Part shown: positions 1 through 64,000 of the stretch, piece by piece
Numbering within the stretch: the stretch's first letter is position 1
Layout of the letters: the number at the start of each line of letters is the position of its first letter
Source: Escherichia phage T4
Length of the DNA: 64,000 nt
Sequence record: OZ209023.1
Strand: one strand, 5' to 3'
Program-made: the position numbers and the translations under genes
The notes under the pieces: model-generated
What the model saw: only the letters and a program-made list of their open reading frames with translations
Told to the model about the DNA's origin: nothing
Databases searched by the model: none

Positions 1-590
1 AGAAGTTTATAATTTCCTGGTTGCATTTTCATATTTGCCATATTGATAATGAAATTAAATGTATTTTCACCATCATAATCACCAAGAGTCAAAGAATATT
101 TAACACGGGTCAGAGCAGAATCTTCTACTTTATTAAAACCGTTAATTACGATTTTACCTTCTTTTACCGTGATAGCAATTGTATCAATTTGCAGACCACG
201 AGATACACGCAACAGCTGTTGAAGGTCTTCAGCTTTAATTTCAGTAACAGCAGATGCTACCGGGAATGGAATTGGTTTATTAGGAGCAACTACTGTACTC
301 GGATCGGCTGCTGGCCAAAAAATTGTTGAGCGGGCATCAGCAATTTTAATATTTCCATCTTCTGACTGGGAAATTTCTGCATCATCATTAACTAAAGACA
401 GAATACCGAGAAAACCGTTCAAATCGTAAATTGCTACATCAAAATCAATAACGTCAGAAATATTTGCTTCCGCATAAGTTGTACCATTAACTGCGCGAGT
501 CATAATAAATTGACCGGATTTAAGCATAATACCAGAGTTAATAGTAGCGAAATTTTTAAGCAGAGCAGTAGTATCTTTAGACAGTTTCAT
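1..590 (-). CDS. 45: Sliding clamp gp45, N-terminal ~196 codons (3' end lies beyond window start)
   Basis: Minus-strand ATG at 588-590; translation MKLSKDTTALLKNFATINSGIMLKSGQFIMTRAVNGTTYAEANISDVIDFDVAIYDLNGF matches T4 gp45 as I recall it. Confidence 0.9.
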   Translation of the reverse strand, partial: MKLSKDTTALLKNFATINSGIMLKSGQFIMTRAVNGTTYAEANISDVIDFDVAIYDLNGFLGILSLVNDDAEISQSEDGNIKIADARSTIFWPAADPSTVVAPNKPIPFPVASAVTEIKAEDLQQLLRVSRGLQIDTIAITVKEGKIVINGFNKVEDSALTRVKYSLTLGDYDGENTFNFIINMANMKMQPGNYKL

Positions 591-645
591 GTAATTTCCT
601 TCAATTCAAATGAGATTTAATTTTATAACTAATTTAATAAAGCAA

Positions 646-1035
646 TTAACGATTAAAATCAGCCGCAATTGTTTCCGCAACAATTTGAGCAGCAACAATT
701 AGACGTTCATCTGCATTACCGCAATAATCATCTTCAAGGCGTTCACCACATGAAGTCATAATAAATTTAGCACCGGCGTTTAGGGATTCTGTAGTATGTT
801 TGCGCATTAGTTCAATCCATTTATTACTTACTTCACGATCGATAGCTTCATAATACGCATGACGAGCAGGTGCAGATTTAATTTTGTTCTGAATAACTTC
901 CATTGCGTTATCAGAAAGAGACAAAACCCATGCTCGACGAATTTTATTTTGGTTTTGTGGATTTGATTCAGAACGCACGTGTTTTGGCTGAATATCTTTT
1001 ACATCAACAGTATAATTCACAGTAATTTTAGTCAT
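646..1035 (-). CDS. rpbA: RNA polymerase-binding protein RpbA
   Basis: 129-aa ORF directly upstream of gene 45; length and position as in T4. Confidence 0.8.
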
Positions 1036-1044
1036 AATACACCT

Positions 1045-1233
1045 TTAGTCATAATAATCAGTAACAGTCCAAGCTTCATTTCTATTGGACATTATTTTTG
1101 TATATTCTGCTTTAAATGCATTCCTAAGCATAGATTCAGTAACTATATGCTCTTCATTAGAAAAATTATTTCTCAGAATATATCGTTTTATTTCAGGAAT
1201 AGTTAATAGATGCTGTCCAGTTGAATATTCCAT
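1045..1233 (-). CDS. Hypothetical protein (T4 45.2 position)
   Basis: 62-aa ORF between rpbA and gene 46; GGAGG Shine-Dalgarno upstream. Confidence 0.6.
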   Translation of the reverse strand: MEYSTGQHLLTIPEIKRYILRNNFSNEEHIVTESMLRNAFKAEYTKIMSNRNEAWTVTDYYD

Positions 1234-1244
1234 GTTTTTCCTCC

Positions 1245-1276
1245 ATAGAGATTATACTCTAATAAATTAAAGCATA
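1245..1276 (-). promoter_or_regulatory. Candidate T4 middle promoter (MotA box TGCTTTA, 11-nt spacer, TATAAT) upstream of 45.2/rpbA/45
   Basis: Minus-strand reading aTGCTTTAatttattagagTATAATctctatGGAGGaaaacATG. Confidence 0.5.
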
Positions 1277-1288
1277 ATCTCTTATAAA

Positions 1289-2971
1289 TTAAACCATTAC
1301 AGTAAATCGACCAACTTTCTTCATTTGAAGATGCTGACCATATTCTTGCGGGTCATGGTCTTTATGCGAAATTATAAAAACGTTAGTGTTTTTCATTGAA
1401 TTTATAATATTAGCTACACCTTTAATACCTTCGGCATCAAATGACCCATCAAACACTTCATCAAGAATTAATGTACTAATACTAACACCAGATACGATAG
1501 AAGCAATATCACGCCAAGTAAATAAAAGAGCAATATCGATTCGTGCCTTTTCACCTTCACTAAATGAAGCATAACTAAAATCTTCACGACCACGGGATTT
1601 AATTGTCTCATTAAATTCTTCATCTAATGTAAACACATAATCCGCTTCCATTATTTTAAGATAATGGTTAATCTGCTTATTAAATAATGGAATGTACTTT
1701 TTAATAATAGCACCTTTAATACCAGAATCTTTGAGCATATCAGTCAAAATTCCTCGGTGGTATTTTTCCATTACTAAATTAGTTTTTGTCTTAACAATTT
1801 TATCAAGTTCTTCTTGAAGCAGTGCTATTTCATCAGCATGGTCAATAAACTCAGAAGATGCTTTTTCTATAGCCGCTTTAACTTTTTTAGCTTTATCTAC
1901 TGCTGCGATCAGAGATTGCTTTTTATTGCGAATATCATTTGCCAACGACTGCTGGGTTTTAATATTATCTCGGTATTCATCAACAAGAACTTTTAAATTA
2001 TCACGATGTGTTGAAAGCTGTTCAAACGAATGTGTGCATTCAGAAACTTTATCTTTAATTTTAGAAACAACTTTATCACCGGAACTCAATTGTGACAAAC
2101 AGGTTGGACATAATCCACCTTCGTGATACATATTAATGACTTTATTATACGAGTCAATTTTTGATTTAATTAAAAATGCTTCTTGACCGATTTTATTAAA
2201 TGCATCAGTCGGGTCTTCGTCCAAAACAATATTAACTAATCTTTCGTTAGCTTCTTCTATTTCCGATTTTAGCGTTCTAGCTTCTTTTGCCAAATCATCA
2301 TACATATTTTGTAGACGAGTAAGGTTGTCACCCGTTAATTTTTTCTGGCGTTCAACATTATCATTATATATTTTAATTTGTTGGATAATACTATCTTTTT
2401 TAACATCAAGCACTTGGTTCTGCGAATTTAATTCACGTATTAGTGCTTTATTAAGCTTATCCATTTCAGCTAATGTTCCTACCTCAAGCAGGTCTTCCAC
2501 AAGCTTTCTTCGCGCAGGGGTCGACAAACCCATGAAAGGGGTATACCCTGCTGTACCAAGGACAACAATCTGCTTGAAACTGGCATATGACATTCCGATA
2601 AGCTGTTCAAATTCTGCTTGGAAATCTTTACTGCTGGCAGATTCATTAAGACGTGTACCGTTAACGGTGATTTCGAAAACGTTTGGTTTTTGTCCTCTTT
2701 TGATATAGTACTTTTTCTCATCATATTCCATCCACAGTTCAACTAAAAGTTCTTTCTTATTTGTGCTGTTTATTAATTGACCTTTCTTTACATCGCGAAA
2801 TGGCTTACCAAAAAGCCCAAATGTGATGGCTTCTAGCATAGTAGACTTACCACCGCCATTTCGTCCAGTAATAAGAGTTTTTTGAACCTTATCTAATTGA
2901 ATGTCAATCCCATTTTGACCAACTGACATTATATTTTTATATTTTACTCTATTAAGTTTAAAATTCTTCAC
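1289..2971 (-). CDS. 46: Recombination endonuclease subunit gp46 (SbcC/Rad50-like ATPase)
   Basis: 560-aa ORF; Walker A GRNGGGKST; length and position as T4 gp46. Confidence 0.9.
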   Translation of the reverse strand: MKNFKLNRVKYKNIMSVGQNGIDIQLDKVQKTLITGRNGGGKSTMLEAITFGLFGKPFRDVKKGQLINSTNKKELLVELWMEYDEKKYYIKRGQKPNVFEITVNGTRLNESASSKDFQAEFEQLIGMSYASFKQIVVLGTAGYTPFMGLSTPARRKLVEDLLEVGTLAEMDKLNKALIRELNSQNQVLDVKKDSIIQQIKIYNDNVERQKKLTGDNLTRLQNMYDDLAKEARTLKSEIEEANERLVNIVLDEDPTDAFNKIGQEAFLIKSKIDSYNKVINMYHEGGLCPTCLSQLSSGDKVVSKIKDKVSECTHSFEQLSTHRDNLKVLVDEYRDNIKTQQSLANDIRNKKQSLIAAVDKAKKVKAAIEKASSEFIDHADEIALLQEELDKIVKTKTNLVMEKYHRGILTDMLKDSGIKGAIIKKYIPLFNKQINHYLKIMEADYVFTLDEEFNETIKSRGREDFSYASFSEGEKARIDIALLFTWRDIASIVSGVSISTLILDEVFDGSFDAEGIKGVANIINSMKNTNVFIISHKDHDPQEYGQHLQMKKVGRFTVMV

Positions 2972-3231
2972 AAAAGATTCCTTTTAATGTATCTTTTAGA
3001 CCATTCTATCATATCATCATAATCTAAAAAGTATTCATCAAATTCAGCCATGCAAACAACGCCTTGTGCTGTTTTTGATGTGATATAAATTATTCCAACA
3101 TATCTAGAATCTTCTTCGGTATAATCAATATTTGCTATGAATTCATCATTAATGTCAAATGTCGAAAACTTCACAGTATGCATCCTTAATACAAGATACA
3201 GCCATATCTCGTAATGATTTAGGTGTGTCAT
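2968..3231 (-). CDS. Hypothetical protein (T4 46.1 position)
   Basis: 87-aa ORF; overlaps the next ORF in another frame, so the true start may be an internal Met. Confidence 0.5.
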   Translation of the reverse strand: MTHLNHYEIWLYLVLRMHTVKFSTFDINDEFIANIDYTEEDSRYVGIIYITSKTAQGVVCMAEFDEYFLDYDDMIEWSKRYIKRNLL

Positions 3232-3418
3232 TATCTAAAATGTTGAAGTTAAAAGATACAGCCCAGTCAGTGCAGACAGTAACCTTTTTAATACAATTAT
3301 CTTCAACCTCTAACGGTTCAAACCAGTATTCAATAATTTCTTTATGACCAATATCATCTTTTACTTCACATTTAAAATGCTGACTCATCATAACATTTTT
3401 AAATTCATCAAAAGTCAT
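3155..3418 (-). CDS. Hypothetical protein (T4 46.2 position)
   Basis: 87-aa ORF ending against the gene 46.1 start region. Confidence 0.5.
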   Translation of the reverse strand: MTFDEFKNVMMSQHFKCEVKDDIGHKEIIEYWFEPLEVEDNCIKKVTVCTDWAVSFNFNILDNDTPKSLRDMAVSCIKDAYCEVFDI

Positions 3419-4434
3419 TGTGTTGCCTCTACATATAGCTGATTTGCATATTGAATAAGTGCTTCACGGTCAGAATCAGTGATGTCTGGAATTGCATTAA
3501 TATACTCTTCCATTAATGTCTGAAGCGATTGAACTTCAACTTCTTCACTGTCATCTGACTCGACAGAGTTATCAATCTTTGACACAACTCGTAATGAATG
3601 CACAACTTTTTCTAGTTCAGATTCGAACTTCGTCAGATTTTTGTCTACTTCAGTTACTATAACACGTACTGATAGATTTGTAAAATCTTTATAGTCAATT
3701 TTTCCTTTAAATGGATAATGAATTCTACGATGCCAGGTAGTATTGTTTGGAATAAATTCCGTTCGTTCTGTTTCTGTATCAAACATCCAGAACCCACGAG
3801 GGTCATTCTCGTCACCTGCGGTTAGTGTCCATGGTGTCCCAATATATCTGACGTTTGCAGCCTCAGAAATAGTATGGAAGTGACCAGACCACACTTCTTT
3901 ATAAGTCTTAAGGAAATCGGGTTCAAGACCATGAGATTTCATTCCTTTATAAAAATAAAATCCATTCAGTTCCCAGTGACCAACACAAAAAGAAGCAGAT
4001 GAAGTTTTGATATGCTCAAGAATTTCACCAGTATTTTCTTCGCACATCCAAGGAATCAAATCAATCAAACACCCGTCAAAATCTACTGTAGTAGGCTTAT
4101 CATACACTTTAACATTAGGATATTTAGCCAAAAGCTCAGTAGAAGCATTTGGATGCATTACATTTTTATAGTGGAGATCGTGATTTCCTACAATAGTGTG
4201 TAATGTAATTCCAGCATCATCAAGCGTTTGAACTATTTCACGGGCAAACTCCATAGTTTTATGTGTGATCGCTTTTCGCACATCAAAAATATCACCGTAT
4301 TGAATCCAGGTAGTAATTCCATTTTTCTTAGAATATTCTATCGCTTGCTTAATTCCATCAATTTGAATACCGCGAATCCACTCATCATCAGCTTTAACGC
4401 CTAAATGCCAATCACCTAAATTTAAAATTTTCAT
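3415..4434 (-). CDS. 47: Recombination endonuclease subunit gp47 (SbcD/Mre11-like phosphoesterase)
   Basis: 339-aa ORF; metallophosphoesterase motifs (GDWH, GNHD); length as T4 gp47. Confidence 0.9.
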   Translation of the reverse strand: MKILNLGDWHLGVKADDEWIRGIQIDGIKQAIEYSKKNGITTWIQYGDIFDVRKAITHKTMEFAREIVQTLDDAGITLHTIVGNHDLHYKNVMHPNASTELLAKYPNVKVYDKPTTVDFDGCLIDLIPWMCEENTGEILEHIKTSSASFCVGHWELNGFYFYKGMKSHGLEPDFLKTYKEVWSGHFHTISEAANVRYIGTPWTLTAGDENDPRGFWMFDTETERTEFIPNNTTWHRRIHYPFKGKIDYKDFTNLSVRVIVTEVDKNLTKFESELEKVVHSLRVVSKIDNSVESDDSEEVEVQSLQTLMEEYINAIPDITDSDREALIQYANQLYVEATQ

Positions 4435-4571
4435 ATATCAAGAACCGTCATTGAAATGCAAAATAAAATTATTGAAATAAATCCATCTGGAGTGCTAAAG
4501 AACCCAATCCAACATGCTCTAGTGAATAGATAAAATGCAAGAAAAAGTATCACATATCCAAGAAATATCAT
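4431..4571 (-). CDS. Small hydrophobic protein (T4 47.1 position), 46 aa
   Basis: ATG at 4569-4571; translation MIFLGYVILFLAFYLFTRACWIGFFSTPDGFISIILFCISMTVLDI; its TGA stop overlaps the gene 47 ATG (ATGA); below the 60-aa track cutoff. Confidence 0.5.
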   Translation of the reverse strand: MIFLGYVILFLAFYLFTRACWIGFFSTPDGFISIILFCISMTVLDI

Positions 4572-4595
4572 TATATCAAACTCCGTATAAAGCTA

Positions 4596-4611
4596 AAGGG
4601 CCGAAGCCCTT
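4596..4611 (-). terminator. GC-rich stem-loop with UUCG tetraloop overlapping the a-gt stop codon
   Basis: aagggc-cgaa-gccctt on plus strand; only a weak U-tract follows, so this may be an RNA-stability hairpin rather than a terminator. Confidence 0.4.
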
Positions 4612-4748
4612 TATTTTGTAATAATGTCAAACTGTTCTTTAAAGCAGAAGCTTGAATCTTGATGCTGATACAAAAATTCATATGCTTTTTCTCGCTCACG
4701 GTCATAAAGAGCTCGGTCAGCTCGAGCCATAAAAATGCAAATACGCAT
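4611..4748 (-). pseudogene. a-gt: alpha-glucosyltransferase (a-gt) internal in-frame deletion remnant, 43 codons
   Basis: ATG at 4746-4748 with GAGG Shine-Dalgarno; translation MRICIFMAR-ADRALYDREREKAYEFLYQHQDSSFCFKEQFDIITK joins what I recall as the T4 a-gt N-terminus and C-terminus; the ~1.1 kb middle is absent. Confidence 0.75.
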
Positions 4749-4806
4749 AGTTTTCCTCTTTTCATTTAATAAATCATGTAAATAATATTTTATTTTCTAT
4801 AAAACG

Positions 4807-5601
4807 CTACGAATAGGCCCAAACATATCCATAAGCAATTTTGCTTTTTCCAGATATGCACTTTTTAATATTAGACATGCATCCTTTAACGGATACAGCT
4901 GCGTCTTTAATTCTAGGAAATACTCGTAATAATTTTCCAGTAGTATCATATTGAAATACTGGCACATTTCTTTTCTGAGTTATCCCACGTTTAGATTTAG
5001 ACATTTTTTGTTTAGTTGCATTAGACATCCTAGAGGGCTTTCCTATGTTATCAGAATAATAATATTTCCATTGAAATCCTCCAGCGGTTTTCCTTTTACC
5101 ATCTACACATTGTTTAATTGAAGTTGAACAGCTATATGACATATCTTCTGCAGCATCTGTAATACATCTATATTTGCGAATAAAATTTCCATTTAAATCA
5201 TATTGATAAATTGGTTTTCCAGCATTTCGTCTAGCGTTAGACATGTATTTTTTATTATCATCATCTTTCCAGAACTCTTTCATGCTTTCCGATATTGAAG
5301 AAGATACAGCTGTTTTAATCCATCCATACATTTTATTATTTAGTCTTGTTCCGTCAGAACTATAACACATCATACGAATAGCTAAAGCCAATTTAGGAAG
5401 TCTATAAATTTTAAATAATAATAAATGCGCGGTAAAATGTTCTTCTGGTGTCAAAAGAACTAAATTAGTTTTATCATCTGTACCACCCATACATCTAGGA
5501 ATTATATGATGTGTTTCAGTATAGTATGTCAAAAGACTTTTATCATTGTCTCTGTTTAGTCCTTTTTCGATCAGTAAATTATATATGTTTAAATAATTCA
5601 T
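4807..5601 (-). CDS. HNH homing endonuclease (Mob family; likely T4 mobB)
   Basis: 264-aa ORF; HNH motif HHIIPRCMGGTDDKTNLVLLTPEEHFTAH; N-terminus MNYLNIY as in the two other HNH ORFs of this window. Confidence 0.8.
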   Translation of the reverse strand: MNYLNIYNLLIEKGLNRDNDKSLLTYYTETHHIIPRCMGGTDDKTNLVLLTPEEHFTAHLLLFKIYRLPKLALAIRMMCYSSDGTRLNNKMYGWIKTAVSSSISESMKEFWKDDDNKKYMSNARRNAGKPIYQYDLNGNFIRKYRCITDAAEDMSYSCSTSIKQCVDGKRKTAGGFQWKYYYSDNIGKPSRMSNATKQKMSKSKRGITQKRNVPVFQYDTTGKLLRVFPRIKDAAVSVKGCMSNIKKCISGKSKIAYGYVWAYS

Positions 5602-5652
5602 TTTAGTTTATTTTACCAAAAAATTTATAAAGCAATATAAGAGCCGAAGCTC

Positions 5653-5844
5653 CTATCCACATAATACGCCATACAGAGGCTCGTTAGAACTTTTAAATTT
5701 TATGCGCTTATATGTTATAGTTCCTTCTGCTTTAGCTTTATCATGAGCCTCTTTAAAGCGTCTCATCATTTCCTCTCTAGAGGAACGAATTTTATTATAA
5801 TCTATTTCAGAAGTCGGATGTTCATCTTTCACAGTTGCCACCAT
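5653..5844 (-). CDS. Hypothetical protein (a-gt.x position)
   Basis: 63-aa ORF in the co-directional gene array. Confidence 0.45.
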   Translation of the reverse strand: MVATVKDEHPTSEIDYNKIRSSREEMMRRFKEAHDKAKAEGTITYKRIKFKSSNEPLYGVLCG

Positions 5845-6035
5845 TTTTTGACTTGATAAGAATCAACCCACACTTTCATATTAGGGTCTGCTCTTACAAT
5901 AGGAGGATTAACTTCTTTGATTGAACTATCACGGTATTCTTTTTCAGAAATTTTCACGCAAAGATGACCATTCAAAGATTCAGTAAATCCTGCATTAATT
6001 TTAAGACGCTTGAATTTTACGTGTGTAAGCATCAA
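5829..6035 (-). CDS. Hypothetical protein (a-gt.x position)
   Basis: 68-aa ORF. Confidence 0.45.
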   Translation of the reverse strand: MMLTHVKFKRLKINAGFTESLNGHLCVKISEKEYRDSSIKEVNPPIVRADPNMKVWVDSYQVKKWWQL

Positions 6036-6318
6036 TCATATCCTCAATCTGCGATCTAGTAGTCTTCCAAAGAATACTGATGAGTTCATCGTTATATGGC
6101 TGTTTTAGAATATCCCGACTTTTCTTGATAGCATATTCGTATTGAGCAAAATTATTATTTTCAGCTGCGATCTGAGCGTGCTTATAAAGACGATTCAGTT
6201 CGCGTTTGTTTTTAGACAATAACTTATTTGCTTTTCTTTCTGCTTCAAGACGGTTCTTTTCTTCAATAGAAGAAATAAGCTTTTCCACTTCATCATTAAT
6301 TTCGGGTTTATCAGTCAT
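6001..6318 (-). CDS. Hypothetical coiled-coil protein (a-gt.x position)
   Basis: 105-aa ORF, charged helical sequence. Confidence 0.5.
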   Translation of the reverse strand: MTDKPEINDEVEKLISSIEEKNRLEAERKANKLLSKNKRELNRLYKHAQIAAENNNFAQYEYAIKKSRDILKQPYNDELISILWKTTRSQIEDMIDAYTRKIQAS

Positions 6319-6319
6319 A

Positions 6320-6565
6320 TTATTTCTCTAATATAAAATAAAAATCATCATCTGTTAAATGATACCGATAGTTTAATTCTACACCATTAGATTTAAAAGC
6401 GGTATCATACGGATTTTCTGGATCAATATCAATGTCAAGAGCTAAAACTTCCCTGAGATACATTTTAAGTAAATAGGGAATAGCTTCAACTTCAGGTATT
6501 TCTTCCAAGAATCCGGAGAGGTTAATCGTTAGCCTCATATAAAAAATCCAAACTAGGAGAATCAT
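6320..6565 (-). CDS. Hypothetical protein (a-gt.x position); start uncertain
   Basis: 81-aa ORF overlapping the gene 55 3' end; internal ATGs at 6538 and 6463 are alternative starts. Confidence 0.4.
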
Positions 6566-7079
6566 CTACAACACTTTTCTTTTCAGCCCCCGGTGTTCTA
6601 TAGGTTGATTCTTCGTAATGCGTCATTTTATCATAGATGTCTTGAATAAAAGTTTCATCTACTAACGCAACCATATCGTCGTCACGGCTGTCATAGACAT
6701 TGTGAACGAAGTAACTATATTTCTTTGCAACTTCCTTACGTTCTTTTTTAATACGTTGGACGAATGCATTAAAACAAGCTTGAGTTATATACGCATGTGG
6801 GTTTTTATATTTCGTTTCATCAAAATTGTGAAGCCCCTTAATAGAAGCTTCTATACCATCTGCAATCATTTCTTGTTTCCAAGACTGGGTGTATCCTGAA
6901 AAGTTGAAACGTTTAGATAAGCCTTCTGCAATAAGCATAATGGCTAATCCGATAGTATCATTCTGACGAACTACTTTATTTGGGTCTTTATTATTTGCTA
7001 ATTCTGTTTTCCAATCAATAATAGCTTGTAAAAGCTCTTTATTGTTTACGTAATTATATTTAGGCTTAGTTTCTGACAT
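6522..7079 (-). CDS. 55: Late-transcription sigma factor gp55
   Basis: 185 aa from the ATG at 7077-7079 (AAGAGGTG Shine-Dalgarno); [23 protein letters not shown]... as T4 gp55. Confidence 0.9.
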
Positions 7080-7161
7080 TTTCACCTCTTAGCTCAATTC
7101 ATAGATCTATTATATCATAATATTTGAAGACCTATCTTAAAGCATAGAGGATGAATCAATT

Positions 7162-7377
7162 TCAAGCATTCATCAGATTAGCCGCTCCAAGAGCTGCATC
7201 TAGTGAATCAAATTGGTCAACATATTCAATTAATTCGCCGTAATTAGCGTATAACCACCATTGGCTAAATTCATACTCAAGGATGAATCCATTTCCTTCA
7301 ATTTGAGTTAAACCAATGCCATTTGTATTTACTTCATACCCAGCGAGACGTAAATCGTTAATAAGAGCTTCGTTCAT
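7162..7377 (-). CDS. Hypothetical protein (55.x position)
   Basis: 71-aa ORF. Confidence 0.5.
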   Translation of the reverse strand: MNEALINDLRLAGYEVNTNGIGLTQIEGNGFILEYEFSQWWLYANYGELIEYVDQFDSLDAALGAANLMNA

Positions 7378-7379
7378 AA

Positions 7380-7706
7380 TTATACCTTAGTAATTTTCAG
7401 GTCTGCAAATTTTTTCTTGCGTTGATTTTTCATGCGACGAATAGTTTTATCGGAAATTTCATGCTTTTGATAAGCTTTAGATTCTACACCAAAAGCTTTA
7501 ACATCAAATTCTGACAAGATATATTGAACCAACAATTCACGGACAGTATTGCGTCCAATCTTCTGATCATTCTGTTTCATCGTCTGATGAAGCTCTTTTT
7601 CCCATTTATCCAAAATTTGAGGAGTTACAATATCGCCTTTTTCTAGCAAAGAAACTACTTTATCATATGCGTAAGAATTGATGGCGTTTTTAATTTGAAT
7701 AGTCAT
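7380..7706 (-). CDS. Hypothetical protein (55.x position)
   Basis: 108-aa ORF, basic C-terminus. Confidence 0.55.
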   Translation of the reverse strand: MTIQIKNAINSYAYDKVVSLLEKGDIVTPQILDKWEKELHQTMKQNDQKIGRNTVRELLVQYILSEFDVKAFGVESKAYQKHEISDKTIRRMKNQRKKKFADLKITKV

Positions 7707-7736
7707 ACATTATCCTCAATTACGTTAAAATTTTAT

Positions 7737-7760
7737 TATCCAAAAAGGGCCGAAGCCCTT
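7737..7760 (-). terminator. Intrinsic terminator (aagggc-UUCG-gccctt then U-tract)
   Basis: Minus-strand hairpin followed by UUUUUGG; overlaps the stop codon of ORF 7759-7959. Confidence 0.6.
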
Positions 7761-7959
7761 AGCTAAACTTTTTGGCACCCTTCCAGCCTTCGTACATCAT
7801 TGCGACTGACAATGACAAAGCTCCTTCACATGCTGCATACTTATTATTCCAGAACCAATTTAGAAAAACTTCATCCTCAATACCGTTGTGTTTCATGTTC
7901 TGGAAAAATTTGGCGCGTTCTTCAGCAATTCGCTGCGATAATTTAGATTCAGGATTCAT
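7759..7959 (-). CDS. Hypothetical protein (55.x position)
   Basis: 66-aa ORF. Confidence 0.5.
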   Translation of the reverse strand: MNPESKLSQRIAEERAKFFQNMKHNGIEDEVFLNWFWNNKYAACEGALSLSVAMMYEGWKGAKKFS

Positions 7960-8175
7960 TTAAATTTCCCAATTGCCATTTTCATCAATAAATTTAATCC
8001 AGTCATTTACTGACCACTTGGTCGTATCGCCTTTTGGAGTAACATTTAAAGTGTATAGCCCTTGCTTAAAAAGCATGCGTTTGATATTCATATTTTCCTC
8101 AGCTGTAACGATAACACTCGTTTGATTTACGTTTAGCAACTCGTTGAGAAGTATTATAATCAAAATCATCATCAA
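7960..8175 (-). CDS. Hypothetical protein; start uncertain
   Basis: 71-aa ORF with hydrophobic N-terminus; overlaps the next ORF. Confidence 0.35.
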   Translation of the reverse strand: MMMILIIILLNELLNVNQTSVIVTAEENMNIKRMLFKQGLYTLNVTPKGDTTKWSVNDWIKFIDENGNWEI

Positions 8176-8437
8176 TGTAAACTGATTTTTTCAACTTTCT
8201 TACTTCACCGCGTAATTGACGATTTAACTCATCTTTAACTTCTGAATCAATACCTTTCATTCTACGCCATTTATCTGAGCGAAAAATGTTTTCAACCATA
8301 TCTTTATGACTTACCCCATCAGGAGCTTTACGCTTTCCGAAATAGTCATAATCACGCACTTTTAAGTCTTTACGACGATACGTTTTACCCATGGAGTTTA
8401 ATTTCCTTAGCAACTGAACTAAATACAGCACGATCAC
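8099..8437 (-). CDS. Hypothetical basic protein; start uncertain (internal Met at 8392 plausible)
   Basis: 112-aa Lys/Arg-rich ORF. Confidence 0.45.
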   Translation of the reverse strand: MIVLYLVQLLRKLNSMGKTYRRKDLKVRDYDYFGKRKAPDGVSHKDMVENIFRSDKWRRMKGIDSEVKDELNRQLRGEVRKLKKSVYIDDDFDYNTSQRVAKRKSNECYRYS

Positions 8438-8567
8438 AAATCATACGTTTATGTAACTTGAGTATAAGATAGTAAACATCAAAACCATTTACATAAGTAA
8501 CACGAACAACATTACCATTCACGAGATAATACTGTCCCTTTTTAATCTCTTTATCAACCACAACCAT
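8385..8567 (-). CDS. Hypothetical protein
   Basis: 60-aa ORF immediately downstream of an early promoter. Confidence 0.45.
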   Translation of the reverse strand: MVVVDKEIKKGQYYLVNGNVVRVTYVNGFDVYYLILKLHKRMICDRAVFSSVAKEIKLHG

Positions 8568-8596
8568 ATCAATTCCTCAAAGGTAATTCATATGTT

Positions 8597-8627
8597 AATA
8601 ATACCACGGTTTGAACTTGTTGTAAAC
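8597..8627 (-). promoter_or_regulatory. T4 early-type promoter (GTTTAC -35, extended -10 TGgTATTAT)
   Basis: Minus-strand GTTTACaacaagttcaaaccgTGGTATTAT, A-rich upstream. Confidence 0.55.
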
Positions 8628-8698
8628 AACTTTGTGAAAAATATTTTAGGGAATGATAAGAAAGGAACGATAGCTTAGAATGGTAATATACAGAATGT

Positions 8699-8721
8699 GA
8701 GAAAGAAAGGCCCAGAGGGCC
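8699..8721 (-). terminator. Intrinsic terminator after nrdH
   Basis: ggccc-aga-gggcc hairpin followed by UUUCUUUC on the minus strand. Confidence 0.5.
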
Positions 8722-8725
8722 CGTC

Positions 8726-9034
8726 TTAATCTTCTATGATATCTCTATCATATCCAAGTGAAATGAGAGTTTCTTTGAAGTGTTTAATGTTCTTTTGTCT
8801 AGAATCATTAATGAAAATGACTGGATAACGAATGTTAAGAGATGTGAATCCAGCGCGTTTAGCAAGAGATACAATCAGCGGACGATCATACTCAATCTTA
8901 CCATTATTTGTAAGAACTTTATAGAAAGTAAAAGGAGCATTGAGCTCCTTTAGAAGTTTTGTAACTGATTGACATCCAGGACAACGACCTACTTCATCTG
9001 GAATTCCATAGACTTCAATCTTATTTTGTTTCAC
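8726..9034 (-). CDS. nrdH: Glutaredoxin-like protein NrdH
   Basis: 102-aa ORF with CPGC redox motif, upstream of nrdG. Confidence 0.8.
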   Translation of the reverse strand: MKQNKIEVYGIPDEVGRCPGCQSVTKLLKELNAPFTFYKVLTNNGKIEYDRPLIVSLAKRAGFTSLNIRYPVIFINDSRQKNIKHFKETLISLGYDRDIIED

Positions 9035-9036
9035 AA

Positions 9037-9249
9037 CTATTCCTTACTAAGAGCAGCATTCAGCTTGTTAGTAATTTTATCCAGACGCTCATTGAATTCA
9101 CTAGAAGATAAGCCCTTTTCTGGAGAAATCAAACTAATCACGAAAAATATAGCAATAAAAGGAATAAGGAAAATAGCTCCAACTGCCATAAACAGAAAGA
9201 ATGTTACAGTTGTAAGAAAATCAGCTAAACCTTTACGAAATTTATACAT
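9037..9249 (-). CDS. Small membrane protein
   Basis: 70 aa with a central hydrophobic span FFLFMAVGAIFLIPFIAIFFVISLI. Confidence 0.5.
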   Translation of the reverse strand: MYKFRKGLADFLTTVTFFLFMAVGAIFLIPFIAIFFVISLISPEKGLSSSEFNERLDKITNKLNAALSKE

Positions 9250-9367
9250 TTACATTTACCTTTAATTGATTAACCAAGCATTGATAAGCACTAAACTATA
9301 CTGCGAATAAAATTCTGGATCAAAATGAAAAATCATATCATTTATAGTATCCATAATGTAATTCAAT

Positions 9368-9838
9368 TTAATCATGTTTCCACACCCCATCGGTATTTGA
9401 CCAAAGTCGCTGATTATCTGATCCTCGCCACAGCTTTTTGGTCGGAAGATTTTTCTCATACTTCCCATCAATAATAACATCAACATATTTAAGCATTTCT
9501 AGTTGTTTAATATCTTCAAACTTATATCCTGTCCACAACCAGATATCTTTCTCCGGAAATCTTGCTTTAACCCAAGAAACTAAATTTGAAATCTCTTCTC
9601 GGTTCTGTGGATAAAGTGGGTCACCGCCGGTTAAGGTAAGGCCTTGGATATACGATTTGCTTAAATGGGACGCAAGTTCTTTAACGGTATTCATAGTGAA
9701 TAACTGTCCGTTACGAGCATTCCAAGTACTACGATTATAACAACCTTCGCATTTATGCAAACATCCAGTGACGAAGAGAACGACCCTACATCCAGGGCCG
9801 TTAACGAAATCGCATGGATAAATTCTATCATAATTCAT
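9368..9838 (-). CDS. nrdG: Anaerobic ribonucleotide reductase activase NrdG (radical SAM)
   Basis: 156 aa from the ATG at 9836-9838; MNYDRIYPCDFVNGPGCRVVLFVTGCLHKCEGC cysteine cluster; the track ORF 9368-9922 carries a spurious N-terminal extension. Confidence 0.85.
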   Translation of the reverse strand: MNYDRIYPCDFVNGPGCRVVLFVTGCLHKCEGCYNRSTWNARNGQLFTMNTVKELASHLSKSYIQGLTLTGGDPLYPQNREEISNLVSWVKARFPEKDIWLWTGYKFEDIKQLEMLKYVDVIIDGKYEKNLPTKKLWRGSDNQRLWSNTDGVWKHD

Positions 9839-10460
9839 CTTTATATTTCCAAGTATATCCCTTATGAATAGATTGAATTCCTTTGCAACATTTATAAACA
9901 GCAGAATGAAAAAATCCTGCATTTCTTATTTCAGTTGCTCCAGTTAGTTCTATTGTATTTCCGTCTGGTGAATAGCCAATAACCGTTTTGGTGTTAAAGC
10001 GATTTCTAGAACTATTTTTGATATGCTCTTTATGATTAGTAGACAAAGTTCTTCCTGTTAGCCCATCAGATATCCTTTTTCCAAAATCATCAGGAAGAGT
10101 TACTTTAGACCTAGCTATGCTCATTAGCTTCTTAGTTTTATCGCTTCTTTTTGCGCCACGCTGATTTTCAAATTTCTTAGCTTTTGCATACGCGTATTGT
10201 GAAGAAGTAACTTTTCTATGCTTACTATTACTCATTATCCAATATGCATCATACATCTTTCCACCATATATTTTAGCCAATAAATGGTGAGCAGTATAGT
10301 GGGCCTTATAAGTTAAAAATACTAAGTTGTCTAAATCATCTGAACCACCCATACTTCTTGGAATTATATGATGAAGTTCATACCCGGCTTTAGTTTGACG
10401 GGGCTTAGATGGGTGTTCAGCAGAATTAACTAGATTTGAATAGATTCTGTCATAATTCAT
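9828..10460 (-). CDS. mobC: HNH homing endonuclease between nrdD and nrdG (T4 mobC position)
   Basis: 210 aa; HHIIPRSMGGSDDLDNLVFLTYKAHYTAHH; its 3' end overlaps the nrdG start. Confidence 0.75.
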   Translation of the reverse strand: MNYDRIYSNLVNSAEHPSKPRQTKAGYELHHIIPRSMGGSDDLDNLVFLTYKAHYTAHHLLAKIYGGKMYDAYWIMSNSKHRKVTSSQYAYAKAKKFENQRGAKRSDKTKKLMSIARSKVTLPDDFGKRISDGLTGRTLSTNHKEHIKNSSRNRFNTKTVIGYSPDGNTIELTGATEIRNAGFFHSAVYKCCKGIQSIHKGYTWKYKDEL

Positions 10461-11736
10461 TGGTGCTTAACCCTATGCATGATTTCTTTATTTTTACCGA
10501 GATTAAATCCGCGTTCGTTCGGATTTCCCAAATAACCACATGTTCTTCTTATGGTATTCATCTTTTTAGGATCAGTTTCTCCACAAATAGAACAAACAAA
10601 TCCGTTTTCAGTAGGAGTCATTTCATGGGTACTTCCACATGTAAAACATTTATCTACTGGCATATTAACACCAAAATAATCTAAATGCTGTGCAGCATAA
10701 TCCCACACGGCCTCAAGACCTTTTAAGTTATTTTTCATATCAGGAAGTTCAACATAAGAAATGTGACCACCTGTCGCAATGAAATGATATGGCGCTTCAC
10801 GAGAAATCTTTTCAAACGGAGTAATATTTTCTTCTACTGAAACATGGAAACTGTTAGTGTACCAGCCTTTATCGGTAACATCTTTTACGCTTCCATATTT
10901 TTCTGTATCGAGTTTACAGAAGCGATAACACAGGTTTTCAGCAGGAGTCGAATATAAACTAAAAGCAAATCCGGTTCTTTCAGTCCACTGTTTAAGATGA
11001 GCATTCATTTTAGTTAAAATTTCTCGTCCAATATCACGACCGACAAGAATATTCAATTCGTGAATACCAATGTATCCTAAAGACACTGAACTTCTACCGT
11101 TTTTAAATAACTCAATTATGTCGTCATCAGGTTTAAGACGAACCCCGAATGCACCTTCTTGGTAAAGAATAGGAGCAACAGTAGCTTTAACTCCTTTTAA
11201 GGAACTAATTCTACACATCAAAGCTTCAAAACATAAATCCATTCGTTCATTAAATAGCTCAACAAATTTCTGTTCATTGAACTGTGTTCCAATATAAGAA
11301 TCTAACGCGATGCGAGGAAGATTCAGTGTTACAACACCAAGATTATTGCGTCCATCAAGAATTTCATTGCCAGTCGAATCTTTCCATACGCTCAAGAAAC
11401 TACGGCAACCCATCGGAGAAACAGGAACAGATGAACCAGTGATAGCTTTATTGTTCTTAGCTGAAATAATATCAGGATACATCCTTTTGCTTGCGCACTC
11501 TAGAGCAAGCTGTTTAATATCATAGTTCGGATCGTCTTTATAAAGATTAACACCTTCTTCAACGAACATAACAAGCTTAGGGAAAATAGGAGTTATCCCA
11601 TCACGACCAAGACCTTTAATACGATTTTTCAGAATTGCTTTCTGAATCATTCGTTCAGTCCAGTCAGTTCCCGTACCAAATGTAATTGTTACAAAAGGAG
11701 TCTGTCCGTTTGAACTGAATAACGTGTTCACTTCAT
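10457..11736 (-). CDS. nrdD: Anaerobic ribonucleotide reductase NrdD, exon 2
   Basis: Glycyl-radical C-terminus RRTCGYLG; frame continuous to the inferred 3' splice site; the two exons total 606 codons. Confidence 0.8.
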
Positions 11737-12769
11737 CAATGTGTTCAGTAGAGTTCGCTACTTCTCTACCCGTTTATATGAAACAATGTAATTTGGATAA
11801 TTGTCATCTAAACACAAATCTTTAATACGACTTGGGTGGAGTTTTAAATCTTTAGCAGCATCCACAAATGATTTATAGATATTGTCATTTATTTTAACAT
11901 ATTCTGGGACGGGATGAATTGTTATTTTTATATCTATAACATTTGGATGATTACTAACCTGTTCTTCAGAGCATTTAAGAAATTTTGCAGCTGATTTAAA
12001 ACTTCTAAATTTATTTCCGGATTTTAAAGCTATAGAAACAGTCTTTTTAGCCGTTCTACTACCAATATTATTTTTAACATGAGCTTCACTTCTACTATTA
12101 TTTTTATAATGCTCAATCAATTTCTCTCGTATCTTATCTTTATGTTTTAAAGATAAGATTTTACCTTTATGGGCATTACTAAGTTTTTGCTTATGTTCTT
12201 CTGAATCCGGATATTTGTTAAATTTATATCCACCTATAGATTTATTAAGAATAAATTCGTTATTAAAATATTTCCTAATAAGCATTTCTTCATGTTTAAG
12301 GGCCGATTCATAAGAATCAAAAACTTGAAGAATTATCCACTTAGCTTTATAATCTTTAAGCTTTTCTTTAACAAGCTTAGATGACGAATTGTATTCTTTC
12401 CAATTTGTATCTTTACCATATATAGTTTTGAATTTTTTAAAACCTATATAAAAAGACTTATCAGGAAATCTTACCATATAGGTAAATGCTACAGAATTGG
12501 CAATTTTTAAGCTTTTTCTTAATTTCCATTTCATCGTTTCACCTCGTATTCATATTTATACGAGGATAAACAGCTGCATGTCACCATGCAGTTCAGACTA
12601 TATCTTCAACTCTTAGAGTTGTCTGCCGTTTCGGGTCGCTTGACCCTACTCCCTTACATTCATCAGGGATAGTCGTTGGGCATTTACAGCTACTGCTGAT
12701 TTAGCAACGGATTGTCTCAGTGAGAGTTTCCCGTTTTAGGCAGATTTTACATGAGCTTGACTTACGTTA
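11737..12769 (-). mobile_element. Group I self-splicing intron in nrdD (inferred length 1033 nt) carrying I-TevII
   Basis: Exon 1 frame hits a stop at 12762-12764; boundaries inferred from a 605-aa NrdD, exon ending in U and intron ending in G. Confidence 0.65.
11758..12534 (-). CDS. GIY-YIG intron homing endonuclease I-TevII
   Basis: 258-aa ORF inside the nrdD intron; GIY-YIG-like N-terminus (YMVRF...FYIGF). Confidence 0.8.
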   Translation of the reverse strand: MKWKLRKSLKIANSVAFTYMVRFPDKSFYIGFKKFKTIYGKDTNWKEYNSSSKLVKEKLKDYKAKWIILQVFDSYESALKHEEMLIRKYFNNEFILNKSIGGYKFNKYPDSEEHKQKLSNAHKGKILSLKHKDKIREKLIEHYKNNSRSEAHVKNNIGSRTAKKTVSIALKSGNKFRSFKSAAKFLKCSEEQVSNHPNVIDIKITIHPVPEYVKINDNIYKSFVDAAKDLKLHPSRIKDLCLDDNYPNYIVSYKRVEK

Positions 12770-13307
12770 ACTCATAAGCTTGGAATGCATCGTATACGTC
12801 TTTTTCTGTTTTAGATTGAGCATAATTCAACGCATCAGCGATTTGCCATTTTTCTGCATCCTCAATATGTTTTGCATAGGTGCGTTTAACATAAGGAGAA
12901 AGTACTTTATCTACATTCGCAAAAGTCGTTCCGCCGTATTGGTGAGAAGCAACTTGCGCAGTAATTTGTGCCATAATTGCAGTAGCAACTCCAATTGATT
13001 TAGGAGTTTCAATCTGCGCATTACCAAGCTTAAATCCGTTTTCAAGCATTCCTTTTAAATCTACTAAACAGCAATTAGTAAATGGAAGAGCAGGGGAATA
13101 ATCAATATCATGCACGTGAATAATTCCGCTTTCATGCGCTTTCATAATAAAAGACGGGACCATATTTTTGGCAATGTGTTTAGACACAATACCAGCCATA
13201 AGGTCCCGTTGAGTTGGAAAAACACGAGAATCTTTATTAGCATTCTCGTTTAAAAGGTCTTTATTAGTTTTATGAATTAATCCTTCAATTTCTTTTTCAA
13301 TTGTCAT
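12770..13307 (-). CDS. nrdD: Anaerobic ribonucleotide reductase NrdD, exon 1
   Basis: ATG at 13305-13307 overlapping the gene 49 stop (ATGA). Confidence 0.8.
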
Positions 13308-13777
13308 TTTAAACTCTTTCTAAGCTGCTTCTTGAATGAAGCTATTAATTGTGTTTTGGTGTCAGATTCATTATATTCAAATCCTCTTTGAAGCATCTCG
13401 GCCATCATTTCCTCTTTTCCTAAACGAGAAAATTCCTTTGATTTATCTCCAACAAAGTTAGGGTGAATATTATTTTGGGTGTAATCGGATTTTAAATAAG
13501 TAAGTAAATTTTCTAACCATTCAAGATAATCAACACCTTGTCCCTTTAAGCCAGAACGATTAAATTTATGCTTCATTTGACCTTCTGCAGCATTGCATAG
13601 ATTACAAAGCAATCCACGCACCTTTCCTGCTTTTGGTCCATTTAATTCATGGTCATGGTCGAGGTGATTAGCTTGAACATCAGGATTTAGTTCTCGTTGG
13701 CAAATTAAGCATTTACCGTTTTGTGCATCATAAAATTTCTGTTTTTCTTCTTTGTATAATTTGCCAGTCAATAACAT
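13304..13777 (-). CDS. 49: Endonuclease VII (Holliday junction resolvase) gp49
   Basis: 157 aa; zinc-binding CLICQRELNP...HLDHDHE...LLCNLCN region, as T4 EndoVII. Confidence 0.9.
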   Translation of the reverse strand: MLLTGKLYKEEKQKFYDAQNGKCLICQRELNPDVQANHLDHDHELNGPKAGKVRGLLCNLCNAAEGQMKHKFNRSGLKGQGVDYLEWLENLLTYLKSDYTQNNIHPNFVGDKSKEFSRLGKEEMMAEMLQRGFEYNESDTKTQLIASFKKQLRKSLK

Positions 13778-13818
13778 AATAAACCCTTACCTTAAATAGA
13801 TAAGGGTATTTATTATTT

Positions 13819-14304
13819 TCAAGTATTGTAAAACATTTGATGCAATCGCTTATATTGCTGAATCATTCGGTCAGAAAAAGAAATTTGAGTTTCAAGCCAT
13901 TCAATGTACTCTGCGGCAGCTTGCATTAAATTTCCTTCATAGCCATCGTTATTTTCTTGTGCAGCTAATTTAGCTAATGCGTATGAAATACGTTCACCTT
14001 GAAAATCGGCTTTAGGCTTCTGAACAACTTGATTAGTTCGCTCTACAACTTCTTCAATTTCGCCATTTTCTACTGATTCAGTATTCCACAAACACCAATA
14101 CGTAATTGGCTTATCGTAGATGTTAATAATCTTTCCATCAGAAAGTTCAATTTCAATAATTCCAGTGTCAGGCTCTATATCATCTTCACATTCTTTTACA
14201 AGTTCACGAACTTTAAAGACAGTACCTGCACTAAGTTCCGGCCAGTAATTACACAGCCCTGTATCAGCACGATTAATTCTAAACCATTTATCTACTGTAA
14301 TCAT
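13819..14304 (-). CDS. pin: Probable Lon-protease inhibitor Pin
   Basis: 161 aa from the ATG at 14302-14304 (the track start at 14322 is TTG); length and position match T4 pin. Confidence 0.55.
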   Translation of the reverse strand: MITVDKWFRINRADTGLCNYWPELSAGTVFKVRELVKECEDDIEPDTGIIEIELSDGKIINIYDKPITYWCLWNTESVENGEIEEVVERTNQVVQKPKADFQGERISYALAKLAAQENNDGYEGNLMQAAAEYIEWLETQISFSDRMIQQYKRLHQMFYNT

Positions 14305-14344
14305 GTCCCATCTCCATATCAATTAAGTCATTTATCGTTGGTTC

Positions 14345-14374
14345 ATTATACACCGTTTCTTCATCAGTGTAAAC
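14345..14374 (-). promoter_or_regulatory. T4 early-type promoter upstream of pin
   Basis: Minus-strand GTTTACActgatgaagaaacggtgTATAAT. Confidence 0.6.
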
Positions 14375-14427
14375 CGGTTCTTCCGGCTCTGGCTCTACAG
14401 TTTCCCATCTAGCCGCCCACCAAGGTT

Positions 14428-14748
14428 TTATAGCGTAATCCATTCTCGTACTGTCTGAGTTACTACACGTTCTCGAAGCTCAACCAGTTCAACAGTAGGA
14501 ACTGCATAATACCAGTCAGAATGGTAAGAACCTGAGCGAGATTCATTTACAGCCACATGTACATTATGTTTTGGACTAAAATAAACACACTGACGATATT
14601 GGCATTTACCATCTTGCACCCAGTCTTCTATTTCGATAGGTTTAAGATAGTCGGAAAAATCGAAATCATAGTTTTCCGAAAATGCATCATGGTCTTCAAT
14701 GATTTCGCTCAGAACTGCATCAACATCTAATTTATTTTCAATATTCAT
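14428..14748 (-). CDS. Hypothetical acidic protein (49.x position)
   Basis: 106-aa ORF. Confidence 0.55.
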   Translation of the reverse strand: MNIENKLDVDAVLSEIIEDHDAFSENYDFDFSDYLKPIEIEDWVQDGKCQYRQCVYFSPKHNVHVAVNESRSGSYHSDWYYAVPTVELVELRERVVTQTVREWITL

Positions 14749-15053
14749 TTTTCACACCACCAACTGCTTACTTCAAAATCGGGTTCGCCATGTTCCCAGA
14801 ACCAGGGGCCGATAGGAATCCACTTACCTTCATCGGTGACGTCATATTCTTCGGATTTAAGCCCAACGTATCGCCATTCGACTTCATAAGCGGTACCACC
14901 GATTACAACTGTGTTCTCGCCATACGGGTTAGACACAACAAAGTCTATACCTTCTGCTTTAGCTAACCAAATCATGTATTCATAGAGTTTATATTCCAGG
15001 TCGCCTTCTGTTCCATCGCCTAGAAAAATAATTTGTTCATTTAATTCTATCAT
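14745..15053 (-). CDS. Hypothetical protein (49.x position)
   Basis: 102-aa ORF, stop/start overlap with neighbours. Confidence 0.55.
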   Translation of the reverse strand: MIELNEQIIFLGDGTEGDLEYKLYEYMIWLAKAEGIDFVVSNPYGENTVVIGGTAYEVEWRYVGLKSEEYDVTDEGKWIPIGPWFWEHGEPDFEVSSWWCEK

Positions 15054-15313
15054 TTAAAGTATTCCCGCAATTGGTCAAATCCACCAATATGACTTCCATC
15101 AGGAGCAAATACCTGAGGCATTGTTAAGCCGATTTGAGTATCACGACCTAGTTTAGTCAGAAGCTCAGCAATTTTCTCATCATCAAAAACACCTTTTTCC
15201 GGCATAATGTTGATAAATTCAAACGGCTGTTTCTTCACAGTCAAAAGACGTTTTGCATTATCGCAATACACACATTTATGAATGTTGCTATCATAACCAT
15301 ATACTTTAAACAT
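15050..15313 (-). CDS. nrdC: Thioredoxin/glutaredoxin NrdC
   Basis: 87 aa; MFKVYGYDSNIHKCVYCDNAKRLL with CVYC active site, as T4 NrdC. Confidence 0.9.
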   Translation of the reverse strand: MFKVYGYDSNIHKCVYCDNAKRLLTVKKQPFEFINIMPEKGVFDDEKIAELLTKLGRDTQIGLTMPQVFAPDGSHIGGFDQLREYFK

Positions 15314-15314
15314 A

Positions 15315-15557
15315 TTATTCCTTAATTCCTAGTACTTGTTTAAAAGTCTCGTCGTAATCAAGACTTTGGCCCGTTTGTTCTTTATGCTTGTATATAATAT
15401 CACTTACTTCTGATAGCATATTTTTATATGAACGAGTTAAAGCAGATTTAAGCACGCTGTATCTATCAGGAAATTTACCGTGTTCATTATAATAAGCTAT
15501 TGCTAATTCACGGACTGCCTTTTCAGCAGTCTCCATATATTCTTTACGCTTTGTCAT
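15315..15557 (-). CDS. Hypothetical protein (nrdC.1 position)
   Basis: 80 aa from the ATG at 15555-15557; the longer track ORF would overlap the next gene by 155 nt. Confidence 0.5.
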
Positions 15558-15858
15558 TTTCTTCTCGGTCAAATCGGTGTTTACAATGGCGACATTTATA
15601 ACGAAGATTATTAGTCTGCCAATGGACCAATTGCACCTGTTCAGTTCCACATTCAGGGCAATTAGGAACGTTTTTAGAAGCCCTTTCGCGACGTTCAACC
15701 ATGACCATTACAGAATCCCAATTAACAGGAGGGCTATAATCATCACAACCATAAATCTTTCCACGCATTTCCAGATCGTCTTCTTCACCAGCCATAATAA
15801 TTTTAATTAGACTAGAATTACTTGAAGCTGCAATGTCTTCTAATAGACGCTTTTTCAT
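15544..15858 (-). CDS. Zinc-ribbon protein (nrdC.2 position)
   Basis: 104 aa with CPECG...CRHCKHRF four-Cys motif at the C-terminus. Confidence 0.55.
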
Positions 15859-16781
15859 TTCAATACCTCAATAGCATTACGTAAACCATTTGCTTTGGCG
15901 GTTAAATCCTTAAGAACTTTAGTATGCTCTTCAATCTGTTTTTCAACTTCAATCAAACGGGTACTGAGATATTCGCGTTCTTCTTTCATAGTATCATTCC
16001 CATGATTGGGCTTTGGCGTAGGTTTAAATTTATTAGGGTCCTTTAACTTAATAACAACTTTAGTTTCAAACAGTGAAAGACCATAATTCGTATTATCATC
16101 AAAGGATTCAACTACGTCCATTTTAGACAATAACGTACGAAGATTATAAGTCAAAGAACGAATCGTTTTATTATGTTTATTAGCTTCACATGGTTTCATA
16201 TATGGAAGATTTTTATATATTTCATGCGGAGCACAAACAATAATTAACAATTCAAATGGTCCATTCTGTGATGATGGAATGAATTTAGCCGTAACCCAAT
16301 CTTTTACATTTACATTAATAGTACGATCATCGCCATGACAAAACAGTCTACGAGAATGCTTAAAAAGCATATTCACATTATTATTAAATTCGTGTGAAAA
16401 CTCACTGGCAAATTTTTCTTTACTATCTTTAGAAAACCATTCTTCTAAATAAGTTCTTTTCACGTCGTTAATAATATTAAATGTAACAACATTATCATTT
16501 GATACATTAGTCTCAATGTAGCTTGGATACATAAATTTTTTAACATTATTAACAGCTATCACAGAAGATAGTAATCGGGAACGTTTGAACCACTCGAGCA
16601 AAGAACCAAGAGAATGTGAATACGCATTTTGTGTATCTTTACAAATATGGTTTTCCCATCCAATATAGTCTAAAAAATCACGAAGAATATTATTGATTAC
16701 TTCTCTATGTCCTTTCTGATAATCACGATGTTTAGTAATAAGACTGTCAAAATAATCAATATAATGTTTACGAGTTTTCAT
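15855..16781 (-). CDS. Hypothetical protein with C-terminal coiled coil (paralog group member)
   Basis: 308 aa; C-terminal ~45-aa heptad-like segment. Confidence 0.6.
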   Translation of the reverse strand: MKTRKHYIDYFDSLITKHRDYQKGHREVINNILRDFLDYIGWENHICKDTQNAYSHSLGSLLEWFKRSRLLSSVIAVNNVKKFMYPSYIETNVSNDNVVTFNIINDVKRTYLEEWFSKDSKEKFASEFSHEFNNNVNMLFKHSRRLFCHGDDRTINVNVKDWVTAKFIPSSQNGPFELLIIVCAPHEIYKNLPYMKPCEANKHNKTIRSLTYNLRTLLSKMDVVESFDDNTNYGLSLFETKVVIKLKDPNKFKPTPKPNHGNDTMKEEREYLSTRLIEVEKQIEEHTKVLKDLTAKANGLRNAIEVLK

Positions 16782-16835
16782 GTTCTTCTCACTTGGTTAA
16801 TGATTTATACTCCGAGCCATCCTTGGCTTTAAATT

Positions 16836-17837
16836 TTACTTAATTAACTGCAAAGCTTGTTCTAGACGATCAAGACGATTAACGGATTCTTCCCAAATCT
16901 TTTTAGCCTGCTCATATTCTTTCTGCGCTTTATTAGAAATTTCTAGAACTTCTTTATAAGCTTTTTCTAGTGCAATAACTTCTGGACGAATTTCTATCGG
17001 TTCAGGTGAATCATCAAGACATTCCATTAGTTCCTCAAGGGTAGTTTCTTCTTTAGGAGTATTCACAATTTCATCACATTTTTGTTGGTAAATTTCTTTA
17101 CTAGTAGGTGAATAAGCACATTTCACTTCACGAAGGCTAATTACGAGTTTATATCCTTCCCAACCGCATATATTCTTAAAAGGATATGTATGAATATTTT
17201 CTACTGTTTCCATACAAAGTAATGCGGTCTCTAATTGACGAGTTATAGTGCTAGCAATTGAGAAAAATTTATTAATATTCTTTTGGTTAGTTTCTGGTGT
17301 AAAAAATCCATAATTCACAAAAATAGATACTTTATTTTTATCAAGTTCATATTCTTTTATGATAATCATATCAGAAGCCAAAGGATGAATTTGACGATAA
17401 TCGCCATAACATAATTTAGAAGCTGATTTTAGAATTTGCTTCTTGAAAAGTCTGAAATTACTAATCCAACGACGAGTAAAAATATTCTCAGGGTCTTCTT
17501 TATTATTGAGATGATAAGAATTAACATCACCGAACCAATTATATCCTACTACATCTTTAGTTCGTTTAATTTCTTTCCCAAAATTACCAAGAATATCCCG
17601 ATTAACCAAATATGAAAGAAGACGAGACTCTTTAAAGGTTTTCTTGATAACATCTTTATCTACACGGCTAGAAATTTTACGAATTTCATGAATAAATTTA
17701 GTAGAAGAAACAATACTTGCATCAACACTATTGAGCCACTGATTGATAATAGAAAGAACGCTATTTTGGCCAAACATCGGTATAGCTTTATCATCAATAA
17801 CGCTATTGAATGATTTGATATATTCGTTACGAGTCAT
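16836..17837 (-). CDS. Hypothetical protein with C-terminal coiled coil (paralog group member)
   Basis: 333 aa from the ATG at 17835-17837; the upstream track extension is the translated promoter. Confidence 0.6.
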   Translation of the reverse strand: MTRNEYIKSFNSVIDDKAIPMFGQNSVLSIINQWLNSVDASIVSSTKFIHEIRKISSRVDKDVIKKTFKESRLLSYLVNRDILGNFGKEIKRTKDVVGYNWFGDVNSYHLNNKEDPENIFTRRWISNFRLFKKQILKSASKLCYGDYRQIHPLASDMIIIKEYELDKNKVSIFVNYGFFTPETNQKNINKFFSIASTITRQLETALLCMETVENIHTYPFKNICGWEGYKLVISLREVKCAYSPTSKEIYQQKCDEIVNTPKEETTLEELMECLDDSPEPIEIRPEVIALEKAYKEVLEISNKAQKEYEQAKKIWEESVNRLDRLEQALQLIK

Positions 17838-17865
17838 ATTAATCTCCTCAGTAGAAAGTAAGAAC

Positions 17866-17895
17866 ATTATACCACATCCTTGTGGCAAAGTAAAC
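17866..17895 (-). promoter_or_regulatory. T4 early-type promoter
   Basis: Minus-strand GTTTACtttgccacaaggatgTGGTATAAT followed by GAGGAG and ATG. Confidence 0.6.
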
Positions 17896-18917
17896 TAGTT
17901 CAGTGCATTTAGTGCATTGTTCAGTTTAGAACGTTGCTTTGTCAGATTTTGAACCCTTGACTGAGCTTGTTCTAACGCCTTTTCAGCTTCTAGCACTTCA
18001 TTGGTCGCTTTAACTAATTCAGCATCTACTGCCTTAAGAGACTTCTCAATCGCATCCGCGTGCCATTTTTCAACAGGTTTAAGACTTGGATTTTCAACAG
18101 GAAGAAAATTCACTTTATTGAATTTCCATGCATCTTTATTACCTGAGCTATACATCCAAAATTTAGGATCGTTTGATAAGTAATTAGATAAATTTAAGTT
18201 ATCTTGCACTTCTTGCTTTTTCTCTTGTGTGACTTCGTCCTTTCTCAAAAATTCATATTTAAATGAAACGATCATATCAAGTTCATATGATGTTGTATCT
18301 AACTTAAATCGTTCAAAACGAGGTAAAATCTTAGATTGAACAGCAGCAACAACATCCATATACTTAAATGCTTCTGTCAACTGCGATTTAAGGCATTCGC
18401 AAATTGAAAGAGAATTTTTTGTATTAGGTTTAAAGCTAATTCGTGCAGTTCTATTATTTTCTTTTAACGGTCTTACTTCCATCTGAAGAGTATAACCATC
18501 AAATTTCAGATTCTTTAAGTTAATGTCAGAGCCTTTTAATCGACTAGCAGTAGACAAAATTTGCTTTAATTGTCTACGGAACAGAGCAATAAATCTCCAT
18601 TCAATACGATAATGATTTGGATTGAAAAATCCAGATGATAAATCGACCTTACTTTGACCAACGCCTTGAACAAATAGAGGATTTTTATAATCAATAGTTT
18701 TACAGAAATCGGTGAGCTGTTCACGAGCAGTCATTTGAGTAATATACCCTGCTTTACTAAAATTACGCACCCATTCACTGCTATTCGTATACTTAAAGTG
18801 ATGAATAACACGATTAACTTTATCAGGGTCTAAATTATTTTCACACAAAAATGTCATAACATCACGAGTATAGCTGGCATTACGAACCATATCTTCAATT
18901 TGAGAACGAGTTTTCAT
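17895..18917 (-). CDS. Hypothetical protein with C-terminal coiled coil (paralog group member)
   Basis: 340 aa. Confidence 0.6.
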   Translation of the reverse strand: MKTRSQIEDMVRNASYTRDVMTFLCENNLDPDKVNRVIHHFKYTNSSEWVRNFSKAGYITQMTAREQLTDFCKTIDYKNPLFVQGVGQSKVDLSSGFFNPNHYRIEWRFIALFRRQLKQILSTASRLKGSDINLKNLKFDGYTLQMEVRPLKENNRTARISFKPNTKNSLSICECLKSQLTEAFKYMDVVAAVQSKILPRFERFKLDTTSYELDMIVSFKYEFLRKDEVTQEKKQEVQDNLNLSNYLSNDPKFWMYSSGNKDAWKFNKVNFLPVENPSLKPVEKWHADAIEKSLKAVDAELVKATNEVLEAEKALEQAQSRVQNLTKQRSKLNNALNALN

Positions 18918-18925
18918 GGTGTTCC

Positions 18926-19840
18926 TTAAGATTTAAGTAAATCAACAATTTTAATTAACTTTTCACGCTCAGATTTAGCTTTACTACTCAATCCAGATAG
19001 TCTGAAAATTTCATCATCATATTGTTGAATAGAAATATTCAGCTCTTCAATTTGCTTATTAAAATAATCAATTTGTTCAGAATGTTTTTCGTTACTACGA
19101 ACTGGTACAGGTTTTGTAGGCAATTTAGTTGAACTGGATTCATTCGGGCGATAAATTAAAATGCAATTTGAACCAATCGGGCATTTAGCACCAGATGAAT
19201 ATTCTAACGTTCCAGCTTCTTTTAAAACTTCAAAAGCTAAACAGAGATGATGCCCCATATTAACATAATCAGTAGAGCGAGCTCTGATGTAATAATCATC
19301 TCCACGAGTGCTAAATTTAAAGCATTTAAGGTCTTCTGTATTATTAGTTTTAAAAATCATTTGTTTATCTAGACCTTTAGCCAATCGAGCACCTAATGCT
19401 AATAATCGTCGTTGATTTTCCCACAAATCTGCGATCATTTGGTCAAATGATAATTTCGGCATTAGCCGACCATAAAGGTCATATCCTTTATTATAATTGC
19501 GAAGGATTTCACTCGCATTAATACGAGACAACGCTCCAATTTTATTAAGGGCTTTCATAATACGATTAGATAAACTCATTCCAGACCCGTTTGTTCGCTG
19601 TAAATGTTTTTCTAATCCAAATCCAATATCAACTTTAAATTTATCTAAAATTTCAGCATGAACATCTCTGTCAATAACATTCAAATCCAAAGTTGGGTTA
19701 AATCTATGAAAAAATTTATCTGGCTCTCCACGACGTAAAACAGTCCATTCATTCATCATTTTTTTATTAACTAAAGATTTAATTACTGCGTTGACATTAT
19801 TAATTACTACTGACATATTTTCCTCACTCAATTTTACCAA
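18926..19840 (-). CDS. Hypothetical protein with C-terminal coiled coil (paralog group member)
   Basis: 304 aa. Confidence 0.6.
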   Translation of the reverse strand: MVKLSEENMSVVINNVNAVIKSLVNKKMMNEWTVLRRGEPDKFFHRFNPTLDLNVIDRDVHAEILDKFKVDIGFGLEKHLQRTNGSGMSLSNRIMKALNKIGALSRINASEILRNYNKGYDLYGRLMPKLSFDQMIADLWENQRRLLALGARLAKGLDKQMIFKTNNTEDLKCFKFSTRGDDYYIRARSTDYVNMGHHLCLAFEVLKEAGTLEYSSGAKCPIGSNCILIYRPNESSSTKLPTKPVPVRSNEKHSEQIDYFNKQIEELNISIQQYDDEIFRLSGLSSKAKSEREKLIKIVDLLKS

Positions 19841-20225
19841 TTACGCGGAATAAGATTGAACAGACTATATAAGTACCACATATAGATTGAACTAATGCCA
19901 TTCCAAAGAACCAAACAATATTATCAAACCATGTCTGTTTTACGTCGAAAGGACGTAAACTTACAGTAATATTATCACCTTTTTCTATTGAAGAATACAT
20001 CTCTGGGGAAATATATTCACTAAATCTATAACCGTCTTTGAGTTCATATACAGCAATAAACGATAAACTAGACCCCTTTCCTTGAGTTCCTGTAAGGGTA
20101 TTAACTACAGTAACATCATAATCTTTATAATGCATATAATCATTAATTGCGTAATAACCATATGCAATTACTATACATAAACAACATATCAATAAATTCA
20201 ATCTTTTAATTATCAACTGTTTCAT
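19824..20225 (-). CDS. Membrane protein (nrdC.7 position)
   Basis: 133 aa with N- and C-terminal hydrophobic segments. Confidence 0.55.
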   Translation of the reverse strand: MKQLIIKRLNLLICCLCIVIAYGYYAINDYMHYKDYDVTVVNTLTGTQGKGSSLSFIAVYELKDGYRFSEYISPEMYSSIEKGDNITVSLRPFDVKQTWFDNIVWFFGMALVQSICGTYIVCSILFRVIGKIE

Positions 20226-20254
20226 AATAATCTCAATTAAAAGGGCTTAGAACC

Positions 20255-20278
20255 ATTATACCATCCTTGGTATAAAGC
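20255..20278 (-). promoter_or_regulatory. Candidate middle promoter (GCTTTA MotA-like box, 12 nt, TATAAT)
   Basis: Minus-strand cGCTTTAtaccaaggatggTATAAT. Confidence 0.4.
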
Positions 20279-20280
20279 GG

Positions 20281-20808
20281 TTATGCGAGTACCGTATTTA
20301 ACCGTTCTTCAAACTTCCGAAGAGTGTTCTGGCGTTCAGCTCTTTGCTTTTTGTAAGTTTCAATACGCTCTGAAATGAGAGTGTATCGTTCATTTACTGA
20401 TTCTTTCATAAAATCAGGAATTTCACGAGAAGCTTTAATCTCGTCAAATTTATCAATAACAGCTTGCTCTTCAGCAATTAAGTTATCATACATCAAAATA
20501 TCTTTCTTGATGAACTCAATATCTTCTTGAGTTACACGAGATAATTTAGATGCTTTATCCTTTTTGTACTGTTCGTTAGTATCACGAGACCAGTGTAATG
20601 TACGATTTTTATTCGTATTCTTGTAAATTTCTACAATACCAATCTCATCGATAATAACGATCCAATTCCAACGGGATTTGTAAATTTGTCCTCCATTAAC
20701 AGTGATTTCACCTCCGATTGAGATGTCATTAAAGAACTTGCTTTGTGCTTCTGATTTAAATTTACCATCGTTGTAATTTACCAGGTTGAAAATATCTTTA
20801 GCGTTCAT
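20281..20808 (-). CDS. Hypothetical protein with coiled-coil C-terminus (nrdC.8 position)
   Basis: 175 aa from the ATG at 20806-20808 with GGAGG Shine-Dalgarno; track N-terminus is promoter read-through. Confidence 0.55.
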   Translation of the reverse strand: MNAKDIFNLVNYNDGKFKSEAQSKFFNDISIGGEITVNGGQIYKSRWNWIVIIDEIGIVEIYKNTNKNRTLHWSRDTNEQYKKDKASKLSRVTQEDIEFIKKDILMYDNLIAEEQAVIDKFDEIKASREIPDFMKESVNERYTLISERIETYKKQRAERQNTLRKFEERLNTVLA

Positions 20809-20836
20809 TTTGTGTTCCTCCGTAGTTGATAGTTGT

Positions 20837-20866
20837 ATAGTACCACAGAGGAACGGTCTTGTAAAC
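20837..20866 (-). promoter_or_regulatory. T4 early-type promoter
   Basis: Minus-strand GTTTACaagaccgttcctctgTGGTACTATAC. Confidence 0.55.
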
Positions 20867-20868
20867 AA

Positions 20869-21183
20869 CTAAAAGAAACTTCTTTCACAATTTTTTCCAC
20901 TGAACCAAGCGCTCACTGCTTTCTTAGTTTCAGGAGCAGTGTTATCCATAAACCATTCAAAGGCAGCCTTTTTATGATTCTGGAGGGCTTCTCGGGCTTT
21001 AATCTGCTCACGGTCTATTAACACTAACATATGAGCCTTTCTTGTCACCAGGGGCTTCTTATGATTTTTTGAATACTCCCAATCATTTGTCCATCGCATC
21101 GTTGTTGCGAATTGAAATACAGCTTCTTTAATCTTAGTTTCGTAAATTTCACGAGCCTTTGAGTATAACATCATTACCTCCAT
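20869..21183 (-). CDS. Hypothetical protein (nrdC.9 position)
   Basis: 104-aa ORF. Confidence 0.5.
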   Translation of the reverse strand: MEVMMLYSKAREIYETKIKEAVFQFATTMRWTNDWEYSKNHKKPLVTRKAHMLVLIDREQIKAREALQNHKKAAFEWFMDNTAPETKKAVSAWFSGKNCERSFF

Positions 21184-21273
21184 TTACCAGTTTAATTCTA
21201 GTCATCTTTTTGATGGCAGTCCATATAATCTATTTCTGAACTGCCTTTTTGTCTTAGAAGGCCTCTTATGAAT

Positions 21274-22254
21274 TTATTTCAGAAGAGTAACCGTAGCGAT
21301 TTCTTCCCAACCGTTTTTGTCGGTCATAATAAAGTCAGCAAGATAAAGTGCAGTACGCAGTGAAACATTACGTAAACGGTTAACATTGACTTTCATCCAT
21401 GATAATGCTTTATAAGTTTCTTCATCAGAAAGACCACGCTTTTGCATCATGTCGGTTGAAAGAATAACATCTTCAACCCTGACCATAATTTCTTCATTAG
21501 TGTGAACACCCAAATCCAAATAAACTGAGCGGGACACTAATGCTTGTAAATGTGGAGCAAGTTTAGTACCACGGTCTAATTCGCGGTCAATGTCAACGTT
21601 TGTGATAAAAACAATTGTTCCTTTAAATTCAAACTCACGCTCAATGCCTTTTTCTTCTAAGTAAGAAGATGCAGTGCTCCAGCAGACTTTACGGGTCTCT
21701 CCAGTGTCCAGAGCAGCTTTCAGAAGATTAAGAATGTCCATATCAGAGAAAACATCCACATCATCAATCAAAAGGACAGAATTCTCTTCACGATTATTCC
21801 AAAGCTGTTCATAAAGACCGATACCAGAGATTTTACCGTTAATGCTTTTATACTCAATGTATCCAATATCATTTGCTTTATTCAAAGCTTTATCTAAAGA
21901 ATATGTTTTACCAATACCCGCCGCACCAGAGATAATTAATGAACGAATATTTCCGTTAATAATACCATTCGTCATCATTCCCATAACATTAAATCTTTTA
22001 TTAATGCGGGTTTTCATATCTTCATATGATTCTTTAACTTCTTCAACTTTTACACCATCATATGAAATGTCTGATTTGTAAACCCAAACACCGCGACGTT
22101 TACCGTCAATTTCAACAAAAACTTTACCATCTCCTTGTGCATCTACCGGAGCATTATCAGGGAACCATTCACCTAAGAGCTCAAAAGTTCCAGAGATTTC
22201 TTTACCGAAGTAGATACCCTTATTGATAGTTACAGTTTTCATTTTATTCTCCAA
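21274..22254 (-). CDS. AAA+/P-loop ATPase (nrdC.10 position)
   Basis: 326 aa; Walker A GAAGIGKT and Walker B LLIDDVD. Confidence 0.7.
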   Translation of the reverse strand: MENKMKTVTINKGIYFGKEISGTFELLGEWFPDNAPVDAQGDGKVFVEIDGKRRGVWVYKSDISYDGVKVEEVKESYEDMKTRINKRFNVMGMMTNGIINGNIRSLIISGAAGIGKTYSLDKALNKANDIGYIEYKSINGKISGIGLYEQLWNNREENSVLLIDDVDVFSDMDILNLLKAALDTGETRKVCWSTASSYLEEKGIEREFEFKGTIVFITNVDIDRELDRGTKLAPHLQALVSRSVYLDLGVHTNEEIMVRVEDVILSTDMMQKRGLSDEETYKALSWMKVNVNRLRNVSLRTALYLADFIMTDKNGWEEIATVTLLK

Positions 22255-22276
22255 ATCCGTATCAGTTGATAGTTGT

Positions 22277-22306
22277 ATAGTACCATAAAGCTTTATGCTT
22301 GTAAAC
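22277..22306 (-). promoter_or_regulatory. T4 early-type promoter
   Basis: Minus-strand GTTTACaagcataaagctttaTGGTACTATAC. Confidence 0.55.
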
Positions 22307-22325
22307 CGTTTTGTGAAAAAATTTT

Positions 22326-22353
22326 GAAATAAAAAAGGGAGCCCGAAGGCTCC
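22326..22353 (-). terminator. Intrinsic terminator (gggagcc-UUCG-ggctccc then U6)
   Basis: Strong hairpin followed by UUUUUUAUUU on the minus strand. Confidence 0.7.
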
Positions 22354-22356
22354 CTA

Positions 22357-23367
22357 TCATTTATAATAACTTCGATGGTTTTCAAGATAAACCCTCTCAA
22401 GGAAGTCATCCCAGAAACTCATGTCTACTTTTTGCTGCATACCGTTCTTAGAAGCTTCAGTAGATGCTGCTTCTACTTGATCGACCACATCTTCCAAAAA
22501 CTCTTGAACGGTTTTAAATGGATGCTTACCCAACTTCACGTCGAGAATAAATGGAGCATCTTGGAGTGGATAAACCAAGTCACCAGTTTTGTAAATTTCC
22601 AATAGTTGAAGTCCACCACGACAAGCATGGCTCAGAGCTTTCCAGTCAATGCCTTCATTGGCTTCGGCCTTACGAGCACGTTCGCCGTATTCAGCATCTA
22701 ATTTGTTCAGTGACTGCTTAAGCTCAATAAGAGAAAGCGTTGTCTGATATTTACGACCCAACACTGTGTAAAACGTTTGTGGGCCTGTTTTCTCATGATT
22801 ATGGAACACCCATTCACAGAATTCGTTTTCTGGAAGACGATGCTTAATATCTTCAACTTTAGTACGACGCTGCTTAATGGAACCATCTTCTTGGTAATCA
22901 ACCCATTGCTCAGGGATTTGATTAACTACTTTCAATACATCGCGTAATGCAGCCAAACGAGAACCCTTGACGCCGTATTTAGAAGCTTGCTTGCGGACAT
23001 ATCCTAAATATGATTTCATGTTAGTCGTATAAAAACGAGAACGGTTGTCTTGAATAAACTTCCACACATCAGGCAAATCGGATTTAACCACTAGTTCAGG
23101 TGGAGTGTGGAGCATATCCAATGCTACAGTTTCACCATCTGCTGCTAATTTAAAGAAATACTTAAGACTATACAATTCGTGGTCAATATCATCTTTAGTG
23201 TTTTTAGATGATGTGTTGTTGGTATTTTTACTCATGTGCTCTTTGACGTTTCCAATAAGAATATCGCGAGCAGGAGGAACAAAGATTTCTTTAAAATCTA
23301 CATCAGATTCTGGAGTAGAAGTTCCATAAAGATGACTACCAAAATAAGACTTAACTACAGTTTTCAT
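22357..23367 (-). CDS. Predicted nucleotidyltransferase-fold protein (nrdC.11 position); start uncertain
   Basis: ~336 aa; N-terminal GSHLYGTSTPESDVDF resembles the Pol-beta-type NTase G[SG]...D.D motif; ATGs at 23367, 23382 and 23391 are possible starts. Confidence 0.55.
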   Translation of the reverse strand: MKTVVKSYFGSHLYGTSTPESDVDFKEIFVPPARDILIGNVKEHMSKNTNNTSSKNTKDDIDHELYSLKYFFKLAADGETVALDMLHTPPELVVKSDLPDVWKFIQDNRSRFYTTNMKSYLGYVRKQASKYGVKGSRLAALRDVLKVVNQIPEQWVDYQEDGSIKQRRTKVEDIKHRLPENEFCEWVFHNHEKTGPQTFYTVLGRKYQTTLSLIELKQSLNKLDAEYGERARKAEANEGIDWKALSHACRGGLQLLEIYKTGDLVYPLQDAPFILDVKLGKHPFKTVQEFLEDVVDQVEAASTEASKNGMQQKVDMSFWDDFLERVYLENHRSYYK

Positions 23368-24130
23368 TATTAGACCTTTCATAATCTTCATTAAATTGTA
23401 CAATCAATCGATGATAATTAGATTTTGGATATCCTAATTTACTTATATAAGTTCCGAATGACCCACGTTTAGGTCTATTTAATTTAATCCATAACTTATA
23501 AAGTAAGTCATAGTCTTGCCAATGTTTACCAGTTCTTTGTCTAATTTTAGATGAATTTGATTGTTTCTTTTTAGTTTCAAAATTATTCAAAGATTTTTTG
23601 ACTGCAGCAGAGTGTTTTTCTTTAACTCCCGGTCGTTTAAAAGCAGCTTTCACCCCTTTAGATATTTTTTCTTTAACTTCCGGTTTGTTTTGTGCTTCTA
23701 ACTGGGATTCTGAAATTTTAGCCCTTATTTCAGGAAGACTTAATGTTATCGAACGTTTTTCTCTGTATTCATTAGACTTCCACATTTCTTTCATTGTATT
23801 AGAATGTATTTTTGAAAATTTTTCTCTAACTAACTGATATCCTCTTGAAGTTAATTTGAGATTTCTTCCTAAAGAATCTTCTCCAAAATTATAAAATGAC
23901 CACCATGCATAAATTAATCCAGGCGAATTGTAATGAATTTTAGCTAAAAGCCAATGGGCTATAAAATGCTCTCTAGCTGTTAATAAAACTAGATTATCAG
24001 AATCATCATTACCACCAATACAAGATGGAATAATATGATGCTTTTCCGTATAAAAATTTAATTTAGATTTATCTAATTTTCTGAGTTTTCCTTTCTTAAT
24101 TAAATTATTATATACTTTAGTATAATTCAT
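23351..24130 (-). CDS. mobD: HNH homing endonuclease (T4 mobD position)
   Basis: 259 aa; HHIIPSCIGGNDDSDNLVLLTAREHFIAH; N-terminus MNYTKVY. Confidence 0.75.
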   Translation of the reverse strand: MNYTKVYNNLIKKGKLRKLDKSKLNFYTEKHHIIPSCIGGNDDSDNLVLLTAREHFIAHWLLAKIHYNSPGLIYAWWSFYNFGEDSLGRNLKLTSRGYQLVREKFSKIHSNTMKEMWKSNEYREKRSITLSLPEIRAKISESQLEAQNKPEVKEKISKGVKAAFKRPGVKEKHSAAVKKSLNNFETKKKQSNSSKIRQRTGKHWQDYDLLYKLWIKLNRPKRGSFGTYISKLGYPKSNYHRLIVQFNEDYERSNNENCS

Positions 24131-24204
24131 TGGTTCTTCGTCTCATTTAATTTTGCTTTGCATTTATAACACATGTCTGTTCCACTTGAAATAAACATAT
24201 TTCC

Positions 24205-24750
24205 TCACTTTGAAATCATAGTTGGAATAACAGAATCAAGATAAGTCTTTAGTGCAATAGCTTCGTCTTTGTTTAATGTAATGATATGTGATCGAAAATC
24301 ATCAATTTGACGAATAGATACTACATCTCCCTCTTCATAGCATTTTGAAACATTTAAAATAGTTTCATCATTCTGATTACAGGAGTTAGTAATAATAGCA
24401 TTACATTTTTTAAACCATTTTAAATTATGTTTTCTTTTAGTAGAATCATAAAAATATTTAATGTTAGTTATAAAATTATCCCAATTATTAATTGATAAGC
24501 ACATTGACTCGCTTTTAATATTAAATCCTGGGCATGAAGAATAAAAATGAATTTTATGCTCATCATTAATGCTTACAATTTTATCAGTGTAAGCATATTC
24601 AATTTGGGTTAAACGAACAATTTCGCTAGGCGTAAAATATAGCATGTCATCTTCTTGCGTCAAACGATACATGTTATTTACTTTTTCTATAGCCAATTCA
24701 CCAAAAAGTGGACTAACTTCTAATACTAGTCGTTTCGCCTCGCTCATCAT
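24205..24750 (-). CDS. Hypothetical protein
   Basis: 181-aa ORF, Cys-rich. Confidence 0.55.
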   Translation of the reverse strand: MMSEAKRLVLEVSPLFGELAIEKVNNMYRLTQEDDMLYFTPSEIVRLTQIEYAYTDKIVSINDEHKIHFYSSCPGFNIKSESMCLSINNWDNFITNIKYFYDSTKRKHNLKWFKKCNAIITNSCNQNDETILNVSKCYEEGDVVSIRQIDDFRSHIITLNKDEAIALKTYLDSVIPTMISK

Positions 24751-24882
24751 TACATACTCCTCTGAATCATATTAATAATGTTATTCACCAGATTATAAGT
24801 AAACATTGGGTAATTATATTGAATCATCACATATATAACAAACAAAACTTTCATTCTCTTCTCCTTGGCAGTTGACAAGATT

Positions 24883-24912
24883 ACTATACCATAATCTTGT
24901 CAACTTGTAAAC
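24883..24912 (-). promoter_or_regulatory. T4 early-type promoter with -10 embedded in a 13-bp-arm inverted repeat
   Basis: Minus-strand GTTTACaagttgacaagattaTGGTATAGTAAT; palindrome agttgacaagatt / aatcttgtcaact at 24870-24905. Confidence 0.55.
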
Positions 24913-24914
24913 CA

Positions 24915-25061
24915 TTAAATGACGTTTTCGATAAAATTTTGAAGCTTTGTATGAGCATCAACCATGATTTTCATTTCTTCCTTGGCAAAAGCTGTGCCTC
25001 TTTCCCGAGAAGAACATTCATAGTCAGAAACTGCATTAGCATATTCTTCAATTAGCTTCAT
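24915..25061 (-). CDS. Small hypothetical protein (48 aa)
   Basis: ATG at 25059-25061, stop at 24915-24917; MKLIEEYANAVSDYECSSRERGTAFAKEEMKIMVDAHTKLQNFIENVI; weak ribosome-binding site. Confidence 0.3.
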   Translation of the reverse strand: MKLIEEYANAVSDYECSSRERGTAFAKEEMKIMVDAHTKLQNFIENVI

Positions 25062-25077
25062 TAAAAACATCTGTTTT

Positions 25078-25272
25078 TCAGTTTTCATTATTCCACCTAA
25101 TCATTTCAAGATATTGAACTAACTTAGCTTTGGATTTATCCAAATCCCTTTTAGCTGCTTCTATACCGTCGTATGAATATCCTTCACAATGCTCAACTGC
25201 TAATTGATATGAATCTATTTCAATATCATGCGCTAATTTAATGATTTTTTCAAACTGTTCGCGTGTTAGCAT
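25078..25272 (-). CDS. Small acidic helical protein (paralog family with 25275-25457, 27269-27457, 27454-27645)
   Basis: 64 aa; N-terminal LTREQFEKIIKLAHDIE motif. Confidence 0.55.
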   Translation of the reverse strand: MLTREQFEKIIKLAHDIEIDSYQLAVEHCEGYSYDGIEAAKRDLDKSKAKLVQYLEMIRWNNEN

Positions 25273-25274
25273 AC

Positions 25275-25457
25275 TTAAACTCTCGTATTATGATCGATAA
25301 TTTCATCAAGAAACATATCTAACGCTTCTACAGCATTATTAACTTTAGCTTCAAATTCTTCAATACCTGATAAGGCAAAGTTAATGCGTTCCTCATCTGC
25401 TTTACGAATTAAAGCTACCAATTCCTTAATTTTATCCGCTTGTTCGATACTAATCAT
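25275..25457 (-). CDS. Small acidic helical protein (paralog family member)
   Basis: 60 aa from the ATG at 25455-25457; [19 protein letters not shown]. Confidence 0.5.
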   Translation of the reverse strand: MISIEQADKIKELVALIRKADEERINFALSGIEEFEAKVNNAVEALDMFLDEIIDHNTRV

Positions 25458-25645
25458 TATTCCACCACATATGAAAGAGAGAATATTGCACACGCCATGT
25501 GAGTTGCAACTTCATCACACATATTATAACGTTTCTTAAGAAGTTCTACAAGTTCTTCACTAGTAACTTCATCCATGTCGACGAAAAAATCACCATTAAT
25601 GATGACGTAGATATTTCCTTCTTGATTGAGTGCTTCAATTTTCAT
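25457..25645 (-). CDS. Hypothetical protein
   Basis: 62 aa from the ATG at 25643-25645 with AGGAGA Shine-Dalgarno; TAATG overlap with the downstream gene. Confidence 0.5.
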
Positions 25646-25673
25646 GATGTTCTCCTCTTTATCCGATGGTTGT

Positions 25674-25703
25674 ATAGTACCACAGCTCAAACGGAAAGTA
25701 AAC
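25674..25703 (-). promoter_or_regulatory. T4 early-type promoter
   Basis: Minus-strand GTTTACtttccgtttgagctgTGGTACTATAC. Confidence 0.55.
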
Positions 25704-25710
25704 CGGTAAA

Positions 25711-25736
25711 ATGAAAAAAGTCTCCCGAAGGAGACT
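25711..25736 (-). terminator. Intrinsic terminator (agtctcc-UUCG-ggagact then U6)
   Basis: Hairpin followed by UUUUUUCAUUUU on the minus strand. Confidence 0.7.
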
Positions 25737-25740
25737 AATG

Positions 25741-25962
25741 TTATTCGAGGGAAAGAAGATACTTACTCTGGTAAAACATTCCAGTAATATCATCTATCGT
25801 GCTTTGGATGGCTGGAGGCATTTCTTTATAAATGCTGTTAGATTGGTCTAGTATGCGATCAATCATTTTAATTGTGTCGGTAGGAAGTTTACTGGCATCT
25901 GGAATTGAAGGCGTGTATTTTCGACCAGAATACCCCAAATATTGCTCACCCAAATTTATCAA
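25741..25962 (-). CDS. Hypothetical protein (rI.-1 position)
   Basis: 73-aa ORF. Confidence 0.5.
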
Positions 25963-26128
25963 TCAAATCTGGCAACTCGGAAAAAATAAAATCGTATGCT
26001 TTGTGTCTAGCATAACTTTTAGTTTCAAAATGTGCAGAATGAAAATAAGCTTGTGCAGCCATTAATAAACCTAAGTATTCATCTGCCTTTGAAGGTTTTC
26101 CACTTTGTGAAAAGTCGCTGAATTTCAT
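25946..26128 (-). CDS. Hypothetical protein
   Basis: 60-aa ORF. Confidence 0.45.
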   Translation of the reverse strand: MKFSDFSQSGKPSKADEYLGLLMAAQAYFHSAHFETKSYARHKAYDFIFSELPDLIDKFG

Positions 26129-26418
26129 TCAGTCTCCAATTTAATGTTCATAATTCTAGCGTATGATTGTGCCATCTCCGCGCCTCGCTCTATACATTCA
26201 AAATCAGAAGAGCACGGGTCATTTTTATAGGTCGTTCTCATAAAACTATAGAATTGTTCAGACGATTCTACGCTTTTATTTTCAAAAAGCATATAAACGT
26301 GCCTAATACCAGATTCCATAAATTTATCAAAATGAGGATCGACATTCGCTTCAATCGATGGAGATAAAACAAATGACAATCCTAGCATGGCAAAAAGTGC
26401 TGTTGCTTTTAAGGCCAT
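26125..26418 (-). CDS. rI: Lysis-inhibition regulator RI (antiholin)
   Basis: 97 aa with N-terminal signal-anchor MALKATALFAMLGLSFVLSPSIEA; length and position as T4 RI. Confidence 0.8.
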   Translation of the reverse strand: MALKATALFAMLGLSFVLSPSIEANVDPHFDKFMESGIRHVYMLFENKSVESSEQFYSFMRTTYKNDPCSSDFECIERGAEMAQSYARIMNIKLETE

Positions 26419-26430
26419 AAAGGCCTCCTA

Positions 26431-26643
26431 TCATTTTTGTCCTGTATTTACTTTGTGCCGATGCACGGCCTTAACTTTATCAAGGTATTTTTCAAAATTT
26501 CGCAATCTAGTATAGTCTGCCGGAGATTGGTTGAGTGATACTTCTCGACGCAAAGCTGAAATGATATTTCCAACTTCCCTACGAATTTCATCTAATTGAA
26601 GAACAGTAAGATTGCGAAGTTGCTTTTCAGTTAATTGTAGCAT
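26431..26643 (-). CDS. Hypothetical protein (rI.1 position)
   Basis: 70-aa ORF. Confidence 0.5.
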
Positions 26644-26685
26644 ATATACCCCTTTAGTTAGATAAACCTATTTATAACTTTTGCA

Positions 26686-27267
26686 CTAACCGAGCTTTTT
26701 AGTTAATTCATTCCAATGTTTTCTACACAAAGAAACATAAATTTCATCACCAATACAAATTTGATTACCTTCTTTAACTGGTGTTCCATCTTCCATTAAT
26801 CGAGCTGTCATAATCGCTTTTTTACCACAATGACAAACTGCTTTTAGTTCAATAAGTTTATCTGCAATCGCTAAAAGTTCTTTAGAACCTTCAAATAATT
26901 TTCCAGCGAAATCAGTCCTTAGCCCATAAGCCATAACAGGAACATTATATGTATCAACAATTCGGCTCAATTGATGCACCTGTTCAGTTTTTAAAAACTG
27001 AGCTTCATCTACAAATACGCAATGAATATCTTTTTGTGCTTCAGCCCATTTATAGAACTCGAAAATATCCATATCATCTGTAATAATATTCGCTTCCTGC
27101 TTAATTCCAATGCGAGAAACGACTTCACAGACAGAATCGCGAGTATCAATAGCAGGCTTAAGAACTAATACACTCATTCCACGTTCTTTATAATTATGTG
27201 CAGCAGTCAAAAGAGAAGCAGATTTTCCAGCATTCATTGCTGCATAAGTAAAAATTAAACTCGCCAT
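26686..27267 (-). CDS. tk: Thymidine kinase
   Basis: 193 aa; P-loop AAMNAGKS and C-terminal zinc-cysteine cluster CHCGKK...CRKHW. Confidence 0.9.
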   Translation of the reverse strand: MASLIFTYAAMNAGKSASLLTAAHNYKERGMSVLVLKPAIDTRDSVCEVVSRIGIKQEANIITDDMDIFEFYKWAEAQKDIHCVFVDEAQFLKTEQVHQLSRIVDTYNVPVMAYGLRTDFAGKLFEGSKELLAIADKLIELKAVCHCGKKAIMTARLMEDGTPVKEGNQICIGDEIYVSLCRKHWNELTKKLG

Positions 27268-27268
27268 C

Positions 27269-27457
27269 TTAGTCCTTAGTTAAATTTTCTAAATATGTTT
27301 CTAAATCATTTTCAGCTTTATCGATAGATTTTACTAATTCGTAATATGTTTCGGCATCTCCATATTCAGAAGATATTTCAAAAGACAAATCCTTTTCTAA
27401 ACTAATAATTTCACCAACTAAAAATAATATTTCGTTCTTTTGTTCGCGAGTAATCAT
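27269..27457 (-). CDS. Small acidic helical protein (tk.1 position; paralog family member)
   Basis: 62 aa; MITREQKNEILFLVGEI. Confidence 0.55.
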   Translation of the reverse strand: MITREQKNEILFLVGEIISLEKDLSFEISSEYGDAETYYELVKSIDKAENDLETYLENLTKD

Positions 27458-27645
27458 AAGGAATTTATATAATCAATGAGTTCTTGTTCTTTATTATCGA
27501 ATTCTTTAGAAAGTTCTTCGTACTCGTTTGCGCTAAAAGGACCGCATTCATTACAAACTTTTTCCAATTCACTATTTTTATCCATAACTTCGTGGATAAG
27601 AGAAAAGAGTGTGTCTTTTTGTTCTTTGCTTAAACTCATAACCAT
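27454..27645 (-). CDS. Small acidic helical protein (tk.2 position; paralog family member)
   Basis: 63 aa; SLSKEQKDTLFSLIHEV. Confidence 0.55.
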   Translation of the reverse strand: MVMSLSKEQKDTLFSLIHEVMDKNSELEKVCNECGPFSANEYEELSKEFDNKEQELIDYINSL

Positions 27646-27863
27646 GTCACCTTTAAGCAGTATTCTTCTACATGCTGTTTACGACCTTTCTTATCAATAA
27701 AGGTATATTCAACGAATGTTCCAATGTAGTCTTTATCTACATCATGTGGACTATTAATTGGACATTTAGTGCGACAAATGCGTTCCCATTGACGAATAAT
27801 TACTGCCTTATTCTTTGGGTCATATGGATGTGGATAATGTATATTCATAATAATGGTTCCCAA
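27636..27863 (-). CDS. Hypothetical protein (tk.3 position)
   Basis: 75-aa ORF. Confidence 0.5.
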   Translation of the reverse strand: MGTIIMNIHYPHPYDPKNKAVIIRQWERICRTKCPINSPHDVDKDYIGTFVEYTFIDKKGRKQHVEEYCLKVTWL

Positions 27864-28312
27864 TCAACAATCACAATTTCTAATTTAGAGGAATATGTAT
27901 CTAAAATCCCCTCAATAATATCCCAGTTCCCTTTACCTATGCCTGCACCAATCCTAGGCATATAGATTGTAGGTTTAATCAGTTTATTTTCACCAAACTC
28001 ATTTAATTCTAACATACAATTCATTAAAGCGGAATACTCAAAATTTGGCCCTGGTTGAAATTGAGTATAAAGATTGAAGCAGTAAGCTTTATGAGTCCTA
28101 AAGTATTTTTCATAGACTGAGTAAGAACCGAGTTTAGTTACATCACCCCATTCAGTCTGTAATTTATCAGCTTCCAAAATTTTAGGGAAAGCTTTGGTTA
28201 ATTGACCCGCTACGCCTGAACCCATAGTATGAAAACAATTACATCCATGTGCAATATTTTTACCTTCAGCGAAAAGGGCGACAATATCGCCCTTGATATA
28301 TTTTACAATCAT
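27845..28312 (-). CDS. Macro-domain protein (tk.4 position)
   Basis: 155 aa; NCFHTMGSGVAG and IGAGIGKG resemble the macro-domain N-x6-GG[VLI] and G-[IV]-x-G ADP-ribose-binding loops. Confidence 0.55.
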   Translation of the reverse strand: MIVKYIKGDIVALFAEGKNIAHGCNCFHTMGSGVAGQLTKAFPKILEADKLQTEWGDVTKLGSYSVYEKYFRTHKAYCFNLYTQFQPGPNFEYSALMNCMLELNEFGENKLIKPTIYMPRIGAGIGKGNWDIIEGILDTYSSKLEIVIVDWEPLL

Positions 28313-28656
28313 CTAGTACTCAATCCTCGATTATAAGAATCTACCAAACGGTCAACCATTGAATGACAAGCGGCTTTATCTTTCTCCTCCGCAACTGAAC
28401 ATTCTAAGGTATTCCACTTTTTAGCATATCGTTTTAACAATGTATCGTTTTTGTATCTGCTTGATTTATCTCTTTCTCCGTCTTTATATGCATATATTAA
28501 TTTCTGTGCAAATTCAGCTTGGCATGCCTTATTTTTCCCACAATAATCTGCCGCAGTGCGGTTTACATATTCTCTAATTTCAGTATATGATGTATCTGCT
28601 GACGCAGAAGCAGAAAATGAAATTAATCCTATACATAAAACCAAAATTTTAGTCAT
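28309..28656 (-). CDS. vs: Valyl-tRNA synthetase modifier Vs
   Basis: 115 aa with signal-peptide-like N-terminus; length and position as T4 vs. Confidence 0.7.
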   Translation of the reverse strand: MTKILVLCIGLISFSASASADTSYTEIREYVNRTAADYCGKNKACQAEFAQKLIYAYKDGERDKSSRYKNDTLLKRYAKKWNTLECSVAEEKDKAACHSMVDRLVDSYNRGLSTR

Positions 28657-29194
28657 TTACTATTTCCAAAAGTTTATTATTTTTAAGGTAATTAGCCTTT
28701 TCTAGGACTTCAGAAGCATATTTAGAACCTGCTTTAACATTCCATCCCGAATTATAAGAGGATATTGCTTTTCTTATATCGCCCTTATGTATATTTAACC
28801 AATAAGAAAGTTCAATGTACGCCCAGGAAGCTGAATTGGATCGTTTATTCAACATTCTTTTTATTTCAGCATCGGTCATATTATAACCAAGTTCCTTAAC
28901 TCTTGCTCGCATAGTAGGCAAATAATTTTGGAACATTCCGTAGGCGTGATGCTTTGGTTTAGATTTTAAATTAACTCCGCCAGAGCTTTCTTGCCATAAA
29001 ATGGCAGCCATTATATGACCTAATCCGCTCTTGTGGATATTTTTGTGTGTTTTATATTTTCCATCCTTAGAAAATTGTTCCCCGAATTGATACGCGTAAC
29101 GCATGTTATCGAGTTGGACATTACTGAAAGTATGCTCGGAGCTATGTGCCATCATTGAAATGGCCAATAGACCAGCGAGTAGTGCTTTTCTCAT
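28649..29194 (-). CDS. Secreted lytic-transglycosylase-like protein (vs.1 position)
   Basis: 181 aa; signal peptide then ILWQESSGG...YGMFQ, an SLT-like catalytic region. Confidence 0.6.
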   Translation of the reverse strand: MRKALLAGLLAISMMAHSSEHTFSNVQLDNMRYAYQFGEQFSKDGKYKTHKNIHKSGLGHIMAAILWQESSGGVNLKSKPKHHAYGMFQNYLPTMRARVKELGYNMTDAEIKRMLNKRSNSASWAYIELSYWLNIHKGDIRKAISSYNSGWNVKAGSKYASEVLEKANYLKNNKLLEIVND

Positions 29195-29201
29195 GCTTAC
29201 C

Positions 29202-29663
29202 TCATTGAGTTTTAATTACTGCTTTAGAAGCCTTTCCTGGTAAACGACGACTGTTGATAATTGCCATCCTACATTGAAGTGACGGGTCTTTGAACTTCTC
29301 GTTAGGTTTACAAACTGTAAATCCAAGCCAAAGATTTCCATCTGTGATTTCTAAACGTCCAGGACGATATTCAACCCCATCAATAAAATCCTCGTCAATG
29401 TCAGGACGCGGAGGCATACTCAGGAATTCATTAACTTCTAAAACATGGTCTTTTATTTTATGGAATAATTCAAAAACGTATGTCTCATCAATCTCCCGTT
29501 GAATTGCGCGATCAAGAAGATGTTGAGAATATTTTAGATGAAACGATGAGACTCCTGCTGCTTTTGATGCCTCACGAATCTCATTGTTAATTTGACGAAA
29601 CTCCGACTCAAAGTGACGACGAAGCTTATTTCGACGGATAAAAACTTCTGTATTGATAGTCAT
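29202..29663 (-). CDS. regB: Endoribonuclease RegB
   Basis: 153 aa; MTINTEVFIRRNKLRRHFESEF..., length and position as T4 RegB. Confidence 0.85.
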   Translation of the reverse strand: MTINTEVFIRRNKLRRHFESEFRQINNEIREASKAAGVSSFHLKYSQHLLDRAIQREIDETYVFELFHKIKDHVLEVNEFLSMPPRPDIDEDFIDGVEYRPGRLEITDGNLWLGFTVCKPNEKFKDPSLQCRMAIINSRRLPGKASKAVIKTQ

Positions 29664-29690
29664 GTTATTCTCCTCTTAACTGATAGAAAA

Positions 29691-29720
29691 ATTATACCAC
29701 AGTCAAGAGGAAAAGTAAAC
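29691..29720 (-). promoter_or_regulatory. T4 early-type promoter upstream of regB
   Basis: Minus-strand GTTTACttttcctcttgactgTGGTATAAT. Confidence 0.6.
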
Positions 29721-29722
29721 AG

Positions 29723-30043
29723 TTATTCTTTAAATCTAATCAATTTATTCATAGACTTTGAAACTTCGGCACGAACCTCATGTAGATTTTTGAGCTGTTC
29801 AAGACGCTGCGTATAGTAAGCAATTTCATCTTCTTCGAGACAGTCCTGCGAATCTTCTTTAAGATAACGTGCATAGTCCTGGAAAGCGTTACGGACTACT
29901 TCCTGGAAGTCATCAAGACTTTGAATTTTCTTAGGAGCAACAGATACACGACGAGGGGCAGTATAATACTCATAACCAAACCCTGCGCTTAATTGAGCCA
30001 TTAGTATTTTTCCTCTGGTTGGAACACTGCACGACAAGCCCAC
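29723..30043 (-). CDS. Hypothetical protein (vs.3 position)
   Basis: 106-aa ORF. Confidence 0.5.
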
Positions 30044-30303
30044 ATACTGGCTTCTTTGAGTTTCGTTTTAGCAATAGTTAACTGATCGAGACTTTCAGCA
30101 TAATTCTTCGCGAATTCACAGTCTTCGCAATTATCTAGTGCTTCCCAGAATTCATCATATAAAGCATCAAAGATAAGTCCTAAACGAACTTCAGCGTCTT
30201 TAATAGCATTTACTTTACCGATTTTCTCTTCAGTATGTGGTTTATAACCCTTAATATCTTCAATCATATTTGACTTCCTCACCAGTACATAAATCGTATT
30301 CAA
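30001..30303 (-). CDS. Hypothetical protein (vs.4 position; candidate anti-CBASS sponge Acb2 by gene order only)
   Basis: 100-aa ORF, second after regB; assignment is positional, not sequence-verified. Confidence 0.45.
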
Positions 30304-30481
30304 CTAAACGAATAGGTTCATGAATGCCATAGCCTTGAACAGAAATTTCTGTCGTAGGATAAATTCCATCAATATCACCCATATTCCACGCTTCATTAAA
30401 TTGCTGTTCGCCTGAGTTACTAAACCACTCGGCGAAAGCATTTAGCACATCTTCAGAACCTTCAATAATTATCTTTGCCAT
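30260..30481 (-). CDS. Hypothetical acidic protein (vs.5 position)
   Basis: 73-aa ORF. Confidence 0.5.
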   Translation of the reverse strand: MAKIIIEGSEDVLNAFAEWFSNSGEQQFNEAWNMGDIDGIYPTTEISVQGYGIHEPIRLVEYDLCTGEEVKYD

Positions 30482-30843
30482 TACAAACTTTCAGTAAAGG
30501 TACGAGCGATAACGTCGCGCTGCTGTTCCGGAGTCAGAGAGTTAAAGCGAACTGCATAACCGGATACACGGATGGTCAGCTGCGGATATTTTTCCGGATG
30601 CTTAACTGCATCTTCCAGAGTTTCACGACGCAGAACGTTAACGTTCAGGTGTTGACCACCTTCAATTTTAACTGTAGGTTGTGGCTCAATTTCAATTTCA
30701 CGGGCATGCAAACCATAGAAAATTTCTGGGTCTACAAAAGAGTCCTCTTTAAAGGTTTTAGAGACAATAATTCGTGCTTGAATACCATCTTCAAAATAAA
30801 TAGTACCTTTATGTGTGCCTTCAAGAATTTGATATGCTTTCAT
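30481..30843 (-). CDS. Autonomous glycyl-radical cofactor (GrcA/YfiD-like) protein (vs.6 position)
   Basis: 120 aa; C-terminal RVSGYAVRF glycyl-radical fingerprint. Confidence 0.7.
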
Positions 30844-30850
30844 ATAAACC

Positions 30851-31231
30851 TCAATTAGAAAATAAATTTATCCAAGATTGTTCTTTAATTAAAAATGGCT
30901 CAGAATCATATGCCATTAAACTTTGCGTAATTAATCCTTTAAAAGGTCCATCAATAAATTCCATGGTAAAATATGGAATTTTATTCATTAGCCGTGCATT
31001 AGGAGCAGTGCACAAAACTCTGCATCCTTTGAATACGCCTTTTTGTAATTTGTATTGCTTGGGATAAAATTCGCTCAAAATGTTATTTTTTGCCAAAATT
31101 TCAAAATGATTCACCAATTTATTTTTAATAGTTTTTGGCGAAAAATAAAGATATTCGAAAAGCTGAGTGTCTGTCATCATTGCATTCCGATTACGAAAAA
31201 CTGTGGACGAGTAATACCACCAATGCAACAT
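30851..31231 (-). CDS. Hypothetical protein (vs.7 position)
   Basis: 126-aa ORF. Confidence 0.5.
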
Positions 31232-31827
31232 TTACTATTACAGCAGTAGTGTACGGTGTCAATATGGACACTATAAATCTTATCCATATCAGGAGATTTG
31301 ACAGGCTCATCAATTATATACAAAATTCGCGAAAGCTTTAAACCTCTGAACTTGCTTCCTTTATTACCAATAAAACTGCGTACAGAATCAGTAAATAAAC
31401 GAAAACGTATATCATCATTAGAATAACGCGAAAATTCCTTTTTGATGTTATTTGCAGAAATTTTAGCATAAGCTGAAGTATTAGAAAGAACAATAACTGT
31501 TCCGCCATCATACAACCAATTAGCAGCAAAGTTAGTCACAGCAATTGATTTACCGGATTGACGTCCACCATCTAGTCGAAGTGTACAATACTGTTTAAGT
31601 AAGTCTTCAAATGGCGGGATATATTCGTTTTTACAAATTTCTTCTACTCTAGCATCAGAATGGTGTGTAAAAGCATTCATCAGGGATAGATAAGGACCAG
31701 TTAAAAATGTTCTCATTTCTTCTCTATAAGTTTGGGCCATTCCGTGGCGCATGAATTGTCCATTTCTGTATTTACCCATTACCGCGCTTGGGCTCGACCT
31801 TATTACAGGTTGGCGGGAATCCCTCAT
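31177..31827 (-). CDS. Putative P-loop NTPase (vs.8 position); start uncertain
   Basis: 216-aa ORF; GGRQSGKS Walker-A-like and ILYIIDEP Walker-B-like motifs. Confidence 0.5.
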   Translation of the reverse strand: MRDSRQPVIRSSPSAVMGKYRNGQFMRHGMAQTYREEMRTFLTGPYLSLMNAFTHHSDARVEEICKNEYIPPFEDLLKQYCTLRLDGGRQSGKSIAVTNFAANWLYDGGTVIVLSNTSAYAKISANNIKKEFSRYSNDDIRFRLFTDSVRSFIGNKGSKFRGLKLSRILYIIDEPVKSPDMDKIYSVHIDTVHYCCNSKCCIGGITRPQFFVIGMQ

Positions 31828-31853
31828 ATAATCATGAGGTCCAGGTTGTTCCC

Positions 31854-32270
31854 TTATGCATAAATCGCCTTACCGTAGTATTTGTACCAAGTAGGACGTT
31901 GTGCAATTTTTTCATCTAAACGAGCTTGTGATATAGCAATAGAAGCTTCATGGGGAATATAATCACCACGGAATTCCTGAGGAATATCACTAATATCCTG
32001 GACTGTAGTATCCTTGATATTAAAACCACGTTTTAAACATTCAGCTATAAGCTCAATTTGACGTTTACGTAAGAACTCGAGCTTATCGTAAAAGAATGTA
32101 ACATGACCTGCGCCAAGGATAAAAGTAGGACTGATTTTAAAATCACGAACACGTTTACCGTTAGCAACATGCTTACGAACTGCACCAAAAACACGCGGCA
32201 ATTCACGATATTCAGCCATTAAGTGTTGGTCAGCCAATTCAGATACTAAAGTAAGGTTGATACGAGTCAT
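31854..32270 (-). CDS. denV: Endonuclease V (pyrimidine-dimer DNA glycosylase) DenV
   Basis: 138 aa; [34 protein letters not shown]... as T4 DenV. Confidence 0.9.
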
Positions 32271-32299
32271 TTTAGTGTTCTCCTGTAGTTGATAGGTCT

Positions 32300-32328
32300 A
32301 TAGTATCATACCTACAGGAGATGTAAAC
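32300..32328 (-). promoter_or_regulatory. T4 early-type promoter upstream of denV
   Basis: Minus-strand GTTTACatctcctgtaggtaTGaTACTAT; flanked by the inverted repeat tcctgtag / ctacagga. Confidence 0.5.
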
Positions 32329-32330
32329 TG

Positions 32331-32633
32331 TTATTTATCTTTAATTGCTTTAGCTGCTTCGATAGCCGCTTGCTGAAGGTCATCCATAGACATGCCGAAC
32401 TTAGAAGCAAAGTTATCAATTTTCTTTTCGACGGCATTCAAAGGCTTGGCCTGTTTACCTTCATTAGCGCCAGGAAGAGCGAGAATACGCTCTCTGTCAA
32501 TATAAAGGCTTACAAGTTTCTTACGGTCTTTATCGGGCAAATCATGAAATGAATGGGCCTTTTTATTTACAGCGGCTTCTAATTTACCTGCGCCCACTCG
32601 CGCTTCGGCAATAAATTCTTGATATGTTTTCAT
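32331..32633 (-). CDS. ipII: Internal protein II
   Basis: 100 aa; N-terminal MKTYQEFIAEA capsid-targeting sequence. Confidence 0.85.
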   Translation of the reverse strand: MKTYQEFIAEARVGAGKLEAAVNKKAHSFHDLPDKDRKKLVSLYIDRERILALPGANEGKQAKPLNAVEKKIDNFASKFGMSMDDLQQAAIEAAKAIKDK

Positions 32634-32669
32634 ATGTTTCCTTTAAATGTAAATATTTTTATTATTCTA

Positions 32670-32714
32670 TCCTAGAATTGTGATAATATATTCACAATTC
32701 TAGGAGTTGTAAAC
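32670..32714 (-). promoter_or_regulatory. T4 early-type promoter of ipII overlapping a 14-bp-arm palindrome
   Basis: GTTTAC at 32709-32714; tcctagaattgtga-N8-tcacaattctagga at 32670-32705. Confidence 0.5.
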
Positions 32715-32748
32715 TGCTTTTATTTAAGCGTCCCAAGTATAAGCTTTA

Positions 32749-33330
32749 TTAAGAATTACCACGGGCTGCATTAGCAACGGCGTAAGCGTACTGAATATTA
32801 GCGTCTTTAAACTTACCTTTAGAGGTATCTATTTCTGCCTTAAAGCCGCCTTTAGTCATAACATCGGCAAATTCTTTACGGAAAGCCATTGCATCAAGAC
32901 CTTTCCATGATGATTTATGCTTGGCAAATTCAAGACCTGCGAAGTTGACAGCTTTAGCCAATTTATTATCAATGACCCATTTACCGGCTTTAGGCACAAA
33001 CTTCGGGCCTTTCTGTTTAGAGAACAGTTTTAAATTCCAGCGGCGAAGGTCTGCATCAGCTTTAACAAATTCTGAGTCTAAGTTACTAGCAACAACATCT
33101 TCAATATGAGCAAATTTAAGTCCGTCAACTTCAATATTTAAATCGGTACGCCAGCGAAGTCCTTCCCAAGCGAAGGCTTTAAAGTCGGAAGCCTTTGTAG
33201 CTAAGTACCGTTCAATAGGAGCTGTTTTAGGGTCAAAGCCGTTTCCTGATCGGTAGGTCCACTCATCTTTGTTAATGCCTTTGGCCTTTACTACAGAAGC
33301 TTCGGCAATAAATTCTTGATATGTTTTCAT
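32749..33330 (-). CDS. ipIII: Internal protein III
   Basis: 193 aa; N-terminal MKTYQEFIAEA capsid-targeting sequence. Confidence 0.85.
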   Translation of the reverse strand: MKTYQEFIAEASVVKAKGINKDEWTYRSGNGFDPKTAPIERYLATKASDFKAFAWEGLRWRTDLNIEVDGLKFAHIEDVVASNLDSEFVKADADLRRWNLKLFSKQKGPKFVPKAGKWVIDNKLAKAVNFAGLEFAKHKSSWKGLDAMAFRKEFADVMTKGGFKAEIDTSKGKFKDANIQYAYAVANAARGNS

Positions 33331-33373
33331 ATGTTTCCTTTAAATATTTTAATTAGTAATTGTCTATTCAAGT

Positions 33374-33413
33374 AATTGTGAATATACTATCACAATTCCA
33401 AGAGAAAGTAAAC
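33374..33413 (-). promoter_or_regulatory. T4 early-type promoter of ipIII overlapping the palindrome AATTGTGA-N8-TCACAATT
   Basis: GTTTAC at 33408-33413; aattgtga atatacta tcacaatt at 33374-33397. Confidence 0.5.
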
Positions 33414-33417
33414 AGCT

Positions 33418-34386
<969 letters not shown>

Positions 34387-34405
<19 letters not shown>

Positions 34406-34578
34406 TCAGTGATAAAGTTATTTAAATTTTGAGCATATTTCTTTTCATCAAAAATCTTTTGCTGTCTGCGTAACCGCCATGGCATTTCAATGAACATACG
34501 CCATATTCCTGATAATACTGCTGCTGTAAAAATATTAACAAGTATAGTTAAAAGAATCCAATCGCCTATTCTGTCCAT
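34387..34578 (-). CDS. Small membrane protein (e.x position)
   Basis: 63 aa, one transmembrane helix. Confidence 0.5.
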
Positions 34579-34874
34579 TGGATTTTTATAAAAAAGTAAA
34601 ATACGAATGATGATATAGGAAGACTAATGATATACCACAGAAGAACCTTCTTATCTGTGAACCAATCAGCATTCGTTAACTTAGCGCGACCATTTTGAAT
34701 ACACACGAATTTATCATCTGTTACAGTAAATGGCTTAGCTGCTTGATATCCCATTCTAAACTCCCTAATTAATCGTTTCTTTGTATCTTCGGAACAACCA
34801 TTCCAATCAACTCTATCAACTGGAATGCCATCATCCCCATCATCTAAATCATACCAGCGAGTTTTTAAAATCAT
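34566..34874 (-). CDS. Small membrane-anchored protein (e.x position)
   Basis: 102 aa, C-terminal transmembrane helix. Confidence 0.5.
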   Translation of the reverse strand: MILKTRWYDLDDGDDGIPVDRVDWNGCSEDTKKRLIREFRMGYQAAKPFTVTDDKFVCIQNGRAKLTNADWFTDKKVLLWYIISLPISSFVFYFFIKIQWTE

Positions 34875-35233
34875 TTAATTTTCCTGCAATCAATCACAAA
34901 CTCTTTCATTGATTCATTTTCAATATAAGACATGTAGCTATTATATTCTTTTAATTGTATTTTGTAATCCTTTTTTCTTTGCCAATTTATTTTAAAATTA
35001 TCATAATGAAAATATAAAATGATACCAAAGAATGAAAACAATGAAATAATTTTAGTATAACAAAGCTCGCTCCAAACTTCTATTATATCTACTGTACCAC
35101 TGATTTTTAAAATAAAACAGTCAATTAATAGTCCAATAAGACTACCTGTAAGAGCTGCAGCCAACGCCACAGCAAAAATTAAAAATGACTCAGAAAACGA
35201 ATATTTGACTTTATTTAGCTTTGGCTTTTGCAT
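34871..35233 (-). CDS. Small membrane protein (e.x position)
   Basis: 120 aa, two hydrophobic segments. Confidence 0.5.
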   Translation of the reverse strand: MQKPKLNKVKYSFSESFLIFAVALAAALTGSLIGLLIDCFILKISGTVDIIEVWSELCYTKIISLFSFFGIILYFHYDNFKINWQRKKDYKIQLKEYNSYMSYIENESMKEFVIDCRKIK

Positions 35234-35628
35234 CGTGATTCCTTAACAAATTTCATAATTTCATTAAATTCATACTCAGCAAGTTTAAGCTGGTGTTCCT
35301 TTTTAATCTTTTTGCACTGGGCTTTCCAATCACGTACGCGTTTACGATAATGTCTTCCTTGATACCAGTATCCTATCCAATTTACGGGTACTAATAAAAA
35401 TGGAACTACCAATGGAAGAGTTAGCATTAACATAATTATTACGCCAGAATCAATATCAGTCATAACATCTAAAACACCTCCAATAATCAATAGAATTACA
35501 AATGATATAGCTATCACAGGACCTATTAATACATCAGTAGAAATTATCTGGCGCTTTAATTCATACTTCAAAGGTTTACTTGGAAGGTATAGTGATGGCT
35601 TTGACATATTCTCTACATTCCTTAACAA
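35215..35628 (-). CDS. Small membrane protein (e.x position)
   Basis: 137 aa, two transmembrane helices and a basic C-terminus. Confidence 0.5.
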   Translation of the reverse strand: MLRNVENMSKPSLYLPSKPLKYELKRQIISTDVLIGPVIAISFVILLIIGGVLDVMTDIDSGVIIMLMLTLPLVVPFLLVPVNWIGYWYQGRHYRKRVRDWKAQCKKIKKEHQLKLAEYEFNEIMKFVKESRCKSQS

Positions 35629-36184
35629 ATTTTTCTAGTAATAAATCACTTTCAAAATTAGGATTTTCCACTAATTTATCAAAAAGATCATCAACAATAT
35701 TCAAGATATTTCTTTTACTAAGAATACGTTTATTTTCATGCTTCGTTTCAGAATCAACTATAAGAGTAAAGAAATATTTCTTTCCCTGAAATTTTACCGT
35801 AGTATCAATATAAAATAAATTTGACTTTTGTAAATTACGTTTAAACCATGCGTCACTTAAACTATAAACACCGAGATAATCAAAATCGTCGTTTAAATAA
35901 CAAACTGACCATTCAGGAGAAATGAAATCAGTAAATTCAACATCAAAATCACATGTCAATGAATGAATTGATTCAATACTGTTAATAAGTATTCCAGGAC
36001 GTATTAAAGACTTTTTACCTCTGGAAAATCTTCCAGAAAGACTTTCATCAGTTTCATATGAAGAACCCCAATAATAATTACGTCCTTTTGCCATATGTTT
36101 AAGAGCATTTAGTAATTGGTCTGGAACATCAACGTGTCTTTGGAACTCTTCAAACATTGAATTGAAATCACTTTGCATTTTCAT
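35576..36184 (-). CDS. Hypothetical protein (e.x position)
   Basis: 202-aa ORF. Confidence 0.55.
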   Translation of the reverse strand: MKMQSDFNSMFEEFQRHVDVPDQLLNALKHMAKGRNYYWGSSYETDESLSGRFSRGKKSLIRPGILINSIESIHSLTCDFDVEFTDFISPEWSVCYLNDDFDYLGVYSLSDAWFKRNLQKSNLFYIDTTVKFQGKKYFFTLIVDSETKHENKRILSKRNILNIVDDLFDKLVENPNFESDLLLEKFVKECREYVKAITIPSK

Positions 36185-36204
36185 TCCTATTTACTCCAAG
36201 TAAT

Positions 36205-36222
36205 AGGGGGCCGAAGCCCCTT
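36205..36222 (-). other. Stable GC stem-loop with UUCG tetraloop between two genes
   Basis: ggggc-cgaa-gcccc on plus strand; weak U-tract; possible RNA-stability or attenuator element. Confidence 0.45.
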
Positions 36223-36226
36223 ATCA

Positions 36227-36820
36227 TTATTTCAGAGAATTAATATATTCCTGAACATCGGCAGAGGTAGTTTCAACCCCAGAAATATTACCATTAAAGG
36301 TTTCAACTCGAGCAAGAGTATCTTCAATATCAACCTTAGTCAGTGCTGCAATTTCAACTACATCATCAGCAGTACTAATTCCAAGGGCATTTGCTGCACG
36401 AGTTTCACGGATATATTCCAATTTAACTGCAAGTTCTTGGCGAGCATCATCTAACTCAACTACTTTCTTGGCGATTTCAATTCGCATTTCAGCATAACCA
36501 TCAGCTTTAGTAGTCAGCTGTTCAGCTGTTCGACGATATAGCAAGCCGAGTTTAGCATGCATTGTTACATCTTGACCTTCGGAAAGAAGCTTGCGAATTT
36601 CACGCTCTTTTGATTCGGCCTGTTTATTCTTTTCAACAATAAGTTCACGAATACGTTTTTCTTCATTAATAGATTTAACAGAAGCAGTTTTTAGGTCTTT
36701 AATTTTATCAAGTAGTTTTGCTGCTGCAGCAGTATACTGTTCTTCAACAGATAGATTTTTAGCCATTGCAGAACCAAGTTTAGTGCGAATAAACTCAACA
36801 ATTTTCTTCAGTGTGTTCAT
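36227..36820 (-). CDS. Coiled-coil protein, PspA/IM30-like in composition (e.x position)
   Basis: 197 aa, predominantly helical and charged. Confidence 0.5.
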
Positions 36821-36852
36821 AGTATTTCCTTAGGTTGGTATAATTAGATAAT

Positions 36853-36882
36853 ATAATATCACGTTTCTAATAGATTGTAAAC
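36853..36882 (-). promoter_or_regulatory. T4 early-type promoter
   Basis: Minus-strand GTTTACAatctattagaaacgTGaTATTAT. Confidence 0.55.
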
Positions 36883-37218
36883 TTATTCTTCGTCTAGCTC
36901 GTCGATAAAGGCGTTGATGGCCTCGATAATGGCATCATTGATAGCCAATAAAATAAAATCATCGTCAGTACCTTTAGAAGATTCTAAAGCATTGATATAT
37001 GCTTGGTTGACGAGTTCCCAAGCCTTTTTAAAATAAGGAGCTTCATCATCAGGACAAATATCCCGCACGCCTTCAAAGATACGTTTGGCATAATCTAACA
37101 CCCATTGTACAGGCATGTTTTGAGAACGTTCGTTAAACTCTTTAAAGTCCTTAGATTCAAAAAGCTCTTCAGGATAATTATTTCTATTACAAAAAGCTTT
37201 ACTAAAGTTACGTTTCAT
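36883..37218 (-). CDS. Hypothetical acidic protein
   Basis: 111-aa ORF. Confidence 0.55.
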   Translation of the reverse strand: MKRNFSKAFCNRNNYPEELFESKDFKEFNERSQNMPVQWVLDYAKRIFEGVRDICPDDEAPYFKKAWELVNQAYINALESSKGTDDDFILLAINDAIIEAINAFIDELDEE

Positions 37219-37244
37219 AATGTTTTCCTCATTTGTATAGGCTC

Positions 37245-37274
37245 ATAATATCTCAATCATGAGCCTATGTAAAC
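37245..37274 (-). promoter_or_regulatory. T4 early-type promoter with -10 inside a 10-bp-arm inverted repeat
   Basis: GTTTAC at 37269-37274, TATTAT; palindrome ataggctcat / atgagcctat at 37237-37268. Confidence 0.55.
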
Positions 37275-37538
37275 TTATTTCATATTATTGAAATATTCTT
37301 CTGCGATTTCGTCGTTATCATGGTAAACTTTAGAAGACAGTTTAACATAACTTTCAGCAGTGAACATGTTAATCACAACCTTTACAGTATACCACTGACC
37401 GTCTTCATTACCCATTACTGCGTAAGTTTCAAACATCGGATGGTCAGGACCGATAACTTTAATATCATTCACCGTACGACCGAAATCTTCTGAAACACAT
37501 TTCATAAAGAAGTTGAAAAGTTCACCGTAATTATCCAT
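37275..37538 (-). CDS. Hypothetical protein
   Basis: 87 aa from the ATG at 37536-37538 with GGAG Shine-Dalgarno; track N-terminus is promoter read-through. Confidence 0.5.
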   Translation of the reverse strand: MDNYGELFNFFMKCVSEDFGRTVNDIKVIGPDHPMFETYAVMGNEDGQWYTVKVVINMFTAESYVKLSSKVYHDNDEIAEEYFNNMK

Positions 37539-37581
37539 TTTATTCTCCAAGTTATTTTCTGTATCAGTAGTTGATAGTTGT

Positions 37582-37611
37582 ATAGTACCATGGAAGAACA
37601 AGGATGTAAAC
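37582..37611 (-). promoter_or_regulatory. T4 early-type promoter
   Basis: Minus-strand GTTTACatccttgttcttccaTGGTACTATAC with A/T-rich upstream element. Confidence 0.6.
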
Positions 37612-37745
37612 AGTTTTGTGAAAAAATTTTTAAAAAGTTTTAGGGAATTCTAGGGCGGAGAGGGGCAATTAAAAGATAGGATAATATATTATAAAGGGTA
37701 TAAACTAAATGATGCCTAGAGAGGTCTGGAAAGGCTTAGATACCA

Positions 37746-37773
37746 AAAAGCCCCAACCTTTCGGTCGGGGCTA
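37746..37773 (-). terminator. Intrinsic terminator at the end of the tRNA/stable-RNA transcription unit
   Basis: agccccgacc-gaaa-ggttggggct then UUUUUGG on the minus strand. Confidence 0.7.
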
Positions 37774-37823
37774 AGCCTTGCGGCAACCTTGTCGGGGTTC
37801 CACCTGCCAAGGCAAGTGTTTGT

Positions 37824-37915
37824 ACGAAACGCCGGGATTCGAACCCGGTTATTAAGTAGTTGACGCTACTCAATATTTTTAAAAGGCCATATCTCAACCA
37901 TATCCGAACGTTCCG
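37824..37915 (-). ncRNA. tRNA-like stable RNA (T4 species 1/2, rnaC/rnaD-type)
   Basis: Canonical T-arm ccGGGTTCGAATCCcgg and a 7-bp acceptor-like pairing (cggaacg/cgtttcg), but ~92 nt with no standard anticodon arm. Confidence 0.45.
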
Positions 37916-38086
37916 TCAAAAACGCTACTCGGCTTACGGCAAAGATATTTCCTCGAATCGATAATTTGGTGCGCCGTTTCTGCTGTGATGTAAGAGGGCA
38001 TCAATAAACGCAAAGATTATTAACGCAATTCCTTACTCAGGGAACATCAGTCCGACGACTTACCGGTAGCGACCCGGTTTCTCATT
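37916..38086 (-). ncRNA. Second non-coding stable-RNA region between tRNA-Arg and the tRNA-like RNA
   Basis: No ORF; structured GC-rich segments; position of the T4 stable RNAs downstream of tRNA-Arg. Confidence 0.35.
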
Positions 38087-38161
38087 TGGTATCCCGCCCT
38101 GGGATCGAACCAGGACCGCAAACTTAGAAGGATCGTATGCTATCCATTACACCAGCGGGAC
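38087..38161 (-). tRNA. tRNA-Arg (anticodon UCU), CCA encoded
   Basis: GTCCCGCTGGTG...CTTCTAA loop...GGTTCGATCC...ACCA; manual cloverleaf fold with one U-U mismatch in the anticodon stem. Confidence 0.8.
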
Positions 38162-38166
38162 GTAAT

Positions 38167-38832
38167 TTAAAATTTCATTTTTCGACCTTTAAACCATCCT
38201 TCTGGAATTGGGTCAGTTTTCTTAATACGTTTAGAAACTTTTTCATCTAATGAATGAATCCACATCATACCGAATTGGGAATTCTTTTCACCTTTCTGGT
38301 GATTATTTTTGGCGTGAGATTCTTTCATTTTATTAATAGTTTCAGGAGTATGATGCTTATTTAGAAATCTGCTATTATTTAAAAATTTTTCCCTGTATTC
38401 AGGAGTTGACCACAAACGTTTAAATACATTTGAACCAATTTTACGATATTTTTCTTGAAGTAAAATATCATTTTCAAAACGTGACTTAAACGATTTAGCT
38501 CCTTTTAAGCTAGCATCTTTCTTCTGGTTTAGCATTCCAGGAATATTTACATGATCCCATCCACCTTCACCGCCAAGTTTTAAATTATACACATCTGGTC
38601 TATTTAAAAACTCTTCTGTGACAATATTTTTCTCGGCTTCAAGCATAGATTCTTTATCGTCAAAATACTCTAATATTTCTTTAGAAAAATTTTCTATACC
38701 ATATTTATCTTGGGCTCTTTTTAATAATTTACCAGAACCCATATATCCATCATCTAAATTTTCGGTAGAATGCACACCAATATAAATTTTATTATTAATT
38801 TTATTTGTTATTTTATAAGTGTAATAGAACAT
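38167..38832 (-). CDS. segB: GIY-YIG homing endonuclease SegB
   Basis: 221 aa; GIY-YIG N-terminus YTYKITNKINNKIYIGVH; sits inside the tRNA cluster. Confidence 0.85.
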   Translation of the reverse strand: MFYYTYKITNKINNKIYIGVHSTENLDDGYMGSGKLLKRAQDKYGIENFSKEILEYFDDKESMLEAEKNIVTEEFLNRPDVYNLKLGGEGGWDHVNIPGMLNQKKDASLKGAKSFKSRFENDILLQEKYRKIGSNVFKRLWSTPEYREKFLNNSRFLNKHHTPETINKMKESHAKNNHQKGEKNSQFGMMWIHSLDEKVSKRIKKTDPIPEGWFKGRKMKF

Positions 38833-38873
38833 AAATATCTCCTATTTCTAAGAGTATTTATGTTCTCAAAATA

Positions 38874-38947
38874 TGACCCAGACCAGATTTGAACTGGTAA
38901 CCTTTCCCTTATGAGGGGACTGCTGCTAACCATTGAGCTACAGGGCC
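38874..38947 (-). tRNA. tRNA-Ile (gene anticodon CAT; presumably C34-modified to read AUA)
   Basis: Manual fold: anticodon loop CTCATAA, T-loop TTCAAAT; no CCA encoded; one nt separates it from tRNA-Thr. Confidence 0.75.
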
Positions 38948-38948
38948 T

Positions 38949-39024
38949 TGGTGCTGATTGACGGAATCGAACCGCCGACATCCTCATTACAAGTGAGGTG
39001 CTCTACCTACTGAGCTAAATCAGC
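38949..39024 (-). tRNA. tRNA-Thr (anticodon UGU), CCA encoded
   Basis: GCTGATTTAGCTCAGTAGG...CTTGTAA loop...GGTTCGATTCC...ACCA. Confidence 0.85.
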
Positions 39025-39031
39025 AAAATTA

Positions 39032-39118
39032 CGGAGGCGATAGGATTTGAACCTATGAGTCGCCGGAGCGACTGCCGGTTTTCAAGACCGGTGCATTAAA
39101 CCACTCTGCCACGCCTCC
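39032..39118 (-). tRNA. tRNA-Ser (anticodon UGA), class II long variable arm, no CCA
   Basis: GGAGGCGTGGCAGAGTGG...CTTGAAA loop...GGTTCAAATCC; 87 nt. Confidence 0.85.
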
Positions 39119-39120
39119 AG

Positions 39121-39194
39121 TCTCCATACAAGGATTTGAACCTTGGACCTCCTGATCCCAAATCAGGCGCTCTACCAAACTGAGCTACACGGAG
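39121..39194 (-). tRNA. tRNA-Pro (anticodon UGG), no CCA; forms a dimeric unit with tRNA-Ser
   Basis: CTCCGTGTAGCTCAGTTTGG...TTTGGGA loop...GGTTCAAATCC. Confidence 0.85.
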
Positions 39195-39204
39195 TAAATT
39201 AAAT

Positions 39205-39278
<74 letters not shown>

Positions 39279-39283
39279 AAATT

Positions 39284-39370
39284 TGGTGCGAGAAGTGGGA
39301 CTCGAACCCACAAGGAAATCATTCCGCAGCATTTTAAGTGCTGTGCCTTTACCAATTTGACCATTCTCGC
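39284..39370 (-). tRNA. tRNA-Leu (anticodon UAA), class II, CCA encoded
   Basis: GCGAGAATGGTCAAATTGG...CTTAAAA loop...long variable arm...GGTTCGAGTCC...ACCA. Confidence 0.85.
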
Positions 39371-39371
39371 G

Positions 39372-39444
39372 CTGGGAATAAAGGACTCGAACCTTTGCAT
39401 CTAGCAGTCAAAGTGCTATGCCTTACCAACTTGGCTAATTCCCA
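39372..39444 (-). tRNA. tRNA-Gln (anticodon UUG), no CCA; adjacent to tRNA-Leu
   Basis: TGGGAATTAGCCAAGTTGG...CTTTGAC loop...GGTTCGAGTCC. Confidence 0.85.
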
Positions 39445-39541
39445 ATTATTAACAAAGGCTCTCTAACAAGAACCCTTGATGATAGAGGGTATTAATCAGT
39501 GCGGTATGAGTTAATAATAACAAATAATTCTTAAAGCATAT

Positions 39542-39835
39542 TTACCATTTATGATGATACGTATTTACGATACATTCAAGACCCAAAGGATTCTTGAAAA
39601 TATCATATTCAAGAGGACCTTTTTCTGTTTCAATAAAGAAATCAAAATTTACTGTATTAAATTTACGGTCTTCCTTTACTAATTTAACTTGAGAAGATGA
39701 ACGATCAATGTAAACCTTTTCAACTTCAAAACACGTTAAAATGCCATAATCATCAATCAAGGCTTTAGCTGCTTCTTGATCATATTTATATCCATTTTCA
39801 ACGGATGATACTTTCGCATAAAGAATCATCATCAA
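39542..39835 (-). CDS. Hypothetical protein
   Basis: 97-aa ORF. Confidence 0.5.
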   Translation of the reverse strand: MMMILYAKVSSVENGYKYDQEAAKALIDDYGILTCFEVEKVYIDRSSSQVKLVKEDRKFNTVNFDFFIETEKGPLEYDIFKNPLGLECIVNTYHHKW

Positions 39836-40242
39836 CCTCTATCAACAATAGCATGAGTATGGGCATTTACGATTTGCCACCAGTCGAAACGATTGGAACC
39901 ATAATCTGGTTTATTTTCATTTTCTTTAATGATATCACGCAGTTTATCTTCTGTTTCAGCATACGCAATTAAATCATCATATCCACCACAAGGATAATAA
40001 TTATCACCTGCGAATAAAAGAAAATTTACCTTAGATGGATTTACGTAATAATGGTCTTTAGGATATTTAGTTCCTCTCCAATCAGTTACTTCAACATAAC
40101 GGTAAGAAAATCCATTTTTACTTTCAATCCAACTCCACGCTTCAAAAGGAGTATTAAAAACTTTATCAGGTATTAAATTACCTTCAAAATGAGAAGGATT
40201 TGCATAATCCCCGGCATAAACATAATATTCGTTAATACTCAT
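39832..40242 (-). CDS. Hypothetical protein
   Basis: 136-aa ORF, Tyr/Trp-rich. Confidence 0.55.
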   Translation of the reverse strand: MSINEYYVYAGDYANPSHFEGNLIPDKVFNTPFEAWSWIESKNGFSYRYVEVTDWRGTKYPKDHYYVNPSKVNFLLFAGDNYYPCGGYDDLIAYAETEDKLRDIIKENENKPDYGSNRFDWWQIVNAHTHAIVDRG

Positions 40243-40428
40243 TTATTCACCTTTAGAAATTTTATCCATAACGATAGCAATTAAACCAATTAAAAATGCT
40301 ACTACAAGTGAAAACACATTTTCTGCTGTAGTTAATAATCCGCATATAAATCCAACAAACATTGAAAAACTAAAAGCAGAAGCAGAAATTGCAATAGCAA
40401 CATTTCGAATTAATTCACAGCGTTTCAT
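40243..40428 (-). CDS. Small membrane protein
   Basis: 61 aa, two hydrophobic helices. Confidence 0.5.
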   Translation of the reverse strand: MKRCELIRNVAIAISASAFSFSMFVGFICGLLTTAENVFSLVVAFLIGLIAIVMDKISKGE

Positions 40429-40456
40429 TTTATTCTCCTCAGTAGTTGATAGGGTA

Positions 40457-40486
40457 ATAGTATCACAGCTAAAACCCTATGTAAAC
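40457..40486 (-). promoter_or_regulatory. T4 early-type promoter with flanking 7-bp inverted repeat
   Basis: GTTTAC at 40481-40486; TGTGATACTAT; atagggt / accctat at 40449-40480. Confidence 0.55.
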
Positions 40487-40504
40487 AACTTTGTGAAATA
40501 TTTA

Positions 40505-40792
40505 TTACAAAAGATTTTTAGCAATAATCTTGAGATGTGCCGCAGAAATGTGTTTAGCTTTAAACAACGCAGTTTCTTCAGCAGGAGAGATAACGATTGT
40601 AGCACCATCCTTTTTAGCAGACCACCCATCACCTAGGTAAACAGTACCTTTGATTTCTTCGCCATCAACCAGACTAATCATTGGTTTACCTTCTCGTCCT
40701 TTATTTGCTTTAATAACTTCAGAAGTAAGAGTAGCTTCGGTAATGGTAGAAACCGGGGTAGTTGTAGAAGTAAATTCTTTAAATGTTTTCAT
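40505..40792 (-). CDS. ipI: Internal protein I (known inhibitor of the GmrSD restriction system)
   Basis: 95 aa; MKTFKEFTSTTTPVSTI with the capsid-targeting N-terminus shared by ipII/ipIII. Confidence 0.8.
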   Translation of the reverse strand: MKTFKEFTSTTTPVSTITEATLTSEVIKANKGREGKPMISLVDGEEIKGTVYLGDGWSAKKDGATIVISPAEETALFKAKHISAAHLKIIAKNLL

Positions 40793-40823
40793 TTTTATTT
40801 TCCTAATTAATTTTGATGAGGTA

Positions 40824-40853
40824 ATAGTATCACTACCTCATCAGTATGTAAAC
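40824..40853 (-). promoter_or_regulatory. T4 early-type promoter of ipI with -10 in the loop of a 10-bp-arm palindrome
   Basis: GTTTAC at 40848-40853; -10 TACTAT; tgatgaggta / tacctcatca at 40814-40843. Confidence 0.55.
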
Positions 40854-40865
40854 AACTTTGTGAAA

Positions 40866-41562
<697 letters not shown>

Positions 41563-41563
<1 letters not shown>

Positions 41564-42288
41564 TATAGTACCTTTAGTGTATTTTTAATTTTAGAAAAAA
41601 GTTCTTCAAGAGAACCATCGTTTGTAATTACTAAATCGCCATCACGAATTGGCAATCCAGCTTCTGTAATATGTGTATCATTGGATTTTTGACCAGGACG
41701 AACTACATGAATTACTGTAGCACCCATCGCCCTAGCCGCATCCATTTCATGATCTTGACGGGTATCAGGAACGATATAATAATCATAACCTGAGTTAAAT
41801 TTATCAAGATAATCTAAAGCAAATAATTTTACCCAGTACATGCGGTCGAAGTTATTAACAATCAAATCCGTACCTAGGGCTTGCATCAGACGACGGACTG
41901 ACCATTGATCTTCAATATTATTTATAACGTCAGTAATCTTATTAAATGCTACGAAATTAACTGATTCTTTTCCTTCGTCATCAAAAACAAACACACCTTT
42001 AATTGGGCTTTTACCATTAAGATAACAAAATGCTTGTTCCATAATCGTGATTACTTCTAATTTAGTCAGATTTAAATTAGTCTCACGATCATAGTCAATT
42101 CCTTCAAACTCTTTACGAGTTAAGCAAGGATAGTCAGTGTTTGCTGCAAATACTCCCCATGCATAAGCCAATGCATCCTTAATAGGACCAGCAAGTTGGT
42201 ATTTAACTGCAGAATAATTGCTCATGATAAAATCAGCAGTAGTATCTTTTCCACTACGCTTTACACCGCTTAAAAAGATTAGTTTCAT
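41563..42288 (-). CDS. 1: Deoxynucleoside monophosphate kinase gp1
   Basis: 241 aa from the ATG at 42286-42288; MKLIFLSGVKRSGKDT P-loop. Confidence 0.85.
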
Positions 42289-42337
42289 GTGTTTCTCCTC
42301 AAATTTAATTAAGATTATAACACACAAAACTGAAGCA

Positions 42338-42868
42338 TTAAACTTCTGCTATAATTTTACCATCTTTTTCTACTTGAAAATAGGTGTAAGGAATTGTTGC
42401 AGTACATACTAAAGCCGGGTCTGAATCTTCCGTGTAGCTAAATTCTACTTCAGATAGGTCAGAAACCCAAGGCTTATAAAAATTTATTGACATCACGATT
42501 TCAGTTTTGCTATTATCTAAGATGTAAAGCGTAATGTACTCAGGACCTGTTTTTTGGGCAGTATTTTCACCTGTAAGATAGTTGCTAGTTCCTAGCATCC
42601 ATTCATACATTCCTATCCACGACTTAAGTTCTTCATCAACTATAAATCTCACAATGAGTGGATCATACTCAAATGTAACACCTGGACGTTGTGCTCGGCC
42701 CAGTCCAAACGGCCCAGTCACGGTATCAGTAACAGGTATTCTAATTCCTGGAATAGGAACTGACTGAGCATTTAAAGTAAAAGCAGATGTAGTATTACTA
42801 TGTGGTATTGATACTACAAAGTTAGTTGTATTTGCTTGGTTAAAAATTTGTTGCAGAGCTTGCGACAT
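42338..42868 (-). CDS. 3: Tail completion / sheath stabilizer gp3
   Basis: 176 aa from the ATG at 42866-42868; MSQALQQIFNQANTTNFVV... Confidence 0.8.
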   Translation of the reverse strand: MSQALQQIFNQANTTNFVVSIPHSNTTSAFTLNAQSVPIPGIRIPVTDTVTGPFGLGRAQRPGVTFEYDPLIVRFIVDEELKSWIGMYEWMLGTSNYLTGENTAQKTGPEYITLYILDNSKTEIVMSINFYKPWVSDLSEVEFSYTEDSDPALVCTATIPYTYFQVEKDGKIIAEV

Positions 42869-42974
42869 ATATTCCTCATAATGCTTTATAACTGTTGGTG
42901 GTATAATGGGTCTAAGTCCCTTCCATTCAATTCCATTTAGAACAAACAACAGAAAAGAATGGAAGATAATAGAA

Positions 42975-43799
42975 TTAGATATTTGACCAGACTTTGTTTG
43001 CAGAGAAACGTTTTCCTTTTGAAACGAACTGCTGAAGTGGCATCAACACAACGTTCGCCCAGTCTTTCGGGGCGATTTCAACAAGGCTACCCATAATATT
43101 ACCAGGTATATATGCCTTAATCATTTGGTCTGCACCCCTAAATCCTTTCACTTGACTCCAATCAATTTTTAATTTCGTTTTATTAGTAATAGTAGGTGTA
43201 TTTGCATATTGCTTTAAAAGCTCTTCTAGGAATTGCTGACGAGCTTTAGGTGGAATATAGTGCAAGTTTAATCCGTACATTAAATTATGCTTACCTAAAC
43301 CAAGGTAAATTATCAAAGGAAATTTATCCCAGTAAGGAAGAGTTTCCTTGTGTTTAGCATCATAAGCAAAAGCATATATTCGTCCCGGCTGCGGGCGAAC
43401 AACTTTATGTCCTTTTACTTGCTTAATAGTTTCAGCAAACCACTTTCTGGTTTTATTATTAATTGCTGCGCCTTCATTACGAATTTTATCACGCAATGTT
43501 TGTCTGAATGAATTTATCATAAGCAGTTGTCTTTCTTGCTTATTGAGTTTATTCATTGGTTTTGATTCAAGTTTTTGAATCTTTTCAGCCGTTTTAATTC
43601 CTGAAGCATATTTTGACATTGCTGAAGTAAACGTAGAGTATTTGATTCCTCTTTCTTCAGCAAATTGCTTTCCTGTCATTCCTTTTGCTTTGGCCTTTTT
43701 ATATTCAAGACCTATCTGAATCCATTTCTTTTCGTTTAATGATTGCTTAACCTTTGGAACTTGGGGAGTGCTTTCATTAATTATTTGAAAAATAGCCAT
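42975..43799 (-). CDS. 2: DNA end-protector protein gp2
   Basis: 274-aa ORF; length and position as T4 gp2. Confidence 0.8.
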
Positions 43800-44251
43800 T
43801 ATGCCCCCTTAAAGCCAAGAGCTCGTAATCCATCTTCTGTTAGAATTCTAAATTTTATTCCACGCTTTTCAGCTAAAGATTGTGCTGCTTTCCATTTGTC
43901 AGTGTTCACAGACCAGGTATAAATTTCATTCATAAATCTTTTCTTCGCTGCGGTCGTTAGATGTGCTGGTTTAACTGGTGGTTGTGTTTCTTTTTTAGGT
44001 TTTATTTCAATAAAAAATTCTTGTCCAGAAGAATCTTTCATCCAAATATCCATGAAGTATCTACGTTTTTTCCCTTCTGCATTACAAAAATAAGGAATTA
44101 CTGCTGTTTCACTACCCCATGCAATAATTTCTGGATTTTTATCTAACCATTCAAAAAAGAATTTTTCCCAATTTGATCTATACGTAATTTTTTTAGGGTC
44201 ACCTCTATACTTTGATATATTTTTAGGAACCCATTTTCCAGAATATGCCAT
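43799..44251 (-). CDS. 4: Head completion protein gp4
   Basis: 150-aa ORF; the strand switch follows. Confidence 0.8.
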
Positions 44252-44262
44252 TGGATTCTCCT

Positions 44263-44285
44263 TATAAATAGATAATATATTTATA
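44263..44285. promoter_or_regulatory. Divergent late promoters (TATAAATA on both strands) for gene 53 (+) and gene 4 (-)
   Basis: Plus-strand TATAAATA at 44263-44270; plus-strand tatttata at 44278-44285 gives TATAAATA on the minus strand. Confidence 0.65.
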
Positions 44286-44298
44286 AACAGGAGGGCCC

Positions 44299-44889
44299 AT
44301 GCTCTTTACATTTTTTGATCCGATTGAATATGCGGCCAAAACGGTGAATAAAAACGCGCCGACTATTCCTATGACAGATATTTTTAGAAACTATAAAGAC
44401 TATTTTAAACGCGCTCTTGCGGGATACCGCTTACGTACTTATTATATTAAAGGTTCACCACGCCCGGAAGAATTAGCAAATGCTATATATGGAAATCCAC
44501 AGCTGTATTGGGTTTTATTGATGTGTAATGATAATTATGACCCGTATTATGGATGGATTACTTCGCAAGAAGCTGCTTATCAAGCATCTATACAAAAATA
44601 CAAAAACGTAGGTGGAGACCAAATAGTATATCATGTGAATGAGAACGGTGAAAAATTTTATAATTTAATATCATACGATGATAATCCATATGTTTGGTAT
44701 GATAAAGGCGATAAAGCTAGAAAATATCCTCAATATGAAGGAGCGCTTGCTGCGGTCGATACGTATGAAGCTGCTGTTCTTGAAAATGAAAAACTTCGTC
44801 AAATAAAAATAATAGCAAAATCAGACATCAATTCATTTATGAACGACCTTATACGTATAATGGAGAAATCTTATGGAAATGATAAGTAA
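44299..44889 (+). CDS. 53: Baseplate wedge protein gp53
   Basis: 196 aa; GGAGG Shine-Dalgarno. Confidence 0.85.
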   Translation: MLFTFFDPIEYAAKTVNKNAPTIPMTDIFRNYKDYFKRALAGYRLRTYYIKGSPRPEELANAIYGNPQLYWVLLMCNDNYDPYYGWITSQEAAYQASIQKYKNVGGDQIVYHVNENGEKFYNLISYDDNPYVWYDKGDKARKYPQYEGALAAVDTYEAAVLENEKLRQIKIIAKSDINSFMNDLIRIMEKSYGNDK

Positions 44890-46600
44890 TAACCTTAATT
44901 GGTTTGTCGGTGTTGTTGAAGATAGAATGGACCCATTAAAATTAGGTCGTGTTCGTGTTCGTGTGGTTGGTCTGCATCCACCTCAAAGAGCACAAGGTGA
45001 TGTAATGGGTATTCCAACTGAAAAATTACCATGGATGTCAGTTATTCAACCTATAACTTCTGCAGCAATGTCTGGAATTGGAGGTTCTGTTACTGGACCA
45101 GTAGAAGGAACTAGAGTTTATGGTCATTTTTTAGACAAATGGAAAACTAATGGAATTGTCCTTGGCACGTATGGTGGAATAGTTCGCGAAAAACCGAATA
45201 GACTTGAAGGATTTTCTGACCCAACTGGGCAGTATCCTAGACGTTTAGGAAATGATACTAACGTACTAAACCAAGGTGGAGAAGTAGGATATGATTCGTC
45301 TTCTAACGTTATCCAAGATAGTAACTTAGACACCGCAATAAATCCCGATGATAGACCGCTATCAGAGATTCCAACCGATGATAATCCAAATATGTCAATG
45401 GCTGAAATGCTTCGCCGTGATGAAGGATTAAGATTAAAAGTTTATTGGGATACCGAAGGATATCCGACAATTGGTATTGGTCATCTTATCATGAAGCAGC
45501 CAGTTCGTGATATGGCTCAAATTAATAAAGTTTTATCAAAACAAGTTGGTCGTGAAATTACAGGAAATCCAGGTTCTATTACAATGGAAGAGGCGACGAC
45601 TTTATTTGAGCGTGATTTGGCTGATATGCAACGGGACATTAAATCACATTCTAAAGTAGGACCAGTCTGGCAAGCTGTCAACCGTTCTCGTCAAATGGCG
45701 TTAGAAAATATGGCATTTCAGATGGGTGTTGGTGGTGTAGCTAAATTTAACACAATGTTAACTGCTATGTTAGCAGGAGATTGGGAAAAAGCGTATAAAG
45801 CCGGTCGTGATTCATTGTGGTATCAACAAACAAAAGGCCGTGCATCCCGTGTTACCATGATTATTCTTACGGGGAATTTGGAATCATATGGTGTTGAAGT
45901 GAAAACCCCAGCTAGGTCTCTATCAGCAATGGCTGCTACTGTAGCTAAATCTTCTGACCCTGCTGACCCTCCTATTCCAAATGACTCGAGAATTTTATTC
46001 AAAGAACCAGTTTCTTCATATAAAGGTGAATATCCTTATGTGCATACAATGGAAACTGAAAGCGGACATATTCAGGAATTTGATGATACCCCTGGGCAAG
46101 AACGATATAGATTAGTTCATCCAACTGGAACTTATGAAGAAGTATCACCATCAGGAAGAAGAACAAGAAAAACTGTTGATAATTTGTATGATATAACCAA
46201 TGCTGATGGTAATTTTTTGGTAGCCGGTGATAAAAAGACTAACGTCGGTGGTTCAGAAATTTATTATAACATGGATAATCGTTTACATCAAATCGATGGA
46301 AGCAATACAATATTTGTACGTGGAGACGAAACGAAAACTGTTGAAGGTAATGGAACTATCCTAGTTAAAGGTAATGTTACTATTATAGTTGAAGGTAATG
46401 CTGACATTACAGTTAAAGGAGATGCTACCACTTTAGTTGAAGGAAATCAAACTAACACAGTAAATGGAAATCTTTCTTGGAAAGTTGCCGGGACAGTTGA
46501 TTGGGATGTCGGTGGTGATTGGACAGAAAAAATGGCATCTATGAGTTCTATTTCATCTGGTCAATACACAATTGATGGATCGAGGATTGACATTGGCTAA
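44873..46600 (+). CDS. 5: Baseplate hub / tail-associated lysozyme gp5
   Basis: 575 aa; internal lysozyme domain (MLRRDEGLRLKVYWDTEGYPTIGIGHL) and C-terminal beta-helix VEGN repeats. Confidence 0.95.
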   Translation: MEMISNNLNWFVGVVEDRMDPLKLGRVRVRVVGLHPPQRAQGDVMGIPTEKLPWMSVIQPITSAAMSGIGGSVTGPVEGTRVYGHFLDKWKTNGIVLGTYGGIVREKPNRLEGFSDPTGQYPRRLGNDTNVLNQGGEVGYDSSSNVIQDSNLDTAINPDDRPLSEIPTDDNPNMSMAEMLRRDEGLRLKVYWDTEGYPTIGIGHLIMKQPVRDMAQINKVLSKQVGREITGNPGSITMEEATTLFERDLADMQRDIKSHSKVGPVWQAVNRSRQMALENMAFQMGVGGVAKFNTMLTAMLAGDWEKAYKAGRDSLWYQQTKGRASRVTMIILTGNLESYGVEVKTPARSLSAMAATVAKSSDPADPPIPNDSRILFKEPVSSYKGEYPYVHTMETESGHIQEFDDTPGQERYRLVHPTGTYEEVSPSGRRTRKTVDNLYDITNADGNFLVAGDKKTNVGGSEIYYNMDNRLHQIDGSNTIFVRGDETKTVEGNGTILVKGNVTIIVEGNADITVKGDATTLVEGNQTNTVNGNLSWKVAGTVDWDVGGDWTEKMASMSSISSGQYTIDGSRIDIG

Positions 46601-47129
46601 TATACTTCCAATGAGCGCTGATTTAGGAGAATCCATGGAAGGTTCTTCTATCGACGTCACCTTTACCGCTCAATTAGAAACAGGTGAAACGTTAGTATCT
46701 ATAAATATAACTAGTTACGAAGAAACTCCTGGGGTTTTAGTAGAAGAAAATCGCTTATATGGAACATATGAATCTGTATTTGGTTTCGGAAATGACGCGT
46801 TGAAATATCGTTTAGGCGATGAATTTAAAACTGCTGCTTCATGGGAAGAACTTCCTACTGATTCTGATACTCAGTTGTATTTGTGGAAAGCTCCTCAAAA
46901 CCTCCAGAAGACATTCACTTACGAAGTAACATTAATATATGACTACCAAGAACAAAGTGAATCTGGGGGTTCTGGCAGTAATTCTAGGTCATCTTCTGAT
47001 ACTACTGAACCGACAGATCCTCCTGCTCCAGTAAGAAAAACTCTAGTTAAAAATTATACTAAAACTATAGTTGGAAATTGGAGTCGTTGGGCTAATAAAC
47101 TGAGAAAATATGCCTATGCAAGACCATAA
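46572..47129 (+). CDS. Hypothetical protein (5.1 position); start may be an internal Met
   Basis: 185-aa ORF overlapping the gene 5 end. Confidence 0.55.
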   Translation: MMDRGLTLANILPMSADLGESMEGSSIDVTFTAQLETGETLVSINITSYEETPGVLVEENRLYGTYESVFGFGNDALKYRLGDEFKTAASWEELPTDSDTQLYLWKAPQNLQKTFTYEVTLIYDYQEQSESGGSGSNSRSSSDTTEPTDPPAPVRKTLVKNYTKTIVGNWSRWANKLRKYAYARP

Positions 47130-47706
47130 ATATTTTTATTTGTATTCAATAACTAATAAAACAACAGAAAAAATTTATGTAGGCGTCCACAAAACTTCAA
47201 ATTTGGATGATGGGTATATGGGTTCTGGCGTTGCCATTAAAAATGCCATTAAAAAATATGGCATAGATAATTTTTATAAGCATATTATAAAATTCTTTGA
47301 ATCTGAAAAAGCTATGTATGACGCAGAGGCAGAAATAGTCACAGAGGAATTTGTTAAATCTAAGAAAACTTATAATATGAAACTAGGCGGTATCGGTGGC
47401 TTCCCAAAACATAACACAGCGGGTGCTAAAAATGGATTTTACGGTAAATCTCATTCGCGTGAAACTAGATTGAAAATTAGCATTAAATCGTCTAGAAAAA
47501 GAGGGCCTAGAGGGCCTAGAGGTAAAACTCTGAAGATGTGTGGCGCCAATAACCCAAGGTATGGCAAAATAGCCCCTAATGCTAAATCTGTTATTATCAA
47601 CGGCGTTTTATATAAAAGTATTAAAATCGCAGCTAAAGCTCTTAATATAAATTATAGTACCTTAAAGTGGCGAGTTAAAGCGGGGTATTATAAATGTCAG
47701 GATTAA
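47110..47706 (+). CDS. GIY-YIG homing endonuclease (SegC-like) within the baseplate gene block
   Basis: 198 aa; [18 protein letters not shown]...GYMGSG closely parallels SegB (YTYKITNKINNKIYIGVH...GYMGSG). Confidence 0.75.
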
Positions 47707-47987
47707 GTTATGATAAGTGTGTTACTGCTGGCCATGAAGCGTGGCCTCCAACAGTTGTGAATGCTACACAAAGTAAAGTATTCACTGGAGGAATTGCTGT
47801 TCTCGTAGCAGGCGATCCAATTACAGAACATACAGAAATTAAAAAGCCGTATGAAACACATGGCGGAGTGACACAACCTAGAACTTCTAAGGTATATGTC
47901 ACTGGAAAGAAAGCTGTTCAAATGGCTGATCCAATATCATGCGGTGATACTGTGGCTCAGGCATCATCTAAAGTATTCATTAAATAG
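47694..47987 (+). CDS. 5.4: PAAR-repeat spike-tip protein gp5.4
   Basis: 97 aa; [22 protein letters not shown]... PAAR-like. Confidence 0.8.
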
Positions 47988-47995
47988 GATTTAAA

Positions 47996-49978
47996 ATGGC
48001 AAATACCCCTGTAAATTATCAATTAACAAGAACAGCAAATGCTATTCCCGAGATATTCGTCGGGGGTACATTTGCTGAAATAAAACAAAACCTCATTGAA
48101 TGGCTTAATGGCCAAAATGAATTTTTGGATTATGATTTTGAAGGCTCAAGATTAAACGTTCTGTGTGACCTTTTAGCTTATAATACATTATACATTCAGC
48201 AGTTTGGTAATGCTGCTGTGTATGAAAGCTTTATGCGTACTGCTAACTTACGAAGTTCAGTTGTTCAAGCTGCACAAGATAACGGATATTTACCTACTTC
48301 AAAATCCGCTGCGCAGACCGAAATTATGTTAACATGCACTGACGCATTGAATAGGAATTACATTACTATTCCTCGCGGAACTCGCTTTTTAGCATATGCA
48401 AAAGATACTTCTGTTAATCCATATAACTTCGTTTCTACCGAAGACGTTATTGCTATTCGTGATAAAAATAACCAATATTTTCCGCGTTTAAAATTGGCCC
48501 AGGGACGTATAGTAAGAACTGAAATCATTTATGATAAATTAACACCTATTATCATTTATGATAAAAATATTGATAGAAACCAGGTTAAATTATACGTTGA
48601 TGGAGCGGAATGGATTAACTGGACGAGAAAGTCAATGGTTCATGCTGGTTCAACATCAACGATTTACTATATGCGTGAAACTATTGATGGAAACACTGAA
48701 TTCTATTTTGGTGAAGGTGAAATTTCTGTTAATGCTTCTGAAGGAGCTTTGACCGCTAATTATATCGGAGGTCTTAAACCTACTCAGAACTCTACGATTG
48801 TTATTGAGTACATTAGTACTAATGGTGCTGACGCGAACGGAGCAGTCGGATTTTCATACGCAGATACATTAACAAATATAACTGTCATCAATATTAATGA
48901 AAATCCAAACGATGATCCAGATTTTGTTGGGGCAGATGGAGGCGGTGATCCAGAAGATATTGAGCGTATTCGCGAATTGGGTACTATTAAACGCGAAACC
49001 CAACAACGATGCGTAACTGCGACTGACTATGATACATTCGTTTCAGAGAGATTTGGTTCTATTATTCAAGCTGTTCAGACTTTCACTGATTCTACTAAAC
49101 CTGGGTATGCATTTATTGCTGCTAAACCTAAATCAGGATTGTATTTAACTACCGTACAGCGTGAAGATATTAAAAATTATCTCAAAGACTATAATTTAGC
49201 TCCTATTACGCCATCAATTATTTCTCCTAATTATCTTTTTATTAAGACTAATTTAAAAGTCACATATGCTTTAAATAAACTGCAAGAATCCGAACAGTGG
49301 CTTGAAGGTCAAATAATTGATAAAATTGATCGCTATTATACCGAAGATGTAGAAATTTTTAACTCGTCTTTCGCTAAATCTAAGATGTTGACATATGTAG
49401 ATGATGCAGATCATTCTGTCATTGGTTCATCAGCGACTATTCAAATGGTTCGTGAAGTACAAAACTTCTATAAAACGCCTGAAGCGGGTATTAAATACAA
49501 TAATCAAATAAAAGATCGTTCTATGGAATCTAATACGTTTTCATTTAATTCTGGACGAAAGGTTGTAAATCCTGATACTGGTTTAGAAGAAGATGTATTA
49601 TATGACGTTCGTATAGTATCAACAGACCGAGATTCTAAAGGAATTGGTAAAGTTATTATTGGTCCATTTGCTTCTGGCGATGTTACAGAAAATGAAAACA
49701 TTCAGCCGTATACAGGCAACGATTTTAACAAATTAGCAAATTCTGATGGACGCGACAAATACTATGTTATCGGTGAAATAAATTATCCAGCTGATGTGAT
49801 TTATTGGAATATCGCTAAAATTAATTTAACATCTGAAAAATTTGAAGTTCAGACCATTGAATTATATTCTGACCCAACCGATGATGTTATCTTTACTCGC
49901 GATGGTTCACTGATTGTATTTGAAAATGACTTACGTCCACAATACTTAACTATCGATTTGGAGCCTATATCACAATGA
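47996..49978 (+). CDS. 6: Baseplate wedge protein gp6
   Basis: 660-aa ORF. Confidence 0.9.
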   Translation: MANTPVNYQLTRTANAIPEIFVGGTFAEIKQNLIEWLNGQNEFLDYDFEGSRLNVLCDLLAYNTLYIQQFGNAAVYESFMRTANLRSSVVQAAQDNGYLPTSKSAAQTEIMLTCTDALNRNYITIPRGTRFLAYAKDTSVNPYNFVSTEDVIAIRDKNNQYFPRLKLAQGRIVRTEIIYDKLTPIIIYDKNIDRNQVKLYVDGAEWINWTRKSMVHAGSTSTIYYMRETIDGNTEFYFGEGEISVNASEGALTANYIGGLKPTQNSTIVIEYISTNGADANGAVGFSYADTLTNITVININENPNDDPDFVGADGGGDPEDIERIRELGTIKRETQQRCVTATDYDTFVSERFGSIIQAVQTFTDSTKPGYAFIAAKPKSGLYLTTVQREDIKNYLKDYNLAPITPSIISPNYLFIKTNLKVTYALNKLQESEQWLEGQIIDKIDRYYTEDVEIFNSSFAKSKMLTYVDDADHSVIGSSATIQMVREVQNFYKTPEAGIKYNNQIKDRSMESNTFSFNSGRKVVNPDTGLEEDVLYDVRIVSTDRDSKGIGKVIIGPFASGDVTENENIQPYTGNDFNKLANSDGRDKYYVIGEINYPADVIYWNIAKINLTSEKFEVQTIELYSDPTDDVIFTRDGSLIVFENDLRPQYLTIDLEPISQ

Positions 49979-52900
49979 CAGTAAAAGCACCTTCAGTCAC
50001 TAGTCTCAGAATTTCCAAGTTATCCGCAAATCAGGTGCAAGTACGCTGGGATGACGTTGGTGCTAATTTCTACTATTTTGTAGAAATCGCTGAGACAAAA
50101 ACAAACTCGGGGGAAAATCTCCCGAGTAATCAATATCGTTGGATTAATTTAGGATATACAGCAAATAATAGTTTCTTTTTTGATGATGCTGATCCATTAA
50201 CAACATACATTATTAGAGTAGCCACAGCTGCGCAAGATTTTGAGCAGTCTGATTGGATTTATACCGAAGAGTTTGAAACTTTTGCTACAAATGCTTATAC
50301 ATTTCAAAACATGATTGAAATGCAATTAGCCAATAAATTCATTCAGGAAAAATTTACTCTTAATAATTCTGATTATGTTAATTTTAATAATGATACTATA
50401 ATGGCTGCATTGATGAATGAATCATTCCAATTCAGCCCATCGTATGTTGATGTTTCATCAATAAGTAATTTTATTATTGGTGAAAATGAGTATCATGAAA
50501 TACAAGGTTCTATTCAGCAAGTATGTAAGGATATTAACCGAGTTTATTTGATGGAATCAGAAGGAATTCTATATCTTTTTGAGCGCTATCAACCTGTAGT
50601 TAAAGTATCCAATGATAAAGGACAAACCTGGAAAGCTGTAAAGCTCTTCAATGACCGTGTAGGATATCCTTTATCTAAGACAGTATATTACCAATCTGCG
50701 AACACAACATACGTTCTAGGATACGACAAGATTTTCTATGGCCGCAAATCTACTGATGTTAGATGGTCAGCCGATGATGTCAGATTTAGTTCTCAGGATA
50801 TAACATTTGCTAAACTTGGCGACCAATTACATCTAGGATTTGATGTAGAAATTTTTGCCACTTACGCGACTTTACCAGCGAATGTATACCGCATTGCAGA
50901 AGCTATTACTTGCACCGATGATTACATTTACGTTGTCGCCAGAGACAAAGTTAGATACATAAAAACGAGTAATGCACCTATAGATTCTGATCCATTATCT
51001 CCAACATATTCGGAAAGACTTTTTGAACCTGATACCATGACTATAACCGGAAATCCTAAAGCAGTATGCTATAAAATGGATTCTATCTGTGATAAAGTTT
51101 TTGCTCTTATTATTGGTGAAGTTGAAACATTAAATGCTAATCCTAGAACATCAAAAATAATTGATTCCGCTGATAAAGGAATATATGTTTTAAATCATGA
51201 CGAAAAAACATGGAAAAGAGTTTTTGGTAATACCGAAGAAGAAAGAAGACGTATTCAACCCGGATATGCGAATATGTCAACTGACGGTAAATTAGTTTCT
51301 CTGTCTTCGAGTAATTTTAAATTTTTAAGTGATAATGTTGTTAATGACCCTGAAACTGCAGCAAAATATCAGTTAATTGGCGCTGTTAAATATGAATTTC
51401 CTCGTGAATGGTTAGCTGATAAGCATTATCATATGATGGCATTTATAGCGGATGAAACATCTGATTGGGAGACTTTTACTCCTCAACCAATGAAATACTA
51501 CGCAGAACCATTCTTTAACTGGTCTAAAAAATCTAACACACGTTGTTGGATAAACAACTCTGATAGAGCTGTGGTAGTTTATGCTGATTTAAAATACACT
51601 AAAGTTATAGAAAATATTCCGGAAACATCACCAGATAGATTAGTTCATGAATACTGGGATGATGGTGATTGCACTATAGTAATGCCAAATGTCAAATTCA
51701 CTGGATTTAAAAAATACGCATCAGGAATGCTTTTCTATAAAGCCTCCGGTGAAATAATTTCTTACTATGATTTTAACTATCGTGTGAGAGATACAGTAGA
51801 AATTATTTGGAAGCCAACTGAAGTATTTTTAAAAGCATTTTTACAAAACCAAGAGCATGAGACTCCTTGGTCACCAGAAGAAGAGCGTGGATTAGCTGAC
51901 CCTGATTTAAGACCATTAATTGGCACAATGATGCCTGATTCTTATTTGTTACAGGATTCGAATTTTGAGGCATTTTGCGAAGCATATATTCAGTATCTTT
52001 CTGATGGATATGGAACTCAATACAATAATTTACGAAATTTAATTCGTAACCAATATCCACGAGAAGAGCACGCATGGGAATATTTGTGGTCAGAGATATA
52101 TAAAAGAAACATTTATTTAAATGCTGATAAACGCGATGCTGTTGCGAGATTCTTTGAATCACGTAGCTATGATTTTTATTCTACTAAAGGAATTGAAGCA
52201 TCATACAAGTTTCTTTTTAAAGTTCTTTATAATGAAGAAGTTGAAATTGAAATTGAATCTGGGGCTGGTACTGAATATGATATAATCGTTCAATCTGATT
52301 CTTTGACTGAAGATTTAGTAGGACAAACGATTTATACGGCAACAGGAAGATGTAATGTTACTTATATAGAAAGAAGCTATTCTAATGGTAAATTGCAATG
52401 GACCGTAACTATTCATAATCTTTTGGGACGATTAATTGCTGGTCAAGAAGTTAAAGCAGAAAGACTCCCTAGTTTTGAAGGCGAAATTATTCGTGGGGTT
52501 AAAGGAAAGGATTTGCTTCAAAACAATATAGACTATATTAATAGAAGTAGATCATACTATGTAATGAAAATTAAATCCAATTTACCTTCTTCCCGCTGGA
52601 AATCTGACGTTATTCGTTTTGTTCATCCAGTAGGATTTGGATTTATAGCAATTACCCTTTTAACAATGTTTATTAATGTTGGTTTAACTCTTAAACATAC
52701 AGAGACTATAATTAATAAATACAAAAACTATAAATGGGATTCTGGATTGCCTACTGAATATGCCGACAGAATAGCTAAATTAACTCCAACCGGTGAAATT
52801 GAGCATGATTCAGTAACAGGCGAAGCAATTTATGAGCCTGGCCCAATGGCTGGTGTAAAATATCCTCTTCCTGATGACTATAATGCTGAAAATAATAATT

Positions 52901-53073
52901 CAATATTTCAAGGTCAATTGCCGTCTGAACGACGTAAATTAATGAGTCCTTTATTTGATGCATCTGGAACAACATTTGCGCAATTTAGAGATTTAGTTAA
53001 TAAACGTCTAAAAGATAATATAGGAAATCCAAGAGACCCTGAAAATCCAACACAGGTTAAAATAGATGAATGA
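49975..53073 (+). CDS. 7: Baseplate wedge protein gp7
   Basis: 1032-aa ORF. Confidence 0.9.
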   Translation: MTVKAPSVTSLRISKLSANQVQVRWDDVGANFYYFVEIAETKTNSGENLPSNQYRWINLGYTANNSFFFDDADPLTTYIIRVATAAQDFEQSDWIYTEEFETFATNAYTFQNMIEMQLANKFIQEKFTLNNSDYVNFNNDTIMAALMNESFQFSPSYVDVSSISNFIIGENEYHEIQGSIQQVCKDINRVYLMESEGILYLFERYQPVVKVSNDKGQTWKAVKLFNDRVGYPLSKTVYYQSANTTYVLGYDKIFYGRKSTDVRWSADDVRFSSQDITFAKLGDQLHLGFDVEIFATYATLPANVYRIAEAITCTDDYIYVVARDKVRYIKTSNAPIDSDPLSPTYSERLFEPDTMTITGNPKAVCYKMDSICDKVFALIIGEVETLNANPRTSKIIDSADKGIYVLNHDEKTWKRVFGNTEEERRRIQPGYANMSTDGKLVSLSSSNFKFLSDNVVNDPETAAKYQLIGAVKYEFPREWLADKHYHMMAFIADETSDWETFTPQPMKYYAEPFFNWSKKSNTRCWINNSDRAVVVYADLKYTKVIENIPETSPDRLVHEYWDDGDCTIVMPNVKFTGFKKYASGMLFYKASGEIISYYDFNYRVRDTVEIIWKPTEVFLKAFLQNQEHETPWSPEEERGLADPDLRPLIGTMMPDSYLLQDSNFEAFCEAYIQYLSDGYGTQYNNLRNLIRNQYPREEHAWEYLWSEIYKRNIYLNADKRDAVARFFESRSYDFYSTKGIEASYKFLFKVLYNEEVEIEIESGAGTEYDIIVQSDSLTEDLVGQTIYTATGRCNVTYIERSYSNGKLQWTVTIHNLLGRLIAGQEVKAERLPSFEGEIIRGVKGKDLLQNNIDYINRSRSYYVMKIKSNLPSSRWKSDVIRFVHPVGFGFIAITLLTMFINVGLTLKHTETIINKYKNYKWDSGLPTEYADRIAKLTPTGEIEHDSVTGEAIYEPGPMAGVKYPLPDDYNAENNNSIFQGQLPSERRKLMSPLFDASGTTFAQFRDLVNKRLKDNIGNPRDPENPTQVKIDE

Positions 53074-54070
53074 TTCAAGTGTTATCTATCGTGCGATAGT
53101 TACTTCAAAATTTAGAACAGAAAAAATGTTGAATTTTTATAATTCAATTGGAAGTGGTCCGGATAAAAACACTATCTTTATCACATTTGGAAGATCAGAA
53201 CCGTGGTCATCAAATGAAAATGAGGTGGGCTTTGCCCCACCTTATCCAACCGATTCTGTATTAGGCGTAACTGACATGTGGACGCATATGATGGGAACAG
53301 TAAAAGTTCTTCCATCAATGCTTGATGCTGTTATTCCTCGCAGAGATTGGGGAGATACTAGATATCCGGATCCATACACATTTAGAATTAACGATATTGT
53401 AGTGTGTAACTCAGCTCCTTACAACGCTACTGAATCAGGCGCTGGTTGGTTAGTGTATCGTTGTTTAGATGTTCCTGATACCGGAATGTGTTCAATAGCA
53501 TCTTTAACTGATAAAGATGAATGCCTTAAGTTAGGTGGAAAATGGACTCCTTCTGCTAGGTCAATGACTCCGCCTGAAGGTCGAGGAGATGCTGAAGGAA
53601 CAATTGAACCCGGAGACGGGTATGTGTGGGAATATCTATTTGAGATTCCGCCTGATGTATCTATAAATAGATGCACGAATGAATATATCGTGGTTCCTTG
53701 GCCTGAGGAATTAAAAGAAGACCCGACTAGATGGGGATATGAAGATAATCTCACTTGGCAACAAGATGATTTTGGATTAATTTACCGTGTTAAGGCAAAT
53801 ACTATCCGTTTTAAAGCATATTTAGATTCAGTTTATTTTCCTGAAGCTGCATTGCCAGGAAATAAAGGATTTAGACAAATATCAATAATCACGAATCCTC
53901 TTGAAGCTAAAGCTCATCCAAATGACCCAAACGTTAAAGCTGAAAAGGATTATTATGACCCAGAAGATTTAATGAGGCATTCGGGTGAAATGATTTATAT
54001 GGAAAATAGGCCACCTATTATTATGGCAATGGATCAAACAGAAGAAATCAATATTCTGTTTACATTTTAA
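53066..54070 (+). CDS. 8: Baseplate wedge protein gp8
   Basis: 334-aa ORF. Confidence 0.9.
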   Translation: MNDSSVIYRAIVTSKFRTEKMLNFYNSIGSGPDKNTIFITFGRSEPWSSNENEVGFAPPYPTDSVLGVTDMWTHMMGTVKVLPSMLDAVIPRRDWGDTRYPDPYTFRINDIVVCNSAPYNATESGAGWLVYRCLDVPDTGMCSIASLTDKDECLKLGGKWTPSARSMTPPEGRGDAEGTIEPGDGYVWEYLFEIPPDVSINRCTNEYIVVPWPEELKEDPTRWGYEDNLTWQQDDFGLIYRVKANTIRFKAYLDSVYFPEAALPGNKGFRQISIITNPLEAKAHPNDPNVKAEKDYYDPEDLMRHSGEMIYMENRPPIIMAMDQTEEINILFTF

Positions 54071-54075
54071 ATTAA

Positions 54076-54099
54076 GGGAGCCCATGGGCTCCCTTTTTC
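54076..54099 (+). terminator. Intrinsic terminator after gene 8
   Basis: gggagccc-at-gggctccc followed by TTTTT. Confidence 0.7.
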
Positions 54100-54101
54100 T
54101 T

Positions 54102-54109
54102 TATAAATA
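54102..54109 (+). promoter_or_regulatory. Late promoter (TATAAATA) upstream of gene 9
   Basis: Exact TATAAATA 25 nt upstream of the gene 9 ATG. Confidence 0.65.
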
Positions 54110-54133
54110 CTATAAACTCATAAGGAAACCGCT

Positions 54134-55000
54134 ATGTTCATTCAAGAACCAAAGAAATTGATTGATACCGGCGAAATTGGTAACGCTTCTACTGGTGATA
54201 TCTTATTCGACGGTGGTAATAAAATTAATAGTGATTTTAACGCAATTTATAATGCGTTTGGCGATCAGCGTAAAATGGCAGTAGCAAATGGCACTGGAGC
54301 AGATGGTCAAATTATCCATGCTACTGGATATTATCAAAAACACTCTATTACAGAGTACGCAACTCCAGTGAAAGTTGGCACTAGACATGATATTGATACC
54401 TCTACTGTAGGTGTTAAAGTTATCATTGAAAGAGGCGAACTCGGCGATTGTGTTGAATTCATTAACTCTAATGGATCAATATCAGTTACTAATCCTTTGA
54501 CAATTCAAGCTATTGATTCAATTAAAGGTGTTTCAGGTAATTTAGTAGTAACTAGCCCATATAGTAAAGTTACTTTACGCTGTATTTCATCTGATAATTC
54601 TACGTCGGTTTGGAATTATTCTATTGAAAGTATGTTTGGACAAAAGGAATCACCAGCTGAAGGTACATGGAATATTTCTACATCTGGATCAGTTGACATT
54701 CCATTATTTCATCGTACTGAATACAATATGGCTAAATTGCTAGTTACGTGCCAATCGGTAGATGGAAGAAAAATTAAAACAGCAGAAATAAATATTCTTG
54801 TGGATACTGTTAATTCAGAGGTAATTTCTTCTGAATATGCTGTCATGCGAGTTGGGAATGAAACCGAAGAAGACGAAATCGCTAATATTGCATTTAGTAT
54901 TAAAGAAAATTATGTAACGGCGACTATAAGTTCTTCAACTGTCGGTATGAGAGCAGCAGTTAAAGTTATCGCTACGCAGAAAATCGGGGTGGCTCAATAA
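54134..55000 (+). CDS. 9: Baseplate protein gp9 (long tail fiber socket)
   Basis: 288-aa ORF. Confidence 0.9.
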   Translation: MFIQEPKKLIDTGEIGNASTGDILFDGGNKINSDFNAIYNAFGDQRKMAVANGTGADGQIIHATGYYQKHSITEYATPVKVGTRHDIDTSTVGVKVIIERGELGDCVEFINSNGSISVTNPLTIQAIDSIKGVSGNLVVTSPYSKVTLRCISSDNSTSVWNYSIESMFGQKESPAEGTWNISTSGSVDIPLFHRTEYNMAKLLVTCQSVDGRKIKTAEINILVDTVNSEVISSEYAVMRVGNETEEDEIANIAFSIKENYVTATISSSTVGMRAAVKVIATQKIGVAQ

Positions 55001-56808
55001 TGAAACAAAATATTAATATCGGTAATGTTGTAGATGATGGTACCGGTGACTACCTGCGTAAAGGTGGTATAAAAATAAATGAAAACTTTGATGAGCTTTA
55101 TTATGAACTCGGTGATGGTGATGTTCCATATTCAGCCGGTGCCTGGAAAACTTATAATGCTTCATCAGGACAAACATTAACAGCAGAATGGGGAAAATCA
55201 TACGCTATTAATACATCTTCTGGAAGAGTGACTATAAATCTTCCAAAGGGTACAGTTAATGATTACAACAAGGTAATTAGAGCTAGAGACGTATTTGCTA
55301 CATGGAACGTCAACCCAGTTACACTAGTAGCTGCTTCCGGCGATACGATTAAAGGGTCTGCAGTACCAGTTGAAATTAATGTTCAATTCAGCGATTTAGA
55401 ACTAGTGTATTGTGCCCCAGGACGTTGGGAATATGTCAAAAATAAACAAATTGACAAAATTACCAGTTCAGACATTAGTAATGTAGCTCGCAAAGAATTT
55501 TTAGTTGAAGTTCAAGGACAAACAGACTTTTTAGATGTTTTCCGTGGAACTAGTTATAATGTAAATAACATCAGAGTAAAACATCGTGGTAACGAATTGT
55601 ATTACGGCGATGTGTTTAGCGAAAACAGCGATTTTGGCTCTCCAGGCGAAAATGAAGGAGAACTGGTTCCTCTTGATGGATTTAACATTCGATTAAGACA
55701 GCCTTGTAATATTGGTGACACTGTTCAAATTGAAACATTTATGGATGGTGTATCACAGTGGAGAAGTTCATATACAAGACGTCAAATTAGATTGTTAGAT
55801 TCAAAATTAACGTCAAAAACTTCTTTAGAAGGAAGCATTTACGTTACTGATTTATCAACAATGAAATCAATTCCATTTTCTGCTTTTGGATTAATTCCAG
55901 GAGAACCTATTAATCCTAACTCTCTTGAGGTTCGTTTTAACGGGATTTTACAGGAATTGGCTGGCACAGTTGGAATGCCATTATTTCATTGTGTTGGTGC
56001 CGATTCAGACGATGAAGTAGAATGCTCTGTTTTAGGTGGAACTTGGGAACAATCTCATACCGATTATTCAGTTGAAACTGATGAAAACGGCATACCAGAA
56101 ATTTTACATTTCGATAGAGTATTTGAGCATGGTGACATTATCAATATCACCTGGTTTAATAATGATTTGGGTACATTATTAACAAAAGATGAGATTATTG
56201 ATGAAACTGATAATCTCTATGTATCGCAAGGACCTGGAGTAGATATTTCTGGTGATGTAAATTTAACAGACTTCGATAAAATTGGTTGGCCAAATGTAGA
56301 AGCAGTTCAATCTTATCAACGCGAATTTAATGCTGTTTCAAATATCTTTGATACGATTTATCCTATTGGAACTATATATGAAAACGCTGTTAATCCAAAT
56401 AACCCTGTTACATATATGGGATTCGGCTCATGGAAATTATTTGGGCAAGGAAAAGTTTTAGTTGGATGGAATGAAGATATTTCGGACCCTAACTTTGCTC
56501 TAAATAACAACGATTTAGATTCGGGTGGAAATCCTTCACATACCGCAGGTGGAACAGGTGGTTCTACTTCTGTTACATTGGAAAATGCTAATCTTCCTGC
56601 AACTGAAACAGATGAAGAAGTTCTAATAGTTGATGAAAATGGATCAGTCATTGTTGGTGGGTGTCAATACGATCCAGATGAATCCGGTCCAATTTACACT
56701 AAATACCGTGAAGCTAAAGCATCTACTAACTCTACTCACACTCCGCCAACATCAATAACTAACATTCAACCATATATTACAGTTTATCGTTGGATAAGGA
56801 TTGCATAA
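55000..56808 (+). CDS. 10: Baseplate protein gp10
   Basis: 602-aa ORF; TAATG overlap with gene 11. Confidence 0.9.
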
Positions 56809-57467
56809 TGAGTTTACTTAATAATAAAGCGGGAGTTATTTCCCGCTTAGCCGATTTTCTTGGTTTTAGACCTAAAACTGGCGACATTGATGTAATGAAT
56901 CGTCAATCAGTCGGGTCAGTGACAATATCTCAATTAGCGAAAGGATTTTATGAACCAAACATAGAATCAGCTATTAATGACGTTCATAATTTTTCTATAA
57001 AAGACGTTGGCACAATTATTACTAATAAAACTGGTGTTTCTCCTGAGGGTGTTTCTCAAACTGATTATTGGGCATTTTCTGGAACTGTAACAGACGATTC
57101 TCTTCCTCCGGGTTCTCCTATTACGGTATTAGTATTTGGTCTTCCAGTTTCAGCAACAACTGGAATGACGGCAATTGAGTTTGTTGCAAAAGTTCGCGTT
57201 GCACTACAAGAAGCTATTGCGTCATTTACTGCTATCAATTCATATAAAGACCATCCAACTGATGGTAGTAAATTAGAAGTTACTTATTTAGATAATCAAA
57301 AACATGTATTAAGCACATATTCTACATATGGAATAACTATTTCCCAAGAAATTATATCTGAGTCTAAGCCTGGCTATGGTACATGGAATTTATTGGGCGC
57401 ACAAACTGTAACTTTAGATAATCAGCAGACTCCTACAGTATTTTATCATTTTGAGAGAACAGCATGA
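56808..57467 (+). CDS. 11: Baseplate protein gp11
   Basis: 219 aa from the ATG at 56808 ([17 protein letters not shown]); the track ORF has a 6-aa upstream extension. Confidence 0.9.
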
Positions 57468-59047
57468 GTAATAATACATATCAACACGTTTCTAATGAAT
57501 CTCGTTATGTAAAATTTGATCCTACCGATACGAATTTTCCACCGGAGATTACTGATGTTCAGGCTGCTATAGCAGCCATTTCTCCTGCTGGAGTAAATGG
57601 AGTTCCTGATGCATCGTCAACAACAAAGGGAATTCTATTTCTTGCCACTGAACAGGAAGTTATAGATGGAACTAATAATACCAAAGCAGTTACACCAGCA
57701 ACGTTGGCAACAAGATTATCTTATCCAAATGCAACTGAAACTGTTTACGGATTAACAAGATATTCAACCAATGATGAAGCCATTGCCGGAGTTAATAATG
57801 AATCTTCTATAACTCCAGCTAAATTTACTGTCGCCCTTAATAATGCGTTTGAAACGCGAGTTTCAACTGAATCCTCAAATGGTGTTATTAAAATTTCATC
57901 TCTACCGCAAGCATTAGCTGGTGCAGATGATACTACTGCAATGACTCCATTAAAAACACAGCAGTTAGCTATTAAATTAATTGCGCAAATTGCTCCTTCT
58001 GAAACCACAGCTACCGAATCGGACCAAGGTGTTGTTCAATTAGCAACAGTAGCGCAGGTTCGTCAGGGAACTTTAAGAGAAGGCTATGCAATTTCTCCTT
58101 ATACGTTTATGAATTCATCTGCTACTGAAGAATATAAAGGCGTAATTAAATTAGGAACACAATCAGAAGTTAACTCGAATAATGCTTCTGTTGCGGTTAC
58201 TGGCGCAACTCTTAATGGTCGTGGTTCTACGACGTCAATGAGAGGCGTAGTTAAATTAACTACAACCGCCGGTTCACAGAGTGGAGGCGATGCTTCATCA
58301 GCCTTAGCTTGGAATGCTGACGTTATCCACCAAAGAGGTGGTCAAATTATCTATGGAACACTCCGCATTGAAGACACATTTACAATAGCTAATGGTGGAG
58401 CAAATATTACGGGTACCGTCAGAATGACTGGCGGTTATATTCAAGGTAACCGCATCGTAACACAAAATGAAATTGATAGAACTATTCCTGTCGGAGCTAT
58501 TATGATGTGGGCCGCTGATAGTCTTCCTAGTGATGCTTGGCGCTTCTGCCATGGTGGAACTGTTTCAGCGTCAGATTGTCCATTATATGCTTCTAGAATT
58601 GGAACAAGATATGGCGGAAACCCATCAAATCCTGGATTGCCTGACATGCGTGGTCTTTTTGTTCGTGGTTCTGGTCGTGGTTCTCACTTAACAAATCCAA
58701 ATGTTAATGGTAATGACCAATTTGGTAAACCTAGATTAGGTGTAGGTTGTACCGGTGGATATGTTGGTGAAGTACAGAAACAACAGATGTCTTATCATAA
58801 ACATGCTGGCGGATTTGGTGAGCATGATGATTCTGGGGCATTCGGTAATACCCGTAGATCAAATTTTGTTGGTACACGTAAAGGACTTGACTGGGATAAC
58901 CGTTCATACTTCACCAATGACGGATATGAAATTGACCCAGAATCACAACGAAATTCCAAATATACATTAAATCGTCCTGAATTAATTGGAAATGAAACAC
59001 GTCCATGGAACATTTCTTTAAACTACATAATTAAGGTAAAAGAATGA
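57464..59047 (+). CDS. 12: Short tail fiber protein gp12
   Basis: 527-aa ORF. Confidence 0.9.
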
Positions 59048-60507
59048 CAGATATTGTACTGAATGACTTACCATTCGTTGACGGCCCTCCTGCAGAGGGC
59101 CAGAGCCGCATTTCCTGGATTAAAAACGGCGAAGAAATATTAGGAGCTGACACACAGTATGGAAGTGAAGGCTCAATGAATAGACCTACGGTTTCTGTAC
59201 TAAGAAATGTTGAAGTTCTTGATAAAAACATTGGAATACTTAAAACATCTTTAGAAACCGCAAATAGTGATATTAAAACAATTCAGGGCATCTTAGATGT
59301 ATCTGGTGATATTGAAGCTTTGGCCCAAATAGGTATCAATAAAAAGGATATTTCTGACCTCAAAACGCTAACCAGTGAACACACAGAAATATTAAATGGA
59401 ACTAATAATACGGTTGACAGTATTCTTGCCGATATTGGTCCATTTAACGCCGAGGCCAACTCTGTATACAGAACGATCAGAAATGATTTACTGTGGATAA
59501 AGCGTGAACTTGGACAATACACTGGTCAAGATATTAATGGTCTTCCTGTTGTAGGAAATCCTAGTAGTGGAATGAAGCATCGCATTATTAATAATACTGA
59601 TGTCATCACTTCGCAGGGAATACGTTTAAGCGAATTAGAAACAAAATTTATTGAATCTGATGTAGGTTCTTTGACCATTGAAGTTGGTAATCTTCGTGAA
59701 GAGCTTGGACCGAAACCACCATCATTTTCACAGAACGTTTATAGTCGTTTAAATGAAATTGACACTAAACAGACAGCAGTTGAGTCTGACATTAGTGCTA
59801 TTAAGACCTCAATAGGATATCCAGGAAATAATTCGATTATCACGAGTGTTAATACAAACACTGATAATATTGCATCTATTAATTTAGAGCTAAATCAAAG
59901 TGGAGGTATTAAACAGCGTTTAACCGTTATTGAAACTTCCATTGGTTCAGATGATATTCCTTCGAGTATTAAAGGTCAAATCAAAGATAATACAACTTCA
60001 ATCGAATCTCTAAATGGAATCGTCGGTGAAAACACTTCATCTGGCTTAAGAGCGAATGTTTCATGGTTAAACCAAATTGTTGGAACTGATTCTAGCGGTG
60101 GACAACCTTCTCCTCCTGGGTCTCTTTTAAACCGAGTTTCTACAATTGAAACTTCTGTTTCAGGCTTGAATAACGATGTTCAAAACCTACAAGTAGAGAT
60201 TGGTAATAACAGCACAGGAATTAAAGGGCAAGTTGTAGCGTTAAATACTTTAGTAAATGGAACTAATCCAAACGGTTCAACTGTTGAAGAGCGCGGATTA
60301 ACCAATTCAATAAAAGCTAACGAAACTAACATTGCATCAGTTACACAAGAAGTGAATACAGCTAAAGGCAATATATCTTCTTTACAAGGTGATGTTCAAG
60401 CTCTCCAAGAAGCCGGTTATATTCCTGAAGCTCCAAGAGATGGGCAAGCTTACGTTCGTAAAGATGGCGAATGGGTATTGCTTTCTACCTTTTTATCACC
60501 AGCATAA
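59044..60507 (+). CDS. wac: Fibritin (whisker antigen control, Wac)
   Basis: 487 aa; long coiled coil and C-terminal foldon [27 protein letters not shown]. Confidence 0.95.
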
Positions 60508-60510
60508 CAT

Positions 60511-60526
60511 GGGGCCGCAAGGCCCC
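60511..60526 (+). other. GNRA-capped stem-loop after wac (weak terminator or RNA-stability hairpin)
   Basis: ggggcc-gcaa-ggcccc; no strong T-tract. Confidence 0.45.
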
Positions 60527-60538
60527 AAAGGATTTTAA

Positions 60539-62240
<1,702 letters not shown>

Positions 62241-62281
62241 TAAATATTATAAACTAATTAAAGCCCGGATTAGGAGAAGTC

Positions 62282-64000
<1,719 letters not shown>

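Follow-up and report, generated by a model that had tools for sequence, protein, structure and literature searches.

Between gene 47.1 (4431-4571) and the HNH homing endonuclease gene mobB (4807-5601), the window, by which we mean the whole 64,000-nucleotide stretch of DNA analysed, carries a short minus-strand open reading frame (4611..4748; 45 codons plus TAA) composed of a-gt codons 1-9, a hybrid alanine codon and a-gt codons 366-400. The window consists of phage T4 sequence from NC_000866.4 position 32014 onward, spanning about T4 32.0-97.1 kb, and the flanking genes gp47, 47.1 and mobB are arranged as in T4. The product of this remnant, delta-alpha-gt, is given in the ORF listing for the window as the 45-residue peptide MRICIFMARADRALYDREREKAYEFLYQHQDSSFCFKEQFDIITK. 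At the nucleotide level the remnant reproduces the two ends of the 1,203-nt T4 a-gt gene without change, 28 nt at the start and 110 nt at the end, with 9 native residues kept at the N-terminus and 35 at the C-terminus (D366-K400). Searched against PDB chains with phmmer, remnant residues 9-45 align with the C-terminus (365-401) of DNA alpha-glucosyltransferase, 1xv5_A (E 3.4e-20), and residues 1-9 with the N-terminus of the same chain. An initial annotation, made from the sequence alone, had described an in-frame a-gt remnant between 47.1 and an HNH gene, and both the location and the in-frame fusion of the gene ends are borne out; the 64-residue ORF in another frame that it had set aside as spurious is likewise present as a by-product, at 4571..4765. 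Its count of 43 codons was too low by two, and of the proposed fusion of the first nine to about the last 33 residues, the N-terminal figure is correct whereas the C-terminal part is really 35 residues long.

The deletion junction lies between 4720 and 4721. Exact-match extension against NC_000866.4 places the end of the left flank at window 4720 (record position 36733) and the start of the right flank at 4721 (record position 37799), both flanks being 100% identical to that record. The missing segment is therefore NC_000866.4 36734-37798, or a-gt nt 29-1093, which amounts to 1,065 bp (355 codons) removed in frame; the earlier estimate had been about 1.07 kb. At the breakpoint, ATGGCTCGAG|CTGACCGAGCT, the hybrid codon GCT (Ala) takes its G from Gly10 (GGT) and its CT from Ser365 (TCT). 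Alignment to the T4 reference, which the initial annotation had proposed as a means of defining the breakpoints, reveals no microhomology there, the left and right exact matches to NC_000866.4 abutting with zero overlap. When a 1.4-kb query round the site was compared with phage records, 12 T4-type records (10 of T4, together with T4T and RB59) matched at 100% identity, and in all 12 the match falls into two pieces spanning 2,466 bp. The hexamers CTCGAG (XhoI, 4721..4726) and GAGCTC (SacI, 4709..4714) that border the junction, and which had been suspected of being native, are both found in wild-type a-gt, at nt 23-28 and nt 1100-1105 respectively; neither site is a cloning scar.

The signals that surround the gene are retained, as had been claimed. 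The native Shine-Dalgarno sequence GAGG (4755..4758, minus strand) stands 6 nt upstream of the ATG, and the native hairpin (4594..4613, minus strand), which has an 8-bp stem and a UUCG loop, overlaps the TAA stop and has a predicted energy of -11.8 kcal/mol (z -2.95). With expression signals and hairpin both preserved, little disturbance of transcription and translation into 47.1 and gp47 is to be expected. Compared with wild-type T4 DNA alpha-glucosyltransferase (NP_049673.1; 1XV5; PF11440), the allele has the same locus, promoter region, Shine-Dalgarno sequence, start, stop and 3' hairpin, and residues 1-9 and 366-400 of the enzyme are unchanged in it, whilst residues 10-365 are missing. Full-length a-gt gives a PF11440 (AGT) match at residues 14-368 with 862.5 bits; the 45-residue remnant gives no PF11440 match, and only domain residues 366-368 are left in it. 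The deletion of residues 10-365 takes out essentially the whole catalytic AGT domain, and we infer that the 45-residue stump is inert and without function. It is very improbable that the stump is abundant as a micropeptide with partial alpha-GT activity, acting for example through gp45, the sliding clamp bound by alpha-GT in vitro; were this so, the 'clean' deletion would be slightly neomorphic, not null. Classical T4 alpha-gt amber mutants, which are carried together with b-gt amber mutations in the non-glucosylating 'gt' strains, have lost alpha-GT activity, and single alpha-gt mutants are still glucosylated through beta-GT. Those ambers are point nonsense mutations that can be suppressed or revert, whereas the allele in the window is a non-reverting deletion of 355 codons.

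A deletion of exactly this structure has been published. Bhoobalan-Chitty, Stouf and De Paepe (Front Genome Ed 2024; PMC11693715) report unmarked T4 deletions of a-gt and of b-gt obtained with the help of Cas13b, and the breseq call for their T4-delta-alpha-gt strain (Suppl. Fig. 5) reads position 36,721, delta 1,065 bp, coding (29-1093/1203 nt), agt. The deletion in the window equals this call in both size and coordinates and fits the retention of 28 nt and 110 nt; in MT984581 numbering the breakpoint falls after 36,720, in agreement with the published 36,721. The homology-arm oligos of that study also map to the locus. The upstream arm (oligo T4 alpha-gt_HA_rev) covers 4721..4803 on the minus strand, comprising the a-gt leader, the Shine-Dalgarno sequence and the first 28 nt of the gene, with the oligo continuing to 4710, and the downstream arm (T4 alpha-gt_HA_for) covers 4635..4720, also on the minus strand and inside the last 110 nt of a-gt, with the oligo continuing to 4730. 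The alignments of both oligos consequently cross the junction (HA_for at window 4632-4730, HA_rev at 4710-4803); HA_rev is exact across it and ends in ATGGCTCGAGCTGACCGAGCT, the junction sequence that the oligos carry. Comparison of the machine-read oligo text with the window gave five single-base indels, four of which lie in or beside A/T runs and the fifth next to the junction, in the overlap part of HA_for, at a place where HA_rev is exact; all five are probably errors of text extraction from the PDF.

The remaining reagents of the published study behave as expected of the same construct. The Cas13a and Cas13b protospacers in a-gt and the internal check primers all match wild-type T4, fall within the missing segment and have no match in the window, and the external check primers (T4 alpha-gt chk for/rev) flank the junction, at 4507 and 4808-4829, with a predicted amplicon (4507..4829) of 323 bp here versus 1,388 bp in wild-type T4. 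The authors confirmed their deletion with PCR, using the external as well as the internal primers, and with breseq, from missing-coverage and junction evidence (PMC11693715). This confirmation, together with the lack of any repeat at the a-gt breakpoints on which an assembler could collapse and a deletion that is exactly in frame, leaves a negligible probability that a full-length a-gt was merely collapsed in assembly.

Taking coordinates, oligos, protospacers and primers, and strain background (described below) together, all of which tie the window to PMC11693715, we conclude that the allele is of engineered origin and that the window almost certainly comes from T4-delta-alpha-gt (ENA OZ209023) or a direct derivative of it. 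The question of an engineered or a natural deletion, which the initial annotation had left undecided, is thus answered: the deletion is engineered, and published. No difference was detected between the window and T4-delta-alpha-gt as described, with which it shares the size and coordinates of the deletion, the junction, the homology arms, the protospacer positions and the private SNPs of the parental stock (PMC11693715).

According to the published procedure, the allele would have been made by fusing arms of about 80 bp from both ends of a-gt through overlap-extension PCR and cloning the fused arms in pBAD24 by circular polymerase extension cloning (PMC11693715). Growth of wild-type T4 on the strain carrying these arms would then allow homologous recombination to swap a-gt for the fused arms, with non-recombinants eliminated by BzCas13b programmed against a-gt mRNA. 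The result is an unmarked, in-frame deletion of 1,065 bp in which promoter region, Shine-Dalgarno sequence, start, stop and 3' hairpin are native and kept. We also considered an origin by restriction cloning, in which an XhoI-tailed arm would be joined to the native XhoI site, and rejected it on the grounds that both hexamers are native and that PMC11693715 employed overlap-extension PCR and circular polymerase extension cloning, not restriction ligation.

A spontaneous deletion by illegitimate recombination, whether natural or in an escaper under selection by, for instance, Cas13 or a Brig1-type defence, would have in its favour that a-gt is dispensable, that Brig1 selection readily gives a-gt loss-of-function mutants (PMC11078745) and that 'unattended' deletions of other sizes arose during Cas13b selection (PMC11693715). 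However, the Brig1 escapers were mostly frameshifts and not large deletions (PMC11078745), the spontaneous b-gt deletions show 9-nt microhomology (PMC11693715) as opposed to none at the a-gt junction, and the a-gt breakpoints coincide base for base with those of the published design, the junction being written into the oligos. Moreover, amongst the 483 phage records with matches to a 200-bp junction query, none covered at least 80% of it and none spans the a-gt junction. A spontaneous origin is accordingly scarcely credible. An exact-product look-up in the public assembly collection likewise returned no gene on record for the 45-residue product.

The strain background leads to the same construct. 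Genomes deposited according to PMC11693715 are OZ209023 (T4-delta-alpha-gt) and OZ209057 (T4-delta-beta-gt), and when the full 64,000 bases of the window are set against OZ209057.1, nothing but the a-gt deletion and a pair of SNPs separates them: position 26004 is T in the window and G in OZ209057.1, and position 51557 is A and G respectively. The two SNPs correspond exactly to the mutations published as unique to delta-beta-gt, namely H42P (a hypothetical protein) and N528S (gp7; PMC11693715). In the window, codon 42 of the ORF at 25946..26128 encodes His and has its middle base at 26004, where the window base is the same as in NC_000866.4 and MT984581.1. By its non-mutated alleles at 26004 and 51557 and by the shared lineage SNPs, the window is isogenic with the laboratory wild-type T4. 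Against MT984581.1 there are 8 differences (over about 32 kb), and window 4721-31915 differs from NC_000866.4 at 43 positions (over about 27 kb); beyond 32.4 kb of the window, position 51557 included, the comparison was with OZ209057.1 only.

The source genome might alternatively be a later derivative such as a double gt mutant, which has been generated by the same group (PMC13216743). The b-gt locus, at about T4 24.4 kb, lies upstream of the window start at 32014, so that single and double mutants look alike within the window, and the ancestral alleles at 26004 and 51557 would fit a double mutant derived from delta-alpha-gt. A delta-beta-gt parent for such a double mutant, on the other hand, is excluded because the H42P and N528S SNPs are absent, and the only deposited genomes named in the 2024 paper are the two single mutants (PMC11693715). 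We consider a double-mutant source unlikely, and the single mutant T4-delta-alpha-gt remains the preferred assignment.

The allele has been characterised in both glucosylation and restriction experiments. LC-MS/MS of T4-delta-alpha-gt found 99% of 5-hmC beta-glucosylated, beta-GT taking over from the missing enzyme; virulence on RM+ E. coli MG1655 equalled that of wild type, plating on McrA/McrBC hosts was unchanged, and McrA and McrBC restricted only the double gt mutant (PMC13216743). The predicted loss of alpha-glucosylation therefore stands, but the DNA is not under-glucosylated and plating on McrA/McrBC hosts does not change. The sensitivity that does change is that to defences recognising alpha-glucosyl-hmC: Brig1, an alpha-glucosyl-hmC glycosylase, is escaped by an independently made T4 delta-a-gt and by spontaneous a-gt mutants (PMC11078745), and the altered sensitivity anticipated in the initial annotation is supported to this extent. 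The independent strain, of Hossain et al. (Nature 2024; PMC11078745), likewise has an in-frame deletion of a-gt, for which a plasmid carried the template, and shows the same consequence, namely no alpha-glucosyl-hmC and escape from Brig1, although it differs in its laboratory stock, its pUT18C template and the use of Brig1 selection. The lineage SNPs seen in the window indicate the De Paepe stock and not that of Hossain et al.

The allele is thus an already published laboratory construct and not a discovery. The value of recognising it is one of provenance: features near 4.6-4.8 kb are not to be read as natural phage variation, and the window should be left out of any genome-scan statistics concerning 'gene loss in T4-like phages'. 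As a reagent the allele is useful, yielding T4 DNA that is about 99% beta-glucosylated, and its reported uses include the demonstrations that one glucosyltransferase of either kind is enough for protection from type IV restriction in E. coli and that the second glucosyltransferase matters when Brig1 is present. When the expression signals (promoter region and/or Shine-Dalgarno sequence) of the two glucosyltransferases were compared in a later study from the same group, those of a-gt, which the stump retains, were reported to be the stronger; the idea that the stump might be abundant as a micropeptide rests on this.

Several further differences serve to trace the T4 lineage. Two lineage SNPs lie just upstream of the edited locus, at 5549 and 5640, in mobB and in the mobB/a-gt.2 spacer, and the 301-bp interval that holds them (5450-5750) is 100% identical only to OZ209057.1 amongst 50,697 phage records. 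Because they lie outside the homology arms of about 85 bp, these SNPs are stock markers and not by-products of the edit, and are useful for following the lineage. Single-base differences from MT984581.1 at 7584, 9320, 24642 and 28207 are common to the window and OZ209057.1 and provide further lineage markers. The differences from NC_000866.4 include the loss of 9 bp from vs.8 (window 31722) and several 1-bp indels, and NC_000866.4 itself carries an N at 56143; most of the differences from this record are shared with MT984581.1 and are therefore reference errors or old-stock differences, not strain features.

The reading frame of rI.-1 is also altered, encoding 60 residues in the window (25946-26128, minus strand) versus 128 in NC_000866.4. 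Relative to both NC_000866.4 and MT984581.1, the window has one C more at 25949, immediately ahead of the new rI.-1 stop, and one A fewer at 25714. As both indels are present in OZ209057.1 too, the change seems to be characteristic of the T4 stock of the De Paepe laboratory and not a result of the a-gt edit. In the rI.-1 region, records KJ477684 and KJ477685 are one difference nearer to the window than are other T4 records. The only extra mutation reported for T4-delta-alpha-gt is T939I in gp37 (C to T at 159,371; PMC11693715), a position that falls outside the window.

Follow-up and report, generated by a model that had tools for sequence, protein, structure and literature searches.

The gene of the HNH endonuclease MobC, lodged between nrdD and nrdG in Escherichia phage T4, opens with a near-copy of the first nucleotides of nrdG. 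Very probably, this repeat is the left recombination joint of a homing cassette that entered nrdG itself, within its 5′ end, rather than the space between the two genes. The layout found in T4 is nrdD, then some 20 nt of nrdG-type start continued in frame by the body of mobC, then a complete nrdG, which is of donor type from nucleotide 1 to nucleotides 110–296. Comparison with other phages establishes this anatomy, an upstream copy of the repeat that tracks the resident lineage, a donor-type tract downstream and recurrence of the arrangement with a second HNH gene. The comparative data are decisive because T4 alone cannot separate the footprint of an insertion from the consensus of a protein family.

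Layout of the locus

The window is the whole stretch of T4 DNA that was analysed, 64,000 nt of record OZ209023.1; its identity to Escherichia phage T4 is 100%. It displays the following features, all on the minus strand:

9368..9838, minus: nrdG, 156 aa, anaerobic RNR activase (Pfam Fer4_12 and Radical_SAM)
9368..9542, minus: nrdG nt 297–471, resident Tequatrovirus-type, past the right-hand crossover; 98.9% identical to T2
9543..9728, minus: nrdG nt 111–296, Jiaodavirus-type tract, co-converted with mobC; 93.5% identical to Klebsiella phage JD18, 54% to T2
9729..9838, minus: nrdG nt 1–110, variant tract linked to the homing endonuclease gene (HEG); by sub-segment 76–95% identical to the T2 type, 76–80% to the JD18 type
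9815..9838, minus: downstream copy of the repeat, the first 21 (24) nt of functional nrdG, ATGAATTATGATAGAATTTAT (9818–9838) followed by CCA; moves with the cassette
9828..9838, minus: 11 nt common to the end of mobC and the start of nrdG
9828..10460, minus: mobC ORF, 210 aa, free-standing HNH homing endonuclease gene (Pfam HNH PF01844; mobC in RefSeq)
9889..9896, minus: candidate late promoter by its likeness, TATAAATG, in the mobC 3′ end, 58 nt ahead of the ATG of nrdG
10437..10460, minus: upstream copy of the repeat, the first 21 (24) nt of mobC, ATGAATTATGACAGAATCTAT (10440–10460) followed by TCA; an nrdG-type initiation region
10457..10460, minus: ATGA overlap, the nrdD stop TGA on the mobC ATG, as for nrdD/nrdG in HEG-less phages
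10457..11731, minus: nrdD 3′ exon ORF, ending (3′) in the left homology arm, which is about 97–98% identical to T2

The RefSeq annotation gives the same three open reading frames, nrdG, mobC and nrdD. MobC possesses the catalytic motif of the HNH (His-Me finger) class: it matches Pfam PF01844 at residues 28–50, scoring 27.6 bits where the cut-off is 21.4, and in the alignment of its family H30, H31, N45, H54 and H58 do not vary. Its gene is optional, as is the rule for free-standing HNH homing genes. Indeed, only 31 of the 837 matching phage records cover the query that contains mobC, while in most of the others nrdD abuts nrdG.

The three genes are chained by overlapping stops and starts. It had been proposed that the ATGA joining the nrdD stop to the mobC start would join it to nrdG if the HNH gene were absent, and five HEG-less relatives (T2, F1, Sf24, SA79RD and moskry) concur, with ATGA lying directly on nrdG. 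The start context of nrdG, on which the idea of an insertion depended, is the same in the HEG-less T4-like relatives that were compared. Contrary to the initial annotation, the mobC stop does not overlap the nrdG ATG: its TGA (9828–9830) makes nucleotides 9–11 of nrdG, and the tail of MobC, ..DEL before the stop, is read off the nrdG start in another frame. The second HNH gene met at this site in other phages (278–279 aa) terminates likewise within the nrdG start, with ..NEL. Both T4 overlaps, the ATGA and the TGA at nucleotides 9–11 of nrdG, have the form expected of coupled gene pairs, and translational coupling at the nrdD, mobC and nrdG starts may be presumed from it.

Other expression signals are scarce. 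A scan for sigma-70 promoters and terminators returned nothing exceeding the shuffled expectation, and the SD-like sequences upstream of the mobC and nrdG ATGs, judged by eye, are only weak. A small hairpin (9901–9920) precedes the candidate late promoter. Having neither a promoter nor a convincing RBS, mobC inherits the start codon of nrdG together with its presumed ATGA coupling to nrdD. For its part, nrdG retains an equivalent start, which would now be coupled to the termination of mobC 8 nt past its own AUG.

As first noticed, the 21-mers at the nrdG and mobC starts are near-duplicates (19/21 identical, 622 nt apart), and both proteins open MNYDRIY. Both mismatches are synonymous. The likeness stretches to 21 of 24 nt and is the longest direct repeat of the region; allowing up to three mismatches, the nrdG-start 21-mer is present at these two sites only in the 64-kb window, with 0.02 expected by chance. 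When the starts of all ORFs of the window were compared, the other pairs reaching at least 19/21 were found only among ipI, ipII and ipIII (ORFs followed there a longest-ORF rule, which misplaces the nrdG ATG upstream).

The repeat against its family background

In T4 alone the repeat is weak evidence, because genes of the MobC family commonly start with MNYxKIY and already match the nrdG 21-mer at 11–18 of 21 positions. For this baseline an alignment-based locus search gave 80 loci, which yielded 57 distinct 21-mers from the starts of MobC homologues in IMG/VR, none of them adjoining nrdG; a protein-database search with MobC, which yielded 12 distant matches, T4 itself being absent, was used for N-termini only. 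The 19/21 of T4 exceeds the family maximum of 18/21 by a single base, a marginal excess (binomial p about 0.02–0.07). It might then be argued that MNYDRIY is native to MobC, by family consensus and chance, and that nothing has been duplicated in T4. M1 and Y7 are invariant in the family starts and Y3 is invariant or nearly so, while N2, K/R5 and I6 are common; furthermore, MobC aligns to its family in register from residue 1, so that from T4 by itself a native start stays plausible. The two other HNH genes of the window share more than the MNY first credited to them: mobB (4807–5601) opens MNYLNIY and mobD (23351–24130) MNYTKVY, with 15/21 and 16/21 matches to the nrdG 21-mer. In the Slopekvirus KP27, a mobC-like gene (44% identical) adjoins nrdG, unfused, and yet has its own start, MNYQKIY. 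ALF_ER54, considered as a HEG-less Slopekvirus empty site, turned out to be a deletion remnant and offers no clean empty site.

That part of the similarity is family consensus, as the initial annotation cautioned, is therefore borne out by these unrelated homologues. Whether the 21-mer likeness is family-wide has a divided answer: largely so, up to 18/21, but not wholly, since Asp4 is absent from all 57 family starts, and also from the 12 metagenomic homologues, mobB, mobD and the KP27 HEG. Asp4 is a feature specific to nrdG. Among nrdG alleles, the best match to the mobC 21-mer is 20/21 (e11/2-type), followed by 18/21 (JD18- and T2-type). The IMG/VR search returned no identical allele, which leaves the original recipient allele without a match.

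What tells against a native start comes from other phages. In three Klebsiella phages of the genus Jiaodavirus the body of mobC is up to 100% identical to that of T4. The 633-nt ORF of Boboto and Wolf_ER13 differs from the T4 gene at nucleotides 8 and 9 only, and that of Shark_ER15 has these two changes and four others. The changes at nucleotides 8 and 9 turn codon 3 into TTC, matching the resident Jiaodavirus nrdG (that of JD18): nucleotides 1–9 of mobC follow the nrdG of the resident genus, with TAT in Tequatrovirus and TTC in Jiaodavirus, at a residue, Y3, that is otherwise near-invariant in the family. The second HNH gene, whose identity with MobC is 33% across 100 aa, tells the same story over a longer and unambiguous segment. 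It opens with nucleotides 1–40 of nrdG in its resident form, that of T2 in Tequatrovirus and that of JD18 in Jiaodavirus (40/40 identical to T2 nrdG in OMNI12), with the same fusion point, between GTGAATG and ATAA, in both genera. With its more distant homologues, the alignment begins only at about residue 16–46. Family consensus and chance are, with these facts, an unlikely account of the repeat. We note in passing that public records give the name 'mobC' to both of these unrelated-looking genes of the nrdD–nrdG site.

Joints, tracts and the nrdG mosaic

The Klebsiella phages also reveal where the cassette was joined. On the left, identity to the gp52–nrdG region of JD18 runs through nucleotide 20 of nrdG, and identity to T4 mobC begins at nucleotide 10; because these identities overlap, the joint falls in the 11-mer that nrdG of JD18 and mobC of T4 have in common at their starts, GACAGAATCTA, found at the joint in Boboto. 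On the right, all 24 informative sites of Wolf_ER13 are T4-type up to nucleotide 110 of nrdG, and the gene is JD18-type from nucleotide 124; Boboto has 23 of 24 T4-type sites, and Shark_ER15 a short non-T4 patch at nucleotides 24–36. The nrdG behind mobC is thus T4-type for nucleotides 1–110 only, and it includes the downstream copy of the repeat, in phages whose resident nrdG starts differently. Upstream of nrdG Jiaodaviruses have gp52 (DUF7415), not the 3′ end of nrdD, and nrdG is all that they share there with a T4-type donor: long homology exists on one side only, the situation of one-sided homing.

The microhomology junctions of one-sided homing are present as well, the 11-nt GACAGAATCTA being accompanied by a 10-nt joint at CATGCATAGG. 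This third microhomology joint is seen in SHFML-11, ELT1 and BCPShso_001, where a segH-type nrdD 3′ end meets the T4-type flank out of register; there the nrdD stop precedes the mobC ATG by 12 nt, and the 21-mer is unchanged. The latter observation bears on the proposal that convergent selection on an ATGA-coupled, A/T-rich initiation region produced the likeness without any recombination. Both starts do lie in stop/start overlaps, and the start sequence ATGAATTATGA has stops in both other frames, a useful property for coupling; but selection of this kind explains neither a 21-mer that persists when the overlap is gone, nor the sharp boundaries of identity (nucleotide 20 in mobC, 40 in the second gene), nor the tracking of genus-specific synonymous variants. 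We rejected pure convergence, which we hold to be very unlikely.

Ongoing gene conversion within the genome, maintaining the repeat by concerted evolution, would suit T4, where the copies differ at two synonymous sites only. In Boboto and Wolf_ER13, by contrast, the copies agree at only 17 of 21 positions, the upstream one being 20/21 identical to the resident type and the downstream one donor-type. In phages with the second HNH gene, several sites distinguish the two 40-nt copies. As the copies follow separate lineages, there is no homogenisation, and this alternative was likewise rejected as highly improbable. Finally, a direct repeat bracketing inserted DNA evokes the target-site duplication of a transposase-like cassette. 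Here the copies are not identical and have differing ancestry, resident against donor, their length changes with the HNH gene (about 21 against 40 nt), and a long co-conversion tract flanks the insertion; no terminal inverted repeats were found at the cassette ends, nor a transposase. Duplication of the transposon type, also rejected, strikes us as the least credible of these readings. The relatives (through codon 3, the 40-nt start of the second gene and the donor-type nrdG) therefore uphold the original suggestion that the initiation region of nrdG was copied or converted by an endonuclease cassette, but they place the insertion within nrdG, after about nucleotide 20, and not at the nrdD/nrdG junction.

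The nrdG of T4 is itself a three-part mosaic, as the segment identities listed above display. T4 and T2 are about 97–98% identical in nrdD, strongly diverged at nucleotides 16–297 of nrdG, and 98.9% identical thereafter; mobC-carrying genomes aside, the best matches of the 16–297 tract are Klebsiella phages, at about 90%. Codons 38–99 have no nonsynonymous difference from JD18, against 28 from T2. As donor-type nrdG lies behind the cassette, it is a co-conversion tract, and horizontal spread with co-conversion has left its mark in both groups of phages, at nucleotides 1–110 in the Klebsiella phages and 16–297 in T4 relative to T2. Among 31 phage records that span two genera, the body of mobC is 99.3–100% identical, with flanks that are 74–76% identical in Klebsiella Jiaodaviruses and 96–97.5% in other Tequatroviruses. 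Such near-identity amid diverged flanks indicates recent spread, to judge from sequence comparison, and the transfer may have run from a Jiaodavirus-like phage to Tequatrovirus.

Nucleotides 56–110 of nrdG, which encode the CxxxCxxC cluster motif, are 98–100% T4-type in the seven mobC-carrying genomes compared. Over this segment the HEG-less phages T2 and JD18 share 92.7% identity, but each is only 80% identical to the T4 type; the segment is thus a candidate for the region of MobC targeting and immunity. Its linkage to mobC is not absolute, since SmallBear_ER8 has the T4 type without mobC.

A proposed route of entry, and known systems

The following course of events would account for these joints. 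MobC would nick or cut a HEG-less nrdG within its first 110 nt or so, and the break would be repaired from a mobC-carrying genome. At the right end, ordinary nrdG homology would be used, giving the co-conversion tract. At the left end, wherever the upstream context is non-homologous, repair would resolve at the short likeness between the start of the recipient nrdG and the 5′ end of mobC. The swap would stay in register and keep a working protein because the family start MNYxKIY resembles the MN(Y/F)DR(I/F)Y of nrdG, and the family start probably served as the microhomology. The MobC target is predicted to lie, by its inferred position, within nucleotides ~20–110 of nrdG. For MobC, endonuclease activity is given as 'ND' and the target as 'unknown' in the literature (PMC2988022).

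A broader proposal, which we advance tentatively and to which we would give slightly less than even chances, is that mobC and the 278-aa gene are '5′-end replacement cassettes' and not truly free-standing genes. They would insert in frame into nrdG, be expressed from its start and coupling as N-terminal chimeras, and carry a recoded, presumably cleavage-resistant, nrdG 5′ end; MNYxKIY would act as a built-in microhomology arm for genomes that lack upstream homology, across genera (phages of E. coli and Klebsiella), and T4 would be left with a chimeric NrdG. The locus matters to the biologist in several ways. There is a concrete prediction of target, with MobC acting on the first ~110 nt of nrdG, at the radical-SAM cluster motif, the T4 allele being the immune variant. 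The locus also gives natural examples of a selfish gene devoid of signals entering the start of a gene of an essential pathway without breaking it, borrowing the start codon of its host and bringing a spare 5′ end. The all but identical homing cassettes of phages that differ in genus and host are evidence of movement across genera, and the NrdG of the reference phage T4 is a chimera, about 60 residues of which are of the Klebsiella-phage type.

Free-standing homing endonucleases of T-even phages that use intronless homing include SegF, SegG, MobE and SegH (Edgell, Gibb & Belfort 2010, PMC2988022). mobC resembles their genes as a promoterless HNH gene between conserved genes, absent from close relatives, near-identical in divergent genomes, with a co-conversion tract next door and segH as an alternative occupant. 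It differs from intergenic HEGs of T-even phages in lying in frame a few codons into nrdG, in using the nrdG start codon and in leaving a duplicated, recoded 5′ end behind it. This in-frame anatomy and its repeat were not found described in the full-text literature searched, the key paper on the locus, Sandegren et al. 2005 (NAR 33:6203), lying outside that search.

When a T4 intron homes one-sidedly, its junctions fall at microhomologies (Parker et al. 1999, summarised in PMC2988022); such homing has, like mobC, long homology on one side and microhomology junctions on the other, a proposed route to ectopic sites. According to that summary the study used engineered td-intron substrates, whereas the junctions described here arose naturally, one of 11 nt at the nrdG/mobC start and one of 10 nt at the 3′ end of nrdD, and cross genus boundaries; unlike in those substrates, the microhomology comes from the sequence that encodes the N-terminus of the HEG itself. 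Overlapping stop/start coupling has been described, for example the UAAUGA of nrdA/mobE (PMC2988022); the ATGA of the nrdD stop and mobC start is alike, as is the mobC stop a few codons from the nrdG AUG. The signal of mobC is nevertheless nrdG's own, taken over by insertion and not evolved by mobC.

In Aeromonas phage Aeh1, insertion of mobE reportedly splits nrdA into two genes, as Friedrich et al. are said to have described in PNAS in 2007. There too a Mob-type HNH HEG resides within a ribonucleotide-reductase gene and function is kept; but where Aeh1 nrdA came to make two polypeptides, T4 nrdG has its 5′ end duplicated and remains whole, and it is the HEG that has the chimeric N-terminus.

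The nrdD/nrdG junction and its repeated start

Around the repeat, 2,364 nt match Escherichia phage T4 at 100% identity, and the locus is organized as follows.

11758-12534, minus strand: nrdD intron with I-TevII (ORF of 258 aa, GIY-YIG/NUMOD matches), upstream of the nrdD 3' exon
10457-11731, minus strand: nrdD 3' exon ORF
9828-10460, minus strand: mobC (RefSeq name), an HNH ORF (Pfam HNH, 27.6 bits)
9368-9838, minus strand: nrdG, radical-SAM activase

Counting I-TevII in the nrdD intron, three selfish elements are packed within 3 kb of one another. Phage ELT1 also carries a homing-endonuclease ORF upstream, in nrdD.

As the initial annotation had it, nrdG (9818-9838) and mobC (10440-10460) share their start: 19 of 21 nt are identical and MNYDRIY stands at both N-termini. 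The two differences are both synonymous. The repeat reaches 21/24 nt at a spacing of 622 nt, with no longer direct repeat locally, and the 64-kb window holds no further copy of the 21-mer at up to 3 mismatches (0.02 expected). The ATGA overlap of the nrdD stop with the mobC ATG is present, as described, and the same overlap falls directly on nrdG in five relatives lacking a homing endonuclease gene at the site (T2, F1, Sf24, SA79RD and moskry). The mobC stop had been placed, wrongly, on the nrdG ATG: it is a TGA at nrdG nt 9-11, so that the tail of MobC (..DEL, then stop) is the nrdG start in another reading frame. By sequence and RefSeq coordinates, mobC overlaps nrdD by 4 nt (ATGA, 10457-10460) and nrdG by 11 nt; a 2010 review gives the overlap between mobC and its upstream ORF as 24 bp (PMC2988022). 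A late-promoter-like TATAAATG lies within the 3' end of mobC.

The main caveat on reading this match is HNH family consensus, to which part of the similarity had been ascribed from the start, and rightly so. Aligned with 12 relatives, MobC is in register from residue 1; M1, Y3 and Y7 are invariant, while N2, K5 and I6 are frequent. Klebsiella phage KP27 has a mobC-like gene that agrees with the nrdG 21-mer at 16/21, and two further family members, named by position and family, match it as follows.

4807-5601, minus strand: mobB, MobC-family ORF starting MNYLNIY, 15/21
23351-24130, minus strand: mobD, MobC-family ORF starting MNYTKVY, 16/21

A family baseline of 57 distinct start 21-mers, from MobC homologues in IMG/VR none of which is adjacent to nrdG, gave 11-18 matches out of 21, most of them 14-17, and none reached 19. 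T4 exceeds the family maximum by one base only, and its 19/21, taken alone, is marginal over family consensus (p about 0.02-0.07). Asp4 is not family-like (0/57 baseline starts, 0/15 other relatives); Arg5 occurs in 15 of the 57. A contrasting case is ATGAAAACATATCAAGAATTT (MKTYQEF), identical at the start of two ORFs and matched at 19/21 in a third (MKTFKEF).

32331-32633, 32749-33330 and 40505-40792, minus strand: three ORFs sharing the MKTYQEF/MKTFKEF-type start

These look like the T4 internal proteins IPII, IPIII and IPI, whose common start is presumably the capsid-targeting N-terminus, a known kind of shared start.

Ancestry of the two copies

The 601-nt body of mobC is 99.3-100% identical across 31 phage records, which include T4 strains, other Tequatroviruses (HP3, SHFML-11, ELT1 and others) and the Klebsiella Jiaodaviruses Boboto, Wolf_ER13 and Shark_ER15, where the flanks of mobC share just 74-76% identity with those in T4. 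Over the 633-nt ORF, Boboto and Wolf_ER13 differ from T4 solely at nt 8 and 9, which turn codon 3 from TAT to TTC; Shark_ER15 has the same changes and four others. In JD18, a sister phage without mobC, the nrdG start is ATGAATTTCGACAGAATCTACCC, right after the small DUF7415 gene gp52. Boboto has the JD18 sequence throughout gp52 and on to nrdG nt 20; from nt 10 onward its sequence is also that of T4 mobC, which places the left joint within the common 11-mer GACAGAATCTA. Behind mobC, the nrdG 5' end of the Klebsiella phages is T4-type: Wolf_ER13 is so at 24/24 informative sites up to nt 110 and becomes JD18-type from nt 124, Boboto is so at 23/24, and in Shark_ER15 a short patch (nt 24-36) departs from the T4 type.

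The upstream copy of the repeat therefore tracks the resident genome, that is, the recipient's own nrdG type, and the downstream copy tracks the mobC-carrying donor. Split ancestry of this kind is the signature of a recombination joint. Both transposon duplication and concerted evolution of the copies are rejected on this difference in ancestry. Overall, the observation made in the initial annotation is confirmed, and its interpretation as an HNH cassette bracketed by a duplicated nrdG start is supported.

The nrdG gene of T4 itself bears a trace of such an exchange. T4 and T2 are about 97-98% identical in nrdD up to the junction; their nrdG genes are densely diverged at nt 16-297 and 98.9% identical thereafter. 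At nt 111-296, T4 nrdG has 93.5% identity with JD18 against 54% with T2, and over codons 38-99 it shows 0 nonsynonymous differences from JD18 and 28 from T2, so that residues ~38-99 of T4 NrdG are those of the JD18 protein and residues 100-156 are T2-type. Outside mobC-carrying genomes, the best database matches of nt 1-300 are Klebsiella phages (about 90%). It follows that T4 NrdG is a chimera, and we infer that a Jiaodavirus-like phage was probably the source of the cassette in the Tequatrovirus lineage. Nucleotides 56-110, which encode the CxxxCxxC cluster motif, are 98-100% T4-type in the seven mobC-carrying genomes compared; T2 and JD18, which lack the gene, are 92.7% identical there, and the T4 type is 80% identical to each, with mostly synonymous changes. 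This makes the stretch a candidate MobC target or immunity region, not proof of one; the T4-type tract in SmallBear_ER8, which has no mobC, counts against proof.

Other occupants of the site

In the Jiaodaviruses SmallBear_ER8, Mexia and ValerieMcCarty03 the mobC site holds a different gene, of 278 aa, with 33% identity to MobC over the HNH region (~100 aa, E = 2e-8) and a NUMOD-like, sub-threshold C-terminus. Its ORF opens with resident nrdG nt 1-40 (MNFDRIYPSDFVN, then DKL...) and closes with ...GYNWKYINEL; its stop codon, TGA, is nt 9-11 of a variant nrdG start, the second at the locus. Tequatrovirus orthologues (Yersinia phage PST, OMNI12), 86% identical to it, open with T2-type nrdG nt 1-40 (MNYDRFYPCDFVN, then DKL...; OMNI12 matches T2 at 40/40), and the fusion point GTGAATG/ATAA is common to both versions. 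Alignments to more distant homologues start only at residue 16-46, which marks the first 13 codons as host-derived. Family consensus cannot be the explanation of this 40-nt start, and the architecture is that of T4 mobC, with a shorter fragment in T4. Thirty-two phage records contain the gene, with amino-acid identity of >=99% in 10 and of 80-90% in 22; in the PST record (positions 701-1540 of the locus) it is labelled 'mobC', and this 278-279-aa gene is apparently a separate occupant of the site that has no name.

Phage e11/2, among others, carries segH (GIY-YIG) at the same site. In e11/2 the nrdD 3' end upstream of segH is recoded, and segH starts (locus 1753-1761) with ATGCATAGG (MHR), 9 nt that also specify M-H-R close to the end of T4-type nrdD; segH may likewise have taken its start from a fragment of its neighbour, the nrdD 3' end. 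In SHFML-11, ELT1 and BCPShso_001, nrdD has a segH-type 3' end followed by the final 12 nt of the T4-type gene, the two being joined out of register at the 10-nt CATGCATAGG (locus positions ~1400-1480), which leaves the nrdD stop 12 nt ahead of the mobC ATG. This suggests displacement of segH by mobC through an illegitimate left junction. RVKH codons are duplicated in these nrdD genes.

In Slopekvirus, the KP27-type mobC-like gene directly precedes nrdG and has a start of its own. Klebsiella phage ALF_ER54, a Slopekvirus seemingly without the gene, retains its last ~60 nt (~545-593), a deletion remnant representing the stage of decay in the homing-gene cycle. The remnant is fused to the upstream ORF; KP15 has an unrelated 175-aa gene in its place. 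With joints and occupants so varied, the nrdD/nrdG site is a repeatedly invaded hot spot.

A possible route and its precedents

We may picture MobC breaking an nrdG without an adjacent homing gene close to its 5' end, and repair copying in mobC together with donor nrdG sequence. Without upstream homology, the left end would resolve at the similarity between the recipient nrdG start and the mobC 5' end. That similarity would stem from the MNYxKIY start of the HNH family, so that the swap would be in register. Promoterless mobC would then use the nrdG start codon and nrdG's ATGA coupling to nrdD, and nrdG for its part has kept an equivalent start, which the end of mobC now overlaps.

Earlier publications cover mobC, its place between nrdD and nrdG, the presence of segH in its stead in some phages, and homing as a general model; they give MobC activity as 'not determined' and the target as 'unknown'. 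In the literature searched, outside which lay the primary locus paper (Sandegren et al., 2005), we found no description of the duplicated nrdG start and its lineage tracking, of the 40-nt version in the second HNH gene or of the chimeric T4 NrdG. For the T4 td intron, experiments have established that homing can be one-sided and leave junctions at microhomologies (Parker et al., 1999, summarised in PMC2988022). According to a 2012 paper, convincing evidence was lacking that homing endonucleases cross the boundaries of species or genera; contrary to that statement, the mobC copies of Klebsiella phages are evidence of such a crossing.

Follow-up and report, generated by a model that had tools for sequence, protein, structure and literature searches.

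Four consecutive genes of similar size in phage T4, nrdC.3 to nrdC.6, raise the question of whether they are related by descent and what role they play for the phage. All four are non-essential early genes of T4. They lie on the minus strand of the 64,000-nucleotide stretch of DNA analysed here (record OZ209023.1; the window), which is T4 DNA with 100% identity to OZ209057.1, and they are named after the NC_000866.4 annotation (Table 1). The open reading frames and the similar architecture recognized in an initial sequence-only reading are real, except for the beginning of ORF4, which had been placed at a TTG at position 19840 and is most likely the ATG at 19816, since the 296-aa form of nrdC.6 is found in the 940-member cluster P0066 and in every orthologue, and since the PHROG match of the longer form begins at residue 9. 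The answer that appears reasonably probable is that nrdC.3-nrdC.6 are an anciently diverged array of Straboviridae paralogues that would also make up a diversified counter-defence set.

Table 1. Features of the nrdC.3-nrdC.6 array (positions are those of the window)
Feature	Position	Strand	Protein	Remarks
ORF1 = nrdC.3 (T4p087)	15855..16781	-	308 aa	ORF and NC_000866.4 name
ORF1 conserved helical core, motif A to B	16320..16589	-	aa 65-154	
ORF1 heptad tail	15858..15983	-	aa 267-308	11/14 a/d hydrophobic; 2/2000 shuffles
ORF2 = nrdC.4 (T4p088)	16836..17837	-	333 aa	ORF and NC_000866.4 name
ORF2 conserved helical core	17391..17636	-	aa 68-149	Model helix pairs 61-69/72-84 and 119-130/132-142
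ORF2 heptad tail	16839..16985	-	aa 285-333	12/14 a/d hydrophobic; 1/2000 shuffles
ORF3 = nrdC.5 (T4p089)	17895..18917	-	340 aa	ORF and NC_000866.4 name
ORF3 conserved helical core	18516..18761	-	aa 53-134	
ORF3 heptad tail	17898..18059	-	aa 287-340	15/16 a/d hydrophobic; 0/2000 shuffles
ORF4 = nrdC.6 (T4p090)	18926..19816	-	296 aa	From ATG (most likely start)
ORF4 conserved helical core	19361..19549	-	aa 90-152	
ORF4 heptad tail	18929..19081	-	aa 246-296	12/16 a/d hydrophobic; 3/2000 shuffles
Putative sigma-70-like promoter	17866..17894	-		TTTACT, 17 nt, TATAAT, upstream TG; nrdC.5-nrdC.4 gap; consensus match only

The proposed paralogy is supported by profile-profile comparison for the pairs ORF1-ORF2 and ORF2-ORF3, and by enriched profiles, global alignment, predicted structure and Foldseek for ORF4. 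ORF1 and ORF2 are matched by BLASTP (24% identity over 271 aa, E 0.002), nrdC.4 orthologues are retrieved by phmmer at about 1e-8 with ORF1 as the query, and hhalign of the globular parts only gives 98.0% (E 2.4e-13) for ORF1-ORF2 and 88.6% (E 2.7e-6) for ORF2-ORF3. An enriched ORF1/2 profile matches ORF3 over 254 columns (94.9%, E 4.2e-8), with controls at no more than 0.2% probability (reversed) and E values of at least 0.018. Directly compared with ORF1-3, ORF4 has no significant BLASTP match and stays below 2% in plain family-family hhalign; its profile with bridging homologues reaches ORF1-3 at 95.4% (E 2e-8; controls ≤0.4%), and a global profile alignment of ORF2 and ORF4 runs end to end (87.7%, 259 columns), with a DSSP agreement of 68% versus 24-56% in shifted controls. 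The neighbour nrdC.8, which has a heptad tail and served as the negative control, gives less than 1%. Within the array, nrdC.3 is a recent, Tequatrovirus-specific duplicate of the nrdC.4 lineage.

All four proteins are already held in public databases, but these keep them apart in three Pfam families (PF23882, PF26897 and PF26899) and three PHROGs (1435, 2351 and 2257) without assigned function, whereas here they are joined as one proposed superfamily. In a Pfam scan ORF3 is a full-length member of DUF7235 (PF23882; 420.6 bits, E 5.3e-126; gathering cut-off 30 bits), ORF1 scores below the cut-off (11.7 bits, tail only), and ORF2 and ORF4 have no match to this family; the precomputed annotation assigns ORF2 to PF26897 and ORF4 to PF26899. 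PHROG 1435 is matched end to end by both ORF1 (7.7e-101) and ORF2 (5.6e-168), ORF3 falls in phrog_2351 and ORF4 in phrog_2257. No paper naming any of these Pfam families or PHROGs was found in the literature, and while the four genes were known individually, the unified family appears to be undescribed.

The basic-hydrophobic patch that the sequence-only reading had described as shared turned out to mix two motifs at non-equivalent positions, yet both motifs occur in all four proteins and are collinear in profile alignments with clean controls. Motif A (ORF1 aa 65-83, ORF2 68-86, ORF3 53-71 (FSKAGYITQMTAREQL), ORF4 90-108 (LNKIGALSRINASEIL)) includes the originally quoted strings FKRSRLLSS and FKESRLLSY, and motif B (ORF1 138-154 (MLFKHSRRLFCHGDDRT), ORF2 134-149 (QILKSASKLCYGDYRQ), ORF3 119-134, ORF4 137-152) includes FRRQLKQILSTASRLKG and NQRRLLALGARL. 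AlphaFold2 models cover ORF2 (m7bd74d42af1a; pLDDT 83.4, pTM 0.68) and ORF4 (mc479354d11eb; pLDDT 77.7, pTM 0.65), and the N-terminal folds of these two proteins do not prove unrelated. Both models contain, in the same order, N-terminal helices, two helix pairs, a beta-beta-alpha-beta-beta unit, a linker and a C-terminal helix; motif A, motif B and the beta-beta-alpha-beta-beta unit run collinearly in the two, and the secondary-structure boundaries agree within a few residues. What had been taken for a single globular part is, in the models, two sub-domains (a helical N-domain and the beta-beta-alpha-beta-beta domain). Foldseek matches of the ORF2 model are T4-like phage proteins of 300-370 aa, including a BFVD model of the nrdC.6 family (C4MZI0, E 8.9e-5), and the ORF2 and ORF4 searches have five intermediates in common; the TM-scores behind the ORF4 link are modest (0.40-0.46).

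The heptad-rich C-termini are equally real: each of the four has one unbroken register, and when each tail was shuffled 2000 times and the hydrophobic a/d positions in unbroken register were scored, at most 3 of the 2000 shuffles reached the observed score. The ORF2 tail is modelled by AlphaFold2 as a single 48-residue helix (285-332) and the ORF4 tail as a helical hairpin (243-272 and 277-295). By eye, heptad-like tails also close the members in phages PKO111, KMB19, fHe-Yen9-01, Merlin and Acj61. It is from the heptads themselves that we infer a probable role of the tail in oligomerisation.

The nrdC.3-nrdC.6 family is found solely in T4-like phages (Straboviridae), where nrdC.10 and nrdC enclose it in a constant slot that is also present in the Acinetobacter phage Acj61, the synteny being seen in Acj61, Merlin, PKO111, KMB19 and fHe-Yen9-01. 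The number of members detected is one each in Merlin, PKO111, KMB19 and fHe-Yen9-01, two in Acj61, three in loci L006-L014 (where nrdC.3 is missing and the nrdC.4 orthologue adjoins nrdC.2) and four in T4. The nrdC.6 family is narrow (11 representatives among 1.84 billion). Between T4 and other genera, identity is 82% for nrdC.11, 77% for nrdC.10 and 67% for nrdC.8, versus 50% for nrdC.6, 44% for nrdC.4 and about 25% for nrdC.5, so the array evolves much faster than its neighbours, a pattern that reads as the signature of an arms race; fast divergence is equally expected for any dispensable gene. Within the Tequatroviruses nrdC.3 is highly polymorphic, with alleles that fall into classes of about 60% and about 56% identity, although the genes flanking the approximately 60%-identical alleles are 97-100% identical within the genus. 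Inside each protein, conservation is concentrated in the core and the tail, and the remaining regions vary. In comparisons with other genera, no part of the family is better conserved than the core (66% identity) and tail (63%) of ORF4, whose N-terminal and beta-domain regions show 20-30%, and the tail of ORF2 retains 59% while its other regions stand at 37-48%.

A function is documented for one member. T4 nrdC.5 supplied in trans restores the plating of a deletion phage (evo 3 deletion) on cells carrying Dsr1, a sirtuin with which E. coli ECOR17 defends itself through NAD+ depletion (Srikant, Guegler and Laub, eLife 2022, PMC9391042), and the cloning primers SS-45/46 of that study map to 18896-18917 and 17895-17915, the exact ends of ORF3. 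Because this anti-Dsr1 experiment concerns ORF3, the defence evasion suggested for the array by the sequence-only reading is experimentally true for nrdC.5 and would extend to the other three copies. NrdC.5 disarms Dsr1, which makes nrdC.3, nrdC.4 and nrdC.6 good counter-defence candidates, and counter-defence is known in the neighbourhood (T6 Gp49.2 inhibits OLD). No Dsr1 inhibitor other than NrdC.5 was found in the searchable literature. In its passages on nrdC.5, PMC9391042 treats it as a single uncharacterised early gene and gives no paralogues, fold or mechanism; ORF1, ORF2 and ORF4 are remote paralogues of it, no more than about 25% identical, in which the domains probably follow one another in the same order.

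The proteins of this family would then be diversified, non-enzymatic counter-defence (host-range) proteins, each starting with a few variable N-terminal helices, followed by a core of two helix pairs (motif A and motif B) and a beta-beta-alpha-beta-beta domain, again variable, and ending in an amphipathic heptad tail of 40-55 residues that a flexible linker connects to the rest. The conserved core and coiled-coil tail would provide a common scaffold and oligomerisation, and the fast-evolving N-terminal and beta-domain surfaces would provide binding to different immune proteins of the host; for NrdC.5, the most likely action is to bind Dsr1 and hold it inactive. The nearest functional analogue for such a possible action is DSAD1 of SPbeta-like Bacillus phages, likewise a phage protein that neutralises a sirtuin NADase of defence, which is described as binding the sensor domain and blocking activation. 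DSAD1 comes from another host and phage lineage than NrdC.5 and has another target (DSR2 instead of Dsr1), and PDB sequence searches (family profiles for ORF2 and ORF4, single sequences for ORF1 and ORF3) returned neither a DSAD1 chain nor any other match. On the basis of fast divergence and allele polymorphism only, nrdC.3, nrdC.4 and nrdC.6 may each be tuned to a different target. More tentatively, and with considerable doubt, the family may be a modular counter-defence chassis in which core and tail serve oligomerisation or a common partner and hypervariable surfaces direct every paralogue or allele class to a different immune protein (e.g., other SIR2 or NADase effectors), so that copy number and alleles in the slot would contribute to host range throughout Straboviridae, in E. 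coli phages as well as in Acinetobacter phages.

Among the alternatives, it is very improbable that convergence or chance has produced a purely architectural resemblance, with nrdC.6 and perhaps nrdC.5 being unrelated proteins of similar size with a coiled-coil end. The missing direct matches of ORF4, the separation into three database families in both Pfam and PHROGs, and the modest Foldseek TM-scores (0.4-0.5, with large global rmsd) would suit this idea, but the profile signals survive removal of the tails, grow with bridging sequences and disappear in reversed and shuffled controls, and the coiled-coil-tailed nrdC.8 gives nothing. The collinear elements with matching boundaries in the ORF2 and ORF4 models speak against it as well, as does the origin of all Foldseek matches at E ≤1e-3, in both searches, from T4-like phages and mostly from proteins of similar length; for ORF1-3 it is largely refuted.

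Another alternative is that the paralogues are subunits of one hetero-oligomeric complex, held together by similar coiled coils, so that the array would have one function and not four targets. The tails of ORF1-3 keep the same heptad register when counted from the C-terminus, the tails have a final L-x-x-A-[IL]-x-x-L-[KN]-type pattern in common, they rank first or near first in conservation among the segments of nrdC.4 and nrdC.6, which suggests a conserved partner, and nrdC.6, nrdC.5 and nrdC.4 stay together in this order in 9/9 loci of other genera. Such a complex is nonetheless quite unlikely given that plasmid-borne nrdC.5 alone restores infection (PMC9391042), that copy number ranges from 1 to 4 among genera, that 60%-identical alleles of nrdC.3 replace one another without regard to the neighbouring genes, and that an nrdC.5::nrdC.3 fusion without nrdC.4 exists naturally on a 167-kb phage contig. 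It is unlikely, too, that the members of the family act early as factors of host takeover in general (e.g., modulators of host nucleic-acid or NAD metabolism) and that NrdC.5 acts on Dsr1 indirectly, for instance by masking or removing a phage-derived trigger. The early array does lie amid many nucleotide-metabolism and host-modifying genes, and no direct NrdC.5-Dsr1 interaction has been reported in the literature; however, Pfam and NCBIfam scans of the members detected no enzymatic or nucleic-acid-binding domain, nor any Pfam domain of known function, the array genes are described as dispensable on standard hosts (PMC9391042), and an orthologue identity of 25% beside neighbours at 67-82% is more in keeping with a co-evolving protein-protein interface than with a housekeeping role in takeover.

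A diversified counter-defence array would have close parallels in the T-even dmd-tifA-adfA 'anti-TA island', the internal proteins IPI-IPIII and Gp49.2 (anti-OLD), which are likewise clustered, non-essential, fast-evolving early or accessory genes in hyperplastic regions; T-even counter-defence genes are described as each countering one defence and as being lost or amplified by microhomology recombination (PMC9391042 among the sources). Those clusters have been described as functionally linked neighbours, whereas nrdC.3-nrdC.6 are true paralogues, probably with one fold, and have a common predicted coiled-coil tail. If NrdC.5 sits in a four-member array sharing a scaffold, the best-studied phage offers three immediate counter-defence candidates, the division into conserved core and tail and variable surfaces can guide mutagenesis as a domain map, specificity determinants could be sought with the naturally occurring nrdC.3 alleles, and three database families of unknown function would merge into one. 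If the other copies are inert on defence panels, the array would be a fast-drifting dispensable family of little further interest.

Many GenBank records label these ORFs as thioredoxin, a label propagated from the locus name nrdC.N; Pfam and NCBIfam place none of the four in a thioredoxin family, and none contains CxxC. The reference annotation is error-prone, with NC_000866 carrying a frameshifted nrdC.6.

The four tandem genes nrdC.3, nrdC.4, nrdC.5 and nrdC.6 (ORF1 to ORF4) constitute one diverged family, one member of which neutralizes Dsr1, the NAD+-depleting sirtuin (SIR2) defense of E. coli ECOR17. The 3,986-base region that they occupy is 100% identical to that in OZ209057.1 (Escherichia phage T4), is present in 506 phage records, nearly all of them Tequatrovirus, and carries all of its genes on the minus strand. 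The sizes and order originally given for the four ORFs agree with the window, and their names follow the NC_000866.4 annotation. Judged from sequence comparison, the ATG at 19816 should be taken as the start of ORF4 in place of the TTG at 19840, because the 296-aa form is that of the 940-member cluster P0066 and all orthologs, and because the PHROG match in the longer form starts only at residue 9. In NC_000866.4, a 1-nt deletion relative to the window (at ~19038) shifts the frame of nrdC.6 past ...NKQIEEL and yields a 275-aa product without the conserved coiled-coil tail, unlike the window's form, which is common to all orthologs; the frameshift probably reflects either an error in sequencing or a mutation in the stock.

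Coordinates of the array genes, neighboring features and counterparts in other phages
Feature	Sequence	Position	Strand	Description
gene 49.2	window	14428-14748		~1 kb downstream of array
nrdC.2	window	15544-15858	-	104-aa protein, flanks array on ORF1 side
ORF1 (nrdC.3)	window	15855-16781	-	308 aa
ORF2 (nrdC.4)	window	16836-17837	-	333 aa
ORF3 (nrdC.5)	window	17895-18917	-	340 aa
ORF4 (nrdC.6)	window	18926-19816	-	296 aa
nrdC.7	window	19824-20225	-	membrane protein, flanks array on ORF4 side
nrdC.8	window	20281-20808		175 aa
Hairpin	window	16812-16829		intergenic gap
Hairpin	window	17870-17887		intergenic gap
Promoter match	window	17866-17894		nrdC.5-nrdC.4 gap
nrdC.6, frameshifted	NC_000866.4 (L031)	7567-8394		275 aa
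Family member, nrdC.10-nrdC slot	Citrobacter phage Merlin (L016)
Family member, nrdC.10-nrdC slot	Klebsiella phage PKO111 (L017)	4145-5119 (NC_031095.1 61059-62033)		324 aa, coiled-coil tail; unannotated
Family member, nrdC.10-nrdC slot	Enterobacter phage KMB19 (L018)
Family member, nrdC.10-nrdC slot	Yersinia phage fHe-Yen9-01 (L019)
Family members, nrdC.10-nrdC slot	Acinetobacter phage Acj61 (other subfamily)			two in tandem, 304 + 330 aa
~260-aa neighbor	Merlin (L016)	14826-15614		beside or near array
~260-aa neighbor	PKO111 (L017)	3256-4074		beside or near array
~260-aa neighbor	KMB19 (L018)	5572-6345		beside or near array
~260-aa neighbor	fHe-Yen9-01 (L019)	5645-6436		beside or near array

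On sequence evidence, ORF1 and ORF2 are paralogs: each matches PHROG 1435 over its full length, they share 24% identity over 271 residues by BLASTP, a phmmer search with ORF1 retrieves nrdC.4 orthologs of other genera at ~1e-8, and hhalign joins their globular parts with a probability of 98.0% (E 2.4e-13). Direct BLASTP was rejected as a link among all pairs, as it joins just these two. ORF2 and ORF3 are very likely paralogs as well, with profiles of the globular parts alone aligning at 88.6% (E 2.7e-6, 159 columns) and a combined ORF1, ORF2 and PKO111 profile matching ORF3 at 94.9% (E 4.2e-8, 254 columns). In the three comparisons for which controls were run, reversed profiles gave a probability of 0.2% and the lowest E-value among column-shuffled profiles was 0.018; the paralogy proposed in the sequence-only reading is supported for ORF1 to ORF3. 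The single shared patch of that reading mixed strings from two conserved motifs, motif A, which includes FKRSRLLSS (ORF1) and FKESRLLSY (ORF2), and motif B, located ~65 residues further toward the C-terminus, which includes FRRQLKQILSTASRLKG (ORF3) and NQRRLLALGARL (ORF4); even so, each of the four proteins contains both motifs in collinear order.

The heptad periodicity reported for the C-termini is genuine, with no more than 3 of 2000 shuffles reaching the observed score for any of the four tails. Hydrophobic residues fill most a/d positions in one unbroken register (11/14 in ORF1, 12/14 in ORF2, 15/16 in ORF3 and 12/16 in ORF4), the register counted from the C-terminus is identical in ORF1 to ORF3, and the tails carry a similar terminal motif of the type L-x-x-A-[IL]-x-x-L-[KN]. 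AlphaFold2 models, which cover ORF2 (pLDDT 83.4, pTM 0.68) and ORF4 (pLDDT 77.7, pTM 0.65), predict a single 48-residue helix (285-332) for the ORF2 tail and a helical hairpin (243-272 and 277-295) for that of ORF4. The tail of nrdC.8 is also heptad-periodic (12/2000 shuffles reach its score).

ORF4 is the outlier. Plain family profiles gave no link to ORF1-3 (<2%). When 1.84 billion representatives were scanned in full by HMMER, the globular profile of ORF4 retrieved just 11 proteins, none of which bridges to the other families; P0227, a divergent member, clearly belongs to the nrdC.6 type. ORF4 nevertheless appears to join ORF1-3 through four lines of profile and model comparison. When enriched with the KMB19 and fHe-Yen9-01 homologs, its profile matches ORF1-3 across the core that extends from motif A to motif B at 95.4% (E 2e-8), with reversed and ten shuffled controls at no more than 0.4%. 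A global alignment of ORF2 with ORF4 extends from one end to the other (259 columns, 87.7%, E 3.8e-7), and in it the DSSP states of the two models coincide at 68% of positions versus 24-56% in shifted controls. The models also share an order of elements (N-terminal helices, two helix pairs, beta-beta-alpha-beta-beta, linker, terminal helix). In Foldseek searches of BFVD, the ORF2 model finds the nrdC.6-family model C4MZI0 at E 8.9e-5, the same entry that the ORF4 model finds at E 8.7e-22; five further matches are common to both searches (IME523, PM2, Acj9, Cronus and Acj61 E5E4A2), and all matches with E <= 1e-3 are T4-like phage proteins, mostly of 280-378 aa. Given these four lines, and given that nrdC.8, which served as negative control and was rejected as a truncated family member, stays below 1% against all profiles despite its heptad tail, the unrelated folds that would count against paralogy are not what the two modeled proteins display. 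Mere architectural convergence of ORF4 is thus very improbable. Related-locus searches that started from the bridging proteins of KMB19 and PKO111 yielded close relatives only, and therefore added little profile depth. Searches of PDB sequences found nothing apart from designed helical-repeat matches with zero significant stretches, and Pfam (every family member), NCBIfam and PADLOC scans gave weak matches only, mostly coiled-coil noise (e.g., BrxC, LmuB, Prefoldin, CENP-F and similar).

The slot between nrdC.10 and nrdC holds heptad-tailed members of the same size in several other phages, including the Acj61 pair, the lengths of which equal those of BFVD entries E5E4A2 (304) and E5E4A1 (330); no member was found downstream of nrdC.10 in Aeromonas phage AhMtk13a. 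At nine loci from other Tevenvirinae genera, nrdC.6, nrdC.5 and nrdC.4 are followed directly by nrdC.2 and nrdC.3 is absent; nrdC.3 is therefore taken to be a duplicate of the nrdC.4 lineage that is specific to Tequatrovirus. The PKO111 member, which lies where the RefSeq record leaves a 1-kb gap without annotation, is the best bridge sequence between the nrdC.4 and nrdC.5 families. The ~260-aa neighbors in four of these phages were rejected as members, forming a separate family without a coiled coil that is well conserved (49-73% identity) and has no apparent homolog in the array part of the T4 window.

Sequence change is much faster within the array than in the genes around it: T4 proteins are 82% (nrdC.11), 77% (nrdC.10) and 67% (nrdC.8) identical to those of other genera in the neighboring genes, compared with ~50% (nrdC.6), ~44% (nrdC.4) and ~25% (nrdC.5) in the array. 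Each query matched 506-653 records of the phage collection, and the identity values of nrdC.5 among them are distributed bimodally (495 records at >=80%, 86 at <60%). There are at least three nrdC.3 allele classes within Tequatrovirus (>=90%, ~60% and ~56%) between flanking genes that are 97-100% identical, and records divide by identity to the T4 allele into 139 (>=80%), 272 (60-80%) and 242 (<60%), a polymorphism that looks like cassette exchange. Within the proteins, conservation is highest in the motif A-B core and the tail (66% and 63% identical in nrdC.6) and lowest in the N-terminal helices and beta domain (20-30%). A 167-kb phage contig encodes a natural in-frame fusion (P0225) of nrdC.5 residues ~147-271 to an nrdC.3-type allele from residue ~139, with nrdC.4 deleted (equivalent to joining window ~18105-18479 to ~15855-16367) and the junction at an FNKVN/NNNVN microhomology; illegitimate recombination therefore remodels the array. 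In the nrdC.6 homolog of Shigella phage Sf25 (P0065, 378 aa), the segment from the beta domain to the linker is duplicated internally in tandem, with IRAHSTDYVNMGHH... present twice.

Experimental evidence within the array concerns one gene, nrdC.5. A T4 clone with compensatory deletions was unable to plate on ECOR17, deletion of dsr1 brought plating back, cloned dsr1 was protective in MG1655, and infection was rescued when T4 nrdC.5 was expressed in trans (Srikant, Guegler and Laub, eLife 2022, PMC9391042). Primers SS-45/46 of that study map to window 18896-18917 and 17895-17915, the exact ends of ORF3, and these together with the NC_000866.4 annotation identify the anti-Dsr1 gene as ORF3 and not ORF4. 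The defense-evasion role suggested in the sequence-only reading thus holds for one copy and is extrapolated to the other three, and our literature search found no later paper on the NrdC.5 mechanism or on nrdC.3, nrdC.4 or nrdC.6. The neighborhood is rich in counter-defense genes, since the T6 homolog of gp49.2 inhibits the OLD defense, under the pressure of which the 49.1-nrdC.1 segment was amplified (PMC13096335).

The family probably represents a set of non-enzymatic inhibitors, in which the conserved core and coiled-coil tail would supply a common scaffold and oligomeric state, and variable surfaces would recognize different host immune proteins. By analogy with DSAD1, the anti-DSR2 protein of SPbeta-like Bacillus phages, NrdC.5 would probably bind Dsr1 and hold its SIR2 NADase in an inactive state; the likeness is functional only, and sequence-level comparison found no homology between DSAD1 and the array proteins. 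An indirect function of the family in host takeover is unlikely, and it is somewhat less likely still that the paralogs form an obligate hetero-complex assembled through their tails. That the genes are annotated T4 ORFs, that nrdC.5 counters Dsr1 and that counter-defense genes cluster in accessory regions was already known. The apparent novelty lies in uniting three database families (PF26897 with PHROG 1435; DUF7235; PF26899) into one paralogous superfamily, characterized by a defined architecture, by a syntenic position that is fixed across Straboviridae and by a pattern of conserved scaffold and variable surface; this nominates nrdC.3, nrdC.4 and nrdC.6 as candidate counter-defense genes. 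The finding is a useful, testable lead and not a surprise.

In many T4-like genomes, every nrdC.N ORF, including ORF1-ORF4 and the AAA ATPase nrdC.10, is labeled 'thioredoxin', a name spread from the neighboring nrdC for which domain support is absent. The 'nucleotide reductase' label that a 2026 paper gives to nrdC.8 derives purely from the name of the locus (PMC13275509). The gap between nrdC.5 and nrdC.4 contains a strong sigma-70-like promoter match (TTTACT, 17 nt, TATAAT, with TG), and each ~55-nt intergenic gap of the array contains a short GC-containing hairpin; these elements may be internal transcription or processing signals.

Follow-up and report, generated by a model that had tools for sequence, protein, structure and literature searches.

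What does an inverted repeat do when it is wrapped around the −10 element of a phage early promoter, and does it act on the DNA or only in some of the transcripts that cross it? This question is raised by a short intergenic space in the 64,000-nucleotide stretch of Escherichia phage T4 analysed here (OZ209023.1; hereafter the window), in which the first-pass annotation had described a perfect repeat with 13-bp arms, proposing that it would form a strong hairpin in a read-through transcript and, on DNA, a candidate operator.

The mobD.2 promoter and its inverted repeat

A 2-kb stretch around the repeat showed 100% identity to phage T4 OZ209057 and 99.7% to AF158101/NC_000866, and window positions correspond approximately to the T4 coordinate (AF158101) minus about 33078. 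On the minus strand, the genes mobD.5, mobD.4, mobD.3, mobD.2a, mobD.2, mobD.1 and mobD follow one another in this order, all co-oriented, in which mobD is an HNH homing endonuclease gene and the flanking mobD.x ORFs encode 34–64 aa; indels and gene swaps were found around this locus in relatives. The repeat was placed in the 60-nt gap between the TAA stop codon (24917–24915) of mobD.2a (minus strand, 24915..25088) and the ATG of mobD.2 (24854). The mobD.2 CDS (minus strand, 24750..24854; 34 aa), homologues of which occurred in 840 phage records, is the first gene of the cassette under the nested promoter. Since the mobD.2a stop codon is found 2 nt upstream of the −35 hexamer, the entire intergenic space consists of the promoter, the hairpin and the ribosome binding site.

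The minus-strand promoter presented the T4 early-promoter pattern (GTTTAC-N18-TGgTATAGT) and fitted the TTTACW-N17-TAYWAT consensus given for PST/T4 (PMC4122927). Its −35 hexamer GTTTAC (24907..24912), invariant in 17/17 aligned relatives, and its −10 hexamer TATAGT (24883..24888) had already been annotated as signals in the original T4 submission of the 1990s (U76612), which agrees with the earlier placement of both elements, and an extended −10 TG (24891–24890) was identified inside the hairpin loop. Considering the usual 7-nt distance after the −10, transcription is predicted to start at a G at about 24876, within the 3′ arm of the repeat. The Shine-Dalgarno (SD) sequence AAGGAG (24866–24861) and an 11-nt segment, GGAGAAGAGAA (24864–24854), together span 24854..24866 on the minus strand; this segment fits the rule published for RegB/S1 targets, a GGA followed by an A-rich stretch (PMC1702504), and is a candidate for cleavage by RegB.

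The 13-bp arms were exact and, in fact, extended to 14 nt, AGTTGACAAGATTA at 24870–24883 and TAATCTTGTCAACT at 24892–24905, which are 100% complementary and separated by 8 nt. Read along the minus strand, the 5′ arm (sense AGTTGACAAGATTA, 24892..24905) fills the promoter spacer upstream of the predicted transcription start and would be included only in read-through RNA; the loop UGGUAUAG (24884..24891) contains the TG of the extended −10 and bases 1–5 of the −10 hexamer, with TGnTATAG nearly invariant in relatives; and the 3′ arm (sense TAATCTTGTCAACT, 24870..24883) spans about −7 to +7, including the predicted start. The −10 is thus looped in five of its six bases, the last T being the first base of the 3′ arm, and of the 14 pairs in the AU-rich stem, 4 are G-C. 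In 200 dinucleotide-preserving shuffles of the window, perfect repeats were expected 0.005 times per window, for arms of 14 nt or more and loops of 3–12 nt, and two were observed; the other, at 32670–32705, had the identical 14/8/14 geometry and was also placed over an early-promoter −10.

The −35, the −10, an upstream box and a CTATCAACT box recur among T4 early promoters, whereas no paralogue of the mobD.2 arms was found in the 64-kb window, the second BLAST place being the palindrome matching itself. Comparison of the hairpin with Rfam returned chance-level matches only and no known RNA family. The TTGACA motif described in both arms is present in T4 and is replaced by TTGGCA or TTGGTA in relatives; it was considered incidental, since it is not conserved and stands at no workable distance from a −10. 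As an alternative −35, it was rejected for the wrong spacing on the minus strand (9 nt) and for having no −10 on the plus strand.

Covariation and strand asymmetry of the stem

A 231-nt region including the repeat matched 632 phage records. In most Tequatrovirus genomes (RB9, T6 and others), the 5′ arm is AGTTGGCAAGGTTA and the 3′ arm is unchanged, resulting in two G·U pairs. The arms of Mosigvirus JS09, CTTGGTAGGACTA and TAGTCCTACCAA, presented four compensatory double changes relative to T4, and Serratia phage CHI14 (Winklervirus) harbored unrelated arms, AGAGAGGGCAT and ATGCCCTCTC, in the same position relative to the −35 and −10; the gene that follows is clearly a homologue of mobD.2 (51% identity). 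In Karamvirus and Jiaodavirus, the mobD.2 homologue directly adjoins the upstream gene, and neither promoter nor hairpin is found there. In a 17-sequence alignment, 90.3% of the cells paired, versus 24–61% when the 3′ partners were slid by 1–3 columns; both sides had changed in 7 of the 14 pairs, and the observed covariation score was reached by none of 500 shuffles. The hairpin energies predicted for the sense RNA in four lineages were −19.1, −17.9, −20.6 and −19.7 kcal/mol. As a negative control, about 110 unrelated metagenome promoters matching GTTTAC-N13-TATGNTATAGTA were inspected, and none had a repeat other than the two pairs that the pattern itself imposes; only the T4-like matches carried one. 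This covariation indicates that the pairing is under selection and, on such comparative evidence, the stem-loop is real and evolutionarily maintained, its pairing kept while the sequence of the arms changes.

The same comparison revealed where the element ends. The DNA homology with Mosigvirus begins precisely with the first −35 base (query position 79, corresponding to 24912), and the genes found upstream of the element in Mosigvirus and T4 are unrelated. Moreover, phiE142 and metagenomic contigs carry a near-identical promoter-hairpin in front of different genes. Judging from these junctions, the promoter, together with the hairpin and the gene, behaves at the DNA level as a portable module, or as a module boundary.

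The two strands of the repeat were not equally preserved. In the commonest Tequatrovirus variant, two G·T mismatches disrupt the palindrome in the DNA and weaken the antisense hairpin (−7.0 kcal/mol, versus −16.8 in T4), whereas the sense RNA hairpin is kept (−17.9 kcal/mol). In the inner 12 pairs of the orthologue alignment, 15 cells were G·U versus 4 A·C. A strand-symmetric stem detector, in which G·T and A·C were penalised equally, was applied to T4 and its relatives, and the 25 unique promoter-nested stems so obtained contained 16 G·U versus 3 A·C internal transition mismatches; these stems are related, and a rough count of independent events gives about 12 versus 2. The excess of G·U on the sense strand favours a hairpin of the sense-strand RNA over an operator or a two-sided cruciform, although the same bias would also fit a hairpin formed in single-stranded non-template DNA.

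Read-through transcripts and the proposed role of the hairpin

As RNA, the 36-nt element is predicted to fold with −19.1 kcal/mol (z = −7.3), in line with the strong read-through hairpin proposed previously, the pairing of which the covariation places under selection. A read-through transcript including both arms would form a 15-bp hairpin, whereas the 22-nt leader made from the promoter itself is predicted to be unstructured (−5 kcal/mol, z = 0.36), since transcripts initiated at the predicted start, inside the 3′ arm, lack the 5′ arm. In the minimum-free-energy fold of a 101-nt read-through context, a GCCA (minus strand, 24866..24869) is predicted to pair with a UGGU (24914–24911); this additional helix, not conserved in Mosigvirus, would lengthen the stem across a 5-nt internal loop and abut the SD sequence. 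In the read-through context, the predicted accessibility of the mobD.2 ribosome binding site falls from 0.55 to 0.41. The mobD.2 SD sequence and AUG are outside the stem in every orthologue, 4–5 nt away in T4 and 4–7 nt in the orthologues. Considering this position and the limited change in accessibility, any effect on translation may be small.

Two sources of read-through were identified upstream. An early promoter for mobD.5 was found by the early-promoter scan at 25674..25703 (minus strand), and a terminator scan of the minus strand revealed no terminator-like site from there to 24912. The second source is PmobD.3, an experimentally mapped MotA-dependent middle promoter with its start at T4 58381 (Hinton review, Table 1 of PMC2988021), which by coordinate conversion corresponds to about 25304 on the minus strand of the window. 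With a mobD.5 promoter followed by no terminator before the hairpin, and with the mapped PmobD.3, read-through transcripts must exist. The same scan did report a canonical intrinsic terminator, AGTCTCCTTCGGGAGACT followed by T6, at 25719..25736 (minus strand), just upstream of the mobD.5 promoter and about 800 bp upstream of the hairpin, yet it did not report the mobD.2 hairpin. No U tract follows the stem in T4, in which the tail is GCCAAGGAG, nor in Mosigvirus (AAACAAAT) or CHI14 (AATCAGGAG). No T4 start-site or 3′-end sequencing data, for this locus or elsewhere, were found in the literature searched.

These observations are best explained by a PeSL-type cassette in which an RNA hairpin specific to read-through transcripts insulates the mobD.2 cassette, a reading that we consider somewhat better than an even bet. 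The broader proposal, that an RNA hairpin specific to read-through transcripts is formed, whatever its consequence, is as probable or slightly more so, while any single downstream effect is tentative and, taken alone, rather doubtful. In this mechanism, the mobD.2 promoter would be nested in a hairpin of 14–15 bp, in which the 5′ arm corresponds to the spacer, the loop to the −10 and the 3′ arm to about −7 to +7. Polymerases arriving from mobD.5 or PmobD.3 would transcribe both arms, producing a hairpin of about −19 kcal/mol placed 4–5 nt before the SD sequence, while polymerases from the nested promoter would start in the 3′ arm and produce an unstructured 22-nt leader. In this way, two mRNA isoforms of mobD.2-mobD.1-mobD would arise, and the cassette would be insulated from upstream transcription. 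We infer that the hairpin forms in vivo and affects translation or decay. In the read-through isoform, it could fill the ribosome standby region beside the SD sequence, leading to less ribosome loading; standby-site effects on ribosome loading are established and constitute the basis of this step. After cleavage at the adjacent GGAG, the RegB-type site, the hairpin would stand close to the new 3′ end, within a few nucleotides of it, and might protect the upstream message. Efficient expression of mobD.2 would thereby be tied to its own early promoter. A requirement of RegB for the hairpin was also considered and rejected, since the published RegB/S1 site requires 3′ but not 5′ context (PMC1702504).

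The hairpin could instead be a terminator or attenuator, stopping or pausing upstream polymerases so that read-through would neither add to nor occlude the nested promoter. This role is favoured by the authors who described PeSLs, and a PeSL stem-loop of RB49/phi1, when placed between a promoter and lacZ, cut expression about as much as rrnB T1 (PMC2839356). In Mosigvirus SA35RD, the orthologous hairpin has been labelled a rho-independent terminator by annotators, from prediction software, and none of the seven strongly nested promoters described below has a canonical terminator upstream. However, the RB49 stem-loops that were tested are polyG/polyC, and Arbiol et al. call those of the T-even phages weaker, AT-rich analogues (PMC2839356). 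Where T4 does terminate, as at 25719–25736, a GC-rich UUCG hairpin is followed by a T run, whereas the mobD.2 stem, with 4 G-C pairs in 14, has no U tract in any of the three lineages compared. A canonical intrinsic terminator was rejected for these reasons and for its absence from the terminator scan, and termination or attenuation as a whole appears quite unlikely. Less likely again is a role in the DNA itself, in which a cruciform or a single-stranded DNA hairpin would act as a supercoiling-dependent off-switch of the promoter or as a hot spot at which recombination or template switching would shuffle cassettes. This idea finds some support in the PeSL-to-PeSL recombination and mini-circles of RB49/phi1, with one crossover mapped within the loop (PMC2839356), in the Mosigvirus homology breakpoint exactly at the −35, in the presence of the same element upstream of unrelated genes, in the centring of the repeat on the −10, which an RNA-only role does not require, and in the fact that the shut-off of T4 early promoters is unexplained (PMC3014915). 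But a cruciform requires both strands to fold, and the complementary strand reaches only −7.0 kcal/mol in the commonest variant; the mismatch spectrum of the whole class is strand-asymmetric (16 G·U versus 3 A·C); and homologous recombination between cassettes requires shared sequence rather than a hairpin, while this hairpin has no paralogue in the window.

The remaining alternatives fare considerably worse. The operator put forward by the first-pass annotation, a palindrome bound by a dimeric repressor or activator controlling the early promoter, would account for the fact that the T4 repeat is perfectly symmetric about the −10, and I-TevI, a T4 endonuclease, does autorepress via an operator over its own promoter. 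Besides, the factor responsible for early-promoter shut-off is unknown (PMC3014915). Against this, the seven nested T4 promoters have no arm sequence in common, the arms differ between genera by compensatory changes, and G·T mismatches are present in the arms of most Tequatrovirus genomes; with arms that differ by promoter and by genus and with such G·T variants spoiling the palindrome, no sequence-specific protein could recognise all of them. Even the TTGACA of the arms is not conserved, and a 36-bp site with half-sites 22 bp apart would be atypical. The operator was discarded on the covariation, the lack of shared half-sites and the G·T variants, and we regard it as very improbable. Hardly any probability, slightly less still, is left for chance or a neutral by-product, such as a functionless fold-back duplication. 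Short repeats are common in AT-rich sequence and the element has no paralogue in the window; however, only 0.005 such repeats are expected per window, compensatory changes occur across three genera, the stability of the hairpin is held within −18 to −21 kcal/mol, and the repeat is absent from the roughly 110 unrelated promoters with the same core pattern. By the covariation, this reading is effectively refuted.

Nested early promoters elsewhere in T4 and comparison with known systems

Six other early promoters had been said to carry similar repeats, which was sustained by a comparison with background folds: 7 of the 21 early-promoter candidates in the window folded within the best 1% of background 56-nt windows, namely the mobD.2 element and those at 20837, 29691, 32300, 32685, 37245 and 40824. 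Four further candidates ranked within the best 5–8% of background; among the 33 unique early-promoter candidates in related phage contigs, 14 were in the best 1%. By ORF length, the promoters at 29691 and 32300 were assigned to regB and denV. Two architectures were observed. In the first (29691, 20837 and 32300), the spacer holds an anti-SD CTCC tract as the 5′ arm, and the SD sequence is part of the 3′ arm, following the same logic as the T4 late-gene gates; the predicted accessibility of these ribosome binding sites drops 1.2- to 2.1-fold on read-through RNA. In the second (mobD.2, ipII at 32685, 37245 and 40824), the stem ends 4–10 nt or more before the SD sequence. Canonical terminators and nested hairpins showed a trend toward a complementary distribution, but only two terminators were found.

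It is conceivable, though unlikely, that promoter-nested sense-strand hairpins constitute a genome-wide isoform switch of T-even phages, involving about one third of the T4 early promoters. If so, early genes would be efficiently used only from transcripts of their own early promoters, and those carried on middle or late read-through would be marked for silencing or processing. Such a switch would be a post-transcriptional part of early shut-off and the mirror image of the gate described for the late genes e, soc and 49.

At the mobD.2 locus, the promoter annotation of the 1990s and the PeSL class were already known, and the hairpin is a member of a described class; new here are the evidence of covariation, a strand asymmetry in favour of a role at the RNA level, and the finding that the element is neither a canonical terminator nor an operator. 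If the hairpin does distinguish two isoforms, each of the tightly packed and co-oriented T4 cassettes could be expressed under a rule of its own even though read-through is heavy, with the promoter spacer doubling as the 5′ strand of an RNA hairpin. Compensatory arm mutations would then provide a simple, testable handle on the role of the U-less, AT-rich stem-loops of T-even PeSLs, and on whether early-gene shut-off depends in part on the post-transcriptional marking of read-through RNA. For annotation, the shape of such a repeat is not sufficient grounds for labelling it an operator or a rho-independent terminator.

PeSLs were described by the Krisch laboratory in RB49/phi1 as an early promoter plus a stem-loop, which most often overlaps the −10 or occupies the stretch between −35 and −10; they cluster in hyperplastic regions and recombine with one another (PMC2839356). 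In the same study, elements seen earlier at the T-even internal-protein loci were presented as analogues of PeSLs in which the promoter is a T4 early one and the stem-loop is weaker and AT-rich (PMC2839356), and the class was later extended to the PST/T4 pair (Comeau et al. 2014, PMC4122927). The mobD.2 element matches the structural definition of this class (Arbiol 2010, Comeau 2014): a strong sigma-70-dependent early promoter of the phage's own type with a −35, a spacer of about 17–18 nt and a −10, an AT-rich upstream region, a stem-loop, and an SD sequence with its ATG, all intergenic. Like the PeSLs, it is found between small ORFs of a hyperplastic region, from the stop codon at 24915–24917 to the ATG at 24854, and it marks the boundary of a swapped module, with the Mosigvirus homology starting at the −35 and unrelated genes upstream. 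PeSL copies (about 100 bp) within one genome are mutually similar and able to recombine; among T4 early promoters, the −35, the −10, the upstream box and the CTATCAACT box recur, and the arms of the mobD.2 copy have no paralogue in the window. However, the RB49/phi1 stems are polyG/polyC and shown to terminate, whereas that of mobD.2 is AU-rich and lacks a U tract. In addition, according to a figure legend of the PST study, the stems are just upstream of the promoter, whereas the mobD.2 promoter is inside the stem-loop (PMC4122927).

Another parallel is given by the translational gates in which a promoter is placed inside a hairpin, proven in T4 at e, soc, 49 and I-TevI (PMC3014915). There, the promoter is found within the DNA coding for the 5′ strand or the loop of the hairpin, and long upstream RNAs fold while those from the nested promoter do not. 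Likewise, the nested mobD.2 start is placed, by its predicted position, within the 3′ arm, so that its transcripts would lack the 5′ strand, and the sister hairpins at 29691, 32300 and 20837 enclose the SD sequence as the gates do. The classical gates, however, are formed by late promoters and silence early read-through, whereas the nested mobD.2 promoter is early and the isoform that would be silenced or marked is early or middle read-through. Moreover, direct sequestration is not found at mobD.2, in which the SD sequence and AUG are 4–5 nt outside the stem.

With intrinsic terminators, the mobD.2 hairpin shares a stable intergenic hairpin at the end of the upstream cistron, but it differs from them in the missing U tract, the AU-rich stem and a loop of 6–8 nt. 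Horwitz and Loeb are said to have described, in 1988, a synthetic cruciform-regulated promoter with dyad symmetry on core promoter elements. A dyad symmetry centred on such elements is also shared with palindromic operators, such as lac O1 and the I-TevI autorepression site, but mobD.2 presents no conserved half-site: its symmetry is maintained through covariation and not through sequence, and in natural variants the DNA is no longer symmetric although the RNA still pairs.

Hairpins involving the spacer of early promoters

The early promoter at window 29691-29720, whose element extends downstream to ~29655, is located upstream of a 153-aa gene that, by its size, corresponds to regB. Its spacer contains TTTTCCTCTTGACTG, which pairs with CAGTTAAGAGGAGAA, a segment that includes the Shine-Dalgarno sequence (-21.6 kcal/mol), and the accessibility of the ribosome binding site was predicted to be 0.50 versus 0.24 in read-through RNA. 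According to this folding model, the site would be hidden in read-through transcripts. The same pairing design between the spacer and the Shine-Dalgarno sequence recurs at 20837-20866 and 32300-32328, and the 138-aa gene at the latter promoter is, again by size, denV.

A conserved box, CTATCAACT, was found in five early promoters on the minus strand (window 40452, 37577, 32295, 22272 and 20832), occupying approximately positions +3 to +11, straight after the TACTAT -10, and a conserved tcacaaa(g/a)nt was located upstream of the -35. Outside these five promoters, the window contained a single copy of the box, on the plus strand. CTATCAACT is similar both to TGTCAACT, the 3′ arm of the hairpin at mobD.2, and to the hairpin arms in Mosigvirus, CCTATCAA, so it may be that the initial transcribed sequence is constrained and that the spacer evolves complementarity to it.

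An additional perfect inverted repeat, with 12-nt arms (ATCTTATCTTTA / TAAAGATAAGAT) and a 5-nt loop, was observed at window 12131-12159, within a coding region (translation ...KGKILSLKHKDKIREKL...) and without promoter context.

Terminators and cassette boundaries

Canonical UUCG-loop terminators followed by a T run were found at 25719-25736 on the minus strand and at ~22330-22360, immediately upstream of the early promoters 25674 and 22277, respectively. This configuration is a 'terminator then promoter' cassette boundary, in contrast to the nested form, in which the early promoter lies inside the stem-loop. The orthologous promoter-nested hairpin of Escherichia phage SA35RD (OL960577; positions 260-301 of the related locus, L011) is labelled in GenBank as a rho-independent terminator from software prediction; a U tract is absent from the sense strand of this hairpin, and the label exemplifies the mislabelling of promoter-nested hairpins.

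MobD.2 and the mobD.2a reading frame

MobD.2 (window 24750-24854) is a hydrophobic peptide of 34 aa kept in 840 phage records of Tequatrovirus, Mosigvirus, Winklervirus, Karamvirus and Jiaodavirus, an unusually wide conservation for an ORF of unknown function. In Karamvirus and Jiaodavirus, the homologue directly abuts the upstream gene, without a promoter of its own.

Relative to AF158101, the window carries an extra C at 24986 (between T4 58063 and 58064), with which mobD.2a encodes 57 aa (24915-25088) versus the annotated 39 aa, in agreement with RB9 and T6, in which the mobD.2a annotation spans 174 nt. A sequencing error has probably truncated the gene in the reference annotation. At two more positions, window 25713 and 25949, 1-bp indels were also found.

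Repeats at internal-protein promoters

A second perfect 14/8/14 repeat, TCCTAGAATTGTGA-N8-TCACAATTCTAGGA, covers the early-promoter -10 at window 32670-32705, upstream of a 100-aa gene identified as ipII from its size and leader. This promoter and the ipIII-type promoter at 33384-33413, which serves the neighbouring 193-aa gene, have AATTGTGA-N8-TCACAATT in common, and the arms may be shared simply because the leaders of the internal-protein genes are paralogous. The shared motif amounts to TGTGA-N8-TCACA, which resembles CRP half-sites, although with a spacing of 8 nt instead of 6 nt.

What the first reader, a model, noticed from the sequence alone, without database searches (positions are those of the whole stretch)
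25078..27645. Family of four ~60-aa acidic helical proteins in two tandem pairs
ORFs 25078-25272 and 25275-25457, and the tk-downstream pair 27269-27457 and 27454-27645, share an N-terminal (S/T)-x-EQ-x-x-x-(I/L)-x-x-L-x-x-x-(I/V) motif (TREQFEKIIKLAHDIE, SIEQADKIKELVALI, TREQKNEILFLVGEI, SKEQKDTLFSLIHEV) and an acidic helical C-terminus. Small acidic phage proteins often inhibit host enzymes by mimicry.
Basis: seen in the sequence. Interest (0 to 1): 0.45.

Follow-up and report, generated by a model that had tools for sequence, protein, structure and literature searches.

The report
T4 DUF7438 small helical-hairpin paralogs
The four small ORFs are real, related genes of phage T4 (mobD.3, mobD.4, tk.1, tk.2), with a fifth copy (mobD.2a) next to them; they belong to an already catalogued family of about 60-residue acidic two-helix proteins (Pfam DUF7438) that are made early, are dispensable in the laboratory and have no known function.

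Summary
The window is phage T4. The four ORFs are the annotated genes mobD.3, mobD.4, tk.1 and tk.2, all on the minus strand. Their similarity is real. All four, plus an overlooked fifth copy (mobD.2a, 24915-25088), score above the Pfam DUF7438 threshold. Each also beats every one of 2000 composition-matched shuffles when its own clade is left out of the profile. So the layout is a triple plus a pair, not two pairs. AlphaFold2 predicts a plain antiparallel two-helix hairpin (pLDDT 94-96). The family is narrow: 37 clusters among 1.84 billion representatives, mostly in Tevenvirinae. It sits in two syntenic slots around tk-rI with 0-5 copies per genome. It is under purifying selection (dN/dS about 0.2). 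At least the mobD copies are transcribed early. All five genes are individually non-essential (HIDEN-SEQ). No fold or sequence match points to a function. My best inference, not shown, is that they are stoichiometric binding modules, perhaps Rop-like dimers, with a conserved termini end and variable loop tips. The mimicry idea is neither supported nor excluded. This is already known as a DUF, so interest is low to moderate.

The parts
24915..25088 (-). mobD.2a, 57 aa. It is the last gene of the tandem triple and overlaps the mobD.3 stop by 11 nt.
   Evidence: It is an ORF. Pfam DUF7438 gives 56.5 bits, E 3.7e-15, covering 1-56 of 57. It matches PHROG 2758, and PHROG 653 only weakly. The leave-clade-out HMM scores 22.1 bits against a best of 14.9 among 2000 shuffles per sequence. 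It is full length here because of an extra C at 24986 relative to AF158101, where it is truncated to 38 aa. It is intact in T2.
25078..25272 (-). mobD.3, 64 aa, DUF7438 paralog
   Evidence: Pfam gives 65.7 bits and PHROG 653 gives E 5.7e-26. The AF2 model has pLDDT 94.4 with helices at 4-29 and 34-63. The leave-out HMM scores 48.7 bits.
25275..25457 (-). mobD.4, 60 aa, DUF7438 paralog. Its start overlaps the mobD.5 stop (TAATG). The loop has 60-aa and 67-aa alleles among close relatives.
   Evidence: Pfam gives 49.6 bits. The leave-out HMM scores 30.5 bits against a best shuffle of 12.7. Loop indel alleles are seen.
27269..27457 (-). tk.1, 62 aa, DUF7438 paralog, immediately upstream of tk. 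Its start overlaps the tk.2 stop (ATGA).
   Evidence: Pfam gives 55.6 bits. The AF2 model has pLDDT 95.7 with helices at 4-29 and 35-60. The leave-out HMM scores 41.1 bits.
27454..27639 (-). tk.2, 61 aa, using the reference start at 27639. It is a DUF7438 paralog with a C-x-x-C in the loop.
   Evidence: Pfam gives 65.2 bits. The leave-out HMM scores 40.2 bits. An AAGGTGA Shine-Dalgarno sequence lies 7 nt before the ATG at 27639 (read).
25674..25702 (-). Candidate early promoter of the mobD.5-mobD.4-mobD.3-mobD.2a transcription unit: TTTACT, 17 nt, TG-n-TACTAT.
   Evidence: The hexamers were read from the sequence. They match 8 of 12 positions, below the scan threshold used. A mobD.5 promoter was detected by primer extension on RNA taken 3 min after infection (PMC1702504). 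The exact position given here is my inference.
25719..25736 (-). Terminator-like hairpin followed by a T-run, lying between rI.-1 and the mobD.5 promoter. It separates the mobD cluster from the upstream tk-rI unit.
   Evidence: Found by the terminator scan: 7-bp stem with 4 GC pairs, then TTTTTCATTT.
25457..25645 (-). mobD.5, 62 aa. It is not a family member but is the first gene of the same early unit.
   Evidence: It has no DUF7438 hit and belongs to PHROG 3024.

Best explanation
Shown: phage T4 carries five paralogous genes (mobD.2a, mobD.3 and mobD.4 in one run; tk.2 and tk.1 in another) of the DUF7438 family. Each encodes a protein of about 60 residues, mostly acidic, predicted with high confidence to be a single antiparallel alpha-helical hairpin.

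Shown: the copies arose by tandem duplication. They occupy two syntenic slots in Tevenvirinae, one directly upstream of tk and one after rI.-1/mobD.5. Copy number varies from 0 to 5 per genome. They are under purifying selection, and each is individually dispensable on laboratory E. coli.

Shown in the literature for the mobD cluster: it has its own promoter that is active by 3 min after infection.

Inferred, not shown: the proteins are too small and too free of conserved polar motifs to be enzymes. They most likely act as stoichiometric binding modules. The conserved end of the hairpin, where the two termini meet (M-I/L-T-x-E-Q N-cap, I10/L13/V14/I17 and L51/Y54/L55/L58), would provide either a common interaction surface or a Rop-like dimer interface forming a four-helix bundle. 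The variable loop tips and exposed residues would give each paralog its own partner.

Given early timing, dispensability, copy-number flux and counter-defence neighbours (tk.4/AdfM, vs.4/Acb2), the partners are most plausibly host or host-defence proteins.
For: Identity and paralogy:
- Pfam DUF7438 is above threshold for all five copies.
- Shuffle and leave-clade-out tests are; subfamily profile comparisons are.
- No further clear member was found in the rest of T4.

Fold:
- AF2 gives a hairpin with pLDDT 94.4 for mobD.3 and 95.7 for tk.1.

Conservation:
- The termini end is conserved and the loop is variable, both across 42 members and among close orthologs.
- Net charge is negative in 95% of members, mean -6.4.

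Selection and flux:
- dN/dS is 0.15-0.24 between genera.
- Natural in-register tk.2::tk.1 chimeras exist (P0021, P0055), and mobD.4 has a loop indel polymorphism.
- The family is narrow: 37 clusters in 1.84e9 representatives.

Expression and dispensability:
- A mobD.5 promoter is active at 3 min and its transcript is RegB-insensitive (PMC1702504).
- All five genes are classed 'Non-essential' in HIDEN-SEQ (bioRxiv 10.1101/2025.11.20.689424).
- A deletion spanning nrdC.11-mobD.3 is viable (PMC9825161).

Neighbourhood: tk.4 is the anti-DarTG2 factor AdfM.
Against: - No binding partner, oligomeric state or phenotype is known.
- The HIDEN-SEQ comparison shown found no significant conditional effect for any copy (adjusted p = 1). 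Redundancy among five paralogs could mask effects.
- Dimerisation could not be modelled with the tools available.
- Proximity to counter-defence genes is weak evidence, because most neighbours in a T4 early region are uncharacterised.
- Some genomes carry a single copy (JD18), so obligate hetero-oligomers among paralogs are unlikely.
Confidence: 0.4

Rival explanations
1. DNA or nucleic-acid mimicry. The acidic helical surface would imitate a phosphate backbone and block a host DNA- or RNA-binding enzyme such as a restriction enzyme, a nuclease or RNA polymerase, as Ocr, Arn or Gam do.
For: - Net negative charge is a conserved family trait: 95% of 42 members, mean -6.4.
- tk.1, tk.2 and mobD.4 have pI 4.2-4.5.
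- The mobD genes are transcribed early.
Against: - mobD.3 and mobD.2a are only mildly acidic, with net charge -4 and -2 and pI 5.0-5.3.
- The conserved positions are hydrophobic core and N-cap residues, not a fixed array of acidic residues.
- There is no sequence or fold match to any known mimic.
- A 60-residue hairpin, about 4 nm long, is much shorter than Ocr- or ArdA-type mimics (from established knowledge).
Confidence: 0.1
2. Accessory subunits or assembly factors for the phage's own proteins. One candidate is the nucleotide-precursor complex, since one slot is always immediately upstream of tk. Another is neighbouring gene products.
For: A DUF7438 gene lies directly upstream of tk in Tequatrovirus, Mosigvirus, Dhakavirus, Moonvirus and Jiaodavirus, and weakly in Tegunavirus. 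The genes are tightly coupled translationally to their neighbours.
Against: - The other slot, the mobD cluster, is not next to tk.
- tk-containing relatives (Slopekvirus, Krischvirus, Muldoonvirus) lack the family near tk.
- The genes are dispensable.
- Copy-number flux is unusual for a fixed subunit.
Confidence: 0.12
3. A Rop-like RNA-binding regulator: a hairpin homodimer that binds structured RNA and modulates phage or host RNA fate.
Against: - There is no sequence relationship to Rop; no Pfam hit other than DUF7438 reaches its threshold.
- The strongly acidic surface is unfavourable for RNA binding.
- The fold match is generic.
Confidence: 0.05
4. Largely functionless, drifting duplicates: 'filler' ORFs in a hyperplastic region, kept by hitch-hiking rather than by selection on the protein.
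For: - All five are non-essential and part of the cluster can be deleted.
- Copy number varies and the family is absent from several genera.
- A truncated remnant exists in PhAPEC2 (L010 11090-11173).
- Chimeras and truncations are frequent in databases.
Against: - dN/dS is 0.15-0.24 between genera despite near-saturated dS.
- Core and N-cap positions are conserved in relatives at 20-40% identity.
- Full-length ORFs are kept in both slots across at least five genera.
Confidence: 0.1
5. Chance resemblance between unrelated helical, acidic short ORFs.
For: Some pairs are not significant on their own: mobD.4 against tk.1 or tk.2 gives z about 1, and mobD.2a against mobD.3 or mobD.4 gives z < 0.5. 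Shallow subfamily profiles give only P of 0.01-0.03 for mobD.2a.
Against: - The leave-clade-out HMMs place every copy far above all composition-matched shuffles.
- The Pfam model matches all five end to end.
- Positions are syntenic in other genera.
- The predicted fold is identical for mobD.3 and tk.1.
Confidence: 0.01

Closest known systems
Pfam PF24219 (DUF7438) / PHROG 653 (and PHROG 2758 for mobD.2a)
   Same: All five T4 proteins match the DUF7438 model over its full length and above the gathering score. Four fall in PHROG 653. These are the same proteins the family was defined on.
   Different: Nothing differs; this is membership. The family has no assigned function. PHROGs splits mobD.2a into a separate group (2758).
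ColE1 Rop/Rom, a 63-aa helical hairpin that forms a homodimeric four-helix bundle
   Different: There is no sequence homology. Dimerisation and RNA binding are untested here. The hairpin fold is generic, with thousands of PDB matches.
Small acidic phage inhibitors and DNA mimics (T7 Ocr, T4 Arn, lambda Gam, T7 gp5.9)
   Same: They are early, small, acidic, non-essential phage proteins.
   Different: There is no sequence or structural match. Acidity is moderate in two of the five copies. The conserved residues are structural, not a charge array.
T4 Acb2 (vs.4; Pfam Acb2_Tad1_hairpin), a helical-hairpin oligomer that sponges cyclic nucleotides
   Same: It is encoded a few kb away in the same early region, and it is also a small helical phage protein that works by oligomerising and binding stoichiometrically. 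Its role is from established knowledge; the Pfam label was seen.
   Different: The profile comparison of the family with T4 Acb2 shows no similarity: hhalign probability 0.2%. Acb2 is larger, at about 94 aa.
SSV1 D-63, a helix-turn-helix hairpin that dimerises into a four-helix bundle (PDB 1skv)
   Same: It is a viral protein of about 60 aa that appears among the Foldseek hits (rank 6). It has the same architecture and also has no known function.
   Different: The match is not significant (E 0.73, TM 0.5). It comes from an archaeal virus and shows no sequence relationship.

Membership tests
Pfam DUF7438 (PF24219) | Whole-protein score at or above the curated gathering score (25 bits), covering the 57-position model | tested here: met
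   Scores are mobD.3 65.7, tk.2 65.2, mobD.2a 56.5, tk.1 55.6 and mobD.4 49.6 bits. All cover model positions 1 to 56/57.
Pfam DUF7438 (PF24219) | Homology that does not depend on the query's own clade being in the model | tested here: met
   Leave-clade-out HMMs score 22-49 bits, against 10.9-14.9 bits for the best of 2000 composition-matched shuffles per sequence.
PHROG 653 | A significant full-length match to the PHROG profile | tested here: met
   Met for mobD.3, mobD.4, tk.1 and tk.2 (E 4e-16 to 6e-26). mobD.2a matches PHROG 2758 (E 6e-36) and PHROG 653 only at E 0.02.
Rop/Rom-like hairpin dimers | An antiparallel two-helix hairpin of about 60 residues | tested here: met
Rop/Rom-like hairpin dimers | Sequence homology to Rop | tested here: not met
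   No Pfam family other than DUF7438 reaches its threshold. The PDB profile search finds nothing at E < 0.08.
Rop/Rom-like hairpin dimers | Homodimeric four-helix bundle; RNA binding | not testable with these tools
   No multimer prediction or experiment was available.
DNA-mimic anti-restriction proteins (Ocr, Arn, ArdA) | Very strong, patterned negative surface charge | tested here: inconclusive
   Net charge ranges from -2 to -10 and pI from 4.2 to 5.3. The family mean is -6.4. Acidic positions are not individually conserved.
DNA-mimic anti-restriction proteins (Ocr, Arn, ArdA) | Sequence or fold similarity to a known mimic | tested here: not met
Acb2/Tad1 hairpin sponges | Profile similarity to T4 Acb2 (vs.4) | tested here: not met
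   hhalign probability 0.2%, E 0.34.
PHROG 4859 ('helicase loader') | A significant match to the profile | tested here: inconclusive
   Only mobD.2a (E 8e-4) and mobD.4 (E 0.013) match, and weakly. The other three copies do not match. This is likely helical-hairpin cross-talk.

The most novel reading that the evidence does not exclude
The DUF7438 copies could be a diversifying set of helical-hairpin binders. They would share one conserved docking or dimerisation end and differ in hyper-variable loop tips, each tip neutralising a different host defence or host-takeover target. The five-fold redundancy would then explain why single knock-outs show no phenotype. A possible sixth, more divergent member (pseT.1) would mean the family is larger than databases record.
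Probability: 0.25. Interest if true: 0.5.

Novelty: already known. Interest (0 to 1): 0.25.

Why it matters
T4 is the best-studied virulent phage, yet roughly half of its genes have no known function. A five-copy early family with a clean predicted fold, purifying selection and copy-number flux, sitting next to proven counter-defence genes, is a reasonable candidate for new host-interaction or anti-defence biology. The paralogy also carries a practical warning: single-gene knock-out screens such as transposon or CRISPRi screens will probably miss these genes, so a multi-copy deletion is needed. As it stands, the finding re-discovers a catalogued DUF and adds no function.

Tried and rejected
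- Direct pairwise and shallow profile comparisons did not link mobD.4 and mobD.2a convincingly. The links were resolved only after distant relatives were added.
- The PDB sequence-profile search and NCBIfam found nothing.
- The link to T4 Acb2 was tested and rejected.
- rI.1, tk.3 and mobD.2 were tested as possible remote members and rejected. The mobD.5 test in that call used a mis-framed translation and says nothing; mobD.5 has no DUF7438 hit in Pfam.
- The two extra T2 ORFs between tk.2 and tk.3 are not members.
- The domain fusions P0119 and P0122 were explored as Rosetta-stone clues. Their extra domains are orphans.
- Literature searches for the gene names or DUF7438 found no functional study. 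The T4 genome review (PMC150520) is not held.
Full report
**What is there.** The window is bacteriophage T4. The 3-kb stretch around the finding is 100% identical to OZ209057.1 and KJ477684.1, and 99.9% identical to the reference AF158101/NC_000866. The four ORFs are all on the minus strand. They are the annotated early-region genes mobD.3 (25078-25272, 64 aa), mobD.4 (25275-25457, 60 aa), tk.1 (27269-27457, 62 aa) and tk.2 (27454-27645). The reference starts tk.2 at 27639, giving 61 aa, and that ATG has an AAGGTGA Shine-Dalgarno sequence at the right distance.

**Is the similarity more than chance?** Yes.
- tk.1, tk.2 and mobD.3 are pairwise significant on the T4 sequences alone. Smith-Waterman z is 6.7-8.5, and 0 of 1000 shuffles reach the observed score.
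- mobD.4 is weak pairwise, with best z = 2.3. Shallow ortholog profiles give only P = 1.3e-3 for mobD.3 against mobD.4.
- An exhaustive profile search of 1.84 billion representatives returned 37 clusters, including relatives at 20-40% identity.
- With these added and each clade removed from the model in turn, every T4 copy scored far above all 2000 composition-matched shuffles of itself and its clade-mates. Scores were mobD.3 48.7, tk.1 41.1, tk.2 40.2 and mobD.4 30.5 bits, against best shuffles of 10.9-13.9 bits.
- Independently, all four pass the curated threshold of Pfam PF24219 (DUF7438) end to end, E 5e-13 to 5e-18. All four also fall in PHROG 653.

**A fifth copy.** The ORF at 24915-25088 (57 aa) overlaps the end of mobD.3 by 11 nt. 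It scores 56.5 bits against DUF7438 and 22.1 bits in the leave-out test, against 14.9 for the best shuffle. This is mobD.2a. In the old reference it is truncated to 38 aa by a one-base difference; the window has an extra C at 24986. It is full length in T2 and in the annotation used by the HIDEN-SEQ study. The layout is therefore a tandem triple (mobD.4, mobD.3, mobD.2a) plus a tandem pair (tk.2, tk.1). Scanning all six frames of the window and of the rest of the T4 genome found no other clear member. The only further candidate is pseT.1, discussed below.

**Anatomy.**
- AlphaFold2 predicts a single antiparallel helical hairpin for mobD.3 (helices 4-29 and 34-63, pLDDT 94.4) and for tk.1 (helices 4-29 and 35-60, pLDDT 95.7).
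The first is an N-terminal M-(I/L)-(T/S)-x-E-Q, which is a helix N-cap. The second is the a/d heptad positions of helix 1 (I10, L13, V14, I17, A20, L24).
- These pack against I44, A47, L51, Y/F54, L55 and L58 of helix 2.
- The best-conserved residues cluster at the open end of the hairpin, where the two termini meet. The loop tip is the most variable part, both across the family and among near-identical T-even orthologs.
- mobD.4 has 60-aa and 67-aa loop alleles in otherwise about 95% identical proteins.
- Net charge is negative in 95% of members (mean -6.4). The T4 copies range from -2 to -10, with pI 4.2-5.3.
- There is no conserved Cys, His or polar constellation that would suggest catalysis or metal binding. 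The C-x-x-C in the tk.2 loop is not conserved in the family.

**Genomic and evolutionary context.** The family occupies two syntenic slots in Tevenvirinae. Slot A lies directly upstream of tk, after the macro-domain gene tk.4 (with tk.3 in T4). Slot B lies after rI.-1/mobD.5.

Copy numbers (slot A + slot B) found with my HMM:

| Phage (genus) | Copies |
|---|---|
| T4 and T2 (Tequatrovirus) | 2+3 |
| Phage MT446420 | 1+3 |
| VR5 (Dhakavirus) | 1+2 |
| PhAPEC2 (Mosigvirus) | 1+1, plus a truncated remnant |
| Merlin (Moonvirus) | 2+1, the slot B copy weak |
| JD18 (Jiaodavirus) | 1 |
| TG1 (Tegunavirus) | 1, weak |
| PS2, a Slopekvirus and a Krischvirus | none within +/-9 kb of tk (the Krischvirus locus ends about 1.3 kb past tk, so slot B is only partly covered) |

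- A few metagenomic members sit in arrays of small unknown genes, some outside T4-like contexts, such as L006 with DUF551 and Lar-domain genes.
- Natural in-register tk.2::tk.1 chimeras exist: P0021 in phage UFV-AREG1, and P0055. This is the expected product of unequal recombination between adjacent paralogs.
- Between-genus ortholog pairs give dN/dS of 0.15-0.24, with dS near saturation. The proteins are therefore under purifying selection and are not drifting ORFs.

**Expression and phenotype (literature).**
- A promoter in front of mobD.5 was detected by primer extension on RNA taken 3 min after infection. Its transcript is insensitive to RegB (PMC1702504).
- I place this promoter at about 25674-25702 (TTTACT, 17 nt, TG-n-TACTAT), just downstream of a terminator-like hairpin at 25719-25736.
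- No minus-strand terminator lies between mobD.5 and mobD.2a, and the genes overlap or abut. Co-transcription and translational coupling are inferred from this.
- tk.2 and tk.1 lie in the tightly packed regB-vs-tk.4-tk.3-tk string.
- In the HIDEN-SEQ transposon study all five genes are classed 'Non-essential', and none shows a significant change in the comparison tabulated (adjusted p = 1) (bioRxiv 10.1101/2025.11.20.689424, supplement).
- A spontaneous nrdC.11-mobD.3 deletion is viable (PMC9825161). Its fusion product appears among my hits as P0045.
- The same preprint identifies the neighbour tk.4 as AdfM, an anti-DarTG2 macrodomain.
- No paper held in the library discusses tk.1, tk.2, mobD.2a-4 or DUF7438 functionally.

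**Searching for a function.**
- Foldseek against PDB gave no hit at E <= 0.001.
- BFVD returned only uncharacterised phage proteins, mostly family members.
- The PDB sequence-profile search and NCBIfam were empty.
- There is no relationship to the nearby helical-hairpin sponge Acb2/vs.4.
- Weak PHROG 'helicase loader' hits (E 8e-4 and 0.013) involve only two copies.
- Two domain fusions (P0119, P0122) carry orphan extensions that give no clue.

**Best explanation.**

*Shown:*
- a five-copy paralogous DUF7438 family of small, mostly acidic helical hairpins;
- origin by tandem duplication, and purifying selection;
- each copy individually dispensable on laboratory E. coli.

*Shown in the literature for the mobD cluster only:* a promoter that is active early.

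*Inferred:* these are non-enzymatic binding modules. The conserved termini end would serve as a common docking or dimerisation surface, giving a Rop-like four-helix bundle. The variable tips would confer paralog-specific partners, most plausibly host or host-defence proteins.

I put about 0.95 on the descriptive part and about 0.3-0.4 on the mechanistic inference.

**Rivals.**

| Rival | Probability |
|---|---|
| DNA mimicry | about 0.1 |
| Accessory subunits of phage complexes such as the Tk/dNTP machinery | about 0.12 |
| Near-neutral filler genes | about 0.1 |
| Rop-like RNA binding | about 0.05 |
| Chance resemblance | refuted |

**Comparison with known families, and novelty.** These proteins are members of Pfam DUF7438 and PHROG 653; they are among the sequences that define those families. 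The observation therefore re-discovers a catalogued family of unknown function. The additions made here are:
- the fifth T4 copy;
- the structural reading of the motif;
- the two-slot synteny with copy-number flux;
- the chimeras and loop polymorphism;
- the selection estimate;
- a candidate sixth member, pseT.1. It has 75 aa, with N-terminal MISWHQFEHLKGLIYE and C-terminal DLHDYIQSLVE. It scores 16.3 bits against 11.0 for the best of 5000 shuffles, and hhalign aligns it end to end at P 7.5e-4, but Pfam does not match it.

**Verdict.** Novelty is 'already known'. Interest is about 0.25.

Noticed in passing
window 25741-26128 (-), difference at about 25950: rI.-1 (DUF5856; labelled 'starvation-inducible transcriptional regulator' in RefSeq) is frameshifted in this T4 sequence. 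An extra C relative to AF158101 splits the 128-aa gene into ORFs of 60 aa (25946-26128) and 73 aa (25741-25962). T2 and other genera keep it intact. The HIDEN-SEQ annotation also lists only the 60-aa piece.
   Followed up: partly
window 24986: There is a one-base (C) difference from reference AF158101.6 inside mobD.2a. The reference annotates a truncated 38-aa MobD.2a, whereas the window, T2 and many T-even phages encode the full 57-aa DUF7438 protein. A third single-base difference (one A fewer) lies in the intergenic A-run near 25714.
   Followed up: yes
L004 2925-3152 (T4T pseT.1; outside the window): pseT.1 (75 aa) looks like a divergent sixth family member with a longer loop. It scores 16.3 bits against my family HMM, compared with 11.0 for the best of 5000 shuffles. 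hhalign aligns it end to end at P 7.5e-4. Pfam DUF7438 does not match it.
   Followed up: partly
proteins P0008, P0037, P0040, P0080: NCBI-annotated E. coli and Shigella assemblies name mobD.3 and mobD.4 homologs 'molybdopterin-guanine dinucleotide biosynthesis protein MobD'. This is an annotation error propagated from the T4 gene name mobD.x, where mob stands for mobile endonuclease.
   Followed up: no
P0021 (Escherichia phage UFV-AREG1) and P0055: These are natural chimeras with the N-terminal helix of tk.2 joined in register to the C-terminal helix of tk.1. They are the apparent product of unequal recombination between the adjacent paralogs, collapsing two genes into one.
   Followed up: partly
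L007 6358-6552 (Citrobacter phage Merlin, KT001915.1): A clear DUF7438 ORF (E 7e-18) lies in a gap between the annotated genes Merlin119 and Merlin118. It is not annotated in the record.
   Followed up: no
L010 11090-11173 (phage PhAPEC2): A 28-codon fragment matches only the C-terminal helix of a DUF7438 protein (identical to the end of P0109). It looks like a decayed copy in the mobD slot.
   Followed up: no
window 27845-28312 (-) tk.4; window 30001-30303 (-) vs.4: The neighbours include proven counter-defence genes. tk.4 is the macrodomain AdfM, reported in a 2025 preprint to protect T4 against DarTG2. vs.4 is the Acb2 cyclic-nucleotide sponge. tk.3 (27636-27848) is DUF7202, with no known function.
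   Followed up: partly
P0045 and P0078: These are fusion proteins joining the first 38-40 residues of mobD.3 to the C-terminus of nrdC.11. P0045 comes from a 151.8-kb T4 genome and matches the nrdC.11-mobD.3 deletion reported for genome-reduced T4 (PMC9825161).
   Followed up: partly
hit H29 (PV654520.1): A record named 'Pseudomonas phage vB_PSGBLB0006' (142 kb, host P. aeruginosa) encodes a thymidine kinase 100% identical to that of T4. This suggests a T4-type phage with a mislabelled host, or contamination.
   Followed up: no
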